64,000 nt of DNA, taken from Octopus vulgaris. Lineage: Eukaryota. Under the pieces are notes generated by a model, which saw nothing but the letters and a program-made list of their open reading frames with translations, had not been told where the DNA came from and did not search any database. The stretch spans positions 100,936,001-101,000,000 of the forward strand of contig OX597822.1 in the NCBI GenBank assembly GCA_951406725.2, given 5' to 3'. Made by a program: the position numbers and the translations under genes. Of this stretch, positions 1 through 64,000 are shown in pieces (positions within the stretch are counted from its first letter, which is position 1; each line of letters begins with the position of its first letter).

Positions 1-730
1 ATCTTGGCTGTACCATTTCATCAGATGCGAGTATCGACAAAGGAATTGACAACAGACTTGCAAAGGCAAACGAAGCATTTGGCAGACTGCACAAGCGTGT
101 GTGGAATAATAAGCATCTTAAGATCAGCACAAAAGTCAGAGCTACAGGGTCGTCGTCTTCACGGCCTTGAGTCCTGGGTCCCCTACTGCTATCATCTCAG
201 TGTCCTTGAACGTTTTTATCATCGCTGAGTTCGTACCATCCTCAACATCTACTGGAGAAATCACATCATCAACACTGAGGTCCCCAAGCGAGTAGAGGTC
301 ACCAGCCTGGAAGCCATTTTACTTGAGATATGACTACGTTGGGCAGGACACGTTGACAGAACGAAAGACCAGTAAGCTCACCACTGGCCACCGCTACGGG
401 GGCACCAAAGAAGCGTTACAAGGACTGCATGAAGCAGTTCCTTAGCGTTTGTGAGATTGATTATCGTGGTTGGTCCACTCTAACAGCTGACCGTGTTGCT
501 TGACGCTTTACCATCAGCGGTGCTGTTTCCTCCTTTGAGATCTCTCACAGTGCTTCTCTTAAAGACAAACTTTAGAAAGCGAAAAAATAATGCAGCTGCA
601 TCATCAGACCCTGGGCAACCATATCTCTGTCATCATTGCAATCGGATATGTCAATCCTACATCGGCCTTATCACCCACGAACGAGCATGCGGACGACGTG
701 GACAACAGCCTTCCTAATCTTCGTCAGCGT
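1..730 (+). mobile_element. Degraded 3' end of an RTE-clade LINE (ORF2 C-terminus)
   Basis: Frameshifted translation gives AFGRLHKRVWNNKHLKISTKV, LRWAGHV, RYGGT/KRYKD and a terminal CHHCNRICQSYIGLITHERAC zinc-finger-like motif, as is typical of RTE ORF2 ends. It has stops and frameshifts. Confidence 0.8.
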
Positions 731-841
731 ATATATATATAGTTAATCCAAACAAGAAAACACACAAAAAAACACACCAACGCGAGGACGTGGAACAAAT
801 AAGGTATTATTGGACGCTCAGGAAAGAAGGGAAGAAGGAGG

Positions 842-876
842 GTTTAACGTTTCGAGCGGAGCTCTTCGTCGGAAAC
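842..876 (-). ncRNA. Minimal hammerhead-like motif (variant core CCGACGA) in a short repeat following a TA tract
   Basis: Minus strand reads GTTT-CCGACGA-A-GAGC-TCC-GCTC-GAAAC-GTT-AAAC. Stem I is GTTT/AAAC, stem II is GAGC/GCTC and stem III is the palindromic ACGT. Confidence 0.5.
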
Positions 877-1104
877 ATAGGAGAAGGAAAGATCCCGAGA
901 AGGGAAGACAGAGGAAAAAAATCGCCAGCGATACTCACGAGGTCACATATTGAAAGACCGGAAGTAGAAAGGTAGAAGGATGTTTTTTAAGAACAGGAGA
1001 GTTTTCAAAGACAGTAGGTAGTATGTCAAAGACAAGGAAAGTGAGAGGGGGAATGTGTGTGGATGTGTGCGTACGTGGAGGTCTGCGTGTGCGCGCGTGT
1101 GTGT

Positions 1105-1123
1105 ATGTGTGCAATGATGACAC

Positions 1124-1187
<64 letters not shown>

Positions 1188-2128
1188 ATGTATGTAGGGC
1201 GAACAACTGGCTAGTAGCTGGCCAGTAGTAAGAATAAGGAGTGGTGTTTTTTGCGTCCAGCCACAGGTCAAAACAAAGAGGTATGTGTGTGTGCGTGTAT
1301 GTATATGTATCGTGTGTGTGTTTTGTTTGTAGTGTGTGTGTGTGTGTATGTGTGTGTTCGTGTGTGTATGCGTAGAGTTTGGGTGTGTGGAGAGTAACTG
1401 TGCTTAACTTAGTGTATGTGTGCGTGTGTGCTTGTACGTGCGTGTGTGCGTATATATATGTATGTATAATTATGTGCGTGTATGTATAATTGTGTGCCGT
1501 GTGTATGGGATGTATGTGTGGGTTCATTTGTGTGTGTGTGTGTGTGTGTATGTATGTGCGTGTAGTTGTGTGTGCGTATGTATGTGTGTGTGTCTGTGCT
1601 TATATGTGTGTACGTATGTGTATGTGTGCGTGCGCGTGTAGGTATATATTGTGTGTATGCATATGTGTCGGTGTGTATGTGAATTTGTGTGTGTTTGTAC
1701 GTGTGTATGTGTGTGTGCGTGTATTGTATATATATATGTAAATGTGTGTGTGTGTGTGTGTGCGTGTGTATGTACGTGCGTGCGAGTGAATGTATGTATA
1801 TATGTGCGTGTGTGTACAAATGTAGAGGTTTATATGTGTGTTTATATGTTTTTATGTGTGTATATATATGTATGCAAGCACACACTTTATAATTGAAAGA
1901 TTGATGGAAAAAAGAAATTGGTGTGGGTGTATGTGAATCCACAGGCACACACACACACACTGACGCACATACACATATACATACATGCTTGTATATTATC
2001 CTTTAACGTCCGGCTGGCATGGGTTGGACGGTTTGTCAAGGGCTGGTAAGCCAGAGAACCTGATATGTATGTATGCATGTATGTATGATGCATGTGTGTG
2101 TGTGTATTTATGTATGTACACACACACT

Positions 2129-2192
<64 letters not shown>
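1105..2192. repeat. Compound (TG)n/(TATG)n/(TA)n microsatellite region
   Basis: Directly visible simple repeats. Confidence 0.95.
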
Positions 2193-2195
<3 letters not shown>

Positions 2196-2329
2196 ATAAT
2201 AAAGGGTAAAATTAATTAATTAATAATGAATAATTTTACCAAGTAGTTTGGTATGTTAAAAGAACCATTATTGGTACACTTATACATAAAATTTTATAAT
2301 TTGCTGAATCCTAATAATAATTATACTCG

Positions 2330-2401
<72 letters not shown>

Positions 2402-2423
2402 CATGCAAGCTTGTATATCATCA

Positions 2424-2790
2424 TTTAACGTCCGTCTGGCATGGGTTGGACGGTTTGTCAAGAGCTGGTAAGCCAGAGAACCATACCACGCTCAATTGTC
2501 TGTTTTGCCATGGTTTCTACGGCTGAATGCCCTTCCTAACGTCAACCGCTATACGGAGTGGACTGGGTGCTTTTTACGTGACACCAGTATTTGTGCTTTT
2601 TACGAGGCACCGACACCGGTGGTATCGTTGAGTGGCTTGCGAGACGAACGCTGCTCAGCTGGGAAAGGGAATGGAACCGGAGGAAGGGCTTTGTGTCAGG
2701 TAAGACGTTAGAGTATACTTTATGGATAGAAACAGGTGTCTTATTAAAGAGGAGATAATTGGCTACTCCTGTAGGAAAAGGGAGGAGAGG
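2424..2790 (-). mobile_element. SINE-like interspersed repeat (MetaSINE-like central domain); related copies at about 2002-2060, 13735-13925 and 44694-44900
   Basis: Shared tttaacgtcc...gcatgggttggacggtt end and the GGAAGGGCAT.CAGC.GTAGAAAC motif across copies. Confidence 0.55.
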
Positions 2791-3238
2791 AAAGAGAGAC
2801 AAAGTTAGAGAAAAAAGATAGAGAGACAGTCAGATTGGGAAAGAAGGAGAGAGATAGATAGAGAGAGAAAGAGAGATAGAGAGAGAGAAAGCGAAAAAGT
2901 GAGAGAGAGAAATAGATGGTGCTGGAGTTGCATTAGGACCTACCCACAGGTATCAGTGGGGGTATATAAGTGGTACGGAGGGGATAGAAGGCGGATGTTC
3001 CATAAAAGCGTGAAGGGAGATGTTTAAAGATGGGGAAGAGGCGACTGCAGCAAATAATGGTGAGAAAAATTGGAGTGGCTTGTAGGGGTATGGTAGATAT
3101 ATGAGGGCATGCAGAGTGTGCGGATAGGGACTCTCCATGGCCTCACATACCTATTATACCCCCTACCAGTCACGCCAGTTTTTCTCACCACCACTTGCTA
3201 TAGTCATTTCTTCCCCATTTATACATTTACATATGCAA

Positions 3239-3569
<331 letters not shown>

Positions 3570-5577
3570 CTATATAGGAGATATATACATGAATATGTAT
3601 ACATTCATACACATATATATATATTCTAACATTACACAACAGTAAACTGTTACACACAAAGAGTGATCTCACTGATATTATAGTGGCTGATATCGTGGCT
3701 GATATTATAGTGGCAAACTTAACTGGCCTCATATAAGCTGATATTAATCTGGCCGACATACTGGTGAAAGTAATAAATTACTAGTTTTGTTCAATATTTA
3801 CAGAGACACGAATCGATTCACTAAAGAATCTCCATGAAGCTGTGTTGGGATAAAAGGCTTCCATCATTGACATTAGCTCTGCTGCTATTACGATATCGCC
3901 ACAGTTGATTGACGGTTCTAAAACATTGTCGTGTATATTCACTTTGGAAATTCGTTTATACAGTTTTTAAATGTTACAGGGACTTGTAGAAACCTTTGAG
4001 TGAAAGATAAAGGAAATATTTCTAATTTATTAGAGGCGCATTCAGCAGCGCTGAATGAATTATAGGTGTAGAACAAAATCCTTATAGACAATATGCGTGA
4101 TAAATACATAATTGGGTCTTGAATGACTCCATGGACCCGTATAGCGCATGTGTTTCTATATCTTCTGCTTAGTGCTCCTCTAATTTATTAATTTATGCCA
4201 TTTACTGTTCATGTGTCAGAACAATTTCTTAGTGGTTATGAACGATGGCTCGCTGTCCTCACCTGACGACACGCAACGACACAGAAATGCATGCGTCCAA
4301 AGTTCCGATGACGTAATTCATTGCCCAGTGGTGTTCCATCCACACATATCAATAAAGAATATCTTTAGTGACAGTTTCTGCAGCCTATGTCCCTTCATAA
4401 TCGAGTGTACACGAACATGTTAAATATGATTGTACATACATATGAAATATTTTAAAATTGAATAAAAATCTTCAAGTTAATCATTATTTGTACTGTAATT
4501 ATCTACTGTTATTAACAAAAAATATATTGGTTTATGTATTACAATGAATGGATACTGAATTTAAATCGGTCAAAATTTGAAGCGTGTAAATATAATATTT
4601 GTAACGGACGGATAGGTCTTTGATGGATATAAGCAATGCTCTTGAGATATGTCAAGCGATGACCTTCTTGATGAACAAACTTTTAGCGTGAATATCTACT
4701 GGAAGGTATGTTCAGAATTAAAGTGGTGCAGAGTCGAGCATTTAGAATGCTAAACAACTTCAGTGAGTTGTGACATAAAGAGAATAGGCGGATCAAAGCA
4801 GACTTGATAGCTAGGAGAATGAATTAATAACAAGAGATGTTTACTCAGTTAATTAATATTGATTCCCAGCATTGGCATAAAGCCATAGAGCTTCGGAAGA
4901 ATGTATATTCGATTAAGGTCGAGCCTAATTCTTAACTCCATAAGGATGAAAGCAAAATCTATCTTGGAAAGGATACTAGAATCTATTAGATACCGATACT
5001 TGATTGTTATTTTATTTTATCGATCTCGGAATGTGAAAGCAAAGTTGACCTCTACGGAATTTAAGCTCTAAACGTAAAGGAGGAGAATTAGATATGAATA
5101 TTGATGATTAACATTGGCCCATACTGCATTTCTTTTAGGGAGCAAGGAGAAGGAAGTCTTTTAAATAAACTCCCTTACATGAGTGACGTTTTATTTTATC
5201 GCTCTCGGAAGGATGAAAGCAAAGTTGACCTCTGTGGGACTGGATTTGATCTGTGGATGTAAATGGCCTTAACTAAGTATGAATATTGATATTTAACGTT
5301 CGGCAATATTGCATATTTTTGATCAAGGAGAAAGGAAAATTGAATCTTTTAAACAAACACCAATATTTCATTGGGATTTGTTTAATAATAGATGAAATTA
5401 TGTGAGAGTAATTTTATGTTATTGTCCTTAGAATAATAAAAAAAAAATCGTTGAAACCTGCATGATTCGAACATAGACTGCAAAGGGTCCGTAGCTATAT
5501 AAATATCAATAAAAACTAATATCAGGGCTAACATTTTTGTAAAAGAAGGAAGGTTTCCAGCACACAACTGATCAGAT

Positions 5578-5788
5578 TACTCTTTTACTCTTTTACTTGT
5601 TTCAGTCATTTGACTGCGGCCATGCTGGAGCACCGCCTTTAGTCGAGCAAATCGACCCCGGGACTTATTCTTTGTAAGCCCAGTACTTATTCTATCGGTC
5701 TCTTTTGCCGAACCGCTAAGTGACGGGGACGTAAACACACCAGCATCGGTTGTCAAGCAATGCTAGGGAGACAGATGCACAAACACAT

Positions 5789-5869
<81 letters not shown>

Positions 5870-6036
5870 TACGACAGTCTTCTTTCAGTTTCCGTCTACC
5901 AAATCCACTCACAAGGCATTGGTCGGCCCGGGGCTATAGCAGAAGACCCTTGCCCAAGATGCTACACAGTGGGACTGAACCCAGAACCATGTGGTTGGTT
6001 AGCAAGCTACTTACCACACGGCCACTCCTGCGCCTA
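5578..6036 (-). mobile_element. SINE family A (tRNA-derived head, CORE-like TTGGGCAAGT box, internal TA/TG microsatellite, GTAAAAGA tail)
   Basis: Near-identical to many other copies in the window, with A/B-box-like TGGCTGTGTGG and GGTTCAGTCCC. Confidence 0.9.
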
Positions 6037-6174
6037 TAACTTAAAAAATAATTAAGTCAATATTAGATCTACTGTGAAAAACAGAGGTAGGAAATTAAAT
6101 ATAATTTCTAATTTTTATTTAATGATAGCCGATATAAATGTTAGTTGGTTGATTTCTTCAGTCACACCTTAAAC

Positions 6175-6230
<56 letters not shown>

Positions 6231-6764
6231 GAGAGTAAAAGAAAAATACAGAGTGAGTTAACATAAGAGGTTCACGTTCAGTGCTCATACTAGGTTTGGT
6301 ATCATGCAATGAGTAAAATAACACTAGACACTCAAACACACAGCAACAAAGGGAGTATTATAGAAATATGAGAGGTAAAAAAAGAGAGAGTAAATGACAG
6401 ATTATATAAGGGAGGAGTTATGCAAATGAGAAATATGGAGATGTTCTCCGTAAACAAAATACACCAGCGATTAACATTTAGGCGGTGCTCCAGCATGGCC
6501 GCAGTCAAATGACTGAAACAAGCAAAAAAATAAAAGTATATGTGCATCATTGTTTTATTTTATTTAATATTATTTTTAGGTAATAAATATATTTCTCTTG
6601 AAAATTAGCATTTATTCCATCATTTTATAATTAGCGCCAAGAAAGTTGAATCATAATTACTCGACGCATGCCATATTTGCTGATATTACTCATGGCGGTA
6701 AAATTATATTTCCAAAGTTACTTGTCAAATGAAGGGTAACATCTTAGTATTATATAAATCACGT

Positions 6765-7327
6765 CGTATTTCTTCTGTCGTTACGTTCCGAGTTCAAATT
6801 CTGCCGAGGTCGACTTTGCCTTTCATTCTTTCGGGGTCGATAAATTAAGTACCAGTTACGCACTGGGGGGTCGATGTAATTGACTTAATCCCTTTGTCTG
6901 TCCTTATTTGTCCCCTCTGTGTTTAGCCCCTTCTGGGTAGTAAAGAAATAGGTATTTCGTCTGTCGTTACGTTCCGAGTTCAAATTCCGCCGAGGTCGAC
7001 TTTGCCTTTCATTCTTTCGGGGTCGATCAATTAAGTACCAGTTACGCACTGGGGGTCGATGTAATTGACTTAATCCCTTTGTCTGTCCTTGTTTGTCCCC
7101 TCTGTGTTTAGCCCCTTCTGGGTAGTAAAGAAATAGGTATTTCGTCTGTCGTTACGTTCCGAGTTCAAATTCCGCCGAGGTCGACTTTGCCTTTCATTCT
7201 TTCGGGGTCGATAAATTACGTACCAGTTACGCACTGGGGGTCGATGTAATTGACTTAATCCCTTTGTCTGTCCTTGTTTGTCCCGTCTGTGTTTAGCCCC
7301 TTGTGGGTAGTAAAGAAATAGAAATAA
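6765..7327 (+). mobile_element. SINE family C body as three tandem ~185-bp units with a 16-bp TSD
   Basis: Units start at about 6766, 6952 and 7137. ATTATATAAATCACGT occurs at 6749-6764 and 7328-7343. Confidence 0.9.
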
Positions 7328-7555
7328 ATTATATAAATCACGTGCAACATCACAGAATGGCATCAGATAATGTAGTTTCTGAGTTTCTGATCACAAAGTG
7401 TAGAATGTGCTGTGCAGCAGAGTGGTTGCCGGTTCAATTCCGATGCGCGGAACCTTGCACACGTGTGGTAGTGCCTTCTACTATATTTCACAATGACCAA
7501 TGCCACATGAATGGAATTTGATAGAAGAAAACTATAAGGAAGTCCGTCATATGCG

Positions 7556-7620
<65 letters not shown>

Positions 7621-7729
7621 GCACACGCACACACATGTATATGTATACATAGCTATCCTAAGGTGTTTGACAAAGGTTCTTTCAATGGTAATTCCTTTTC
7701 AAAATCCATTGTGTTGTGTTATTATACTA

Positions 7730-7810
7730 CTACATAACAACAGCGGACCAATATCATATATTGGATTAACTGACAATAAATTCAAGAGTCGTTTTTATAA
7801 ACACACCAAA
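7730..7810 (+). pseudogene. Relic of a Penelope-type GIY-YIG endonuclease
   Basis: Translation NNSGPISYIGLTDNKFKSRFYKHTK matches the YIGxTxxxFKxRxxxH motif of Penelope-like element (PLE) endonucleases. Confidence 0.6.
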
Positions 7811-7992
7811 AAACAATTGTATTATATCCCTTCGTTTATCGTTAACCAGTCAATATTTGCCATGACCTTCAAACATATCCATTGTGTGCCAGTTAAATGT
7901 CATTTTTTAAATTTCATTTTTATTGTCATCCAAAGACTGGAAAAGACAATCTTGGAGTAGCGATTTGTGAAACTTTGGTTTTCAATAAAACA

Positions 7993-8380
7993 GTGGAGGC
8001 GCAATGGCCCAGTGGTTAGGGCAGCGGACTCGCGGTCATAGGATCGCGGTTTCGATTCCCAGACCGGGCGTTGTGAGTGTTTATTGAACGAAAACACCTA
8101 AAGCTCCACGAGGCTCCGGCAGGGGATGGTGGTGATCCCTGCTGTACTCTTTCACCACAACTTTCTCTCACTCTTACTTCCTGTTTCTGTTGTACCTGTA
8201 TTTCAAAGGGCCGGCCTTGTCACTCTCTGTGTCACGCTGGATATCCGAGAGAACTACGTTAAGGGTACACGTGTCTGTGGAGTGCTCAGCCACTTACACG
8301 TTAATTTCACGAGCAGGCTGTTCCGTTGATTCGAATCAACCGGAACCCTCGTCGTCGTAACCGACGGAGTGCTTCCACCG
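7993..8380 (+). mobile_element. SINE family B (tRNA-like head GGAGGCGCAATGGCCCAGTGG...GGTTTCGATTCCC), full length
   Basis: Pol III A/B boxes; TSD TTTCAATAAAACA at 7980-7992 and 8381-8393. Confidence 0.92.
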
Positions 8381-8803
8381 TTTCAATAAAACATATTACA
8401 TAACACAACTTCAACAATTGAGTTCCCTCTTTTCTCTCGTTCACATTTAAGTAGTTAAAGTCCACCACGGACATAGAGTCACGTAAAGAAATAGTATGTG
8501 TTCATCTCCTGAATTATTATCAGTTTGGCAGTCATCAGCAAATAATGTGTTTGCTGATTTTTGTAAACAAGAGCCAGCCCTTTGGAGTAATTTTAGCTAA
8601 GGAGACATACAATAAGGCCGAAACAACGCGGTGTAGCAAAGTCTCTTTACATCAACGGATTGTATGTATTATAGACATGTATTGCCTTTTATATGTTTTA
8701 GATGTTCCCCAATGACGAAATACAAGATCGATCAACGTATTTACGTTCGAATCTGCGAGAAAGTATTGAGAATGAACTAGATACGTTATTGTTACAGAGA
8801 TAA

Positions 8804-9137
8804 TACGACCACACTTGGAATTCGCATCATCAGTTTGGAACCCCCTACGACCACACTTGGAATTCGCATCATCAGTTTGGAACCCCCTACGACCATACTT
8901 GGAATTCGCATCATCAGTTTGGAACCCCTACGACCACACTTGGAATTCGCATCATCAGTTTGGAACCCCCTACGACCACACTTGGAATTCGCATCATCAG
9001 TTTGGAACCCCCTACGACCACACTTGGAATTCGCATCATCAGTTTGGAACCCCCTACGACCACACTTGAAATTCGCATCATCAGTTTGGAACCCCCTACG
9101 ACCACACTTGGAATTCGCATCATCAGTTTGGAACCCT
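8804..9137 (+). repeat. Eight tandem 42-bp copies of the 5' end of a truncated LINE (RPHLEFASSVWNPL)
   Basis: Units start at 8804, 8846, 8888, 8929, 8971, 9013, 9055 and 9097. Confidence 0.95.
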
Positions 9138-9604
9138 TATCTTGCTCAGAACATTGACCTCCTGGAATCTGTCCAGAGACGTGCAACCAAACGCATACCC
9201 TCCATCAGACACCTACCATATTCTGAGCGCCTTGTTTCCCTGGGCATGGATTCACTGAAGCTCCGGCGTCTGGCGACGGACTTGGTAAACACCCACAAAG
9301 TTATCAACCACCTCACCAACAACAACACTGAACACCTTTTTGATCTCCATGTGTCTAACACACGTGGACATGCCTACAAAGTCAGAAAACAACACAGCTC
9401 CCATGACTTTCGGAAACATTTTTTCACGCTCAGAGTTGCTGAAGCATGGAATAAACTGCCTGCGTCAGTTGTTGACTGCCATGACACTGCATCCTTTAAG
9501 GCCCTCATGCTTTCCGAAATCCGCCGAAACTACACCTGATTATATATACACTTTAGATGAGTTGTAGTGCACTTGAGCACTGTACACAATTATTATTATT
9601 ATTA
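9097..9604 (+). mobile_element. 3' fragment of a CR1-group LINE ORF2 with (ATT)n tail
   Basis: RPHLEFASSVWNPY...LESVQRRATK...YSERL...TRGH..K...RKHFFTLRVAEAWNKLP is the standard CR1-group C-terminus. Confidence 0.9.
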
Positions 9605-9733
9605 TGATATTTCGTTAGAAAGTTATTCTATCTTGATGGAAAGGTGTAGCGAGCGATAGAGATAGATAAATAGAAAGAGTGAAATAGAGAAGGAGAGAGT
9701 GAAAGGATGTAAACGAGGGAAACAGAAAACGAT

Positions 9734-9773
<40 letters not shown>

Positions 9774-10094
9774 GAGAAAGAAAGATAAAGAAAGAAAAGT
9801 GAGAGATAGATAGATAGACTGAAAGACTGAAAGAGATAGAGACTGTTGTTTAGGAGGCAAACTTACAAGAACAGGATCAATTAATGGGAACAAAAGAGAG
9901 TTAATGGGAGAAAAAAAGGAAGTAGTGAAAATAAAGGAAGTTAATGAGAAAGAAAAAAGAAAAAAAAAGTGTGCAAAATGGGCAAAAAACATCGCAGAGA
10001 AAGGAACTAAAAATTCTTTAAAATATTTCAAACTGAAATTTATATTTAGATTTGTTGAAAACGAACAGATTTTATTTTTTATTTCGTATGCTTA

Positions 10095-10570
<476 letters not shown>

Positions 10571-11139
10571 TAAAATTTTTTTTATTTTCACTGGAGAGGT
10601 GGAAAACCGACATTTTGAAAATTAGGTTAAGAAATGGGAAACTTTAAAAGGTTTACGTACTATAACAAATACATGCGCACATTCGCATACAATATATATG
10701 CACAGGCGAACACAAACACATACGCCCGCGCAAATACACACACGCACACAGATACACAAATACACACACGCAGGCACGCACATACAGACACACACACACA
10801 GACACACGCGTGCGTGTGCTCTTTCGCTCTCTCTTGTTGCCACAAATGCACACACACACACACACAAACATAGACACACAAAGACACACGTTTTCGCTCT
10901 CATAGATGCAAACACACTCAAACATACACACCAACACACACACACATACATACACGCACACAGACACATGCTCACTCCCACGCACGCGCACACACTCGTA
11001 AGCAATCGCGCCAATACGCGCACTCACTTGCACACTACATACACGCATAGACGCATGCACACACGCATATACACACACACTATCGTTCTTACAAATGCAA
11101 ATACTATAAAACACGCACGCTTTCTTCTTATCTCAAAAG

Positions 11140-11184
11140 CAATCACACTCAAGCACACACACACACACACACTCACGCACACAC

Positions 11185-11235
<51 letters not shown>

Positions 11236-11630
11236 CAGGCGCACACGCACACACACACATGCACACATACGCACGCACACACACACACACACTCAAACAC
11301 ACACACACTCACACACACACACACGCGCACACACGCACACACGCACACACACTAACACACACACACACTAACACACACACTCACTAACACACACACTAAA
11401 ACACACACACACTAAAACACACACACACTAACACACACACACTAACACACACACACTAACACACACACACTAACACACACACACTAACACACACACTAAC
11501 ACACAGACACTAACACAGACACTAACACAGACACTAACACACGCACTAACACACACACACACTAACACACACACTAACAAACACACACTAACACACACAC
11601 ACTAACACACACACACTAACACACACACAC
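11140..11630. repeat. (CA)n and (CACACACTAA)n arrays
   Basis: Directly visible. Confidence 0.95.
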
Positions 11631-11850
11631 AATCTTACACGCTCACTCACACAGACAACACCTAAACATGATCTTTGTCATTCTCACAAATGCAAACATT
11701 CGAACACACACAGGCACGCACATACGGACAAATACACAAGCAGTCAAACGCATACACACTCATACGCACGTACATACAATATACACACACTGGTAAACGT
11801 ACACACACTGGTATACATACACACACACGCAGGCAACGAAAATTTACACT

Positions 11851-12250
11851 CGTAGGAATTGCTGTGTGGTAAGTAGCTTGCTTACGAACCACATGGTTCC
11901 AGGTTCAGTCCCACTGCGTGGCAACTTGGGCAAGTGTCTTCTACTATAGCCTCGGGCCGACTAAAGCCTTGTGAGTGGATTTGGTAGACGGAAACTGAAA
12001 GAAGCCCGTCGTATACATGTATACGTGTACGTGAGTGTGTATATGTTTGTGTGTCTATGTTGTCCTCCCAACATCGCTTGACAACCGATGCTTGTGTGTT
12101 TACGTCCCCATAACTTAGCGGTTCGGCAAAATAGACCGATAGAATAAGTACTAGGCTAACAAAGAATAAGTTCCGGGGTCGATTTGCTCGACTAAAGACG
12201 GTGCTCCAGCATGGCCACAGTCAAATGACTGAAACAAGTAAAAAAAAGAG
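11851..12250 (+). mobile_element. SINE family A
   Basis: Homologous to 5578-6036 in the opposite orientation. Confidence 0.9.
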
Positions 12251-12917
12251 TATATATTTAACTGGTCACACACGCACACACACATCCAGTTAATTCACAT
12301 GCGCACAATTGAAGCGCTTAGCACACATACACACACACATACACACAGACGCACACACACACACACTGGAAAAAGGCAGTTACACAACTGAACAGAGATC
12401 AAATCAAACATATAGGCGTACGAATCGAATAAACCCAGCCACACCCCAACACGCACACGCACAAACACATACACTTACACACACTTACACTCACACTTAT
12501 ACACTTACACACACGCATGCGTGTACATACAGTCACTCACATACAGGAAAAATACATTCACGCAACCGATCATTATATACGAATCTCATCGAACACATAC
12601 CGATCGAAGAAACCCAGGTATACTACCACACCCCTGCTCACGCACGCACACTCAGACACAGACATGCACACACACACACACATACACACACACACGCATA
12701 CACACAAAGTTCAGGTAGAACACGAGCCAACAGAGTTGCTAGATTTGCTAGAAATAGCAGCCAGATCTTTCCCAAACCATATTATTCTCCTACAGTGGCC
12801 CAGCAACAAAATTTGCTAAGGGGGTGCAAACCCAGGTCCTAATTATTTTATGAAAAATGTGGATTTTTCCAATGTTAACATTAAAACAAATGCAGGTATA
12901 ATAATAATTTTTATTAT

Positions 12918-13400
12918 TATGAGGGTCAGCTGAAATGTTCATAATCTGAGCAAGACACTCTCAATGGAATGTGACCAAATGAAGTTCATTTTCTAGCATA
13001 GTTCCTCTTACTGTCCACACACTTCCATAAATAGTTGCAGTGCTTGGGTCGCACTGGTGAAGAAGCTTTTCTGTTGATCAAAATGGTCATCAACAACAGA
13101 TAAGATGTTCTCATTATATTGATACTGGTGCTCAGCTGAGTGTTTTTCTATGTTGCGAAACAGATGGTAAACAGAAGGAACCAAATCACATAGGGAGTAT
13201 GACCAACCAGTTCAAAGCCAGTCACATACAGCAGCCATTGAAACCAAGGACTTGTGTGCTGAAGCATTGTCCTAATGAAACAAGACCCCATTCATCAGTT
13301 TTTCTGGGTGTTTGATCTTGATAGCCTTTCATAACTGCCTTAGGAAGTTGGTACTGAAATTTTCCATTGATGGTGTGATCATTTTGAAGATAGCCAATAA
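12918..13400 (-). mobile_element. Degraded mariner-like element end
   Basis: TA-TGAGGG terminus; the minus strand encodes a KCVDSKRNYA-like mariner C-terminus. Confidence 0.45.
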
Positions 13401-14329
13401 ACACAATATTTTTTGCATTAATGCATAATATATATATATAATAATGTGAAGTATATTTTGCATATTAAAATGTTCAATTTTGGAAATGTATTAAGCAGAG
13501 CTAAAATAAGCAGTAAAAATACAAATTGCAAGTATTTCGAACTGTTGGACAATACATGACAAAAACTAACAAAAAAAAAGGAAGAAAATTGTGGTGCTTG
13601 TGTTCTACAGGTACAATGAGAAGGCTCAGGAGAAGGATAGAGAGATGGGGTAGAGGAAAGGAAGTTAGAAGGAAAGAAAAGAATGAACAGTGAAAAGATA
13701 AACTGGGGATCTGAAATGAGTACTAGGTAGGAAATTGGCCCCTGTGCCGGTGGCACGTAAAAACAGCACCCACTACACTCTCAGAGTGGTTGGCATTAGG
13801 AAGGGCATCAAGCTGTAGAAACACTGCCAAATCAGACTGGAGACTGGTGCAGCCTTCTGGCTTCCCAGGCCCCAGTCGAACCGTTCAACCTATTCCAGCA
13901 TGGAAAATGGACATTAAACGATGATGTCTTATCTATGCACTGGTCAAGTAGAAAAACGGTGAGTGATAAAAAATTGGATTGTCTTTTGGTACCAAAAAAA
14001 AGTGAAGAAAGAGAGTAGAAAAGGTTAGAGAAAAGCAAGTAGGAAGAAAGAGAGAGTGCAGAGAAATAAGGGAATAAAGATAGACAGTAGGTAGTTGACA
14101 GAGATGGACAGAGGAAGAAATGGAAGGCAGTAAAGAGAGAAAAGCAGCAGGTAGATAGAGGGGAGAGGAGAAGGACAGAGAAATAGATAGAAAAGAGAGA
14201 CAGTCTTGCACCAAATATTGAACACTGTGTGGGGTACCACTGAGTGGGAACAGAAGTGAGTGTGTGACATTACATTGACAAACAGCCATAAAATGTTGCA
14301 CAGAAAGTCAACACACACACATATATAAT

Positions 14330-14824
14330 GATGAAGGAAATACAGTGCTCAGGTGCACTACAACTAAAAAGAAACAAAAATGGCCATCAGGTGTACTGTT
14401 GGCGGATTTCAGAACACATGGAAGTTTTGCAGGATGTAGTGTCTTGACAGCTAACAACTTATGTAGGTGGTTTATTCCATGCTTCTGCAATTCTGAGCAT
14501 GAAAAATTGTTTCCGAAAGTCATGGGTGCTGTGTTGATTTTTGATTTTATAAGCATGTCCGTGAGTGTTTGTCATCTAGAATTCAAAAAGGTACCCAAGG
14601 TTGATGTTGGAAATATGGTGGGTAATCTTGTGGGTGTCAGTCAAGTCAGTTGCCAGACGTCTGAGCTTCAATGTATCAATGCACAGGAATGTAAGACGTT
14701 CAGAGTATGATAGATGTCTGATGGCAGGTATTCGCTTTGTTACACATTTCTGAACAGTTTCCAAGAGGTTCATATACTGAGCAAGAGAGGGGTTCCGGAC
14801 TAGTGATGCAAATTCCAAGTGTGG
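14330..14824 (-). mobile_element. Older 3' fragment of the same CR1-group LINE as 9097-9604
   Basis: Minus translation EFASLVRNPSLAQYMNLLETVQKCVTKRIPAIRHLSYSERL aligns with the 9097 copy. Confidence 0.88.
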
Positions 14825-15136
14825 AATTTTCCGAGGAGGCGACTTTTATTTAAATTCAATTCAATGCTGCGACTTTCAATTGAATTTAAACTTAATTGTA
14901 ATTTGAATTTAATTGTAGCCATGAAACGTAGGTAGTGTTTTTATTTATTATATTATATATTGATCATTCATTTTTATACTTTTTGAGATCTAGTTATAGG
15001 TTATGTTTTATAAAAATATATATTATTTGTTATTTATATTTTGTTTTATGTCTATCACTGTTTGAGTTGCATAATAGTGGTTTTATCTCTAATTTATATT
15101 TTATATATTTATATATACATATACATACAGCTTCAT

Positions 15137-15177
<41 letters not shown>

Positions 15178-15775
15178 GTATGTACATGTGGTTTCAAGGT
15201 TGTTATAGTCGGGAATGGTAGTGGGGATAAGCTTCCACTATCTAAAAAATATTCTCATAAGACATGCGTCTCAAACAGTCTCTGACAACAAAGTCCAATT
15301 CCTGGGCTGCTCGACTGTTAGATGTTGCCCTGGCCGAACTGCTTCATATTGACAAGAGAAGGGCCAAGGGTGGGTTACTGGCACTCCAAAACCAGTTGCT
15401 TACGCGTAGAGGGAATTCGTCAATCTGGAAGGCAGTCCATATGGAAGGCAGTTAGGAAGCTTGATATAAAACAACTACTGTCATGTGGGCTCGCACGAAC
15501 AAGGCGGATCTCGAAATTATCTGGGACACCCGGTAGCCCGCTACAACCATCCTAACGAGATCCAACAAGTCACCAATCCTAATTGTGAAGCGGGTGGCCG
15601 AGGACGTGGGCCGTGTAATGGCAACATATGGTCCATCCTAAATAAAATCACGCAGAGGGCACCTGTGACTTGAACAACGAGCCTCTCCGCTCCTTGCAAC
15701 CATCAAAGTAAAGAGCTCAAACAATAGCTACAGATTTACTACTCGGATATGAGTTAAGGCCGCCTCCACCACCGA

Positions 15776-15837
<62 letters not shown>

Positions 15838-15838
<1 letters not shown>

Positions 15839-16120
15839 GGAGGTGCAATGGCCCAGTGGTTAGAACAGCGGACTCGCGGTTTCGATTCCCTACCGGGCGT
15901 TGTGAGTGTTTATTGAGCAAAAACACCTAAAGCTCCACGAGGCTCCAGCAGGGGGTGGCGATCCTTGCTGTACTCTTTCGCCACAACTTTCTCTCTTTCT
16001 TCTGTTGGCCTGCTCGCTTAGCCAGCGGGGTGGCATCATTTGAAGGCTGAAACAATGCGAAGCGCATTGTGACCAGCGATGTGTAGCAACATCTGATAGC
16101 CTGGTCGGTCACGGGATCAC
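15838..16120 (+). mobile_element. SINE family B variant with a different 3' tail
   Basis: Same tRNA-like head as 7993. The tail is shared with the fragment at 42128-42235. Confidence 0.85.
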
Positions 16121-16369
16121 GTGATATATATACTCGAGTGGGTACTGAAAAGCTCCTGACTTTAAGGGGATCGTAAAAGGCCTAGTTGGTTGGAGGCCCA
16201 ACCTTCTAAGTTCTTTTACAGGGTTTAGAAAAACTGAAGAACAGCTACAATAAGTGTATGAATCTGAGAGATGAATATGTTGAATAAAATCATAATTAAC
16301 TGACCTTCCTGTATTTTCTTTTACTAAAAGCCAGGAACTGCTCAGCACCCTTCCGTATGTTGCGTGTGC

Positions 16370-16464
<95 letters not shown>

Positions 16465-16854
16465 TGTGTGTGTGCTTACGTTTATCAATGTTTATGCCAG
16501 AAGTATCAGCTTCGTTTCACATTCTATAGTGATTGTTGGTCATGATTACTAATAGCTCTTCTGAATGTTGTTGGCCGTCAAATATCTTCGCAGGGTCAGA
16601 GATCTTAAAGAAAACCTAACTTAGCAAATCCGGTATTTTCTTGTGAAGGGGTTCTACACCAAGACTTAACGAAATAAATAAATAAACATATAAGAAATAC
16701 AAATACGATTAACAATCGTTATCGTGATATTGATTTGCGTGTGTGTGTGTATAGGTACACACACGGATACAGACACGTACACACACGCATTTCTTTCTCT
16801 CATTTTGTTTGTTTCTTTCTTTCTCCTTTTCACTCTCGTTTGCGTCTTACTTTC

Positions 16855-16860
16855 CCCTTT

Positions 16861-16900
<40 letters not shown>

Positions 16901-16971
16901 TCCCTAGCTTCTTTCCTTTCTTTCTTTCTTTCTTTCCCTAGCTTCTTTCCTTTCTTTCTTTCTTTCTTTCC

Positions 16972-17018
<47 letters not shown>

Positions 17019-17145
17019 TCCTTCCCTAGCTTCTTTCCTTTTTTCTTTCCTTCCATAGCTTCTTTCCTTTCTTTCTTTCTTTCTTTCCCTAGCTTCTTTC
17101 TTTCTTTCCTTCCTTCCCTAGCTTCTTTCCTTTCTTTCTTCCTTC

Positions 17146-17210
<65 letters not shown>

Positions 17211-17245
17211 TTCCTTCCTTCCTTCCTTCCTTCCTTCCTTCCTTG
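16855..17245. repeat. (TTTC)n/(TTCC)n array with interspersed CCCTAGC units
   Basis: Directly visible. Confidence 0.95.
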
Positions 17246-18154
17246 TCCCCCATTCTCTCTTAGAATCGGTCCTGTTGCACCCTTAGGAAGAATTGTTGCA
17301 GTCCACTCACTCGGAGACGAAAGTCGACCAAGGATTTAGCAACCTCCTCTTATAGACTAAAAAAACAAAAACAGAAACAAAAAAAAACTACAAAAAAAAA
17401 AGAACCAAACAAAAGACGATATGCAATTGGGATCGGCCAACGATGAACCTTAAACCCCGATGCACACGCAACAGAGCAACGAAACAAAAAAATGTAAATA
17501 CTAGCAATAAAATGCTGAGAAAAAATACATATTTAATTAAATGTGCAACTTTATTAAATGCAAATTTATTTGATGCTTGCAGAAAAATTAATGAGATAGA
17601 ACTGCTTCTGTTAGGAAACGTTGTGGCTAATTAATTATTATATCCTTAATAAAATGATTTTTTAAAAATCTTTGGCAAAATTTTACAACATTTTAAATTG
17701 AGCCATGGTTGACCAACCTCAGCAGTTGCCCCGGATACGCTTTTAGTGTTGTTTTTTTTTCTTTAGAAAGAAATCAACCCCAGGAGAAATGAAATCAGAC
17801 CCGACTCCGACAGGATGTTAAATCATAAATAAAAGACGGATGTTGCTAATTACCGCAAGATATTTCCACCTTTGTCCATCCGATTCTGACATCATCAACC
17901 CTTATAATAAATATTTCTAACTTGATGGATTTAAAAAAAAAAATTATATGATGTAATAACGGGAATGGTGAATATGCTGTTGGGCTCCTTGAACCCAAAA
18001 CTTGGCGGTTTATATTATTTCAAAATCCCCGCCGGTGATGAAAAGCAAAGCTACTTCGGTTGAATGTGATTTTAGAACTTGAAAAGACTAAACTGAAAAT
18101 TGCAGGGGGATTTTTTCTTCCTTGCTCTATCGATTTTTGAATCTATTGCATCTC

Positions 18155-18161
18155 CACTACC

Positions 18162-18208
<47 letters not shown>

Positions 18209-18219
18209 CACTACCACTA

Positions 18220-18317
<98 letters not shown>

Positions 18318-18374
18318 AGTAGTAGTAGAAATAAATCACTACTACTACTGCTGCTGCTACTACTACTGCTGCTG

Positions 18375-18421
<47 letters not shown>

Positions 18422-18470
18422 GCTGCTACTACTACTATTACTAGTAGAAATAAATCACTACTACTACTAG
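18155..18470. repeat. (CTA)n/(CTG)n array
   Basis: Directly visible. Confidence 0.95.
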
Positions 18471-18604
18471 TATTTATTTCTTTCATCTTGCCATCAAGTT
18501 CCATTCATACATACAATTAAACTTGTTACAATGCAGATTCGAAAACAAGGTGATACATAGATGTACACACACACATATGTATGTATGTATACAAATATGT
18601 ATCA

Positions 18605-19540
18605 AGCGATGGTAGGGACAAGCACAGACACAAAGACGCACGCACACACACACACACACACACACACTTACGACAGCCTCTTTCAGTTTCCGTCCATCAA
18701 ATTCACTAACGAGTTTTTGATCGACCCAAGGCTATAGCAGAAGACACATGTCCAAGGTGCCATGCAAGGGGATGAACCCGGAACCATGTGTGTGTGTGTG
18801 TTTTATCTTTTACTTGCTTCAGTCATTGGACTGCAGACCATGCTGGGGCACCGCCTTGAAGAATTTTTAGTCGAATGGATTGATTCCAATACTTATTATT
18901 TGTGAAGTCTGGTACTTGTTCTATCGGGCTCTTTTGCGGAAGCGCTACGTTACAGGGACGTAAACAAACCAATACCGGTCGTCAAGCGATGGTGGGGGAC
19001 AAGCTCAGACACAAACACACACACACACACACACTTACGACAGCTTCTTTCAGTTTCCATCAGTCAAATCCACTCACAAGTTTTTGATCGACCCAAGGCT
19101 ATACCAGAAGATGTATGTCCAAGGTGCCACGCAGGAGGACTGAACCCAGAGCCATGTGATTACTACACAGCCACAAATGAAACAACATTACGTTAAAATA
19201 AAATCGCCATTTGTGTATCATATATTTAGTACGATACACAGATAATTTAGTATTGAAAGGCATAATGGTGTGGTCTTTATCTGAGAAAAATTCTCTTCGT
19301 AAACATGTTAAAAACGTAATATACATCGGAGCCGGGCGAACTCCATTGCAATAGTGTGTGTGTGTGTGTGTGTGAATTTTTGTGTTTACATCCCCGTACC
19401 CTAGCGGTTCGGCAAAAGTGATTGATAGAATAAGTACCAGACTTAACAAAGGAGCTGGATCGATTACTTCGACTTAAACCTCTCGGAACGGTGCCCCAGT
19501 ATGGCAGTAGTCAAATGACTGAAACAAGTAAAGATAAAAA
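18605..19540. mobile_element. Cluster of three diverged SINE family A copies
   Basis: Recognisable family A segments at about 18605-18790 (-), 18800-19170 (-) and 19350-19540 (+). Confidence 0.75.
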
Positions 19541-19548
19541 AGTGTATA

Positions 19549-19671
19549 TCTATATATATAAAAACTGAGAATGTGTGTCTGTCTGTGTGAATCCCTAAAA
19601 CTTGAGAACTACACAACCAATTTCATTCAAATTTTACACATGCCTTACTTAGGGTCTATGTAGTGTAATGG
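19549..19671 (+). mobile_element. Helitron-like 5' end
   Basis: Starts TCTATATATATAAAA followed by a GTCTGTCTGT repeat, a typical animal Helitron left end. Confidence 0.5.
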
Positions 19672-19848
19672 GCTTGCTCTGAGCTCCGTTGGGATGACTG
19701 CCCACCGCTACCAGCCGGTAGTCAAACCAACGGCGATCAGAGCTTGCTCTGAGCTCTGTTGGGATGACTGCCCACCGCTACCAGCCGGTAGTCAGACCAA
19801 CGGCGATCAGAGCTTGCTCTGAGCTCTGTTGGGATGACTGCCCACCGC
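19672..19848 (+). repeat. 70-bp GC-rich tandem repeat, 2.5 copies
   Basis: Units start at 19672, 19742 and 19812 with GCTTGCTCTGAGCTC. Confidence 0.92.
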
Positions 19849-19881
19849 CCTTTGGCTTGGCTTGGCTTGGCTTGGCTTGAC

Positions 19882-19931
<50 letters not shown>

Positions 19932-20200
19932 TTCCTTTTTCTTTCTTTCTTCAAATCTTTTTCCGTTTCTCGCCGAGTGTTTTCCGTACACCTAGGGCAG
20001 AGAAGCTCATTGTATGCATTCCCAGATTACACACGCAAATTCACAGGTAAAATATGTATTCAAAAAATAAATAAATAAATAAATAAATAAATTCATGAAT
20101 GGATGTTGTTGTTATCCTCCTCCTCCTCCTCCTCCTCCTCCTCATCATCATCATCATCATCATCACCACCACCACCACCACCACCACCACCACCACCACC

Positions 20201-20234
<34 letters not shown>

Positions 20235-20865
20235 TCATCATCATTATAGACACAAGGGTACAAATGAGGGTATGGCTGTGCTCAATTTAATCTCTCTAAT
20301 ACTGATGGTTCAAACGTAATCTTTTCAAGTACCGTTGAGGTTGGTTGATTACGCCTTTATTCCTTATTGTCCCCTATTATTCCTTTTCATATTAATGTTG
20401 TTGGTATGTATTTTATTGACACCGGAACAATGAACGACATAATCGACCACCGTGATGTTTGATGAGACTGCTTTCAAGATGAATAACAACCTATATTGTT
20501 ACTCTGTATCTTCTAGAAATATCCATTAACGTCGACGAAATAACAAAGAAGAAAATCGAAGAAGAAAATACGAAAGAAATAACGAACATGTCGGAAGATT
20601 TCTGTGTAAGTAATGCATTCACTTATTTAAATTTTATTGCTGTCAGCTAAATAATATAGTCATTGTTAACGTTATTATTAATGCCACTGTTGATAATATG
20701 TTTATTGTTAATACTCAGTTGCCCTCCACGAGTATATGATATACTAACATACCAAAAATCAGATGAACGTTAAACATACTCAACCTGAAAAAAATTACAA
20801 TAGAAATGGAAACTCAATCAACTGCATGGAAGTGAAAATGGGTTTGCCGTTCTTTACTTTGATTC

Positions 20866-20866
<1 letters not shown>

Positions 20867-20964
<98 letters not shown>

Positions 20965-20989
20965 CATCCATCCATCCATCCATCCATCC

Positions 20990-21075
<86 letters not shown>

Positions 21076-21100
21076 GTATGTATGTATGTATGTATGTATG

Positions 21101-21187
<87 letters not shown>
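20867..21187. repeat. (TATC)n array
   Basis: Directly visible. Confidence 0.97.
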
Positions 21188-21280
21188 AGGGAGAGTTTAC
21201 GAAAAAAAAACAAAAGACGAAGGCAGGTGGTGTACAAAACAAACAGATGTATTAGTATAACACTCAGGAATAGAAAAAGT

Positions 21281-21316
21281 CTTTTACGTTTCGAGCCTAC
21301 GCTCTTCTACAGAAAG
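21281..21316 (-). ncRNA. Minimal hammerhead-like motif (core CTGTAGA) in a ~190-bp microsatellite-flanked repeat (21187-21372)
   Basis: Minus strand reads CTTT-CTGTAGA-A-GAGC-GTAG-GCTC-GAAAC-GTA-AAAG. Confidence 0.5.
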
Positions 21317-21716
21317 GGACACAGAAAAAACAAGGAGAGAAAAAAAATGTGTGTAGTGGCTAACAATCTATCTAACTCCAAGAAAGTTAGAGGTTGTGAA
21401 TCCAACCCACTAAGGGATAGTATCTATCCAATATACTGCTGGTAGAATACCCTATTATTAAAACACAAGTGTTTCTTATTGCATTGCAATTACATTATCT
21501 AGTGTACTAAATGGGTGAAGGTAAAGAAATAATTTACCATTAATTTATATAGCAATAAGAAAATGGAAGGGATCAATAGGTGGTTCATCAACTTTTAGAC
21601 ATTATATTACGTCAATTTATTTATTTACTAAACTGATAATTACAATAATATACATGTATAACATATTATGCTTTACATATAAGATATAAAATATATTAAT
21701 ATATAAGGATACCAGT

Positions 21717-21808
<92 letters not shown>

Positions 21809-22206
21809 TGCACGAGAAATGGAGTGTGCAGTATTCAACATGGCTAGAAACCAAACGACCGGTACTCAGTAGCAATGATGACACTCTAAATAATAAAAGA
21901 ACAGATTTTACTGAACAAGTTCTGCAAATAATACAGAAAGTAGATTAATAAAGATGAAAGGAATATGTTTCCATATTATATGTTTATATAACTAGGCTCT
22001 ATTTATCAAAACTACCACGACTTCCATGTATATAACAGAATAGTTATTTTTAGATGATGAAATACGCATACATATGTACATATACAAACACATACATACA
22101 TACATACTTACAATCTATTAGCGGTACAATAAAGATATGTATGCCATTACAAAGATTCTCTAGCTGAGATCCTGTGTGCGTCCTCAGCTGAGTCAACACA
22201 TTGACT

Positions 22207-22276
<70 letters not shown>

Positions 22277-22439
22277 GGTGGATCTCCGTCGTTCGAAAAT
22301 GAATATTCAGTTATTCGACCTACTGAATAACCTATTCTTCGACTAACGTGTAAGTTTATATATATATATATATCTACCTACCTTCTCTATAATGTTGCCA
22401 CTTGATATGAAAATTTTTGTATTAATGGGAAACCTCTAT

Positions 22440-22530
22440 AATTGGCTGATGAGTGCTCAGCATATTAAAACTGTTGTAATACTTACAACATTTAATAAGA
22501 TGATGTAGTACGAAACGATCGTACCAAATT
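22440..22530 (+). ncRNA. Type I hammerhead ribozyme with extended stem II
   Basis: TTGG-CTGATGA-GTGCT...[TATTAAA/TGTTGTAA-TAC-TTACAACA/TTTAATA hairpin]...AGTAC-GAAAC-GATC-GTA-CCAA. Predicted cleavage is after 22523. Confidence 0.85.
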
Positions 22531-22883
22531 ACCGGAGTCATTCTTGTTGCTTATTTTGATTATAATCACCCCACGGATTTTTGTGGATAACACCATACAG
22601 AATTCTGGTGCATCTAAATTAACTACCATATTCATTTGAATCTAAATTTTTGCTGAACTCCCTCGGCTATTAAATGCTATTTTTGGCCTGCTATCGCCTG
22701 TTTCATTGATATTTTGTTATTATCATTTTTAAAATAGTTACATTGGATAATAATAGAATTAATGACACCTTCGCAAATTAATTTTTCGTAAATTATTTTT
22801 CTCGTAAAATGTATCGAGATTATTTTACACTGGTGGCTGATGTGATTTCAAAACGATGCGCTGGGAATCTCTAATCATGGTAA

Positions 22884-22937
22884 CGCGTGCTGAAGAAGCT
22901 AAGGCTTATTTTGCCAGTGCAGAAACCGGTCCACGTG
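22884..22937 (+). ncRNA. Type I hammerhead ribozyme
   Basis: CGCGTG-CTGAAGA-AGC...GC-A-GAAAC-CG-GTC-CACGTG. It has a 6-bp stem I, a palindromic stem III ACCGGT and cleavage after GTC at 22931. Confidence 0.8.
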
Positions 22938-23240
22938 AGTCCAGATATTTAAATGCATGTTACTAGAGTGTCTTAACCTGATTTTGCCTTCGTTTGATTT
23001 CTGTAGTTATTATCAGTGTATTTTTTGCGATTTAATAAGAGTTATGACTGTTATTTCAAGCAGGTAGACATACTTACTATGTCCTTTGATTAATTTTAAT
23101 CCCTCGGCTATTAAATGCTATTTTTGGCCTGCTATCGCCTGTTTCATTGATATTCTGTTATTATCATTTTTAAATAGTTACATTGGATAATAATAGAATT
23201 AATGATACTTTCGCAAATTAATTCTTCGTATATATATATC

Positions 23241-23286
<46 letters not shown>

Positions 23287-23289
23287 AAT

Positions 23290-23630
23290 AGGCGCAGGAG
23301 TGGCTGGTTCCGGGTTCAGTCCCACTGCGTGGCATCTTGGGCAAGTGTCTTCTGCTATAGCCCAATGGGCAAGTGTCTTCTGCGATAGCCCTTGTGAGTG
23401 GATTTGGTAGGCGGAAACTGAAAGAAGCCTGTCGTATATGTGTATATACATATATATGTGTGTGTGTGTGTATGTGTTTGTGTGTCTGTGTTTGTCCCCC
23501 GTCATTTAGCGGTTCGGCAAAAAAGACTGATAGAATAAGTACTGGGCTTACAAAGAATAAGTCCTGGGGTCGATTTGCTCGACTAAAAGGAGGTGCTCCA
23601 GCATGGCCGCAGTCAAATGACTGAAACTAG
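23290..23630 (+). mobile_element. SINE family A, internally deleted
   Basis: Homology to other family A copies. Confidence 0.85.
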
Positions 23631-23680
<50 letters not shown>

Positions 23681-23889
23681 CTATATAATTAGGGTTCAGC
23701 AACGATTAGCTTCACCACACACCGAAGTTTAGAAATAGTCATTTTGACTGCTATTCCTTCTACTTTAAAGGGAGTTCCCAGAAATAGTATTACTTAAACT
23801 TACCATAAAATGGTCTTTTTTCATGCCGAATTCTACTTGGTGAAATTACTAATTACTTCTTAATTAATCAATTTCACCCTTTGTTATTA

Positions 23890-23943
<54 letters not shown>

Positions 23944-24006
23944 TAGATAGATAGATAGATAAATGAAAGAATGGAGTCGAACGACGATTTAACAAAATTC
24001 CTTTAT

Positions 24007-24087
24007 TCTCGACATATGTTTCGAAGACTGCATATTCTTAATTCCGGAGGAATAAAGGGTGCATTATGCCGTCTTCTCATCAGGAAA
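24007..24087 (-). ncRNA. Type I hammerhead ribozyme
   Basis: Minus strand reads TTTC-CTGATGA-GAAGAC...GTCTTC-GAAAC-ATAT-GTC-GAGA, with a perfect 6-bp stem II base. Confidence 0.85.
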
Positions 24088-24829
24088 GACAAGGAACTTA
24101 TGTCAGCATCATGACGAACAAAAGCTTTTAGATGACTATATATATATATGTATGTATCTATAGGTTATTTGAAATAGTGTACAGATTTTATATATTAAGA
24201 AAAAGGAGGTAGTCCGGACTTGGATGAGAGCAGTTTATTTAGCACTGTCGTCCCTTTTATGAAAACTCTCAAATTTAGCCCGAACACTCTGTATGCGGAC
24301 ACATAGTCACACATAAAGCATAAAACCATAAAATACTGAACCAAAATATGCAATAAAATAACATAAACAATATTGCAAAATATGCAATAAAATAAAATAA
24401 ACAATGAGCATAAACACATTAAGTCTATAAGCGTTAACAACTTACGGTGACAAATATGTTAGAAAATGAAACAGAGATGATATATTAACGAAAAAGGTCG
24501 AGCAAAGTGCGCGTAAATATAAGAAAATGCTAGGATAGTTAAGACGCATCAGAATCCTACTTGAATCCTAAATGTAAAAAATAAGCTAATAGGTATCAAC
24601 ATTCTAGATATTCCAGTACTATGAAAGAAAAGTCTAGAGAAGAATATTTTAGACACATAAGGTTAATAACCAAAACTAAGTTAACTCTTTAGCATTAAAA
24701 CCGGTCATATCCGGCCAAAATATTCTTCTTGTTTTATGCACGAAGTGGCCACATCTAGATTTTTCACACCAAGTCCTACATCATTTTTAAAATCAACAGT
24801 CACCTTATGAAACTTGCAAAGATACAGGA

Positions 24830-25457
24830 TACTCTTTTACTCTTTTACTTGTTTCAGTCATTTGACTGTGGCCATGCTGGAGCACCGTCTTTATTTCTTA
24901 TTTCTTTACTGCCCACAAGGGGCTAAACACAGAGGGGACAAACAAGGACAGACAAACGGATTTAGTAGATTATATCACCCCCAGAGCGTAACTGGTACTT
25001 ATTTAATCGACTCCGAAAGGATGAAAGGCGAAGTCGACCTCGGCGGAATTTGACCTCAGAACGTAGCGGTAGACGAAATACCTATTTCTTTACTACTCAC
25101 AAGGGGCTAAACACAGAGGGGACAAACAAGGACAGACAAACGGATTAAGTCGATTACATCGACTCCAGTGCGTAACTGGTTCTTAATTTATCGACCTCGA
25201 AAGGATGAAAGGCAAAGTCGACCTCGGCGGAATTTGAACTCAGAACGTAAAGACAGACGAAATACCGCTAAGCATTTCGCCCGGCGTGCTAACGATTCTG
25301 CCAGTTCGCCGCCTTTAGTCGAGCAAATCGACCCCAGGACTTATTCTTTGTAAGCCTAGTACTTATTCTACTGGTCTCTTTTGCCGAACCGCTAAGTTAC
25401 GGGGACGTAAATACATCAGCATCGGTTGTCAAGCTATGTTGAGTGGGACAAGAACAA

Positions 25458-25488
<31 letters not shown>

Positions 25489-25690
25489 TACACACACACA
25501 CACACATATACATATATACATATATACGACGGGCTTCTTTCAGTTTCCGTCTACGAAATCCACTCACAAGGCTTTGATCGCCCCCGAGGCTATAGTAGAA
25601 GACACTTGCCCAAAGTGCCACGCAGTGGGACTGAACCTGGAACCATGTGGTTGGTAAGCAATCTACTTAGCACACAGCCACTCCTACGTC
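24830..25690 (-). mobile_element. SINE family A interrupted by a SINE family C dimer (about 24891-25313)
   Basis: The family A sequence breaks at GCACCG and resumes at CCTTTAGTCGAGC. Two family C units lie between. Confidence 0.88.
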
Positions 25691-26199
25691 TAGTGTTTGA
25701 TTAATTGAAAACAATGCGAAATAATAGGCATTGCCTATGACAGAGTAATCAAAATGCTAAAGAGTTAAATGTCAAAATAAGGTAATAGGTGTCAGTACTG
25801 AAGATTGTCCAATAATATTTTATCGCTAGACTATTTATTCTCAGCTCGAAACTGTGTGAATTAGCAAAGTTAGATGGGAAAAAAATGAACAAGGAATATA
25901 ATAGCTGTATTCAAAATACACCACTAAATATAATAATTTCGTAAAGCCGATACGAAATTGTTATATTTACCACGACTGAAAAGAAGTAGTGAGAAGATTA
26001 TTATAGAATATTATTCTAAGACTACAAACAAAAGTATCTTGTGAAGAGTAAAAAGGAAACTAATACAAAAGGCTACAAAGCATCAGAAAATCAAAAGAAC
26101 AAACTGTTTTTTTTTTTTGTCCTCAGATAGTAACGGAGTAGTTAATTTTAGAAGATATAAAATGAAGAATACACAAAAAAATGGAAATAAAACGCTTAA

Positions 26200-26600
26200 A
26201 GGAAAAGACCAACAATAGACAAAAACTTAAACTAGAAAAAAATACATACAAGAAAAATCTAAGCAATAAAACCATGGACATTGATAACATAAACAGAAGG
26301 AAATTAATAAAAGCTACGAACATCATGTTAGATAATCGGAATAATACTTATCAAATAATGAGATAGACAGAGTAAACACATACAAATAAATAAAAAAGGT
26401 TAAAAGGTTAGAAAAAACCCAAACAAAATCATTTCTGCCTCCAGGGAAGTTAACACCTACTTATTTTAACAATTTACTTTCAACATTTTATTACAATTTG
26501 TTATTTACAACATATCAAAGTCATTAGAATTATAAGCGATCGTGGAAATCTGTTCAACATTCAACAGATTATTAGAAATAAACTATTATTCTTTACTGTA
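26200..26600 (+). pseudogene. Possible highly degraded Penelope-like RT N-terminal region
   Basis: SNKTMDIDN...IKATNIMLDNRNNTYQI and a downstream IISDRGNLFNI resemble the PLE DKGNxxVIM...Y...TY and RPIIS motifs. The match is weak and frameshifted. Confidence 0.3.
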
Positions 26601-26623
26601 GCGAACAACAATATTTATATTTT

Positions 26624-27038
26624 GGCGATCTTTCGTCTCTAGTAGACCTTTCCGTCGATTTCCGTAAAAATTTTTTTTTTTTTTACATATGGGCTTGCGA
26701 TAACTTTTGAAGTAATATACATACATATACACATACATCAAGTAAAAAATTTCAGTTATCTCTTTCTTTCACACATTACTCTGTCTCTTCACACACACTA
26801 ACAGAAGGACTTCACTTACACAACATACTGTCTGTCTCCCACACCCCATCAAACACACACATGTACATCAATGCTTCCCATGCACGGTAACTTCAAAAGA
26901 ACTTCCCTCGTCATACAATCGCTTTCTCTTAGTCTCTTTCGCTCTCATTACTTCAAAAGTTCCCGCAAGCCCATATGTCAAAAAAAATTTTTTTTTACGG
27001 AAATCGACGGAAAGGTCTACTAGAGACGAAAGATTGCC
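26624..27038. mobile_element. MITE with ~90-bp terminal inverted repeats (TIRs) starting GGC and an 8-bp TSD (Merlin-like)
   Basis: TIR GGCGATCTTTCGTCTCTAGTAGACCTTTCCGTCGATTTCCGT... mirrored at the right end. TSD TATATTTT at 26616-26623 and 27039-27046. Confidence 0.9.
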
Positions 27039-27364
27039 TATATTTTTAATGCCTGCTATTTAACTCCAAGGAAAATGGTAAAACAACAATAAATGCTGAA
27101 AAACACTTTTAAAGACTAACTTGAAAACGCAAGGCAACAAAATTTCGTACAAGAAAGAAACATAAGTGCCCTAAGTAGTCAATGCACAAGAAAACTGAAA
27201 CAGTAGTAATTATAAAAACTATTTCATCATTAACTGAAGAATTCAGAACACGAAGTTGGTGTCGACAGATTTTGATTGCATCAGAAAATCAGGGAACTAT
27301 GAAGAAAAAATCCACTGCTTCTGGCGGTCTGGTTTTAGCTAAAATAAAGTATAAAGAAATATAT

Positions 27365-27780
27365 AGGTGCAGGAGTGGCTGTGTGGTAAGTAGCTTGCTT
27401 ACCAATCACATGGTTCCGGGTTCAGTCCCACTGCATGGCATCTTGGGCAAGTGTCTTCTGCTATAGCCTCGGGCCGACCAAAGCCTTGTGAGTGGATTTG
27501 GTAGACGGAAACTGAAAGAAGCCTGTCGTATATATGTATATATATGTGTGCGTGTGTGTTTGTGTGTCTGTGTTTGTCCCCCCACCATCGCTTGACAACC
27601 GATGCTGGTGTGTTTATGTACCCGTCACTTAGCGGTTCGGCAAAAAGAGACCGATAGAATAAGTACTGGGCTTACAAAGAATAAGTCCCGGGGTCGAGTT
27701 GCTCGACTAAAGGCGGTGCTCCAGCATGGCCACAGTCAAATGACTGAAACAAGTAAAAGAGTAAAAGAGAGTAAAGAGTA
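27365..27780 (+). mobile_element. SINE family A, full length
   Basis: Homology; GTAAAAGA tail. Confidence 0.92.
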
Positions 27781-28150
27781 TACCAGAGCTGGAATTTTCT
27801 TATGCTGGAAGTTATGACATCATGTAGAATAGGTTTAGACAATAAATAGTGTATACATACCTTAGAAAACAAAAATGCATCAGTTCATTCATAATACGTT
27901 CTGGCAGATTCGAACATGATATCTGATCGCTACTGTTTTTCGTCATCAGAGAATCGTCAGAGAACATCTTCCTTTAGACGATGTGTGTTCATAACATATG
28001 CGATTCCTCAGTGTAAGGGGACTTTGAGACACTGCGGTGTTTCGAATTCATTGTATCTCCTCAATCAAAATTACCTCAGTAGACCAATGAATCTAACAAG
28101 AGCACGAATTCTTGCTTATAGAAATCAGCTAGCGCATTATTTGCTCATGG

Positions 28151-28356
<206 letters not shown>

Positions 28357-28452
28357 CGGGAAGCTTTATGAAAATAAACAAAAGACGAAGGCAGGTACAG
28401 TACAAACAAACAATGGTATTAGTATGACGCTCAGGAATATAAATAAAACAAG

Positions 28453-28490
28453 TCTTTTACGTTTCGAGCCTACGCTCTTCAACAGAAAGA
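28453..28490 (-). ncRNA. Minimal hammerhead-like motif (core CTGTTGA), same family as 21281
   Basis: Minus strand reads TCTTT-CTGTTGA-A-GAGC-GTAG-GCTC-GAAAC-GTA-AAAGA. Confidence 0.5.
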
Positions 28491-29057
28491 TACACAGAAA
28501 GGAAACACGGAGAGAAACAAGGAGAGAAAAAAATGCGTGCAGAAGCTAGCGAATCAACATGGCGATCTGATTCCGGCCAGAAGTCAAAGATCAAACGTGA
28601 GACGCAAGAGCGAAAATAGGGGAGATAACAGGGTCAAATGACCTCGCCCCAACATAAGGGTGTGTGTGTGTATGAGAGAGTATGTAGTGCGTATGAGAGG
28701 TCTGGACGTGTGTATGTATGTATGATGTAATGTGTAATGTCGTATGGTGTAGTGTAGAGAGAGGAGATGAGAGGGAGAGGGGAGGAGGAGGGAGGAGAGG
28801 GGGATGAGATAAAGGGGAGGAGGGGGTAAGGGGGAAAGAGAGTTGAGGAGAGATGAGGGGGATGAGAAGGGGAGGGGGAGAGGGGAAGAGAGGAAGAGGG
28901 GAAAGGGAAAGAGGAGAAGAGGAGGGAGGAGGGAGAAGGGGAAACACAGAAAACTAACGCTATGAGTATTTAGCGCCTAGGGGCTGGTCCAAAGTACACG
29001 TTACGTTGATTGTTATTGTTGGTTATACCCCAGGGTGTCCGACGTGTCGTAAATCCA

Positions 29058-29218
29058 ATTACATCGACCGCGATGGTTCACTGGTACTTAATTTATCGAT
29101 TCCGAAAGGATGAAAGGAAAAGTCGACCTCGGCGGAATTTGAACTCAGATCGTAAAGACCACGAAATGCCGCTAAGCATTTCGCCCAGCGTGTTAACGAG
29201 TCTGCCAGCTCGTCGCCT
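29058..29218 (-). mobile_element. SINE family C
   Basis: Homology to the 25140-25313 copy. Confidence 0.8.
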
Positions 29219-29509
29219 TAACATTATAGTAATAATAATAATAATAGTAATAATATATATACACCTATCACAAACACACACACACACACACACATATTTA
29301 TTAACGATTTTGTTTCTGTTTCCACGTTTCACGCATCAAGCAATCGATCAATCCGAAGACACAGCAGCAGGTGCGTGTTCAAGGTACCGCTCAATAGTAT
29401 CGATTCCGGATTCACCGTATTTTTTACACACACACACACACACACATACACACACACACACACACACATACACACAAACACACACACACACACACACTCT
29501 CTTTTTTGC

Positions 29510-29690
29510 TTTTTTACTTGGAGCACCGCCTTTAATCGAGCAACTCGACCCCGGGACTTATTCTTTTGTAAGCCCAGTACTTATTCTATCGGTCTCTTTT
29601 ACCGAACCGCTAAGTAACGGGGACATAAACACACCAGCATCGTTTGTCAAGCAATGCTAGGGGAACAAATACAGTCACACAAACACACAA
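29510..29690 (-). mobile_element. SINE family A 3' half
   Basis: Homology. Confidence 0.8.
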
Positions 29691-30914
29691 AATTTTGCTG
29701 TTAGTTGATGTAGTCAATTGACCACCTCGAGAGGCCATCGCTGGCTCGTGTTCGCCCTTCTGGTGAACATGATAGCGTTAGGAAGTTAACATTTTTGAGT
29801 TCTGTATAGATTTCGATCAAGCTGTCAGCGTAGGATTTCGCGTACGCTTTTGGAAATACTGACTTACTTGCTTTATTTCGTTCGATTTTTGGATAGAATG
29901 GATAGAATTGTTTATGATTATGTCCAGTTTATGTATGATATATCACAGATGGTTCGGGTTTAGATCTGTTTTCCTTGGGGATACGATCAATTTAAATTCA
30001 TCAATACGCTCTATAGGGATATGATGATAGTATTTAGGGACAGCGACGTAAGCCGTAGAAGTGATGCAAAATTGATTGTTGGAAGAGAAATGGTGTATGA
30101 GAAATGTTGTAGCAAAGATTAATCACGTAAAAAGAAAAAAAAAAGAAACGAAAATCAATGACAGATCTACTTTAAGCCCGTGGAATATTTCCACTCTGTG
30201 TGTTCTCTGACGTGACAATTTCTAAAATCATTTTTACTATCAGGCACAGTGCCAGTTCGGAACAAGACGTACGTGAATGGATGGCTGTTCAATTAACTGG
30301 AGGCGCTATAGATGAGAAGATACGATTATTTGACATAGAGTACTCACAGTTCTCCATCAATTTCATTGTAAACATGAAAAAAGATGAGCTCTACTAAATA
30401 AAAATCTAATAATATTCAATTAGAAAGACCCCCGCATCCTTTCAATATTACTAGCACACAGACTTCATCCACACGCTATACTTAGGAAATAGCCATATTA
30501 ATGGGTTAGTAGAAAGTAAATTTCAGTGTTACACACACCTTTTCATTTTCTTTCATTTGCCTTGCCTGCTGGTTTCAAGCTGAGAATGATAATTCCAGTT
30601 TTCTTTAAAATTCACGATATTTTTCTTGCTTGATATAAAACCTCTATACCTTAAAATGGTTTCAGCTTTCCTATAATTCTAAACAATTAAATGTTGGTCT
30701 ACTTATATATTTAAAATAAAAAGTCATTCTACTTTGGAATTTTCCTATTCATGCGAAAGTAATGTTTTCTGTTTTCTCTCCACACATTACTTCACACCGA
30801 GACGTCTTTATAAGTAAAGTTTACAGTTTGTTGTAGTTTGACACAGACTTATTGAAATATTCTTCATATAGTGAAGAATTAAACCGCTTTATATATATAT
30901 ATATATACATAGCT

Positions 30915-30981
30915 GCTGCTGATGAAAACTAATCAAAGTTACGTTGTCAAACGTATTTGAAGAGTTAGAAACCGGTCCTGC
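30915..30981 (+). ncRNA. Type I hammerhead ribozyme with extended stem II (one stem I mismatch)
   Basis: GCTG-CTGATGA-A-AACT..TCAAA.TACGTT-GTCA-AACGTA-TTTGA..AGTT-A-GAAAC-CG-GTC-CTGC. It lies between TA tracts at about 30890 and 31170. Confidence 0.72.
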
Positions 30982-32779
30982 ACTATCCGATTCTAGGTTG
31001 TCCATTTATCGAATGCTCGTCCTAGAGGTAAGACAAATTTTCATGTTTGTTGCACACACACACATCTTTGCCAGTATATACACAGTGAAGCTATACAATA
31101 ACGTCGTATTTATATCGATTGTTATTTTCCAGCAAATATTGGTGCCTTGTTGTACCATTTATCTACTTATATATATATATATATATATACTTATAAACTA
31201 TTTTTGGACGTTGACCGCCATTTTCACTAAATAAAATTGGTAATAAGTTAGGTCTTTTTGTGTGTTTTCAACTAATATGATATCCGTCATGCTCATTGTG
31301 GACTTTTCTCCCACTGAAATCGGGTTGGGGCTCGGGGATAAATTACCTTTGCAATTTGAAGTTCGAAAGAGTGGAAGTTGCAAAGATGATTTATGGACAG
31401 GTTAGTTACACTGGGAAAAGAAAGCTGAAACAACAACCGAAATGGGAATGACATTACAGACGCTAAATACAGGCGAATTTACTTTATTAATTTCACACAC
31501 ACACATTCAAGCACGCACGCACGCACGCTCTCCTCTCTCTCTCTTTCTCACACACACACACACGAAATTGAATATTGAACTCATTTGTTTTCAAAATATT
31601 TCCTTTTCCAAGAATAACATATTTTACAGATCATCGATGTACAAAAGGACACAAGCATGCTCGCACGAACACACATTTGCACACGCCTACATACCGATGT
31701 ATATGTATGTACATGCTTAGGTGTATACAAAAATGTATGCGTATATATGTGTGTGTATCACACACAGACACACATACACATATATATATACATATATATA
31801 TATATGTGTACATATATAGATAAAACTTACTTTGTAGAGGATGCGTGGCGTTATGCATAAATACATACGTATATGTACATATATCTATACATATATATAT
31901 ATGCATATGTGGACACAGGACGTCACGAAACGTGTACAACAAAAATACGAAGTACGAGTACATGGAATATGAGCTATTTTTTCGAACAACGAAAGAGACA
32001 AATAGAAGACAAGACAAACAACACCAAGAACGACCCTTCATCAGTTGTTGGCTGTTTTACTACTCTCGCATTTCGAGCATTTAACAACAAGATACGCTTT
32101 CAATAAAGCAGTTGTCCCCACAAAGCAAATTTAATAAAATTTGGGATTTTGCGGAGATCAAAATTGGTAACACAAATAGGACAGTGAAAACAAACAGGAA
32201 GGGCTGCTAAGCCTAAACAAGGTTGTGGTGACGAACGCGTAAATCAAGCTTGGACTGGAGACAGACAAGAACACGCCTCCATTGATCCAGCTACGACGGA
32301 AAAACTTGGAGATAGGATTAGTTTGAAAAACAGGAGGGGGAGAAGGGGAGGTAGAAGAATATTCCTCTCCCCTCCACAGTTCTCTGTTTGTCACTCTCAC
32401 TCCTTCACTCTCTCTCTCTTGCTCACGTGGTTCCCTCGTGATCATCGGCCATCTTTCTTCTCCTAACTTGTGTTTCTTTCTTTCTCTCCGTTGTAGCTGG
32501 ATCAAGGAAGATGTGTTCTTGTCTGCCTCCTGTCCAAGCTCGATTTGAAGTGAATGTTATAGGATATTTGATTTTTAGATATTTTACTTTAGAACATTCA
32601 ATATGATGCGTAGAAGACAACATAATACTTTTCAATCATCAGAAGTCGAAGGTATAGGGTAACCCGACAAGAAAGGTAGGACGGGTTCCAATTTCAAAAA
32701 AACAATGAAATGTCGCTAAGAAACAAGAGCAACGAGAAGTAAAACTTCAGCTTGAAACAACCTGGGAAATCCGCTTGTG

Positions 32780-33000
32780 TGAACGAAACATTCCTGAGCA
32801 GAAACGATGGAGAGTGGAATCCGAAGCCGATAGACAAGATCGCTTGATAAGACAGCAGAGCAGAGCAGGAACGACGAAGAGTGGAGTCTCAAGCCGATAA
32901 GAAAAGCCCGTTTAAGAGAACAGGAGTTAATTGAATAACTTCAAAGTAATGCAATCAGAAAAGCCTGCTGCAGAGAGCAGGAAGCATTAGAGCAACAAGT
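32780..33000 (+). pseudogene. Possible Helitron ORF N-terminal repeat relic
   Basis: Repeated RVESEADRQDRL / RVESQAD peptides resemble the E-x-R-x-x-R-L repeats of Helitron RepHel N-termini. Confidence 0.3.
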
Positions 33001-33154
33001 CAGGCTGGAATTTAGATCTTTGTCTCGTGAAAAATAGTGATCATCAGTCTTTAACTACGATGTGACACATGGGCATTACGATAGATGCCTTATAAATACA
33101 TTTGAGCACAGTACAGACCAGAGCAAAGGCCGGATGACCATTAGTGTGTATATA

Positions 33155-33387
33155 GTGGAGGCGCAATGGCCCAGTGGTTAGGGCAGCGGACTCGCGGTCA
33201 TAGGATCGCGGTTTCGATTCCCAGACTCTCTGTGTCACACTGAATATCCCCGAGAACTACGTTAAGGGTGCACGTGTCTGTGGAGTGCTCAGCTACTTAC
33301 ACGTTAAATTCACGCGCAGGCTGTTCCGTTGATTCGGATCAACCGGAACCCTCATCGTCGTAACCGACGGAGTGCTTCCATCCATCC
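33155..33387 (+). mobile_element. SINE family B with internal deletion
   Basis: TSD AGTGTGTATATA at 33143-33154 and 33388-33399. Confidence 0.9.
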
Positions 33388-33472
33388 AGTGTGTATATAT
33401 ATAAAATTGATAACGAAGAGGATAGGAAAGTAGATTAAACAGTTTCCATATCAATGAAAACACAAGAGTTGC

Positions 33473-33643
33473 TACGTTCTGAGTTCAAATTCCGCCGAGG
33501 TCGACTTTGCCTTTCATCCTTTCGGGGTCGATAAATTAAGTACCAGTTACGCACTGGGGTCGATGTAATCGACTTAATCCGTTTGTCCGTCCTTGTTTGT
33601 CCCTTCTGTGTTTAGCCCCTTGCGGGTAGTAAAGAAATAGGTA
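33473..33643 (+). mobile_element. SINE family C, 5'-truncated
   Basis: Homology to the 6765 units. Confidence 0.88.
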
Positions 33644-34115
33644 TCAACCGTCCTAGTTCTTTAATTACTGTTGCCATTTTAGCTACAGAACATTCTTAGT
33701 TGAGCAGATCTCTGATCAAATGCACTTCAAGTAGGACCATCTCACCTTTTAGGAGTATCGAGGACTGCATTGGCTAATGTATCGAATTCCTCTCCATCGT
33801 TTATAAGGTATTTGGGAGAGATTTCAGAGTAAGTTGGGTGGTATGTCTAGTAGACCGATCGGCCATTTAGAGGCTTCTCTATTGACTCGTAGTCAAATCT
33901 AGTTTGCAGCATATGGTATGTTGTTTAATTGTATTTTCATTCGACATTTTTCATGATTTATGTTCCTATTACAATTTAAATATCCATTTAAAGAAAACAT
34001 AATAATCTTTGTGCATAATTCTCTTTACACGGAAGGAGCAAAAATATGAAACAATATATATGTTTAATAAACAAAAACCGCAGTTTGACAGATACACACA
34101 AAGACAAACTCACAC

Positions 34116-34183
<68 letters not shown>

Positions 34184-34454
34184 TAATACGATTAATAGAA
34201 AACAAACAGCCAAAAGGATTATTTGAAAAACTTCATTCGAAATACATTGGGAATCCTCTTTAATTGTATTTATGTATAATCTTATCTTAAATACGTAATA
34301 ATCCTTTTAGTTCTAAATAAAGTCTTTGTGTTGCTCATTTAATACTGTCATTTTTGTAGAAAGGTCATATTATAGTATAGTTCTGGAACTTTCCTCCCAA
34401 ACTCTCTCTCTATAAGTATGTATGTGTGCGTGTGTGTGGGTATGTATCTGTGTG

Positions 34455-34487
<33 letters not shown>

Positions 34488-34508
34488 GTGCATATATATA
34501 TATTTATG

Positions 34509-34543
<35 letters not shown>

Positions 34544-34775
34544 GTATAGCAAACACCCACACGTCATATTTTTGACTTCTCACTAGTTATTTCACGCATA
34601 TACTTTTGGTTGTTGTTTTTATCTTTTTGCTTATTTCAGCCATTGAACAGCAGTTATGCTGAGGCACCGCCTTGAAAGATTTAATGGAGCAAATCGACCC
34701 CACGACCCCACTACCTATTTTATAAAGTCTATTGCTTATTTTATCGGTCTGTGGGTGAACCACCAAGTTACAAGG

Positions 34776-34870
<95 letters not shown>

Positions 34871-34914
34871 TATATACATATATGTATGCACACACACACA
34901 CACACACATATATT

Positions 34915-35117
34915 TTCTTTTATTTGTTTCCGACATTTTGAATGCAGCCATGCTGGAACACCGCCTTTTTAGTCGAACAAATCGACCTCAGGACTTAATC
35001 TTTGTAAGCGTAGTACTTATTCTGTCGTTCTCTTTTGCCGAACCGCTAAGTTACGGGGACGTAAACACACCAGCATCGGTTGTCAAGCTATGGTGGGAGA
35101 CAAACACAGACACGCAA

Positions 35118-35164
<47 letters not shown>

Positions 35165-35445
35165 AAAACACAATACATCTTCATATTTCACCCGTATAAG
35201 GCGGCGAGCTGGCAGAATCTATTTCTTTACAACCTACAAGGGGCTAAACACAGAAGGGACAAACAAGGACAGAGAAACGGATTTAGTCGATTATGTCGAC
35301 CCCAGTTTGTAACTGGTACTTATTTAATCGACCCCGAAAGGATGAAAGGCAAAGTCGACCTCGGCGGAATTTGAACTCAGAACGCAGCGGCGGACGAAAT
35401 ACCACAAAGCATTTCGTCCGGCGTGCTAACGTTTCTGCCAGCTGT
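34915..35445 (-). mobile_element. SINE family A 3' half followed by SINE family C copies
   Basis: Homology. Confidence 0.8.
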
Positions 35446-35915
35446 CAGAAGCGTTACCGCACCGGGTCTACTTTGCCTTTCTTCCTTTCGGGGTCGAACA
35501 CTAGGGTCGATGTTATCGACTTGCTCTCTCCCCAACAATTCCTAGCTTTTTTGTCAAAATTTGAAACCGATATTTCATCGATATAAATATTGTTAGAGGT
35601 TATAGATTTGTTATATTTTGGAGGAGAAGAATCACGAGAGTGTAAGATAAAAGACCGAGTAATATTCACTCCGGTTCTTTGAGCCCCGAGTTCAAATCCA
35701 ACTGAGGTCAACACTACCTTTCATCCCTTCGGGGTCAATAAATTAAAGTGCCAGTCAAGAGCGGTGGATTGTTGGAAGTGTTAGAGACAGCCTCCAAAAG
35801 TCAGCTGAAATAATAGCTAAATCTCCCTCAAATCACACCCTTATCAATTAAAAACAGAAAAAAGCTATGCAGGTGATGCCATGCAGTATTCGGGATCTTT
35901 GAGTTTTGAGTTATA

Positions 35916-36620
35916 CAGGATGATTCAAAAGTCGCCATACATAGGAACAATTTATATTTTTATAAGAAATAATTTATAAGAGCAGTTTTTTTTTATTTAA
36001 CAGGTTCTATATGATTAGTGAAGGCGCATGGCTCAGTGGTTAGAGCGTCGAGCTTATGATCATGAGGTTGTGAGCTCGAATCCCGGACCGGGCTGTGTGT
36101 TGTGTTCTTGAGCAAGACACTTTATTTCACGTTGCTCCAGTTAACTCAGCTGTAGAAATGAGTTGCGACGTCACAGGTGCCAAGCTGTATCGGCCCCTTT
36201 GCCTTTCCCTTGGATAACACTGGTGGCGTGGAGAGTGGAGGCCGGTATGCATGGGCGACTGCTGGTCTTCCATAAACAATCTTGCCTAGACTTGTGCCTG
36301 GGAGGGTGACTTTCTAGGTGCAATCCCACGGTCAGTCATGACCGAAGGGGGTCACAACTATATGATTACCATTGTTTTGAATACACATTGCAATACGTTT
36401 ACCCCACTCATTGTGAACTCATAATAGCACATCTGGTGATACGTGTGCAAAGGAATTGGTCATGCGTTCCTTCAAATGATTTATGTTTTATCGTGCCTTT
36501 CAAATGCCCCCAAAGATAGAAATCAAGAGGGGTCAGATCAGGGGATCTAGGGGATCTTATAAACTGTTTCTTATAAAAAAATAAATTTTTACTAAGTATG
36601 GAGACTTTTGAATCACCCTG
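35916..36620 (-). mobile_element. Internally deleted Tc1/mariner-superfamily (maT/rosa-like) transposon with TA TSD
   Basis: TIRs CAGG(A/G)TGATTCAAAAGTC flanked by TA. The minus strand at about 36498-36554 encodes SPRSPDLTPLDFYLWGHLK. Confidence 0.88.
36018..36357 (+). mobile_element. tRNA-derived SINE (family D) nested in the transposon
   Basis: Head GGCGCATGGCTCAGTGGTTAGAGCG...TCGAATCCCG; TSD CTATATGATTA at 36007-36017 and 36358-36368. Confidence 0.9.
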
Positions 36621-37413
36621 TAGATTTAGTAGGTGTCCATTTGAACACTTGGTTTTTTTGGTTTCACATTCACTCTGTTGCGGGCTTCAGGGAAAGATTT
36701 CTTGTTTAAAGACTTCCTCGAATCAGTCTTGGAGGCCTCCAAAATATAAGAAAGAGTTATTATAGGTATTTCCCTTTTCTTCACTGAGCAGATGATAAAA
36801 AAACAAACAAAACAATACTACTTTCTCTTTCTTTACTCTCAACGAAGATGAGCAAGGGCCTACTGGGTAAGATCTTTACTCATGGGGGCAACTGACATAA
36901 CAGTGCCTTTTCATGGGTTTTTGCATCGAAGAATTGATATTGATATAGACCATCCACACTTCTTTTTGCGATTACAGCACGTAGATTAGAAGGTTTCATT
37001 TAATTTTCTCTTTTCAATGTTATCTTACAGGCAGATAACAACAAACAGAAACTAAAAAAACAGAAAAATGGCATTTGAATGTACAAGAAAATAAACGAAG
37101 AGGGTTACAGAGAAACAATTTAAGAAATAATATGGCAAGGAAAGTGTGAAAGAGAAGAAAAAAAAAGAAGATAGAAGGAAGAAAGACAGAATTTATGTTT
37201 TTCCCCGCCATTTTGTATTAGAACGTTCTTTAGTTTCGTATCTTTGGGAAGCATTAAAGCTTTATTTGATAGGGTATCCTTCGTTACTATCATTCAACAG
37301 ATTCTATTGAAAAGTTAATGAGATTTACCGAAATATTTTTCCAATCTAAGAATGCGGGTACCGTAACTACAACACCTATTCGTGATCCTATACAGGAAAT
37401 AAAATAGATCGTA

Positions 37414-37869
37414 TTGTATGCACGCATACACGTATGTATGTACGCATGTATGTATGTATGCATGAAAGTATGCATGCACGTATGTATGTATGTATGTATG
37501 TATGTATGTATGTATGTATGTATGTATGTATGTATGTATGTATGTATGCATGCATGTATGTATGTATGCATGCATGTATGTGTGTATGCATGCATGTATA
37601 TATGCGTGTATGTATGCAGATATGCATGCATGTATGTATGTATATGCGTATGTATGCTTATATGTATGTATGTATGTATGAAAGTATGTATGCACGTATG
37701 TAAACATGTATGTATGCATGCATGCATGTATGTATGCATGCATGTGTCTATATACATGTATATATGTAGATATGCATGTATGTATGTATGTATGCATATG
37801 TGTATGTATGCATATATGTATACGCACAATTAAATATGTATACATGTATATACGTATACATGTATATAT

Positions 37870-37914
<45 letters not shown>

Positions 37915-37940
37915 CATATGTATACATGTATGTATATACA
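37414..37940. repeat. (TATG)n/(TA)n array
   Basis: Directly visible. Confidence 0.95.
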
Positions 37941-38167
37941 GACACGCATATTCATATGAATGCAATCTGTATTTCTTCAGTATTAATTTGCTCTTAATTA
38001 CATTTGTGAGTTTTAAAATAAGGGGGATCCATGATAAACGGAGGCATCGATACAGTTTCTGTTCCACGTTGGTTGAATATTTTCCTTGACACACTCTGAT
38101 ACTGTCATAAGAAAATTATAAACGCGACAACATGCCTACAGATAAAAGAAATATATTAATCGTTAGC

Positions 38168-38548
38168 AAAGCTAACCAACCACATGGTTCCGGGTTCAGT
38201 CCCACTGCGTGGCAACTTGGGCAAGTGTCTCCTGCTATAGCCCCGGGCCGACCAATGCCTTGTGAGTGGATTTGGTAGACGGAAACTGAAAGAAGCCTGT
38301 CGTATATATGTATATATATGTATGTGTGTGTGTTTGTGTGTCTGTGTTTGTTCCCTAGCATTGCTTGACAACCGATGCTGGTGTGTTCACGTCCCCGTCA
38401 CTTAGCGGTTCGGCAAAAAGAGACCGATAGAATAAGTACTGGGCTTACAAAAAGAATAAGTCCCAGGGTCGATTTGCTCGACTAAAGGCGGTGCTCCAGC
38501 ATGGCCGCAGTCAAATGACTGAAACAAGTAAAAGAGTAAAGAGTAAAG
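38168..38548 (+). mobile_element. SINE family A, slightly 5'-truncated
   Basis: Homology. Confidence 0.9.
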
Positions 38549-38845
38549 CATATACGAAAAAATACCTATTTACGTCAATTTCTTCTAACGATCATCTCTC
38601 ATCAATTATTAATTTCGCTCTGCCTTCAGCAATAAAAAAAAAAGTCCAGATTCTCGTCTATCCATAGGCACAGGCGCGTCTGTGTGCTAAGAAGCTTGCT
38701 TCTCAGCCACATGGTTCCGGGCTCAGCCCCACTGCGTAACACCTTGGGCAAGTTTTCTACTATTAATATAACTTCGGTCAAATACTGTGCCTTATCAGTA
38801 TTTGCAAAGGGAAGCCATCCTTCCCATCTTCAATCTGACATGATA

Positions 38846-38890
38846 CACACGGACTCGAGTTTCTGGGCATTAACCCGTCATCAGCGTGTG
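38846..38890 (-). ncRNA. Compact type I hammerhead ribozyme
   Basis: Minus strand reads CACACG-CTGATGA-C-GGG-TTAATG-CCC-A-GAAAC-TCGA-GTC-CGTGTG, with a perfect 6-bp stem I and palindromic stem III. Confidence 0.85.
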
Positions 38891-38981
38891 ACAATCACCG
38901 ATTTCTCTTTATTATAGGCATGTAGCCTGAATATAAAAAGAACATTACAATTTATATACAAAACAATACAAAATTTGGGGT

Positions 38982-39189
38982 ATAGGCGCAGGAGTGGCTA
39001 TATAGGCGCAGGAGTGGCTATATAGGCGCAGGAGTGGCTGTGTGGTAAGTAGCTTGCTTACCAACCACATGGTTCTGGGTTCAGTCCCACTGCGTGGCAT
39101 CTTGGGCAAGTGTCTTCTGCTATAGCCCCGGGCCGACCAATGCCTTGTGAGTGGATTTGGTAGACGGAAACTGAAAGAAGCCTGTCGCA

Positions 39190-39247
<58 letters not shown>

Positions 39248-39472
39248 TGTGTGTGTATATGTTTGTGTGTGTTTGTCCCCCTAGCATTGCTTGACAACCG
39301 ATGCTGGTGTGTTTACGTCCCCGTCACTTAGCGGTTTGGCCAAAGAGACCGATAGAATAAGTACTGGGCTTACAAAAAGAATAAGTCCCCGGGGGTCGAT
39401 TTGCTCGACTAAAGGCGGTGCTCCAGCATGGCCGCAGTCAAATGACTGAAACAAGTAAAAGAGTAAAAAGAG
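38982..39472 (+). mobile_element. SINE family A with triplicated 20-bp 5' end
   Basis: TATAGGCGCAGGAGTGGCT occurs three times, followed by the full body. Confidence 0.92.
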
Positions 39473-39968
39473 TATATAACAAATAATGAATATGAAATGA
39501 GTTATGTGTAATGGGAAATGGGATGGCTTTCGAGTTCCCCCAAGCTCGCAGTTTCGTTTATACATTTTACAACTGTTCCACTTATCCATCAGATATATAT
39601 TCGATAACATCCTCCATCCCAATCACGTTGGGCAGGCTATCATAGCGAACGTCTCTTTTACTTACTTTAATCTTTCCTTTAAATGTCTCTACCAATATGT
39701 CTATTTTCTCTTTTTCTATTAACACCGCTCTAACGCTTGGTTCGAACATATCGTTTTCTAATTTCCCTCACTCGTATCAGTCCTTTTGTTTTTGTTAATC
39801 TTTTTTCAGTTTCCATATTTTTTTCGTAAAAAATTAACCTTCTTACATTCTCTCCCGTAGGTCGTCCTGTTTGTTTTACATGATTTACTCTCTCCATCAC
39901 CTTCCTCATCCATTCTTCGCATTTCTCTTTTCTGGTTTACCTTCTTCACTCATTGTCATTGTCTTCAG

Positions 39969-40352
39969 GAGGCGCAATGGCCCAATGGTTAGGGCAGCGG
40001 AGTCGCGGTCATAGGAACGCGGTTTCGATTCCCAGACCGGGCGTCGTGAGTGTTTATTGAGCGAAAACACCTAAAGCTCCACGAGGCTCCGGCAGGGGAT
40101 GGTGGTGATCCCTGCTGTACTCTTTCACCACAACTTTCTCTCACTCTTACTTCCTGTTTCTGTTGTACCTGTATTTCAAGGGACCGGCCTTGTCACTCTC
40201 TGTGTTACGCTGAATATCCCCGAGAACTACGTTAAGGGTGCACGTGTCTGTGGAGTGCTCAGCCACTTGCACGTTAATTTCACGAGCTGGCTGTTCCGTT
40301 GATTCGGATCAACCGGAACCCTCATCGTCGTAACCGACGGAGTGCTTCCATC
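39969..40352 (+). mobile_element. SINE family B inserted in the ORF1 tail
   Basis: TSD CATTGTCTTCAG at 39957-39968 and 40353-40364. Confidence 0.93.
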
Positions 40353-40364
40353 CATTGTCTTCAG

Positions 40365-41291
40365 TTCCTGGGTTCGAATCTCTGTACTTTTTCCACTTGC
40401 TGTTGTCTTTCTTCCTTCATTTCCTACTTTACTTTTCTTTGGGCTTTTTGGTGGTGACTTCACCCTTGTTCTCTTTCTTTCTGCCGTTTTTTCTTCAACT
40501 TTTTCCTCTTCCTATTTTTCTTCTTCCTCCGCTCTCGCTGCGTCACTGCACATTTCCTTTTCTGCCAGCGCTTCTCTTAGGGGACATCTTACTTGCATAT
40601 GTCCCATTCTTTTACAGTTATAACATATTGGTGGTCTCCCCTCCACCACAACTCTAAGTCGGGTTTCGTCGGGGAGCACTAACTCTTCCGCAATGTTGTA
40701 CAAATCTGACAGGGTTATATGTATCAGTGCTTCTACACCATAACCCCACCAGTTGACGTCTCTCGATTTTTCAACTTTTAGGATGTCCACACCCTCCTTA
40801 CAATTATAAATTATAGCTGCTACAAGTCTCTCTACCTTCAACTCCGGCGGTACCTTTCCTATTTTCACCTTGGTTGCTCGTTTCCCACAATAGGACGGGA
40901 GAAGCACTCACCTAGCTGTTCTTAATATCATGGTAGCTTGTTTCTTGGCCTCCTCCTCACTTTCAAACCGCACCTCCACGGTGGCGAACTTCCTTCCTCT
41001 TGCGTAGAAGGTCGTTCTGTCTTTAATTTCCGTAAGACATTCCTCAATGTCGTCTGTTCCTGCCACTTCTATTTTATTGTTGGCCACACTCCACGTTCTA
41101 TATACAATAATCTTTTTCCTCGCCTTTTCTGCATCTTCCTCCGTCGGTATGATCCGTAAGCAATCACCCTCCTTCTTGAAATTTTTGAAGTATTTCTTCA
41201 AACTTTTCTTCTCAATTAATACTTCTTTAAGCTGCAACATGTCGGCCGACAGGCTTTTGCCTGCTGCCTGGGCGTAACTTGTTGTTTGCAT
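40365..41291 (-). pseudogene. LINE ORF1-like nucleic-acid-binding protein (RRM-like region plus CCHC zinc knuckle), disrupted by in-frame stops
   Basis: MQTTSYAQAAGK...KFATVEVRFESEEEAKK...GRPPICYNCKRMGHMQVRCP. In-frame TGA at 40908-40910 and TAG at 40512-40514; the frame is kept across both. Confidence 0.75.
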
Positions 41292-42059
41292 ACCCACAAA
41301 GGGCAGCTACAAAACAATTTTCAAAATTCAACAGCAATAGTACTTTCAGCAATAAAATTTCTTATAACAATTTCTGCAACTCAACAATATCATAAACTCC
41401 AACTCCGCAAAAAGCAACACTTCAACTACGCACGTGACAATCACCGATTGCCGATGAAAAGTGGGTCCCCTTTGCAAATATATATATATCCTTTTTCCAG
41501 TGACGAAAAGTCACTGATATCGAAAAAGTGTAAATAAGCAATAATAAATCTCTGAACGAGGTATAAACAGTAGCTGCACGACAATGTGAGGTATATTTGT
41601 CACTTAATTGTGGCTAACCACTAAGGGTGGATGCTACAGTAGCTTGTAGCCCCAGGAGGACACCTCCTCCACCTGGCTAATGACACACTTTGTGTACTTC
41701 TTGTGGCTCTGAATTGTTTAAACTCTTATGTCTAAAAATACTGATGCTAACTAGTGCCCTCGGTCACTTTAGTGATATATATATATATATACGCGCACAC
41801 ATATACATATATATACGCACACACACACACATATGTACACAAACACATGCATATGAATATACACATACTTGCATATATGTGGCTGTGGCCATGTTGGGAC
41901 ATTGGTTGATATATGTATGTATGTATGCACGTATGTATGCATGCATGCATGTATGTATGTATGTATGTATGTATGTATGTATGTATGTATGTATGTATGT
42001 ATGTATGTATGTATGTATGTATGTTTGTATGTATGTATGTATGTATGTATGTATGTATG

Positions 42060-42115
<56 letters not shown>

Positions 42116-42231
42116 TATTTTTTTTTACGTGACCGACCAGACCATCAGATGTTGCTACACATCGCTGGTCACAATGCGCTTCACATTGTTTTAGCCTTAA
42201 ATGACGCCACCCCGCTGGCTAAGCGAGCAGG

Positions 42232-42264
<33 letters not shown>

Positions 42265-42266
<2 letters not shown>

Positions 42267-43321
42267 TGATACTTTGATACTTTGATAGGTTTCGGCCATT
42301 ATTGGCCCAGGCCATGTTTAACTTAATAGCACCACCTGGTGAAGTCTTTAAAGTCAGAATTTGGGCACTATGGCCCACTCAAGTAGAGAGTTATTGTTTA
42401 CAGAGACATATCCGGGTGTAGGGGGTTTATCCGGGATTTCTTGAAGGAATCTGTCCAAAGACTTCTTGAACCCTATAGGGTCAGTTTCTGTTTTAACGTG
42501 TTTTGGTGTAATGTTAAAGAGAGCGGGGCCAATTGAGGTGAAATAATTGTGCCGTATTGTTGTTATGAGATGAGAGTGCGATTTTTGTTTTGGGCGGATG
42601 GCACAGGGCCCAAGCCTTGGATGTACCTTAAAGGTGATGCCAACATCATTTGGGCAATGCTGATGGAATATTTTCCACATCATGCAGATGATGTAGCGCT
42701 CACGACGACGTTGGAGAGAATAGAGTTTTAGATTTTCTAGTCGACCCCAATAGTCGAGGCCTGTCATGCCATCTATCTTTTTTGTGATTGCCCTTTGAGG
42801 TGCTTCAACTTTTATGATACCTTGTATTGTGTGGGGAGACCACAGTGGACAACAGTATTCAAGGTGGGGTCGGGCAAAAGTGGAGAAGAGAAGGATAATG
42901 GTGTGGATATCTCTCGACTGGAAAGTTCTGAGAATCCAGGAACACATTCTGCGGGCCATGTCAACTTTGGTGTTTATATGAGTGGCCCAGCTTATGTTGT
43001 TGTCCACAATTACTCCCAAGTCTCTGATGTTGTTGGACGCCGCGAGAGTTTCACCTGAACGAAGGGAGTATGGGAGTTTCAGGGCATCCTCTTTTCCAAA
43101 GTGGATTAGCTCAAATTTATCCTCGTTCAGCAGCATATTGTTTTTTTCTGCCCATTGGATAACAGCCAGTAGATCCTACTGAAGGCATGTCCGGTCACTC
43201 GCCTCATTTATGACCTTCTGTAGCTTGGAGTCATCTGCAAAGATTTTTATGTTGCTGTGCTTGATGATGTCATTAATGTCATTAATGTAAATGATGAAAA
43301 GAAGTGGGCCCAGCACAGTAC
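42265..43321 (-). mobile_element. 3' fragment of a CR1-group LINE including RT C-terminal motifs, with (CAAAGTAT)n tail
   Basis: TVLGPLLFIIYIND...KIFADDSKL...RDLGVIVD...RPHLEYCCPLWSP...SLQRRRER, with one in-frame stop. Confidence 0.92.
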
Positions 43322-44039
43322 ATATATATGTATGTATACCAAACAATGCCCCAGCATTGCCATAATCTTTGAGCTGAAATGCACCGAAGAATAAAAGAAT
43401 GAAGTCCTATGGTATGAAAGGTGAGGTATTTAAGCACCTGAATTCATAAGATTTACGGCCGTTTTGCATGGACCATCTTCATTTAGCATCAATTTTTCTA
43501 CGGAAGAAATGATGAGTACACGCTTACATTAATAGGTGTGCACACTGAAATTAACACTACACGGTCATAATCCTATGAAAATTGTGGTTAAATAAATTTA
43601 CTTTTACCTCATACCCCTTAACTCTATGGTTTTTTATATACCCATGAAGCATTTTCACGAATCGGATCTTCTGGATTCCGAGTAACATGGACGTTCAGCA
43701 TTACACTGTTAGCCGAATCTGTAAGCGGAACTTTCTGCTATAGTAACACGAGTCTATGAATCTTACACCACTCATTTAGAATAGGCAAAAGATAAATTTA
43801 CAGCTTCAGTGTTATACAGATTAAATTTCTATAACTTTATTCCATGTGTTTAGATAGTAAGTCAAATTATAATCATCAATTAGTAGTTATAGTTTGGCTA
43901 AGAGAAGCGGTTTAGATTTCTTAATGATACCAGTTTTAGGAGAAAATATCGTTTTATTAATGTGGAATTAAAATAATAAAGAAAAGATTTTTGACTCAAT
44001 TAATTCACCACCCACCACGATCAACACGACGACGACGAC

Positions 44040-44055
44040 AACCAGCACCACCAGC

Positions 44056-44086
<31 letters not shown>

Positions 44087-44346
44087 CCAGCACCAGCACC
44101 ACCACCACCAGCACCAGCACCACCAGCACCACCAGCACCACCAGCACCACCAGCACCAGCACCACCATCACCACCAACACCACCACCAGCACCAGCACCA
44201 CCACCACCACCAACACCAGCACCAGCACCAGCACCAGCACCAGCACCAGCACCACCACCACTACCACCACCAGCACCAGCACCACCACCACCACCAACAC
44301 CAGCACCAGCACCAGCACCAGCACCAGCACCACCACCACCACCACC

Positions 44347-44377
<31 letters not shown>

Positions 44378-44475
44378 CCAGCACCAGCACCACCACCACC
44401 ACCACCACCAACACCAGCACCAGCACCAGCACCACCACCACCACCACCAACACCAGCACCAGCACCAGCACCAGC

Positions 44476-44506
<31 letters not shown>

Positions 44507-44544
44507 CCACCACCACCACCACCACCACCACCACCACCACCACC

Positions 44545-44575
<31 letters not shown>

Positions 44576-44618
44576 CCACCACCACCAGCACACCAGCACC
44601 ACCAGCACCACCAGCACC

Positions 44619-44649
<31 letters not shown>

Positions 44650-44655
44650 CCTCCA
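44040..44655. repeat. (CCA)n/(CCAGCA)n array
   Basis: Directly visible. Confidence 0.95.
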
Positions 44656-45499
44656 CATCATCGTTGACATCATCGTCATCATCATTATCCTCTTTTAATG
44701 TCTGTCTTTCATATTGGTATTGGTGTCGGGCGCTTTTACAAGATCTGACAGGTCGGAGGAGTGCGTCGTGCTCCAGTGTCTGCTTTGGTTTGATCTCTAT
44801 AGCAGGATGCACTCCCTAGCGTTAACCAAATTAAGGAGTATATTGAGCGCTTTTTTTTGTGGCACCAGCACTCTTGAAGTCGCCATGTAGCTAGCAAGGC
44901 TAAGATTCCCATGGACTGAATGGGGCGATAGTAAAGAGCGAGGCAGCTTTGTCAGGTGATAAAATGTTAGAGTATGAGAAAGGGGCTCGAAACAGGTTTC
45001 ACATTATAAAAGAGTGGGTGAGAGTAAGCGTTGTGGAGCTGGAAAGAGTTAAAGATGGTGGTGACAAGGTGAGTTGTTTAATTTATACTGGAAACAGAGA
45101 ATTTTATTCATATATTGGGTCGGTGTGGGGTAATTATAAAATTCCTCTCCACCCAATTATGCTTACTAACAAAGCAGTTTCATATATTTTACAAAGCTAA
45201 AAGTTGTTCTTTGTGCAACACTACTATATAAAGAAATTTATTTCCCGTTTCATTAATTCAATTCTTTCCACGTTCATAACACGTTGCATTATATAATTCA
45301 GGTTATCGGCGAATAGAATGGCAGTTTTGATGAGTAAAGACACCATCTCCTCCGGCAAGTTATTTCATGTGGTGTTGTGTAAACTTGATTTAAATAATTT
45401 CGTGTTTTGAATCCAGGGAGTATGACATTGTTTAAGCAGATAAACTTAATCCCAAAGTCGCAATGCAGATATTGGATTAAAATTTTGGCACAAAGCCAG

Positions 45500-45893
45500 C
45501 AATTTCTGGGGAGTGGGGAAGTCGATTACATTGACCCCAGTGCTTGTTTTATCGAACTCTGGTGCTTGTTTTATCGAACTCCGAGAAGATGAAAGGGAAA
45601 GTCGACCTCGGCGGTATTTGAACTCTGTGCGAAATTACGCTAAGTACTTTGCCCAGTGTACTAACGATTCTTGTTTCTTTATTGCCCACAAGGGGCTAAA
45701 CACAGAGGAGACAAACAAGGACAGACAAAGGGATTAAGTCGATTACATCGACGCCAGTGCGTAACTGGTATTTAATTTATCGACCCCGAAAGGATGAAAG
45801 GCAAAGTCAACCTCGGCGGAATTTGAACGCGACGGGCGAAATGCCGTTAAGTATGTTGCCCGGTGTGCTAACGATTCTGCCACCTCGCCGCCT
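45500..45893 (-). mobile_element. Two SINE family C copies
   Basis: Homology. Confidence 0.82.
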
Positions 45894-46610
45894 AACAACG
45901 CGCAGGTATTAAATTAAAATAGATACGCTTCAATTAAAAATAAACACGAAAAAGAAAGAAGATAAACAAATGCGAGCCAAATGGGTTCCTATAGACTAGA
46001 AGGACCGGACTTTTTACATACCTTTAAGAACCAGAATGCGGCAATTGACGCAAAGACGCTTTTCAGTTTTAAAGGAAACATTCATCGCAATGCTTTATCG
46101 CACATTTGCCACACACAGGTTCTTACAAAACCCCATACATTTCTGTAGTTCTGTTTCGGCATTTTGCTTTCACACATGTGCGTCTGACTTTATTTCTAGA
46201 GGTAGATATTTCCTCAATAGGGCATTTGATAGTACATGAAGGACCGCGTGGTAAATTACCACAAAGTATTTTTGAATATATTCCCGTTGATTAATGACTT
46301 GAGATGCAAGCAAATGTGTATATCACTGAGCTGTTTATAAGAGTAACTTACAAAATATTATAAAAAAAACCTTGCATTTGCCATCGTCTGCTGCTTGCTT
46401 TGGATGCTACAAAACTTGACTTAAAAGGATTTAAATACTCCTATCAGGTGATGCTATTAAGTTAGACATGGCCTGGATAAATCTTTGGTCGAAACATAAT
46501 TTATACACATATATACATATATGCATATATGCATATATGTATATACATATATATATATATACATATACATATAGACATATACATATATACATATATATAT
46601 ATATATGCAA

Positions 46611-46645
<35 letters not shown>

Positions 46646-47336
46646 TATATAGTCATCAAAAAAGGGGTAGAATTAATTAATTGTTAATAAATTCGACAAT
46701 TAACAATTTATTAACAATTAATTAATACTACTCCTTACTACTCCTTTATATAAATATATATATATACATATATATACATATATACATATACATATATATA
46801 TACATATATACGCGTATACATATATATATATATATACATACATATATATATATATACACACACACATATATATATACATATATATACACACACACATATA
46901 TACATACATATATATATATACATATATATATACATGTATATATATACATATATATATATACATATGTATACATATATATACATATATATATACATATATA
47001 TACATATACATATATATACACACATATATCTATATATACATACATATATATACATATATATATACACACATACACACACACACAGACACACACATATATA
47101 TATACATATATACAAAATCTTATGGTTTAGTTCACAGGTGATCTAAACGATTAGGTACGCTAGGTAAATGCTGTAACGGATTACTAGGGCTCCAAGTTTA
47201 TAGCCGAGACGGTAGTTATGGAGCCATTGCAGATTTCCGATGCAGCGGATATACAACTGTTAAAGAGGACAACAGACGTTGCAGCAAGGCAAAAATCTCA
47301 AGTCATAGACATTATTATTATTAGAAAAAATTCAAA

Positions 47337-47392
47337 GTCTTACGGCTGTTTCTGGGACATCCCAGGGTATGGGATATTCCGTCATCGGAGAC
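47337..47392 (-). ncRNA. Type I hammerhead ribozyme (variant core CCGATGA)
   Basis: Minus strand reads GTCT-CCGATGA-C-GGAATATCCCA-TACCC-TGGGATGTCCC-A-GAAAC-AGCC-GTA-AGAC. Confidence 0.72.
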
Positions 47393-49265
47393 AAGTAGAG
47401 AAAATGAGAATGGTATAGATTAATGAAATGACGACACAGAGGACAAGAGTAAAGGAATAAGAAGATGAAGAGAGGAAAGAAAAGAAAGGAGGAGAGAAAA
47501 GAAAAGGAAAAAAGAGAATTCCTTAGTCCTTTACACCTGTCCTTTATGTCGTCAGTTCCTTAATCTACCGTCCTTCATTTGAAGACAAAGGGCTGCACCT
47601 AGCCCTGATGGAGATGCATCACATTGTAACATTAAACGCTTCTTAGCTGTAGCAAACGCTTTCTGATGTTCAACATTCCACCCCAAAGGGAACCTTTATG
47701 CAATAAGGAATATAAGTGTGTCTGTACTGTTGAAATATTTGGTAAAAAGACGACGATAATGTGATAACGTTTCTACAAATGAGCTTCACTCACTATTGGC
47801 TGCACATTATCACTTCTAATTTGCAAACCATCTTTATTAAGTCGGTAATCAAGATAACAAGCAGAATCACAAAAAACTCACATTTTTCTTCAGTTTTAAT
47901 CCGCTTTTATAAAGACGATCGAGCATGAGAGATAATGTATGATGTTCATCATCGGAACGCCCGGTGATTAGTAAATCATCAAGATATGCACAAGCCCATG
48001 ATATGCACAAGCCATGGCTGCTATTTCCAGCGTGGTAGTATCTCTTAGGTACCCTAAATTATAATTTTAATAGTAATTATTACCTTTGAAGATTTTTATT
48101 CTCATGCTGGCCACCTGATAAGATCAGTATTTAAATAACGTTCTTATGCTTATCTATATAATTTTATATAAATTTATATATTTATTTTGGATCTATACGC
48201 GCAAATATTTGTATGTAGACGTGCGAATCTGCTTTCTACGGTAGGTATATATTTATTTCGTCAATATATTCACTGCGGAGTTGTTTTGACCACATCGCAC
48301 GAGGAATTTTAGGCGGGCAATTTAAACTAGTCGTGTGCATACGTGCATATGTATGTATACATTCGTATATGTAAGTATTCGTATATTGTATATATATGCC
48401 ATCCACACACATACACACACACACAACACCAAGACAACCACACACGCGGTTGACAAACAGACACACCATCCTACCAGATCTTACAGACACACAGACACAC
48501 CACATATGTATGTATGCACACACACATACACACAAAGACACACACACTCATCTCATCCTGACCCCAAAATCATTGATGCTTGAAGGAGAGACAAAACAAG
48601 AAAAAAAGAGTACATTCTTTTCAGTTCCACATTTCTCCTCCTAAAACGGACAGGTCAGTTTTAGCTTCACTACTATTATAATGTAAATCTTTTTGAACTC
48701 ATATTCTGTATGTGTATACTGAACTTTTTTTAATAATTCCTCCTGGAAATTACCTTGAGATGTATAATATATTTGTTTTAATCTTTTCTGCCCATTATTT
48801 CAATGATCTTGTTAAACCTTTTTATATTCTCAACATACTGTTGTCACCAAAGAATGTATATTTATATGGATTATAGTACTCTGTGTCAACCAATATTTTG
48901 TGCATGTTTGAATATACAGATACAATACCAATATCAATTCCTTCTGGAAACTATCTTAAGTATGTCCTTGAGAACGATTATTTATGTAGTAATCTTTTGT
49001 GCCCAATATTTTAAGGAACTTGTTGAACTTATTTATGTCCTTAACATGTCCCTGTTACCAAAGACTGTATATATGTAATGTAGCAATTTGCAACAACCAA
49101 TAATTAACGCAACCAAACTTCTACATGTTACTTTTGACAATCTTTTTCCAAAGAGTGAAACCGGTAAAGTAAATAAACATCTTTTAAATTGCATTTTCAA
49201 ACCTTATTTCGTATATATATATATATATATATATTTATATTTGTATTTATGTGCTATCTGAGTAT

Positions 49266-49324
49266 ATTCCACTGATGAAGGCCGAGCATTTCTTATGCAG
49301 AGTCAGAAATCCGGGATCTGGAAT
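49266..49324 (+). ncRNA. Type I hammerhead ribozyme
   Basis: ATTCCA-CTGATGA-A-GGC..GCAT-TTCTT-ATGC..GTC-A-GAAA-TCCGGG-ATC-TGGAAT, with a perfect 6-bp stem I and an AUC site. Confidence 0.72.
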
Positions 49325-49484
49325 TATCTAGTATTTTTTTTTGCTAGTTTATTTTGTCTCTTTCTCTTCTCTCCTGGTGCTGTATAAACATTTAATGTGG
49401 TTTTCGAGTCATGTTTTGGCTGCTATTTTCAGCGTGGTGGTATCTCTTAGATACCCTAAATTATAATTTTAATAATAATTATAA

Positions 49485-49714
49485 CCTATTTCTTTACTAC
49501 CCACAAGGGGCTAAACACAGAGAGGACAAAGACAGACACACGGATTAAGTTGATTATATCGACCCCAGTGCGTAACTGGTACTTATTTAATCGACCCCGA
49601 AAGGATGAAAGGCAAAGTCGACCTCGGCGGAATTTGAACTCAGAACGTAACGGCAGACGAAATACAGCTACACATTTCGCCCGGCGTGCTAACGATTCTG
49701 CCAGCTCGCCGCCT
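49485..49714 (-). mobile_element. SINE family C, full length
   Basis: Homology; it interrupts a sequence duplicated at 48016-48180. Confidence 0.9.
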
Positions 49715-50270
49715 TCCTTTTAATAATAATAATTACCTTTGAAGGTTTTTATTCCCATGCTGGCCACCTGATAAGATCGCTATTTAAATAACGATCTTAT
49801 ACTTACTTATATAATTTTATATAAATTTATATATATATATGCATTTTGTTGAATTATAGCCAGGCAACTTCGAAAATGTTTTAGTTAGAAAATGAGGAGG
49901 ATGAGTTAAAAATGTTGGAGAGGCACCGCATTAGATGAAATAGTATGAGATATACTCAATTTCAAAAAAAAAAAAAAAAAAAAAAATCGGGCAAGTATCT
50001 TCTACCATAGTCCCCAGCTGATCAATGTCTTGTAAATGAAGCTCGTAATTGGAAACTTTGTAGAAGTTGGTCGTATCTATCTATATCTGTATCTATCTGT
50101 CTGTCTGTCTGTCTATCTATCTATAACATACATATAAGAGGAATGTAATATAATATGTATGTAATATAATTTTTTCTGAAACTTCAGATTTTTCAATATG
50201 CTATTTTCAATATGTTTTAAATTGATATTTTTCAAATTAATATTCAATTTTTCACCCTTATTATTTTAAA

Positions 50271-50436
<166 letters not shown>

Positions 50437-50449
50437 GCTAGCTAGCTAG

Positions 50450-50505
<56 letters not shown>

Positions 50506-50858
50506 ATGTATATAAACAAGCCTCGCGCGCACACACACTCATGTATATGCGTATGCGTGTCTGTGCTTTTGTTTGTCTTTACTCACACCGCTCGACAACC
50601 GGTGTAGGTTTGTTAACGTCCCTGCAACATTGGTGGTTCAGTAAAAGAGTCCGGTAGAAAATGTACCTCACTTAAAAAATTACTAAGTACCGGGGTTCGA
50701 TTTGTTCGATTATTCTTACAAGGTGGTATTCCAGCATAGCCGTAATCCAACGACATAAGGCAGCAAAAATAAAAAATAAAATTAGATTATAAATACAAAA
50801 CTTACGAAATTCTCGATAAATTAATACAAAAGTTTGCTGTAGTTGCCAGAGTGTCTTA

Positions 50859-51231
50859 GGTAGCACTCCGTCGGTTACGACGACGAGGGTTCCGGTTGAT
50901 CCGATCAACGGAACAGCCTGCTCGTGAAATTAACGTGTAAGTGGCTGAGCACTCCACAGACACGTGTACCCTTAACGTAGTTCTCGGGGATATTCAGCGT
51001 GACACAGAGAGTGACAAGACCGGCCCCTTTGAAATACAGGTACAACAGAAACAGGAAGTAAGAGTGAGAGAAAGTTGTGGTGAAATTGTACAGCAGGGAT
51101 CACCACCATCCCTGCCGGAGCCTCATGTGTTTTCGCTCAATAAACACTCACAACGCCCGGTCTGGGAATCGAAACCGCGATCCTACGACCGCGAATCCGC
51201 TGCCCTAACCACTGGGCCATTGCGCCTCCAC
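50859..51231 (-). mobile_element. SINE family B
   Basis: TSD GCCAGAGTGTCTTA at 50845-50858 and 51232-51245. Confidence 0.92.
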
Positions 51232-51827
51232 GCCAGAGTGTCTTACTATAATTTAATTATGTATTTTCGACCCAGTTTTTCTCTTGTCATTCAAATGAAA
51301 TGTTACCTTTTCAATTGTATTTCTATTTGTGTTGATTCACCCAATTTTTTCCCACTTTGCGAGCAGATTTTTTTTTCTTTAAAGTTGATTAGCTTTTTTC
51401 ATTATTGGTAAGACATAATAAAATAATACAAAAAAAATGTCTATTATAGTCTCAACGATATCGGCTAAGTGAAATAAACATCTGACTAAACGTTAGTCAC
51501 GTTCCAAGATGGGGAAAATTCTCTTACTTTATATATATAGCAGGTGGTAAGAGTCATAACCACACAGTCCCCCTCCCCACAAAAAAACAAGGAAAAAAAA
51601 ACAAAGTAAGAAAACGAAAAAGATCAGATATTTCATTAACCTCTTATGTCCGTCTCAATGAACAACAAGGTTCAGCGGAAGAAAGATTGGATTTCAACTG
51701 GGCGTTGTATTGGTAGTGTAGGTAAGAAATTCACTTTGCAACAACGTTGTTCCAAGTTCAATCTCGCTGCACAGCACCTTGAGAAAATGTTTTTTTTTTA
51801 TCACACACACACACTCACACACACACA

Positions 51828-51861
<34 letters not shown>

Positions 51862-51897
51862 CACACACATGCACACGTATATTGGAAAAATAAGGAT

Positions 51898-52298
51898 AGG
51901 CGCAGGAATGGCTGTGTGGTAAGTAGCTTGCTTACGAACCACATGGTTCCGGGTTGAGTCCCACTGCGTGGCTTCTTGGGCAAGTGTCTTCTACTATAGC
52001 CTCGGGCCGTCCAAAGAATTGTGAGTGGATTTGGTAGACGGAAACTGAAAGAGAGCCCGTCGTATATATATATGTATATTTGTGTGTCTGTGATTGTCCC
52101 CCCAACATCGCTTGACAACCGATGCTGGTGTGTTTACGTCCCCGTTACTTAGCGGTTCGGCAAAAAAGAAACCGATAGAATAAGTACTAGGCTTACAAAG
52201 AATAAGTCCTGAGGTCGATTTGCTCCACTAAAGGTGGTGCTCCAGCATGGCCACAGTCAAATGGCTGAAACAAGTAAAGGAGTAAAAGAGTAAAGAGT
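51898..52298 (+). mobile_element. SINE family A
   Basis: Homology. Confidence 0.9.
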
Positions 52299-52429
52299 AT
52301 AAATACAAGTTTATATTAAAGTTCTTACGTACCTTTCTCCTTCATGATTGTTTGGAGTGATGCGGTAGATGTTCCAGATGCATTCCAATAGATGCTGAAC
52401 CACAAGGGGTCTTCAGGGAACGCTTTATT

Positions 52430-52528
52430 GTTCTTCTATAGTTCTTCCGTAGCCTCGGGCCGACCAAAGCCTTTCCAGTGGAGTTGCAAGATGGAAACTG
52501 AAAGAAGCTCGTCGTCTACTTTCTCTTT

Positions 52529-52592
<64 letters not shown>

Positions 52593-52800
52593 CTATATAT
52601 ATATATCTATATATATATATATATATGTACATATATATATCGTTATATGTGTGTGTATGTTTGTATTTGCATGCCACCATCCACGCTTGACAACCGGTAG
52701 TAGTGTGTTTACGTCACCGTAACTTAGCGGTTCGGCAAAAAAACCCCGATAAATTAAGCACAAGGCTTAACAAAAATTAAGTCCTGGAGTGGATTTGTTA
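52430..52800 (+). mobile_element. Diverged SINE family A
   Basis: Homology. Confidence 0.7.
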
Positions 52801-53017
52801 GTCCATCTAAAGTCACATGAGTGGAAAATAAAGATGATCGAATTTTTGCCTGTGTATATATGCGTGTATATATATGTGTGTGTGCGTGTGTATTTCATCA
52901 TTGTTATAATTCCATTTGATTAAGTATAATTTTCGATCACCACATGAAGTATAAAAGTCTGTCCTTAACTATATTTGTAAAGAGAAGTGTCTAGGTGTCG
53001 CATGACTGTATTATACG

Positions 53018-53302
53018 AAAAACGTCGCCCTTTTCAAGCCTAGCCACGTTCACGGGCCCGGTTTCCTGGTTTCTGTGGCGTATGTGTTCTCCCGCAGCGT
53101 TACTCAAGAAACAGGAAGAGATAGTGAGAGAAAGTTGTGGCGAAAGAGTACAACAGGGGTCGCCACCACCCTCTGCCGGAGCCTCGTGGAGCTTTTAGGT
53201 GTTTTCGCTCAATAAACACACACAACGCCCGGTCAGGGAATCGAAACCGCAATCCTCCGACCGCGAGTCCACTTCCCTAACCACTGAGCCATTGCGCCTC
53301 AA
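53018..53302 (-). mobile_element. SINE family B variant with a third type of tail
   Basis: TSD CATGACTGTATTATACG at 53001-53017 and 53303-53319. Confidence 0.88.
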
Positions 53303-53734
53303 CATGACTGTATTATACGTATGAAAAATTAAAGCCAAGCGGTGGTGTTTATCTACGTCGAAGAAGCGCAAATGGGGTAACATCTACATTGAAGCTTGGT
53401 TATTTATAAGTAATACTGAGCATGCCGTTAATGCATAAAGGGGAAAATGTAGGAGACATAACCAAAATTTGATATATATACGAGTTGAGATGTAATACAG
53501 ATTGAAGAGAAAAAAAAAATGAAAAAGAAAGGTGTCTACATTCATTCTACTTTCTGGAAGGAAATTTCTTATTTAAAAGATGAAAATGTGAAATGAGATC
53601 AAGGTCATTTTCGTGTCTGGTATTACATTGTTCAGCATCTTCTTTTAACAAAGTAAAATGTTGAGGGAGATTTGGCGGCTATTTCTAGTGGAGTGAACGA
53701 CTTGTACAGGCTCTCTGCTGACTCCATGTTTTGT

Positions 53735-53885
53735 CTTCTTCTTCTTCTTCTTCTTCTTCTTCTTCTTCTTCTTCTTCTTCTTCTTCTTCTTCTTCTTCTT
53801 CTTCTTCTTCTTCTTCTTCTTCTTCTTCTTCTTCTTCTTCTTCTACTATTTCTTCTTCTTCTTCTTCTTTGTTCTTCTTCTTCTT
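53735..53885. repeat. (TTC)n array
   Basis: Directly visible. Confidence 0.97.
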
Positions 53886-54169
53886 CCAATCAGGACTCAC
53901 GCCATTAGCCACAAAGAATAATCTCTAATTCGAGCCTACTCAAAGCTACTAAGAATGCGTATGGCAACTTGAAGGTCCACCCACCACACGCGATAGACTG
54001 GCGGTTGCACGGGCGCGAAAGCTACGTTATCTTCATTCCGTAACGGTGACTTTTAACGGGTGGAGAGCTGAACCATCCTGGGGTACAGAAGATTCGCAAT
54101 CTAGACTAGGGTCTGAAAGTTTACCACACCATAGTGGGTTACACCATGGTTCCTCTGCTTTGTGGTAGA

Positions 54170-54357
54170 AATAGGAAGAAAGAGTGAGAGAAAGTTGTGG
54201 GGAAAGAGTACAGCGGGGTTTACCACCTTCCCCTGCCGGAGTCTCGTGGAGCTTAGGTGTTTTTGCTCAATAAACACTTACAATGCCCGGTCTGGGAATC
54301 GAAACCGCGTTCTTACGACCGTGAGTCCGCTGCCTTAACCACTGGGCCATTGCGCCT
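54170..54357 (-). mobile_element. SINE family B 5' part
   Basis: Homology. Confidence 0.82.
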
Positions 54358-55548
54358 GTACTGTTGTTGTTTAGTCCCAGGCCGAAGCAAACTGTGTAGG
54401 CCTATGATCAGAAGCATTTCATCCGTGACCAACTCACCCATTTTTTTTAGATGTAGGGCTACATTGTCCAATGCGATCATTTTGTTTTTGCTTAAAACAT
54501 CGGAGTATTATTTGATGGATCTGGTTTGTATTGCAAGTCCAGAGACTGCTCAGAGACTCCTTTGATGGGATTGTTGCAGTGGGTGACTATAGAAGTGTTT
54601 GCTCAAAACACGCTTTGTTCGAACATCATTTCTTTCGCCCACGTTCTTGAGGTTAAGAAACCATTGATGTGTGGAAGCCAGTACACACCCGATAGAATTG
54701 GCTAACGAAAACCTTACGTGTGAAAGCTGTGTTGAAAAAAGGATTCAAGCTTGTTGTTTAGCTTTGATCGAGATGACCGTTAATCAAAGACATTTCATCC
54801 TTGACCTTCTCGCTTTTCCTTTCAAATCAAGAACTACACTATTCAAATGTCGTCTTACTTTATCTCTATTAAAACAGTAGGGTGTGATATGAGATTTTGT
54901 TACTATTTCTAGCCTGTCAAGTGGCCTCATTAATGCCTCCCTCGTTGGCGATAATTGAAACAAGTTGATTGCTATCCCTTTCGAGATGGAGAAGTTTGGG
55001 TCAGTGACTGCCCTGTTTTTGAAGTGCGTGGGGATTGGATATGTTGCCGTGTTATAGTAACTAGGCGTTGATCCATATACAAAGAGAAATATTGTTGTTC
55101 ACGTTCAGATAAGCCTTGCATGGTAAGTCTATGATCAAAAGTATTCTATCTTTGACCATCTCGCATTGTTTTTGATATTACATTGTTCAATATGAACTTT
55201 ATGTTTTAAGATAGTAATGTGTAACCTTGAGGGAGAATGTGTAATCTTGAGGGACAACAGTCAGCTGAAAAAAAAAACAATGTTAGGAAATGCAAGTCTT
55301 TACATGCTTTACTGAATACTGAAGTTATCGTACTTTGAAACCCTGTGCAGATGGCGCTGAAGCAAATCAGACCGAGAAAGTGGATCCAAAGAAAAATTAA
55401 ACGCTCGCAGTCCAATTGCGGGAATCTTTCAGTCGGTAGGGTAGAAGTCTTTGATAACATACGACAAATATGAAAAAAGGGAAAGACGGTTGAGGGGATA
55501 GAGAATTACAGTAAGAATTTTTAAAACATTACGTGGAGAGAAAGATAA

Positions 55549-55968
55549 ATACTCTTTTACTCTTTTACTTGTTTCAGTCATTTGACTGCGGCCATGCTGG
55601 AGCACCGCCTTTTAGTCGAGCAAATCGACGCCGGGACTTATTCTTTGTAAGCCCAGTGCTTATTCTATCGGTCTCTTTTGCCGAAATTATAGATGTTCTA
55701 TCGGGTGTGTACTGGCTTCCACACATCAATGGTTTCTTAACCTCAAGAACGTGGGCGAAAGAAATGATGTTCGAACAAAGTAACGGGGACGTAAACACAC
55801 CAGCATCGGTTGTCAAGCAATGCTAGGGGGACAAATCCACTCACAAGGCATTGGTCGGCCCGGGGCTATAGCAGAAGACACTTGCCCAAGGTGCCACGCA
55901 GTGGGACTGAACCCGGAACCATGTGGTTGGTTAGCAAGCTACTTACCACACAGCCACTTCTGCGCCTA
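55549..55968 (-). mobile_element. SINE family A carrying an 85-bp templated insertion
   Basis: Homology; 55696-55780 is foreign to the SINE. Confidence 0.88.
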
Positions 55969-56677
55969 GTATATATATATATATAAGGTTATGAAATGAT
56001 AGGAATTTTTCGAAGGACTGTAGTTTTCTGAACATAACATGTATTTGGCATTTTGCTACGGTTTTGGGGTAGAGAGTGTTACTCACTTGCTTCGAGAACA
56101 CGTTACGATAAAATAATCTTGTAATTTTTTGCAATCCATGATAAACAATGATCGGAATAATGGAGAAAAAAAAAAGCAGAAACAAAATAAAACAAAAAAG
56201 ATTATATAACAGTTTACAGAACATTATTTTCATATTTATATATTTTGTATTCTGACAGTATTACGGAGGCTGAGTAAAATGCATTATGTGAGTATATATA
56301 GCATCTATAATTTTATAGTTACACTATGTATTAACAGACTCGACACATCACGTGAGTATCTCCAGTATTACTAATATATAAATATAATGTACCCACGCAA
56401 AATCATACTCATACACACACAGATACACAAACACAGACACACACACAGACTATATATGTACAAATATGCACACATATATTTTGCAAATACAGTAGGAATG
56501 CTGCTTGAAGCAAGAATATATTCGAGTGCTCCACAAACTAGATTTCATACGACATAACTTAATAGAATACATTGACTAACTGAATAAAAAAACAATTCAA
56601 GATCTATAAATCTATCCCCACGTTTCTCGCTTTCTTCCTATCTCTCCCTATCTTTCTCCTCTCATTCCCTCCCACTC

Positions 56678-56793
<116 letters not shown>

Positions 56794-56822
56794 TACATAT
56801 ATATATATACATATATATATAC

Positions 56823-56890
<68 letters not shown>

Positions 56891-57047
56891 AAATAAATAT
56901 AAGAGAGTGGTCACTATATTGATCACTCTAGCACCAGTTAATCCAAAAGGTTTCAACCACGAAAAATACATGTTTCCCATGAAAGCCGGTACGACTGTTA
57001 GCTCACACGGACAGGGCAAATAAAAAATAACAAAAATACAGATTATT

Positions 57048-57123
57048 TTGGGACAATTGTTTCGCTATTAATGAATTAAATGTAATATTACTTACAGTAA
57101 TCCATTTGTAGCTCTTCAGCCAA
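57048..57123 (-). ncRNA. Type I hammerhead ribozyme (array copy L1, GUC site)
   Basis: Minus strand reads TTGG-CTGAAGA-GCTA...TAGC-GAAAC-AATT-GTC-CCAA. Confidence 0.88.
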
Positions 57124-57581
57124 GACTATCTGGATGAAATCCACTCAATCACACGCCAGATTTTACCATAACGATAAATACGCGTGCGGTTCAATTGATT
57201 ACATCGGACGTTATAATTCAAATGCCCCAACCAACAGCGCGCCAAACTCTCACGGAAAACAAATACAGCATTTAGAAATAAATGCAGCATAATTATAATT
57301 AATTAATAAGGGTGAGAGAATTAGATACTAATTTAATAGTATATTTATTCCACACCAAGTGGCCTAGTGCTACGAGAAACCTGGATTATTATAATATTTT
57401 ATAACATATTATAATATTTTCACAAAATAAATATAAGAGAGTGGTCACTATATTGATCACTCTAGCACCAGTTAATCCAAAAGGTTTCAACCACGAAAAA
57501 TACATGTTTCCCATGAAAGCCGGTACGACTGTTAGCTCACACGGACAGGGCAAATAAAAAATAACAAAAATACAGATTATT

Positions 57582-57657
57582 TTGAATCAATTGTTTCGCT
57601 ATTAATGAATTAAATGTAATATTACTTACAGTAATCCATTTGTAGCTCTTCAGCCAA
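57582..57657 (-). ncRNA. Hammerhead copy L2 with altered cleavage triplet (GAT), predicted inactive
   Basis: Reads GAAAC-AATT-GAT-TCAA instead of GTC-CCAA. Confidence 0.75.
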
Positions 57658-58115
57658 GACTATCTGGATGAAATCCACTCAATCACACGCCAGATTTTAC
57701 CATAACGATAAATACGCGTGCGGTTCAATTGATTACATCGGACGTTATAATTCAAATGCCCCAACCAACAGCGCGCCAAACTCTCACGGAAAACAAATAC
57801 AGCATTTAGAAATAAATGCAGCATAATTATAATTAATTAATAAGGGTGAGAGAATTAGATACTAATTTAATAGTATATTTATTCCACACCAAGTGGCCTA
57901 GTGCTACGAGAAACCTGGATTATTATAATATTTTATAACATATTATAATATTTTCACAAAATAAATATAAGAGAGTGGTCACTATATTGATCACTCTAGC
58001 ACCAGTTAATCCAAAAGGTTTCAACCACGAAAAATACATGTTTCCCATGAAAGCCGGTACGACTGTTAGCTCACACGGACAGGGCAAATAAAAAATAACA
58101 AAAATACAGATTATT

Positions 58116-58191
58116 TTGGGACAATTGTTTCGCTATTAATGAATTAAATGTAATATTACTTACAGTAATCCATTTGTAGCTCTTCAGCCAA
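58116..58191 (-). ncRNA. Type I hammerhead ribozyme (array copy L3, GUC site)
   Basis: Same as L1. Confidence 0.88.
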
Positions 58192-58729
58192 GACTATCTG
58201 GATGAAATCCACTCAATCACACGCCAGATTTTACCATAACGATAAATACGCGTGCGGTTCAATTGATTCAAAATAATCTGTATTTTTGTTATTTTTTATT
58301 TGCCCTGTCCGTGTGAGCTAACAGTCGTACCGGCTTTCATGGGAAACATGTATTTTTCGTGGTTGAAACCTTTTGGATTAACTGGTGCTAGAGTGATCAA
58401 TATAGTGACCACTCTCTTATATTTATTTTGTGAAAATATTATAATATGTTATAAAATATTATAATAATCCAGGTTTCTCGTAGCACTAGGCCACTTGGTG
58501 TGGAATAAATATACTATTAAATTAGTATCTAATTCTCTCACCCTTATTAATTAATTATAATTATGCTGCATTTATTTCTAAATGCTGTATTTGTTTTCCG
58601 TGAGAGTTTGGCGCGCTGTTGGTTGGGGCATTTGAATTATAACGTCCGATGTAATCAATTGAACCGCACGCGTATTTATCGTTATGGTAAAATCTGGCGT
58701 GTGATTGAGTGGATTTCATCCAGATAGTC

Positions 58730-58805
58730 TTGGCTGAAGAGCTACAAATGGATTACTGTAAGTAATATTACATTTAATTCATTAATAGCGAAACAATTGA
58801 TTCAA
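58730..58805 (+). ncRNA. Hammerhead copy R1 with altered cleavage triplet (GAT)
   Basis: Mirror image of L2. Confidence 0.75.
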
Positions 58806-59263
58806 AATAATCTGTATTTTTGTTATTTTTTATTTGCCCTGTCCGTGTGAGCTAACAGTCGTACCGGCTTTCATGGGAAACATGTATTTTTCGTGGTTGA
58901 AACCTTTTGGATTAACTGGTGCTAGAGTGATCAATATAGTGACCACTCTCTTATATTTATTTTGTGAAAATATTATAATATGTTATAAAATATTATAATA
59001 ATCCAGGTTTCTCGTAGCACTAGGCCACTTGGTGTGGAATAAATATACTATTAAATTAGTATCTAATTCTCTCACCCTTATTAATTAATTATAATTATGC
59101 TGCATTTATTTCTAAATGCTGTATTTGTTTTCCGTGAGAGTTTGGCGCGCTGTTGGTTGGGGCATTTGAATTATAACGTCCGATGTAATCAATTGAACCG
59201 CACGCGTATTTATCGTTATGGTAAAATCTGGCGTGTGATTGAGTGGATTTCATCCAGATAGTC

Positions 59264-59339
59264 TTGGCTGAAGAGCTACAAATGGATTACTGTAAGTAAT
59301 ATTACATTTAATTCATTAATAGCGAAACAATTGTCCCAA
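59264..59339 (+). ncRNA. Type I hammerhead ribozyme (array copy R2, GUC site)
   Basis: TTGG-CTGAAGA-GCTA...TAGC-GAAAC-AATT-GTC-CCAA. Predicted cleavage is after 59335. Confidence 0.88.
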
Positions 59340-59626
59340 AATAATCTGTATTTTTGTTATTTTTTATTTGCCCTGTCCGTGTGAGCTAACAGTCGTACCG
59401 GCTTTCATGGGAAACATGTATTTTTCGTGGTTGAAACCTTTGGATTAACTGGTGCTAGAGTGATCAATATAGTGACCACTCTCTTATATTTATTTTGTGA
59501 AAATATTATAATATGTTATAAAATATTATAATAATCCAGGTTTCTCGTAGCACTAGGCCACTTGGTGTGGAATAAATATACTATTAAATTAGTATCTAAT
59601 TCTCTCACCCTTATTAATTAATTATA

Positions 59627-59693
<67 letters not shown>

Positions 59694-60461
59694 TGTTCGG
59701 AGACACAATATTGCTGAATTTGTCAAAGATCTTGAAACTAACATTTACAATTCAATACAGTTCCATTATATGTTCTGGCATGACATCACCCCCATTATTA
59801 GATATAAATATAGTAATAAAGAATACCACGTATATCACGCCACTATGCACAACACTGAAACAAATGCATTATTACGATCGGTAATAATGAATGTCTTCAC
59901 ACATATTAAATAACTATAGCCAAATCCTTTCTCGGACGAGATTTTGAATATTCATCCATGAAAAAAAAAAAAAACTAAAAAAAAACCCCAAAAAACTTGA
60001 GATAAGGAAATGCTATGCATAAACAACGTTAGTTAATAATGAGTACACTTACAAATGGATATACCTGCCACAGAATAATGCAAGAAAAAAAATTTACATC
60101 CACTGATACAAAAGATGTAACACCCACTAAAACATTGCCTTCGTTTGCAACACATAAAGAGATTTATCAAAAAAACGTAAAATCTCTCGAAACTCAACTT
60201 AATATTAATGACAGCGAAATTTCCCTCAGATCACAGCCTGTCATCTTACACGAAGAAAGTAAGATATAGGCAATGTAGTTCTCTCTCTCATTCTTTATCA
60301 CCCTTATGTATGTATGTATGTATGTATGTATGTATGTATGTATGTATGTATGTATGTATGTATGTAGATGTGTATAGATAGATCCCCACTACACGCGTTT
60401 TTCTCTTTTTTCTCCTCTCTCTAAAGACTTTTTCAATTTCTATATACTAATACATCTGTTT

Positions 60462-60530
<69 letters not shown>

Positions 60531-60620
60531 GGAGAGTTTACGAAAAAAACAAAAGACGAAGACAGGTGGTGTACAAAACAAACAGACGTATTAGTATAAC
60601 GTTCAGGAAATTGAAGAAGT

Positions 60621-60656
60621 CTTTTACATTTCGAGCCTACGCTCTTCTACAGAAAG
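60621..60656 (-). ncRNA. Minimal hammerhead-like motif, same family as 21281, in repeat 60528-60735
   Basis: Minus strand reads CTTT-CTGTAGA-A-GAGC-GTAG-GCTC-GAAAT-GTA-AAAG. Confidence 0.45.
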
Positions 60657-60745
60657 GGACACAGAAAAAAACAAGGAGAGAAACAAGGAGAGAAAAAAAC
60701 GCGTGTAGTGGCTAGCGATCTATCATGGCGACCGATCTATAGCTA

Positions 60746-61300
<555 letters not shown>

Positions 61301-61476
61301 ATAATAAATAGAAAATAATACATAATATATATATTACATATGATAAATATATATATTATATTATTTGTTATTTATTATAAATATATGTAATATATATATA
61401 TTAAATATTATTTGTTATTTATAATAAATATATACAATATATATTATATATTATTTGTTATCTATTATAAATATAT

Positions 61477-61701
61477 ACTCTTACTCTTTTACTCTTTTAC
61501 TTATTTCAGTCATTTACTTATTTCAGTCATTTGACTGCGGTCATGCTGGAGCACCGCCTTTAGTCGAGCAAATCGACTCCAGGACTTATTCTTTGTAAGC
61601 CTAGTACTTATTCTATCGGTCTCTTTTGCCGAACCGCTAAGTTACGGGGGCGTAAACACACCACCACAAGCGATGTTGGGGGGACAATCACAGACACGTA
61701 A

Positions 61702-61742
<41 letters not shown>

Positions 61743-61913
61743 CATATATACGACGGGCTTCTTTCAGTTTCAGTCTACCAAATCCACTCACAAGGCTTTG
61801 TCCGGCCCGAGGCTATAGTAGAAGACACTTGCCCAAGGTGCCACGTAGTGGGACTGAACCCGGAACCATGTGGTTTGTAAGCAAGCTACTTAACACAAAG
61901 CCACCTACGCCTA
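61477..61913 (-). mobile_element. SINE family A
   Basis: Homology. Confidence 0.9.
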
Positions 61914-62017
61914 TATATAATATTTATTATATATTGTTATTTATTATAAATATATATAATCCATATATATTATTTTTCATAATATATATATATTATATGT
62001 ATATATATGTGTGAATG

Positions 62018-62057
<40 letters not shown>

Positions 62058-62067
62058 CGTTTGTATA

Positions 62068-62535
62068 TGAGTGAAGGTTAAAACGTATCTGCACTTTTGC
62101 CTAAACTTTATTTAATTTGGCTTCACTGCCTTCAGCAATCGCGAGGTTTCGTAACCGAGGTTTGGTCTTCATACTTCTAGTTTTCTCTTTTGTGTTACAG
62201 ATTAAACTTGGCTATTGCGCCTGATCGTATGTCCCAAGGTAGTAAAACGATCAGAGATCCGATTTCTCTTCTTTGAATGTGTGCCAGGGACGCAAAATTC
62301 ATCGCAAGCTTTCAGTATAATGCCCGTAGAGCGTTCTATCGCGTAAAAGTGTGTATCAATGGATCGAGAAGTTTAAAAATGGCCGGACAAGAGTGAAACA
62401 CGAAGAGAGAGAGAGAGCAAGATGTCCATCATCCTTTACCACGGACGTAAAGATTCAACACGTTCAAGAAATGGTTCTGACGGACCGATGAGTGACCCTC
62501 TATGAGGTGGCATGTTCTCTGCAAATTAATGATGA
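62068..62535 (+). mobile_element. Degraded mariner transposase 5' fragment (HTH region)
   Basis: IHRKL...LSRKSVYQWIEKFKNGRTRVKHEER...VQEMVLTDR*VTLYEVACSLQI matches a mariner N-terminus. Confidence 0.8.
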
Positions 62536-63438
62536 GGTGCATTTCAATATTCGAAGCTCCGATAAAATTGTAAGATTTTACTCAGGCTTTCCACTATGAG
62601 TCCATCGCCTTTTATAGTAGAAACAGTTGCAAGCTAATAAAGTTCATGAGATTTTCGTTTGTTCCTTTATCATCTCTTTTCTTATATATGAATACAAATA
62701 TTTACATATTTGTATACAGATATGTATATATGTATCTGTATATCTTTAGCTATAAATACACGCTCATATATGTATGTATTTCAGTTCTATGTTTAAGAGA
62801 TGAGGAATTATGTACATTGTTTACAGTTGACGGATATTTGTCCTCATTCATCCGTCAAATGTAAATAATGCAAATAATGTAGGTATGTATTTGTTAACAG
62901 ATTGCATATTATATATATATACATATACATATATATATGCGTATGTATGTATATATCTATCTCTCTTACTTGCACGCGCGCGCACACACACACACACAAA
63001 GAAAAACACGTGAGTAAGTGCGTGAGAAATTCGAAAGTTTTCTTGTTACTATTTCTGTTGGCCTAAGATTAATGGAAAACATTCATATTCAACTTAGATG
63101 GAAAGATGTCAGGTGTCAATTATTTATTGAATAACGGCATATTTTATTTCTCTTTAATCTCTTGAACTATTCCTCATCACTGAAGCAGCATTTCGATATA
63201 TAAGCTGGCGCTTAGCAATTGTTTTTTGAAACGAATGAAGAAATGATTTACGACTCACAAGATTAATTCATTCGTGTGTTAGAGAATTTTATCTGAATAC
63301 TATAAATTCAGAAAACTATACATCAGCCTTCCTCTATCTGTATTTACTCTGTTCTTAAGCACTCCTGCTGTCAGGTAAATTAGATGGCAGGTGCTTTGTG
63401 ATTTCAAAGATACAACAAAACATAACGTGATGTAGTTA

Positions 63439-63540
63439 TAGGCGCAGGAGTGGCTGTGTGGTAAGTAGCTTGCTTACTAACCACATGGTTCTGGGTTCAG
63501 TCCCACTGCATGGCAACTTGGGCAAGTGTCTTTTACTATA
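63439..63540 (+). mobile_element. SINE family A head fragment
   Basis: Homology. Confidence 0.85.
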
Positions 63541-64000
63541 TTAGCTGTACTCCAAGCAAAACCACACCCTCTCTCTAGTGAAGCTTCGCAATTCATTATT
63601 GTGAGATTTTTAAGCGATGGAGTGAATGGATGGCTGAATAAGTAGCTGATTAGAATACTTTGCAGTATTTAGTCTCATATCTTTACGTTCTGCGTTCAGC
63701 TCCCGCTGGATCTGGCTTTAACTTTCATTTATAAAAATATATACTAAGGCCCATTTAATTTAGACCCCTTAAATTGACTATATCCTTCATGTCACAAATT
63801 ACACTGGTTTACAAAAACTTTTTTATTTGCTTTCAAGGCAAGGATGTGAATAGGTGTTTTTTTTTACTAATTTTGATATGGTGAATTCGATTTTGTTATC
63901 AGTTTTGCTCTATCACCTCTAGATTATTTGCTTGCAGATATCTCATTTTAATTATACTGCATATAAATTCAAAATATAGTGTGTTTATTTCATCTGTTAC

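Follow-up and report, generated by a model that had tools for sequence, protein, structure and literature searches.

A probable fusion of two hammerhead-bearing Penelope-like families at one TA-bounded locus of Octopus vulgaris

We analysed a 64,000-nucleotide stretch of the Octopus vulgaris genome (assembly GCA_951406725.2, contig OX597822.1, positions 100,936,001 to 101,000,000, forward strand; hereafter the window), taken from a 2.8-Gb assembly of 227 contigs that is rich in microsatellites. Positions 22357-23283 very probably hold a fusion of two separate Penelope-like element (PLE) families, named X and Y here (Table 1). Two hammerhead motifs, HHR1 and HHR2, lie on one strand, and a block of about 130 bp is present twice, as B1 and B2, with a spacing of 441/440 and with four substitutions in 131 columns plus one indel between the copies. 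The initial annotation had described a chimera of pLTR or retrozyme-type units between TA tracts, with two hammerheads on the same strand, a near-identical repeat spaced by ~440 and predicted cleavage sites 408 nt apart, and all of this layout was confirmed. The locus is most likely ordinary transposon debris, with no new two-ribozyme element in it.

Table 1. Parts of the X/Y locus, in window positions
Feature	Position	Strand	Remarks
Left (TA)n target tract	22357..22373	.	last bases also match X at its 5' truncation point
Family X pLTR, 5'-truncated 3' end of a putative Hydra-clade PLE	22374..22659	+	95-97% identical to best other copies; stops at long 3' end
HHR1, type I, long stem II, 8-nt palindromic stem III	22442..22527	+	predicted cut after 22523
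X tail, 95 nt	22565..22659	+	spans short end near 22564 to long end 22659
X/Y junction	22659..22659	+	one base fits both families; no TA in between
B1, first copy of Y tail	22659..22790	+	locus-private changes in common with B2
Y monomer body (U), ORF-less	22791..23099	+	private 33-bp deletion after 22849; stops at short 3' end
HHR2, type I, one-pair stem III, palindromic tetraloop	22884..22937	+	predicted cut after 22931
B2, second copy of Y tail	23100..23230	+	stops at Y long 3' end
Right (TA)n target tract	23229..23283	.	

HHR1 has the core CUGAUGA at 22446-22452, a stem II of 5 bp with a long extension, its palindromic stem III at 22515-22522 and a stem I of 4 bp, and cleavage is predicted after A22523. 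HHR2 has the core CUGAAGA at 22890-22896, an unpaired A on either side of the stem II base, the tetraloop of its stem III at 22925-22930 and a stem I of 6 bp, with cleavage predicted after C22931. Eight type I hammerhead motifs were found in the 64-kb window, compared with a mean of 0.01 and a maximum of one in 100 block shuffles. Pairing was kept by two-sided changes at 6 of 20 pairs of HHR1 (12 sequences) and 3 of 12 pairs of HHR2 (35 sequences), values reached in 0 and 14 of 500 shuffles respectively, in a control that takes no account of relatedness among the sequences and is thus inflated by kinship. Rfam gave no match at gathering score in the whole window, and none of its nine weak matches within 22300-23300 was a hammerhead.

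The repeated block belongs to family Y. Among the best 40 of 308 candidates scored with the block as query, copies elsewhere were at most 94% identical. The initial annotation had regarded the block as a 3' module shared by two units and had proposed a search for the hammerhead types that precede it; Y's own AT-rich body end precedes 62 of 64 exact block starts, the two exceptions being this locus and another Y locus, L184. The block is absent from X at all 29 other loci examined, so the idea of a shared module fails. In a global alignment of the two supposed units only the block aligned. Where more element follows the block, it leads into the sequence from 22791 onward, giving an ORF-less Y monomer of about 473 bp; the spacing of 441 at this locus is accounted for by the 33-bp deletion. 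Where Y meets a microsatellite (63 ends at 52 loci), it stops just before the block in 33 cases (short end), at the block end in 28 (long end) and elsewhere in two. Since these ends fall at its two borders, the block is an optional extension between two 3' ends, and by analogy we regard it as Y's own tail, resembling the PLE tail, defined as the stretch between two reverse transcriptase (RT) start sites (PMC11167929). The suggestion that the block is an RT-recognition signal may therefore hold for Y alone, between its two 3' ends, and fails for a module common to both families. We also considered a TSS at the tail start, and rejected it because six Y loci extend upstream of that point. At L184 (551-892; G000:C7:23954150-23954490), the direct part of the Y locus is tail only and the inverted part is body as far as the short end; the two meet at the first base of the tail, with no overlap, which looks like two primings on one RNA.

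Y copies are 5'-truncated, often with an inverted piece, and a tblastn search of 57 Y loci (some overlapping) with three Hydra-type queries returned no PLE frame. Being a short, AT-rich monomer (473-bp period) devoid of ORFs and equipped with a type I hammerhead, Y resembles metazoan non-LTR retrozymes (PMC7229834; bioRxiv 10.64898/2026.07.22.740005), and its one-pair stem III with palindromic tetraloop is like that described for the axolotl HHR_Amex1. The monomer is, however, slightly above the 150-450 bp quoted for retrozymes, and Y differs from them in being dispersed as partial tandems that reach about 1.7 units at most, in its 5' inversions and in the lack of a direct HHR2 tandem: among 87 exact HHR2 16-mers, a search that mutated copies would escape, none stood in direct tandem and four inverted pairs were seen. 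Among these exact matches, Y thus lacks the two consecutive ribozymes that characterise an active non-LTR retrozyme (bioRxiv 10.64898/2026.07.22.740005). Unlike retrozymes, Y inserts in a PLE-like manner, with two 3' ends, and so would work like a non-autonomous PLE derivative.

With 22372-22660 as query, the best 40 of 2524 candidates that were scored for family X were 95-98% identical. At 29 of 29 other best loci X stops at the base matching 22659 and is followed by (TA)n. Its last 27 bases have 391 exact matches in the genome, continued by A or T in 374 and by C or G in 17; most of the former were classed by their next base only, and all of the latter were read. Seven of these 17 run into TA with one changed base, six into a short extension of a sister subfamily, three into other sequence and one, at this locus, into the block. 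The 3' ends of X, like those of Y, are paired: among 87 alignment ends, 34 were short (near 22564), 46 long (22659) and seven other. In the sister subfamily (L156-L174), further 3' ends were observed up to about 18 nt past the long end of X, which suggests more than two RT start sites.

Longer copies of X carry, on the same strand, an RT frame, then a GIY-YIG endonuclease (EN) frame, then a 3' UTR of 394-1703 nt (from EN stop to HHR1). One copy (L146, X at 91%) encodes 579 aa with YRDD followed by EN; in another (L150, X at 94%) the RT and EN frames are broken. Pfam recognised GIY-YIG in L104 at E=0.0016, weaker than its curated cut-off; it had no match on five longer frames and named nothing useful in five homologues, and neither did a PDB sequence search. 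A homologue search returned 168 RT-like proteins, mostly unnamed. The frames carry DKT (in place of DKG), YRDD, a CxCX5C linker, and CxxC and CxH around a conserved E and N, and RWK was seen, in a shifted frame, in L147, which is related to X at 84%; the X copies recovered all lacked an N-terminus of their own. On reading of the longer frames by eye, CCHH was not seen in the endonuclease.

These motif marks, with RWK taken from the relative, and a by-eye match to a published RT alignment identify X as a putative Hydra-clade PLE. PMC8557442 describes this clade as targeting (TA)n with canonical hammerheads; its members there (for example Hydra-1_Obim), like X, have RT followed by a C-terminal GIY-YIG domain, with RWK, DKT, CxCX5C, CxxC and CxH, a sense-strand hammerhead in the 3' region, a preference for (TA)n, and 5' ends that may be truncated or inverted. 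The canonical hammerhead, (TA)n target, 5' truncation and inversion were all found in X. The resemblance to Hydra-1_Obim, judged by eye, is one of motifs. X at this locus is only the last 286 bases of such an element, and its family differs from the Hydra-clade PLEs described there in a long Asn-rich linker, in the 394-1703 nt from EN stop to HHR1, in the great length of stem II and in a tail of 95 nt. An initial placement of X in the Neptune clade was dropped for Hydra after the motif check, and an antisense ORF upstream in X, which looked coding-like, was assigned to the 3' UTR on account of conserved stops. In L146-L153, RT and the zinc-finger linker of the X-family protein are separated by a long low-complexity stretch rich in Asn, and a sequence of about 225 bp is repeated inside the 3' UTR.

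Both families therefore recall the tail of Poseidon in Anolis (PMC11167929), with two alternative 3' ends, an optional extension and AT-rich targets. Their RT starts are inferred from genomic ends, and their tails measure 95 and about 130 nt against the usual 30-40, three to four times that length. The paired 3' ends would extend the tail rule, with its two RT start sites, to one Hydra-clade element and to a partner that is non-autonomous.

The initial annotation described a heterodimeric double-hammerhead element with a shared 130-bp terminal repeat, whose predicted cleavages would release a 408-nt RNA; as a mobile unit, it would need the two hammerheads to cooperate. The cores are kept, and the one strand, the 408-nt distance and the bounding TA tracts would suit such a unit, but the pairing does not. 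In a double hammerhead the halves of stem III are complementary and the strands of stem I can be exchanged; HHR1 and HHR2 show neither property, with a computed stem III cross-pairing of -2.1 kcal/mol versus -10.0 and -8.3 for the homodimers, and with crossed stem I strands at +0.5 and +1.4, i.e. unpaired. The heterodimer is thus contradicted. Dimeric hammerheads of PLEs and of the newt satellite (PMC4209133) consist of two copies of one motif, whereas HHR1 and HHR2 differ and exchange no strand. Nor is this an LTR retrozyme, which has a type III hammerhead inside each terminal repeat: both motifs here are type I and lie outside the block.

The ribozyme folds were 6.7 and 7.7 kcal/mol above the minimum folds. 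Short palindromic stem III hammerheads are described as acting as dimers of like motifs with weak cleavage (PMC4209133, PMC7229834), eight of nine retrozyme dimers tested failed to cleave (bioRxiv 10.64898/2026.07.22.740005), and in Anolis the hammerhead required protein, while insertion in vitro could proceed without it (PMC11167929). In view of the missing cross-pairing, the costly folds and these precedents, release of the 408-nt RNA, possible in principle, is predicted to be poor and without consequence. A 408-nt circle would rebuild no ribozyme, because the 5' strand of HHR2 would face the 3' strand of HHR1 without pairing. The chimera is predicted to be inert as a unit, and each hammerhead would need a partner from its own family. 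Given also a junction seen once and a block absent from X, a mobile two-hammerhead unit is hardly credible.

We then turned to changes private to this locus. Two substitutions and an insertion of 2 bases are common to B1 and B2, and all 32 other blocks compared lack them. The private block variant (at most one mismatch) has two matches in the genome, both at this locus, and the 33-bp deletion junction (at most two mismatches) has one, also here. Such sharing occurred elsewhere at 4 of 2469 columns in 28 other within-locus Y duplicates, giving P of about 0.02 for two in 128. Private changes common to both blocks imply either that one served as template for the other, or that both derive from a single aged template no longer present elsewhere in the assembly; in these sequences they point to local copying. 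All five differences between B1 and B2 fall from column 58 on and the three shared changes before it; given this sorting by position, copying may have covered less than the full block. B1 ends with A, like the TA junction of B2, while 13 of 14 other natural junctions have G.

Within-locus divergence was 3.07% for X (68/2213 columns, 16 pairs) versus 6.24% for Y (154/2469, 28 pairs; P=3e-7) in samples that are the best matches to this locus, which may bias both clocks; the lower value suggests that X insertions are younger on average. For B1 and B2 (4/131), an X-like rate would yield 4.0 differences and a Y-like rate 8.2 (P=0.09), so that the X-like rate appears to fit better. Private changes in this X copy (5/282) and this Y copy (13/514) could not be told apart (P=0.62), with a background that included the locus's own copies (L154, L155) and hence slightly raised window-base counts.

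Taken together, these data favour, with a probability of about one half, a model in which an older Y copy later received X at the AT-rich boundary of its tail. Y would have entered the TA tract first, as a partial tandem of tail, body and tail copied in trans by the RT of an autonomous PLE. An X ribonucleoprotein would then have cut the AT-rich boundary at the start of the Y tail and primed at X's usual long start site, after which the 5' end of X would have been joined to the left TA tract with loss of the sequence upstream of B1. Around that time, one tail copy may have been overwritten by the other, either by repair synthesis or by local conversion. Other TA tracts where X and Y or further hammerhead families are neighbours (L125, L123 and 4 of 52 Y loci) also speak for this model. 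The identity of both families and of their ends, the private changes and the uniqueness of the junction among the copies examined (one among 391 exact X ends, of which the 17 continued by C or G were read, and among 64 block starts) were observed directly, and from them we infer the order of events. Several points count against this order: the private changes show no age difference between this X copy and this Y copy, an unseen upstream loss and a conversion have to be assumed, no TA is left at the junction, unlike at ordinary X insertions, the Y copy at L184, which breaks off at the first base of the tail, would suit an RT that stopped and then jumped, and the copied tract is perhaps shorter than the block.

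Template switching, by which the initial annotation had joined the two parts, would do without a second insertion. In a single integration, a PLE RT would have copied, as tail, body and once more tail, an RNA made from an already aged Y copy, stopped at the tail start, and jumped to X RNA at X's usual start site to add 286 bases; the junction would then be a fossil of an RT that stopped at the inner start of a parasite RNA, Y, and moved to the start of its own RNA, X. Consistently with such a jump, X starts precisely at its usual long end without intervening TA, X and Y are on the same strand, the B1-B2 divergence (3.05%) equals that within X loci, the second Y cDNA at L184 stops at the tail's first base, and the tail of PLEs is delimited by two internal sites of RT initiation (PMC11167929). 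An aged source copy would, however, be expected in the genome, and the private variant and the deletion junction are found only here. The 87 HHR2 matches without direct tandem leave a circular Y monomer with no evident source, shared and differing block sites are spatially sorted, and the 64 block starts contain no second junction from X to the block. Template switching is a possible route that we place second, since the assembly has no other copy with the private changes. If it were true, a Hydra-clade element would be named as Y's helper, template jumping across families by a PLE RT would be demonstrated, and hammerheads and tails could be swapped by this route between PLE families and retrozymes.

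X and Y could also have met through two independent insertions into one TA tract, followed by deletion of the intervening TA and, independently, by gene conversion of the blocks. Neighbours of this kind exist: X and Y share one TA tract, with TA between them, at L125 (3724-4194), X lies tail-to-tail with a 76% relative in one TA tract at L123 (7000-7762), 4 of 52 Y loci, though 0 of 29 X loci, have a foreign hammerhead no more than 600 bp away, and the window itself holds eight motifs. Against this, the deletion would have to end exactly at the terminal base of X and the first base of the Y tail, and the junction was met once among 391 exact X ends (by next-base class) and once among 64 block starts, which makes this history unlikely. 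An artefact of assembly joining two repeats, for which the uniqueness of the junction among the copies examined would be the argument, is very improbable: B1 and B2 differ at five places and yet share private changes, the junction lies at biologically defined ends of both families, and contiguity is high, with 2.8 Gb in 227 contigs. Contigs from five DNA or unlabelled sequencing runs cover both families, and no piece listed bridges X and Y, a result that is neutral.

Hydra-clade PLEs, pLTR hammerheads, tails, (TA)n targeting and non-autonomous hammerhead repeats have all been described before, and X and Y may already stand in published repeat libraries. Literature searches on chimeric or nested PLE ends returned only unrelated papers, and searches on hammerheads with PLEs in octopus gave no paper on such a junction; in main-text passages of a recent octopus repeat annotation (PMC13282606), hammerheads and Hydra are unmentioned. 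As a unit, the locus matters little, being one probably dead chimera among the very many hammerhead-bearing PLE ends of this genome. The later steps of PLE tandem formation were left unvalidated (PMC11167929), and a TA-free family junction at a tail boundary offers a concrete test of the origin of PLE tandems, by re-insertion into AT-rich sites of their own or by template jumping.

Several other hammerheads and repeats were observed. At L066 (about 1000-1180), a foreign hammerhead family with an inverted piece, seen by eye, abuts the 5' end of Y without TA; it was unflagged by the scan for hammerheads within 600 bp of Y. In the window, a tandem unit of 184-185 bp at 6766-7321 and 24899-25266 looks like a common short interspersed repeat, and other families contribute three further hammerhead-like motifs of type I, each with a palindromic stem III, at 24083 (-), 38884 (-) and 49272 (+), two of them with an unpaired A before GAAA as in HHR2. 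At 56890-59626, flanked by TA tracts, a monomer of 534 bp without ORF forms a very young array (99% identity) that includes an inverted arm. Its five hammerhead copies (57119-, 57653-, 58187-, 58734+ and 59268+) have the architecture of HHR1, with the predicted cut site intact in three and the same change in the other two. This array has the tandem arrangement of a non-LTR retrozyme together with a PLE-type inversion, and is more promising than the chimera.

Follow-up and report, generated by a model that had tools for sequence, protein, structure and literature searches.

We consider it likely that the insert at positions 56890-59626 of the window (the whole 64,000-nt stretch of Octopus vulgaris DNA analyzed here) belongs to a young family of hammerhead elements of the animal non-LTR retrozyme kind, with a non-coding unit of 534 nt, and that it was put into a (TA)n tract by the enzyme of a Penelope-like element (PLE). 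This enzyme would have primed cDNA synthesis on each of the cut strands, at two different fixed positions of a single RNA. By sequence criteria, the family is best read as a new animal non-LTR retrozyme family, and within this known class the element is nothing out of the ordinary. PLE mobilization of retrozymes has so far been argued from co-occurrence and pseudo-LTR likeness. In the present family, a small template that encodes no protein has given hundreds of young insertions, which follow a strict one-short, one-long rule.

The insert consists of two arms joined head-to-head. In the numbering of the unit, position 1 is the base that follows the predicted cut. The left arm (56890-58268, 1,379 nt, 2.58 units) has its ribozyme sense on the minus strand. 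Its 5' end lies at unit position 386 (58268), two full units follow, and its 3' end is at unit position 162 (56890), the "short" end. The right arm (58260-59626, plus strand, 1,367 nt, 2.56 units) has a single 1-nt deletion near 59441 and a 3' end at unit position 292 (59626), the "long" end, 131 nt past the short end. The arms meet at a CAATTG palindrome (58260-58268), where they overlap by 6 nt if the intact unit sequence is assumed, and by 9 nt if the variant described below is assumed. The (TA)n target tracts lie at 56682-56885 on the left and at 59623-59693 on the right. The original prediction of a non-coding 534-bp unit, repeated about 2.5 times per strand in near-identical copies between (TA)n tracts, was thus confirmed. 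It had recognized the tandem arrays on both strands, but missed that they form head-to-head arms ending at two different fixed unit positions.

Copies of the unit within the insert are 99.6-99.9% identical, with a GC content of 33%. The longest stop-free stretch in the circularized unit is 69 aa. The unit is non-coding, below 50% GC and without an evident LTR-type layout, as in animal non-LTR retrozymes. An autonomous PLE would have its own reverse transcriptase (RT) and GIY-YIG reading frame, and the unit has neither. A tblastn search of the window with the proteins of the Neptune-type and Hydra-type PLEs described below gave no match.

Five type I hammerhead cores (CUGAAGA...GCGAAAC) were found in the insert, and the GUC cleavage site is kept in three of them. 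Two intact ribozymes are on the minus strand, at 57039-57131, an extent taken from the fold (predicted cut between 57052 and 57051), and at 58107-58199 (predicted cut between 58120 and 58119). The third, at 59256-59348 on the plus strand, was delimited by fold, Rfam match and alignment. Its predicted cut, after C59335, is the one proposed originally. The remaining two hammerheads, at 57573-57665 (minus strand) and 58722-58814 (plus strand), have a GAU variant at 57585-57587 and 58800-58802, respectively, and are predicted to be inactive. The expectation that each unit reads AATT-GTC-CCAA at this place therefore needs amending: the core is present in all five, but two read AATTG-ATT-CAA.

The hammerhead at 59256-59348 has a stem I of UUGG/CCAA with a distal helix, the CUGAAGA core, a long stem II and the GAAA. 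Stem III, C-AAUU-G, has two pairs and a palindromic loop before the GUC; it was placed by the hammerhead consensus and is absent from the minimum-energy fold. The Rfam check that had been suggested was successful in part. Hammerhead_1 matched 59262-59341 with 26.7 bits (E 6.4e-5 for the 141 nt scanned) and a long insertion in loop II, but this did not reach the gathering score of 34, and a scan of 8 kb missed the hammerhead. The fold of the unit had a z of -6.9 when linear. As a circle, it had a predicted energy of -150.7 kcal/mol (z -7.5, 30 shuffles), with 68% of the bases paired and stems I and II formed, as in retrozymes. The antisense strand had a similar fold z, of -7.4. We aligned the ribozymes of 20 units picked from 50 distinct ones, ten from the 534-nt group and ten from a sister subfamily with a unit of ~496 nt. 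In this alignment, 99% of the 420 cells were paired, compared with 26-41% in slid controls. Four of the ten stem I pairs were changed on both sides across subfamilies, a compensatory covariation in which, with two to three subfamilies, the number of independent events is small. Across subfamilies that are 70-77% alike, the ribozyme was maintained with compensatory changes.

The variant AATTG-ATT-CAA has exactly two matches in the genome (2.8 Gb), both in this insert, compared with 2,381 for the intact 27-mer. It is letter-for-letter the sequence of the inversion junction (58260-58271), and both GAU cores lie one register step from that junction. Because it equals the junction and is unique in the genome, it was likely copied from there, by gene conversion or by assembly polishing. 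The variant was not evident in four sequencing runs, made from samples other than the assembled individual. That the two GAU variants alone are an artefact seems to us close to evenly balanced. As an explanation of the locus, that this array, or at least its two GAU variants, arose by wrong assembly or polishing of an inverted repeat is very unlikely. It would fit a variant identical to the junction, found nowhere else and sitting one step off it, and gene conversion from the junction fits these equally well. The two-armed architecture was found at 41 loci with differing junctions, so the array type is real; the unit is also present in public runs, and the concern that the array is an assembly artefact was not substantiated. 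By the NUH rule, GAU sites would not cut. Intact ribozymes number one in the right arm and two, 1,068 nt apart, in the left. If the variant is real, this copy would be a poor source of monomers, from which at most a 1,068-nt dimer could be released.

The family is dispersed over the genome (227 contigs). The 16-nt ribozyme motif has 2,645 exact copies, the intact 27-nt ribozyme half 2,381 and the exact long-end/(TA) junction 800, with 0 in each of the reversed controls. The family counts at least 800 insertions, and its short dispersed tandem arrays are found on many contigs, so that the refuting condition of no other genomic copies did not hold. The youngest arrays on different contigs are 0-2 substitutions per unit apart. 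These sequence criteria also support the original classification as a young, non-autonomous hammerhead element of the non-LTR retrozyme kind. For detailed study, we used 39 loci from the best matches. To these we added 37 of the 38 loci listed for the first 75 Mb of contig C1, the remaining one being already in the set.

Whole or partial matches to the unit were also detected in 20 public runs from nine studies and six organisms, and one contig of organism C covers the full 211-nt stretch compared. These data are contigs, from which neither ends nor circles can be read. The unit is covered in runs that we guess to be RNA, and a unit-length back-joint occurs also in a large, presumably DNA run. 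In run X8 (organism B, guessed RNA), the contigs differed from window positions 59000-59533 at 11 A>G places vs one T>C place on the ribozyme-sense strand. The A>G places were in low-depth contigs and clustered in few of them, a pattern that resembles A-to-I editing of a structured transcript.

The 3' ends of the arms run into (TA)n, and they fall at unit positions ~155-164 or ~284-293. The arms thus end at ~161 or ~292, away from the cleavage site; any target-site duplication is hidden by the insertion inside (TA)n. About half of the insertions have a single visible arm. In the C1 sample (37 loci, first 75 Mb), such single ends were long in 12 cases and short in 11, with three loci uncalled. 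Two-armed arrays combined one short and one long end in 38 of 41 cases; the other three had one end unclassifiable, and no array had two ends alike. Under even odds for each end, the probability of 38 mixed pairs out of 38 is ~4e-12. A stricter end caller found mixed ends in 13/13, 12/12, 7/7 and 9/9 arrays, the 7/7 being the sister subfamily and one locus being also in the C1 set. In that subfamily, the two ends are ~100 nt apart, all seven called two-armed arrays were mixed, and five of the 30 loci were uncalled. An inverted, 5'-truncated copy with a tail at one end only is what an element mobilized by PLEs would be expected to have.

Head-to-head inversions of PLEs have been proposed to originate by self-priming (PMC3846280), and their tail by endonuclease resolution (PMC8557442). 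Following these proposals, the inversion here would come from self-priming or fold-back of one cDNA (or from an antisense template), and the short end from endonuclease resolution. The arm lengths make this improbable. The longer arm carried the short end in 19 arrays and the long end in 19, and fold-back copying of the first cDNA could not produce the two outcomes. Either arm may be up to ~100 times longer than the other, with extremes from 67 vs 6,699 nt to 6,810 vs 341 nt. Furthermore, 30 of the 41 junctions link unrelated unit positions. Near-symmetric junctions were more frequent than expected (11/41 vs 4.7, p 0.005), two of them at the same hairpin (157/157), and the locus studied here joins at a palindrome; fold-back may cover that minority. 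The overlap between the arms at the junction was 0-9 nt in 30 of the 41 arrays and longer in five, and inserted letters were found in six. Together, the one-of-each rule and the freedom of either arm to be the longer one favor twin internal priming over fold-back. We infer that such priming was performed by a PLE enzyme, in line with a PLE protein that cleaves and extends both strands, is predicted to be a dimer and has two internal RNA start sites matching the genomic tail (PMC11167929).

The 5' ends of the arms are spread evenly over the unit, with 6 of 112 near the cleavage site, where 4.2 were expected (p 0.24). Since there is no pile-up at this site, the template was not a cut linear monomer. 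An apparent pile-up (13/117) was caused by missed short BLAST pieces, and it was gone when the query was doubled.

Across 52 loci, we found nine array-wide private variants, six of which were seen in both arms. Further array-wide variants were present at L210, L211, L215 and L216. Assembly consensus can make the units of an array look more alike than they are. Other variants were partial and non-periodic, at L071 (4/13 units), L059 (2/5), L043 (2/4), L211 (2/6) and also at the locus studied here. They are not explained by a single monomer circle, unless conversion or assembly error came later. A periodic variant, which would mark a multimer circle, was sought and not found; the L071 variant is in units 1, 3, 6 and 11. 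Unpolarized counts of fixed variants had no A-to-G bias (array-wide, nine A>G and 11 T>C; singletons, five and seven). An excess of G>A among single-unit variants (14 vs 4) was not repeated on a larger set (13 vs 9).

Li et al. 2026 (bioRxiv 10.64898/2026.07.22.740005) sketched a scenario of minisatellite expansion. Here, it would mean that a PLE-type end was inserted once per locus, expanded locally by slippage or unequal crossover and was homogenized afterwards. The variants common to two adjacent units at L043 and L211 do resemble local duplication or conversion. However, an insertion that consists of one end, begun at 161 or 292, would lack a complete unit for such expansion unless a tandem template had been copied. 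Arrays on different chromosomes, with as many as 13 units, are 0-2 substitutions apart, and in inverted pairs each arm is a multimer of one common haplotype. We therefore regard this origin as very unlikely.

For the template of twin priming, two forms have to be weighed. Tentatively, and with a confidence somewhat short of even, we read each two-armed array as the product of one event: a dimer of the PLE RT/endonuclease would act on a single 534-nt RNA circle, prime both nicked (TA)n strands at fixed sites 131 nt apart and roll independently on each side, and the two cDNAs would be joined head-to-head. If true, the PLE tail, the head-to-head inversion and the retrozyme tandems would come from one mechanism, in which the two subunits would each hold a separate start site. 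The long uniform arms favor a circle over an uncut multimer. Alternatively, the same twin priming may have used a linear, uncut read-through multimer, or the RT may have jumped between monomers, in which case the hammerhead would be slow or dispensable and no circle would be needed. We hold this to be possible, yet rather doubtful. It is favored by the partial, non-periodic variants, and by the preference for uncut RNA in vitro, where such RNA was the dominant substrate and ribozyme mutants were still inserted (PMC11167929). The minimal stem III and the tandem arrangement of autonomous 3.6-kb Hydra-type elements are also in its favor, and a linear multimer would equally account for the internal starts, for haplotypes common to both arms and for the lack of accumulated 5' ends at the cut site. 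Against it stand the arms that reach ~13 units and carry private variants throughout the array. A linear source would have to be no shorter and no less uniform than each daughter, while 5' truncation shortens the arrays, and the compensatory changes by which the ribozyme was retained across the diverged subfamilies would have to be accounted for.

With the circle as template, the proposed life cycle would be as follows. The dispersed tandem arrays are seen in (TA)n, where their 3' ends fall at either ~161 or ~292 while their 5' ends vary. Their transcripts are predicted to fold as hammerheads and to be cut after the GUC. Cutting would probably be most efficient as a dimer, because stem III has two base pairs and a palindromic loop. 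Cleavage was found in only one of nine predicted Xenopus retrozymes (Li et al. 2026). The monomers might then be ligated to circles and a circle might serve as the template, a step for which we see the chances as about equal either way. A PLE RT/endonuclease, probably dimeric, would nick both strands of (TA)n, and start one cDNA from 161 and the other from 292. Each cDNA would run for 0.1 to 13 units, and the pair would be joined head-to-head, mostly with 0-9 nt of overlap. The family lends itself to a simple assay with a 534-nt RNA and a (TA)n target, for which two start sites are predicted.

A first look at the genome gave 30,634 and 9,481 PLE candidates, and two young, intact families were compared with the unit. 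The Neptune-type family has intact 753-aa frames of 99-100% identity, with RVT_1 and a weak GIY-YIG. Its clade was assigned by the CxxxxCxxC linker, as described in PMC8557442. It has a minimal hammerhead with a UUGA core and two fixed ends, ~48 nt apart, in (TA)n, with one end of each kind at L098, L099 and L117. Copies at L054:2-2360 and L088-L117 belong to this very young family. The Hydra-type family has 899-aa frames with a DKT motif and no Pfam match, and by eye it resembles Hydra-1_Obim. It carries a hammerhead with a long stem II and has two ends ~155 nt apart, with one of each in all seven inverted pairs for which both ends were called. Between RT and endonuclease, the 899-aa frame has a long serine- and asparagine-rich insert, and many near-identical copies are present genome-wide. 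At L148 and L149 (G000:C1:119516477-119524555), three intact-looking copies are in tandem.

The unit thus has its (TA)n target and the two-end, one-of-each pattern in common with PLEs of both types. The length of its stem II and of its tail is reminiscent of the Hydra type, and the pyrimidine-rich CTTA motif before each unit end resembles the Neptune type. BLAST had been suggested for finding further copies and a PLE partner; it returned many loci, but no partner match in the two families examined. With blastn, the unit had no match in 30 Neptune-type loci and none in the elements of 50 Hydra-type loci, where the few hits were neighboring retrozyme copies. Pseudo-LTR sequence common with an autonomous partner was therefore not found in these two families. 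The available part of the PMC8557442 supplement contained neither of two short motifs taken from the unit. At L053, L118 and L119, an end of the sister subfamily is fused to a Hydra RT frame, with the look of a template switch. We rejected this fusion as evidence for a partner, because both flanks match a paralogous region in which the two elements lie apart, and the fusion is a ~7-kb deletion in a duplicated segment. L118 and L119 are segmental duplicates of L159 and L196 on C1, two of which carry the ~7-kb deletion.

Other hammerhead elements were found in the window and at other loci. At window positions 22360-23230 (plus strand), a type I hammerhead (~22442-22528) with a long stem II and a GUA site belongs to a unit of ~441 nt with terminal redundancy, which finishes in (TA)n. 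Copies of it, 70-78% alike, are at L052 and L085, and it is probably a second retrozyme family. A hammerhead-bearing end at 23960-24130 (minus strand), between microsatellites, is 71-79% like the non-coding ends of Hydra-type loci. At L054:4280-4600 (plus strand), a hammerhead with a long stem II, a CCGAAGA core and a C-AGCT-G stem III is at the end of an AT-rich stretch that finishes in (TA)n and adjoins the retrozyme there. The minus strand of L060 has a pair of hammerheads 439 nt apart, with the CAATTG stem III of the unit and other stems I and II.

The retrozyme class, and the idea of PLE and rolling-circle replication, are already in print (PMC7229834; bioRxiv 10.64898/2026.07.22.740005). 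Our search of the literature on cephalopod and octopus retrozymes, hammerheads and Penelope twin priming, with Repbase, Dfam and paper supplements outside its scope, found neither the present family nor the one-of-each rule described. As in animal non-LTR retrozymes, the tandem units are non-coding and low in GC, with one type I hammerhead each, a two-pair stem III and a highly self-paired predicted circle that permits stems I and II, and PLEs co-exist in the genome. Published units are 220-245 nt in corals, 350-390 nt in Mytilus and 330/350 nt in axolotl (PMC7229834; bioRxiv 10.64898/2026.07.22.740005). Unlike the retrozymes of PMC7229834 (150-450 bp), the present unit has 534 nt, inside the 51-972 bp of the 2026 preprint. 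Its stem II is long (~53 nt), unlike that of published retrozymes. Neither two-armed inverted arrays nor two fixed ends are described for retrozymes in the available parts of these two sources. Pseudo-LTR homology to PLEs was reported for 21 of 57 Xenopus retrozyme families, and none was found here in the two PLE families compared.

How PLEs come to form tandem and inverted insertions is listed among the unanswered questions in PMC8557442. The inverted, 5'-truncated head-to-head copy, the one-end tail and the tandems of our family are like those of the Hydra and Neptune clades (PMC8557442, PMC3846280). As in endonuclease-bearing PLEs, the hammerhead is upstream of the 3' ends, and Hydra elements also insert in (TA)n. 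The tail of the unit, 131 nt (~100 nt in the sister subfamily), is longer than the 30-40 bp described for endonuclease-bearing PLEs. Unlike Hydra and Neptune elements, the unit has no RT or GIY-YIG frame, and it has no sequence in common with the two tested families. With Poseidon PAc of Anolis (PMC11167929), it would have in common the two internal starts downstream of the hammerhead, the predicted dimer and the AT-rich target, both strands of which would be cut and extended. However, PAc is autonomous with adjacent start sites, whereas the unit is protein-less with sites 131 nt apart. No difference in the start site of PAc was seen between strands in vitro, while the arms of the unit use different sites in all 38 called arrays. 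Non-autonomous PLEs of Chlamys resemble their autonomous partner at the 3' end, and their clade is described without canonical hammerheads, both unlike our unit. Like Chlamys MRC1 (PMC8557442), the unit would be a non-autonomous rider on PLEs, with multicopy head-to-tail insertions.

Follow-up and report, generated by a model that had tools for sequence, protein, structure and literature searches.

We find that the palindrome described here is the centre of a single 2.74-kb head-to-head insertion, lying between (TA)n tracts at 56890-59626 of the 64,000-nt stretch of DNA analysed (the window), and that it belongs to a family of insertions whose two arms end at two different, fixed positions of a 534-bp repeat unit. 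Among the complete two-armed loci of this family, 83/91 have one short outer end (unit position 150-166) and one long outer end (280-295), while the same site is used twice in 0/91. The reading that we favour, with a probability of about 60%, is that the two strands of the target are primed at two fixed sites of the RNA and that the resulting cDNAs are joined by microhomology or by fold-back. The insertion itself is best explained as a hammerhead retrozyme that is not autonomous and depends for its mobility on a Penelope-like reverse transcriptase (RT) plus GIY-YIG enzyme acting in trans.

A head-to-head insertion of a 534-bp unit

The repeat unit is young; the minus-strand arm comprises 2.6 copies of it and the plus-strand arm 2.5. 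Unit positions are numbered from +1, the first base 3′ of the ribozyme cut. The layout is as follows:

56680..56889, no strand: left (TA)n target tract, with a few additional A/T bases beside the element end
56890..58268, minus strand: left (short-end) arm, 1379 nt, 2.6 units, from unit +386 (inner) to +162 (outer)
58128..58259, no strand: palindrome spacer, 132 bp, ordinary left-arm sequence that holds most of the third ribozyme
58260..58268, plus strand: junction, consisting of CAATTG (the unit +387 to +392 site) and ATT, followed by unit +2
58269..59626, plus strand: right (long-end) arm, 1358 nt, 2.5 units, from unit +2 (inner) to +292 (outer)
59497..59626, plus strand: one-arm tail, ~130 nt (unit +163 to +292), at the outer end of the right arm only
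59627..59690, no strand: right (TA)n target tract

An earlier note on this DNA had described arms mirrored about 58193 with a spacer of ~132 bp, and a left arm that runs to 58268. Both descriptions hold: the mirrored arms occupy 56946-58127 and 58260-59441, centred on 58193.5 and separated by 132 bp, and agreement of the left arm with the unit extends to 58268. The right arm carries a 1-nt deletion in a T run near 59441. There are three ribozyme sites in the left arm and two in the right, and the left arm stops (at +162) before the segment +163 to +292 that is present in the right. No ORF of 100 aa lies inside the arms, and comparison of a Penelope-like protein with the window gave no match. 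Dispersed SINE-like repeats and long microsatellites surround the insertion (53107-54361, 55560-55980 and 61500-61927) and are unrelated to it. About 60% of the words of the unit are also present in runs X9-X11 and X13, which are labelled as two other organisms, and run X9 covers the 534-bp unit with few differences.

Each unit closes with a hammerhead ribozyme

Every 534-bp unit closes with a type I hammerhead, built from stem I, CUGAAGAG, stem II (with a long additional hairpin) and GAAAC-AAUU-GUC; stems I and II fold as expected. Five copies are found at the locus:

57039..57132, minus strand: outermost left hammerhead, intact
57573..57666, minus strand: hammerhead copy in which the junction-type ATT at 57585-57587 replaces the cut triplet; predicted to be inactive
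58107..58200, minus strand: type I hammerhead with intact core, from motif positions and the fold of an identical copy; cleavage predicted
58721..58814, plus strand: hammerhead copy with ATT at 58800-58802, matching the register of the left-arm variant
59255..59348, plus strand: outermost right hammerhead, intact, with the predicted cut between 59335 and 59336

In the copy at 58107-58200 (minus strand), 58188-58200 pairs with 58107-58119 as stem I, CUGAAGAG lies at 58180-58187 and GCGAAAC at 58127-58133; stem III and its loop are CAATTG at 58122-58127, and the GUC cut is predicted between 58120 and 58119. According to the accessible text of PMC4209133, metazoan hammerheads usually have a stem III of 2 bp and a palindromic loop. 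Across the family, 227/238 full units have an intact core and cut triplet. A search with Rfam at the gathering score did not detect the hammerhead.

The junction and a private ATT variant

The earlier note had located CAATTG at 58122-58127 and at 58260-58265, and both positions are confirmed. It had also proposed that the two sites pair on 6-9 nt of microhomology. Against the wild-type unit the homology is 6 bp, those of stem III, but the next three bases mismatch (ATT for the unit's TCC), leaving no 9-nt homology, and the overlap at the actual switch point is zero. Likewise, the right arm had been said to start exactly at the cleavage position; it starts near it, at unit +2, one base past the cut.

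Each arm also has one internal unit in which the same ATT stands in place of the cut triplet. Genome-wide it has three matches, all in this insertion, and the idea that it is a pre-existing family variant giving 9-nt homology was therefore rejected. The two arms carry this private ATT in mirrored positions and in register: in a register test with private variants, which is informative at this locus only, register 0 contained 0 substitutions as against 6 and 3 in the neighbouring registers. Unless it results from an assembly error, this mirroring points to copying of at least one unit in one arm from the DNA of the other. Outside this locus, private substitutions common to both arms were found in 0/29 testable cases, a count that says little, as most private substitutions are probably later mutations.

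Outer ends are paired one of each across the family

The 534-bp family has 766 candidate places genome-wide and 916 copies with an exact +292 end. We mapped 139 loci, comprising the best 40 matches (this one included) and 99 of the first 100 listed +292 ends; once L139 had been dropped as a duplicate of L077, there were 95 two-armed head-to-head and 43 one-armed insertions. Four two-armed loci and one one-armed locus that are cut by the fetched edge were left out of the outer-end counts, the one-armed locus being left out of the inner-end counts as well. Two-armed insertions account for 67/98 of those sampled by position. The dispersed copies of the unit have unique flanks and duplications, which point to mobility. 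An ORF for RT plus GIY-YIG was found neither within the 534-bp element nor adjoining it in the 139 loci, so the repeat is not an autonomous Penelope-like element.

The targets are mostly (TA)n. Target duplications of 13-16 bp can be read in five two-armed loci and are clear in L046 and L049, where the targets are non-repetitive; these two have ends at +163 and +289/+290 and duplications of 13-15 bp, and their target and element ends are without homology. The head-to-head arms, the one-end tail, the target duplications and the AT-rich targets of the family bear out the earlier assignment of the locus as a Penelope-type insertion with an inverted segment.

Of the loci whose selection did not depend on their ends, 26/28 pair one short with one long end, and where loci were anchored on +292, the other arm ends at 150-166 in 57/63. 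Another outer end occurs in 8/91 two-armed loci, two of which are +162 under a different reference. Junctions common to L077/L141 and to L031/L036 mean that the counts of loci given here and below are not fully independent. Within a locus the two arms have 33 substitutions between them in 17,491 nt, whereas comparison with other loci of the subfamily would predict 187 (57 loci), and thus both arms of a locus derive from one haplotype. It is the short-end arm that reaches further 5′ in 51/83 loci and the long-end arm in 31/83, and the lengths of the two arms are weakly correlated (rho 0.27). Many element ends carry extra ATT or ATTTT bases, which in our interpretation resemble re-priming.

A model with two primed target strands

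In the proposed mechanism, the enzyme would nick both target strands ~14 bp apart, and reverse transcription would be primed by the two 3′ ends at two fixed sites of the same RNA, uncut and either multimeric or circular. The cDNAs would extend variable distances, after which the two could be joined directly on 1-6 nt of microhomology; alternatively, one cDNA could fold back and make a sense strand that captures the other. At 56890-59626, the left cDNA would have ended on CAATTGATT and paired with the CAATTG of stem III. In favour of this, a purified Penelope-like protein nicks and extends both strands, the borders of the tail correspond to two internal RNA sites at which reverse transcription starts, the protein is a predicted dimer, and ribozyme cleavage is unneeded in vitro (PMC11167929). 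In the same work the two strands did not differ in their start site in vitro, which counts against the proposed priming (PMC11167929). The inner ends are scattered along the unit, and their junctions have a mean overlap of 1.92 nt, compared with 0.76 for random joins, across the 75 that are blunt or overlapping; 19 further junctions carry insertions and are outside this mean.

More tentatively, at rather less than even odds, Penelope-type integration in general may be an obligate asymmetric twin priming, in which a dimeric enzyme makes one cDNA per fixed site from a single RNA. If so, the inverted 5′ repeat and the one-end tail would be products of a single event, one-armed copies would have lost their second cDNA, and an RNA module with two sites would serve to write a pair of defined cDNAs into a single break.

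Fold-back probably contributes to the joins but cannot alone build the locus

Self-priming offers a different, in our judgement unlikely, origin for such insertions: a cDNA or antisense template would fold into a long hairpin, and the endonuclease would trim its ends at +160 and +290 while integrating it. Junction palindromes of Penelope-like elements have been interpreted as self-priming in the accessible text of PMC3846280, and in that of PMC8557442 the tail is ascribed to endonuclease resolution. Within the family, inner ends lie ≤30 nt apart in unit phase at 31/83 junctions, against 9.6 by permutation, and 18 of these 31 near-perfect palindromes are in the same register. The mirrored ATT would also be accounted for, as would L221, a locus of a second family (described below) with the appearance of a full fold-back copy. 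At 59/83 loci one arm could have been copied from the other. Such copying is excluded, however, in either direction at 24/83 loci, the present one among them; a folded-back target-primed strand could not have produced these loci, and self-priming would therefore need an off-target hairpin cut at two sites. The 52/83 junctions that are not phase-matched, the short A/T additions at both ends, and the mapping of the tail borders to RT start sites (PMC11167929) also stand against it. At 56890-59626 the inner ends are 150 nt apart in phase and so are not among the 31, and since the left arm has one ribozyme site more than the right while +163 to +292 is found in the right arm only, pure fold-back cannot make the locus.

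The counts thus favour two primed strands over self-priming alone. The fold-back priming invoked in the earlier note is partly supported, in the form of short-homology joins with a fold-back component: microhomology and short-spacer palindromes are both in excess, but fold-back by itself does not suffice here. Junctions in L031, L036, L052 and L103 cluster in an AT-rich self-complementary stretch at unit +150 to +200, and L031 and L036 have an identical 157/166 junction with a 6-nt overlap.

Inner ends are not generally set by ribozyme cleavage

The earlier note had linked ribozyme processing to integration, on the view that cleavage creates an RNA 5′ end which sets the turn point. The junction here, at +2, fits this view, the chance that a single junction has an end within +1 to +3 being about 1%; two other arms, in L116 and L169, end at +1 (the ends of L169 are +1 and +4), and the ribozymes of most units are intact, as given above. 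Yet among 232 inner ends from 137 insertions, three fall at +1 to +3, where a null that preserves the length distribution predicts 1.4 (P 0.18). Mapping the breakpoints of these copies against the hammerhead, a check that the note itself had suggested, placed ends at the cut no more often than chance would, and a cleavage-site hotspot is rejected as a family rule. Arms reached 407 cut sites, passing 404 and stopping at three, which argues that the template was an uncut multimer or a religated circle.

There is a mild excess of inner ends ≤20 nt either side of the cut (30 vs 20 expected, P about 0.02; by locus, 25/137 vs 18, P about 0.04), in a 20-nt window that was picked after the data had been seen. 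This excess is equally large 5′ and 3′ of the cut, and pausing at the folded ribozyme would fit it better than run-off at a cleaved end. Moreover, CAATTG is 5′ of the cut, so pairing on it presupposes uncut RNA as the template of the strand; pairing on CAATTG and a turn fixed by cleavage, the two parts of the earlier proposal, contradict each other. As the stem III CAATTG is 2 nt from the cut, a join there lands beside the cut with cleavage unneeded, and we regard the proximity of the turn to the ribozyme cut as mostly chance. Cleavage as the determinant of the turn is thus improbable: this route may account for a few percent of arms, possibly including this one, and is not the family mechanism.

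It is very improbable that errors of assembly or polishing in the tandem palindrome produced the junction or the internal ATT copies, for although the ATT motif occurs at this locus only and is identical to the junction sequence, and none of the contigs listed for four runs (in which the individual that carries the locus may not be represented) bridges the junction, the outer ends, target type and layout match those of 82 other loci with different junctions and unique flanks, and a fold-back read would have mirrored the flanks, which here differ; such an error could affect the ATT detail, not the family pattern.

Comparison with known systems

Priming of both target strands on one RNA has a precedent in the twin priming of LINE-1, which yields an inverted 5′ part, a microhomology join and a flanking duplication; there, priming of the second strand occurs at variable positions and the resulting parts are without overlap. 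In the family described here, by contrast, both sites are fixed and the arms overlap widely, and the wide overlap means that strand displacement, a circular template or two identical RNAs would be required.

Close in organisation are the metazoan non-LTR retrozymes, as described in the accessible text of PMC7229834 and of the preprint bioRxiv 10.64898/2026.07.22.740005: these too are non-coding tandem units of low GC with a type I hammerhead that has a 2-bp stem III and a palindromic tetraloop, form many dispersed arrays, and have been proposed to be mobilised by Penelope-like elements. Their units are about 300-390 bp rather than 534 bp (same sources), and the present family differs in its long extra stem II hairpin and in its two-armed insertions with fixed, unequal outer ends. 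The word 'inverted' is absent from the accessible text of PMC7229834, and in that of the preprint (10.64898/2026.07.22.740005) it appears only within a reference. With Penelope-like elements the family shares a head-to-head inverted 5′ segment, a tail that is often one-ended, target-site duplications, a preference for microsatellites and palindromic junctions, but it has no ORF, and its tail is about 127 nt against their 30-40 bp (accessible parts of PMC3846280 and PMC8557442). As in the Poseidon element PAc of Anolis, RT would start at two internal sites downstream of the hammerhead, the targets are AT-rich and cleavage by the ribozyme seems dispensable (as seen in vitro for PAc); in vitro, however, PAc showed no strand bias of start site, whereas here the same site is never used twice in 91 loci (PMC11167929).

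Retrozymes and their link to Penelope-like elements are already known (PMC7229834; bioRxiv 10.64898/2026.07.22.740005), as are the inverted 5′ repeats and the one-end tail (PMC3846280, PMC8557442), to judge from the accessible portions of these sources. The accessible text of PMC8557442 calls the origin of the inverted repeats and one-sided tails of Penelope-like elements undefined. Neither a strict one-of-each pairing nor Penelope-like twin priming is stated in the literature that we searched; part of this pattern may already be reported in the Penelope papers of 2005-2006 or in the supplements of PMC11167929 and the preprint. What the present family adds is hundreds of young natural products in which both arms are potentially long. 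Because a tandem template lets either arm run several kb, the arms can be recognised as made separately, with ends that pair one of each, and because both can be long, the models differ in predictions that can be counted. The outer-end rule offers a hint of how Penelope-type elements might prime the two DNA strands together, and the family-level pattern makes the question testable: the two strands of one target should use different RNA start sites.

Other families with unequal ends

A search for an autonomous partner gave no DNA match to the 534-bp unit in 25 GIY-YIG loci and 14 longer loci, mostly of one family, out of 6136 candidates. Loci L197-L209 represent a young autonomous RT plus GIY-YIG family, presumably Neptune-like, with many intact 781-codon frames, (TA)n targets and a cysteine-rich linker; a motif scan of its terminal repeat found no canonical hammerhead. 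In this autonomous element, whose DNA shows no similarity to the 534-bp unit, a 32-nt tail is present on the direct arm and missing from the inverted arm, in 3/3 two-armed loci among 14 fetched, and its outer ends thus follow the short/long rule too.

A second hammerhead family (L210, at G000:C1:183008325 onward, and L211-L220) is of similar build, with a GAUC loop and a long stem II, and has 315 exact long ends genome-wide. No tandem unit was found for it and one arm was used as reference; on this numbering, the ends are +38 to +41 and +137 in 3/3 two-armed loci (11 mapped), again one short and one long. One additional locus of this family, L221 (170-575), was fetched as an apparent exception: it is a long/long head-to-head insertion with almost no spacer and a deletion common to both arms, and it breaks the short/long rule and fits pure fold-back. 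Upstream, L217 runs on into a 149-residue frame that presumably resembles a Penelope-type C-terminal endonuclease, so that an autonomous element may have this repeat as its pLTR. Near 6568 of L205 (in ORF orientation) there is a third hammerhead sequence, whose build is akin to that of the second family.
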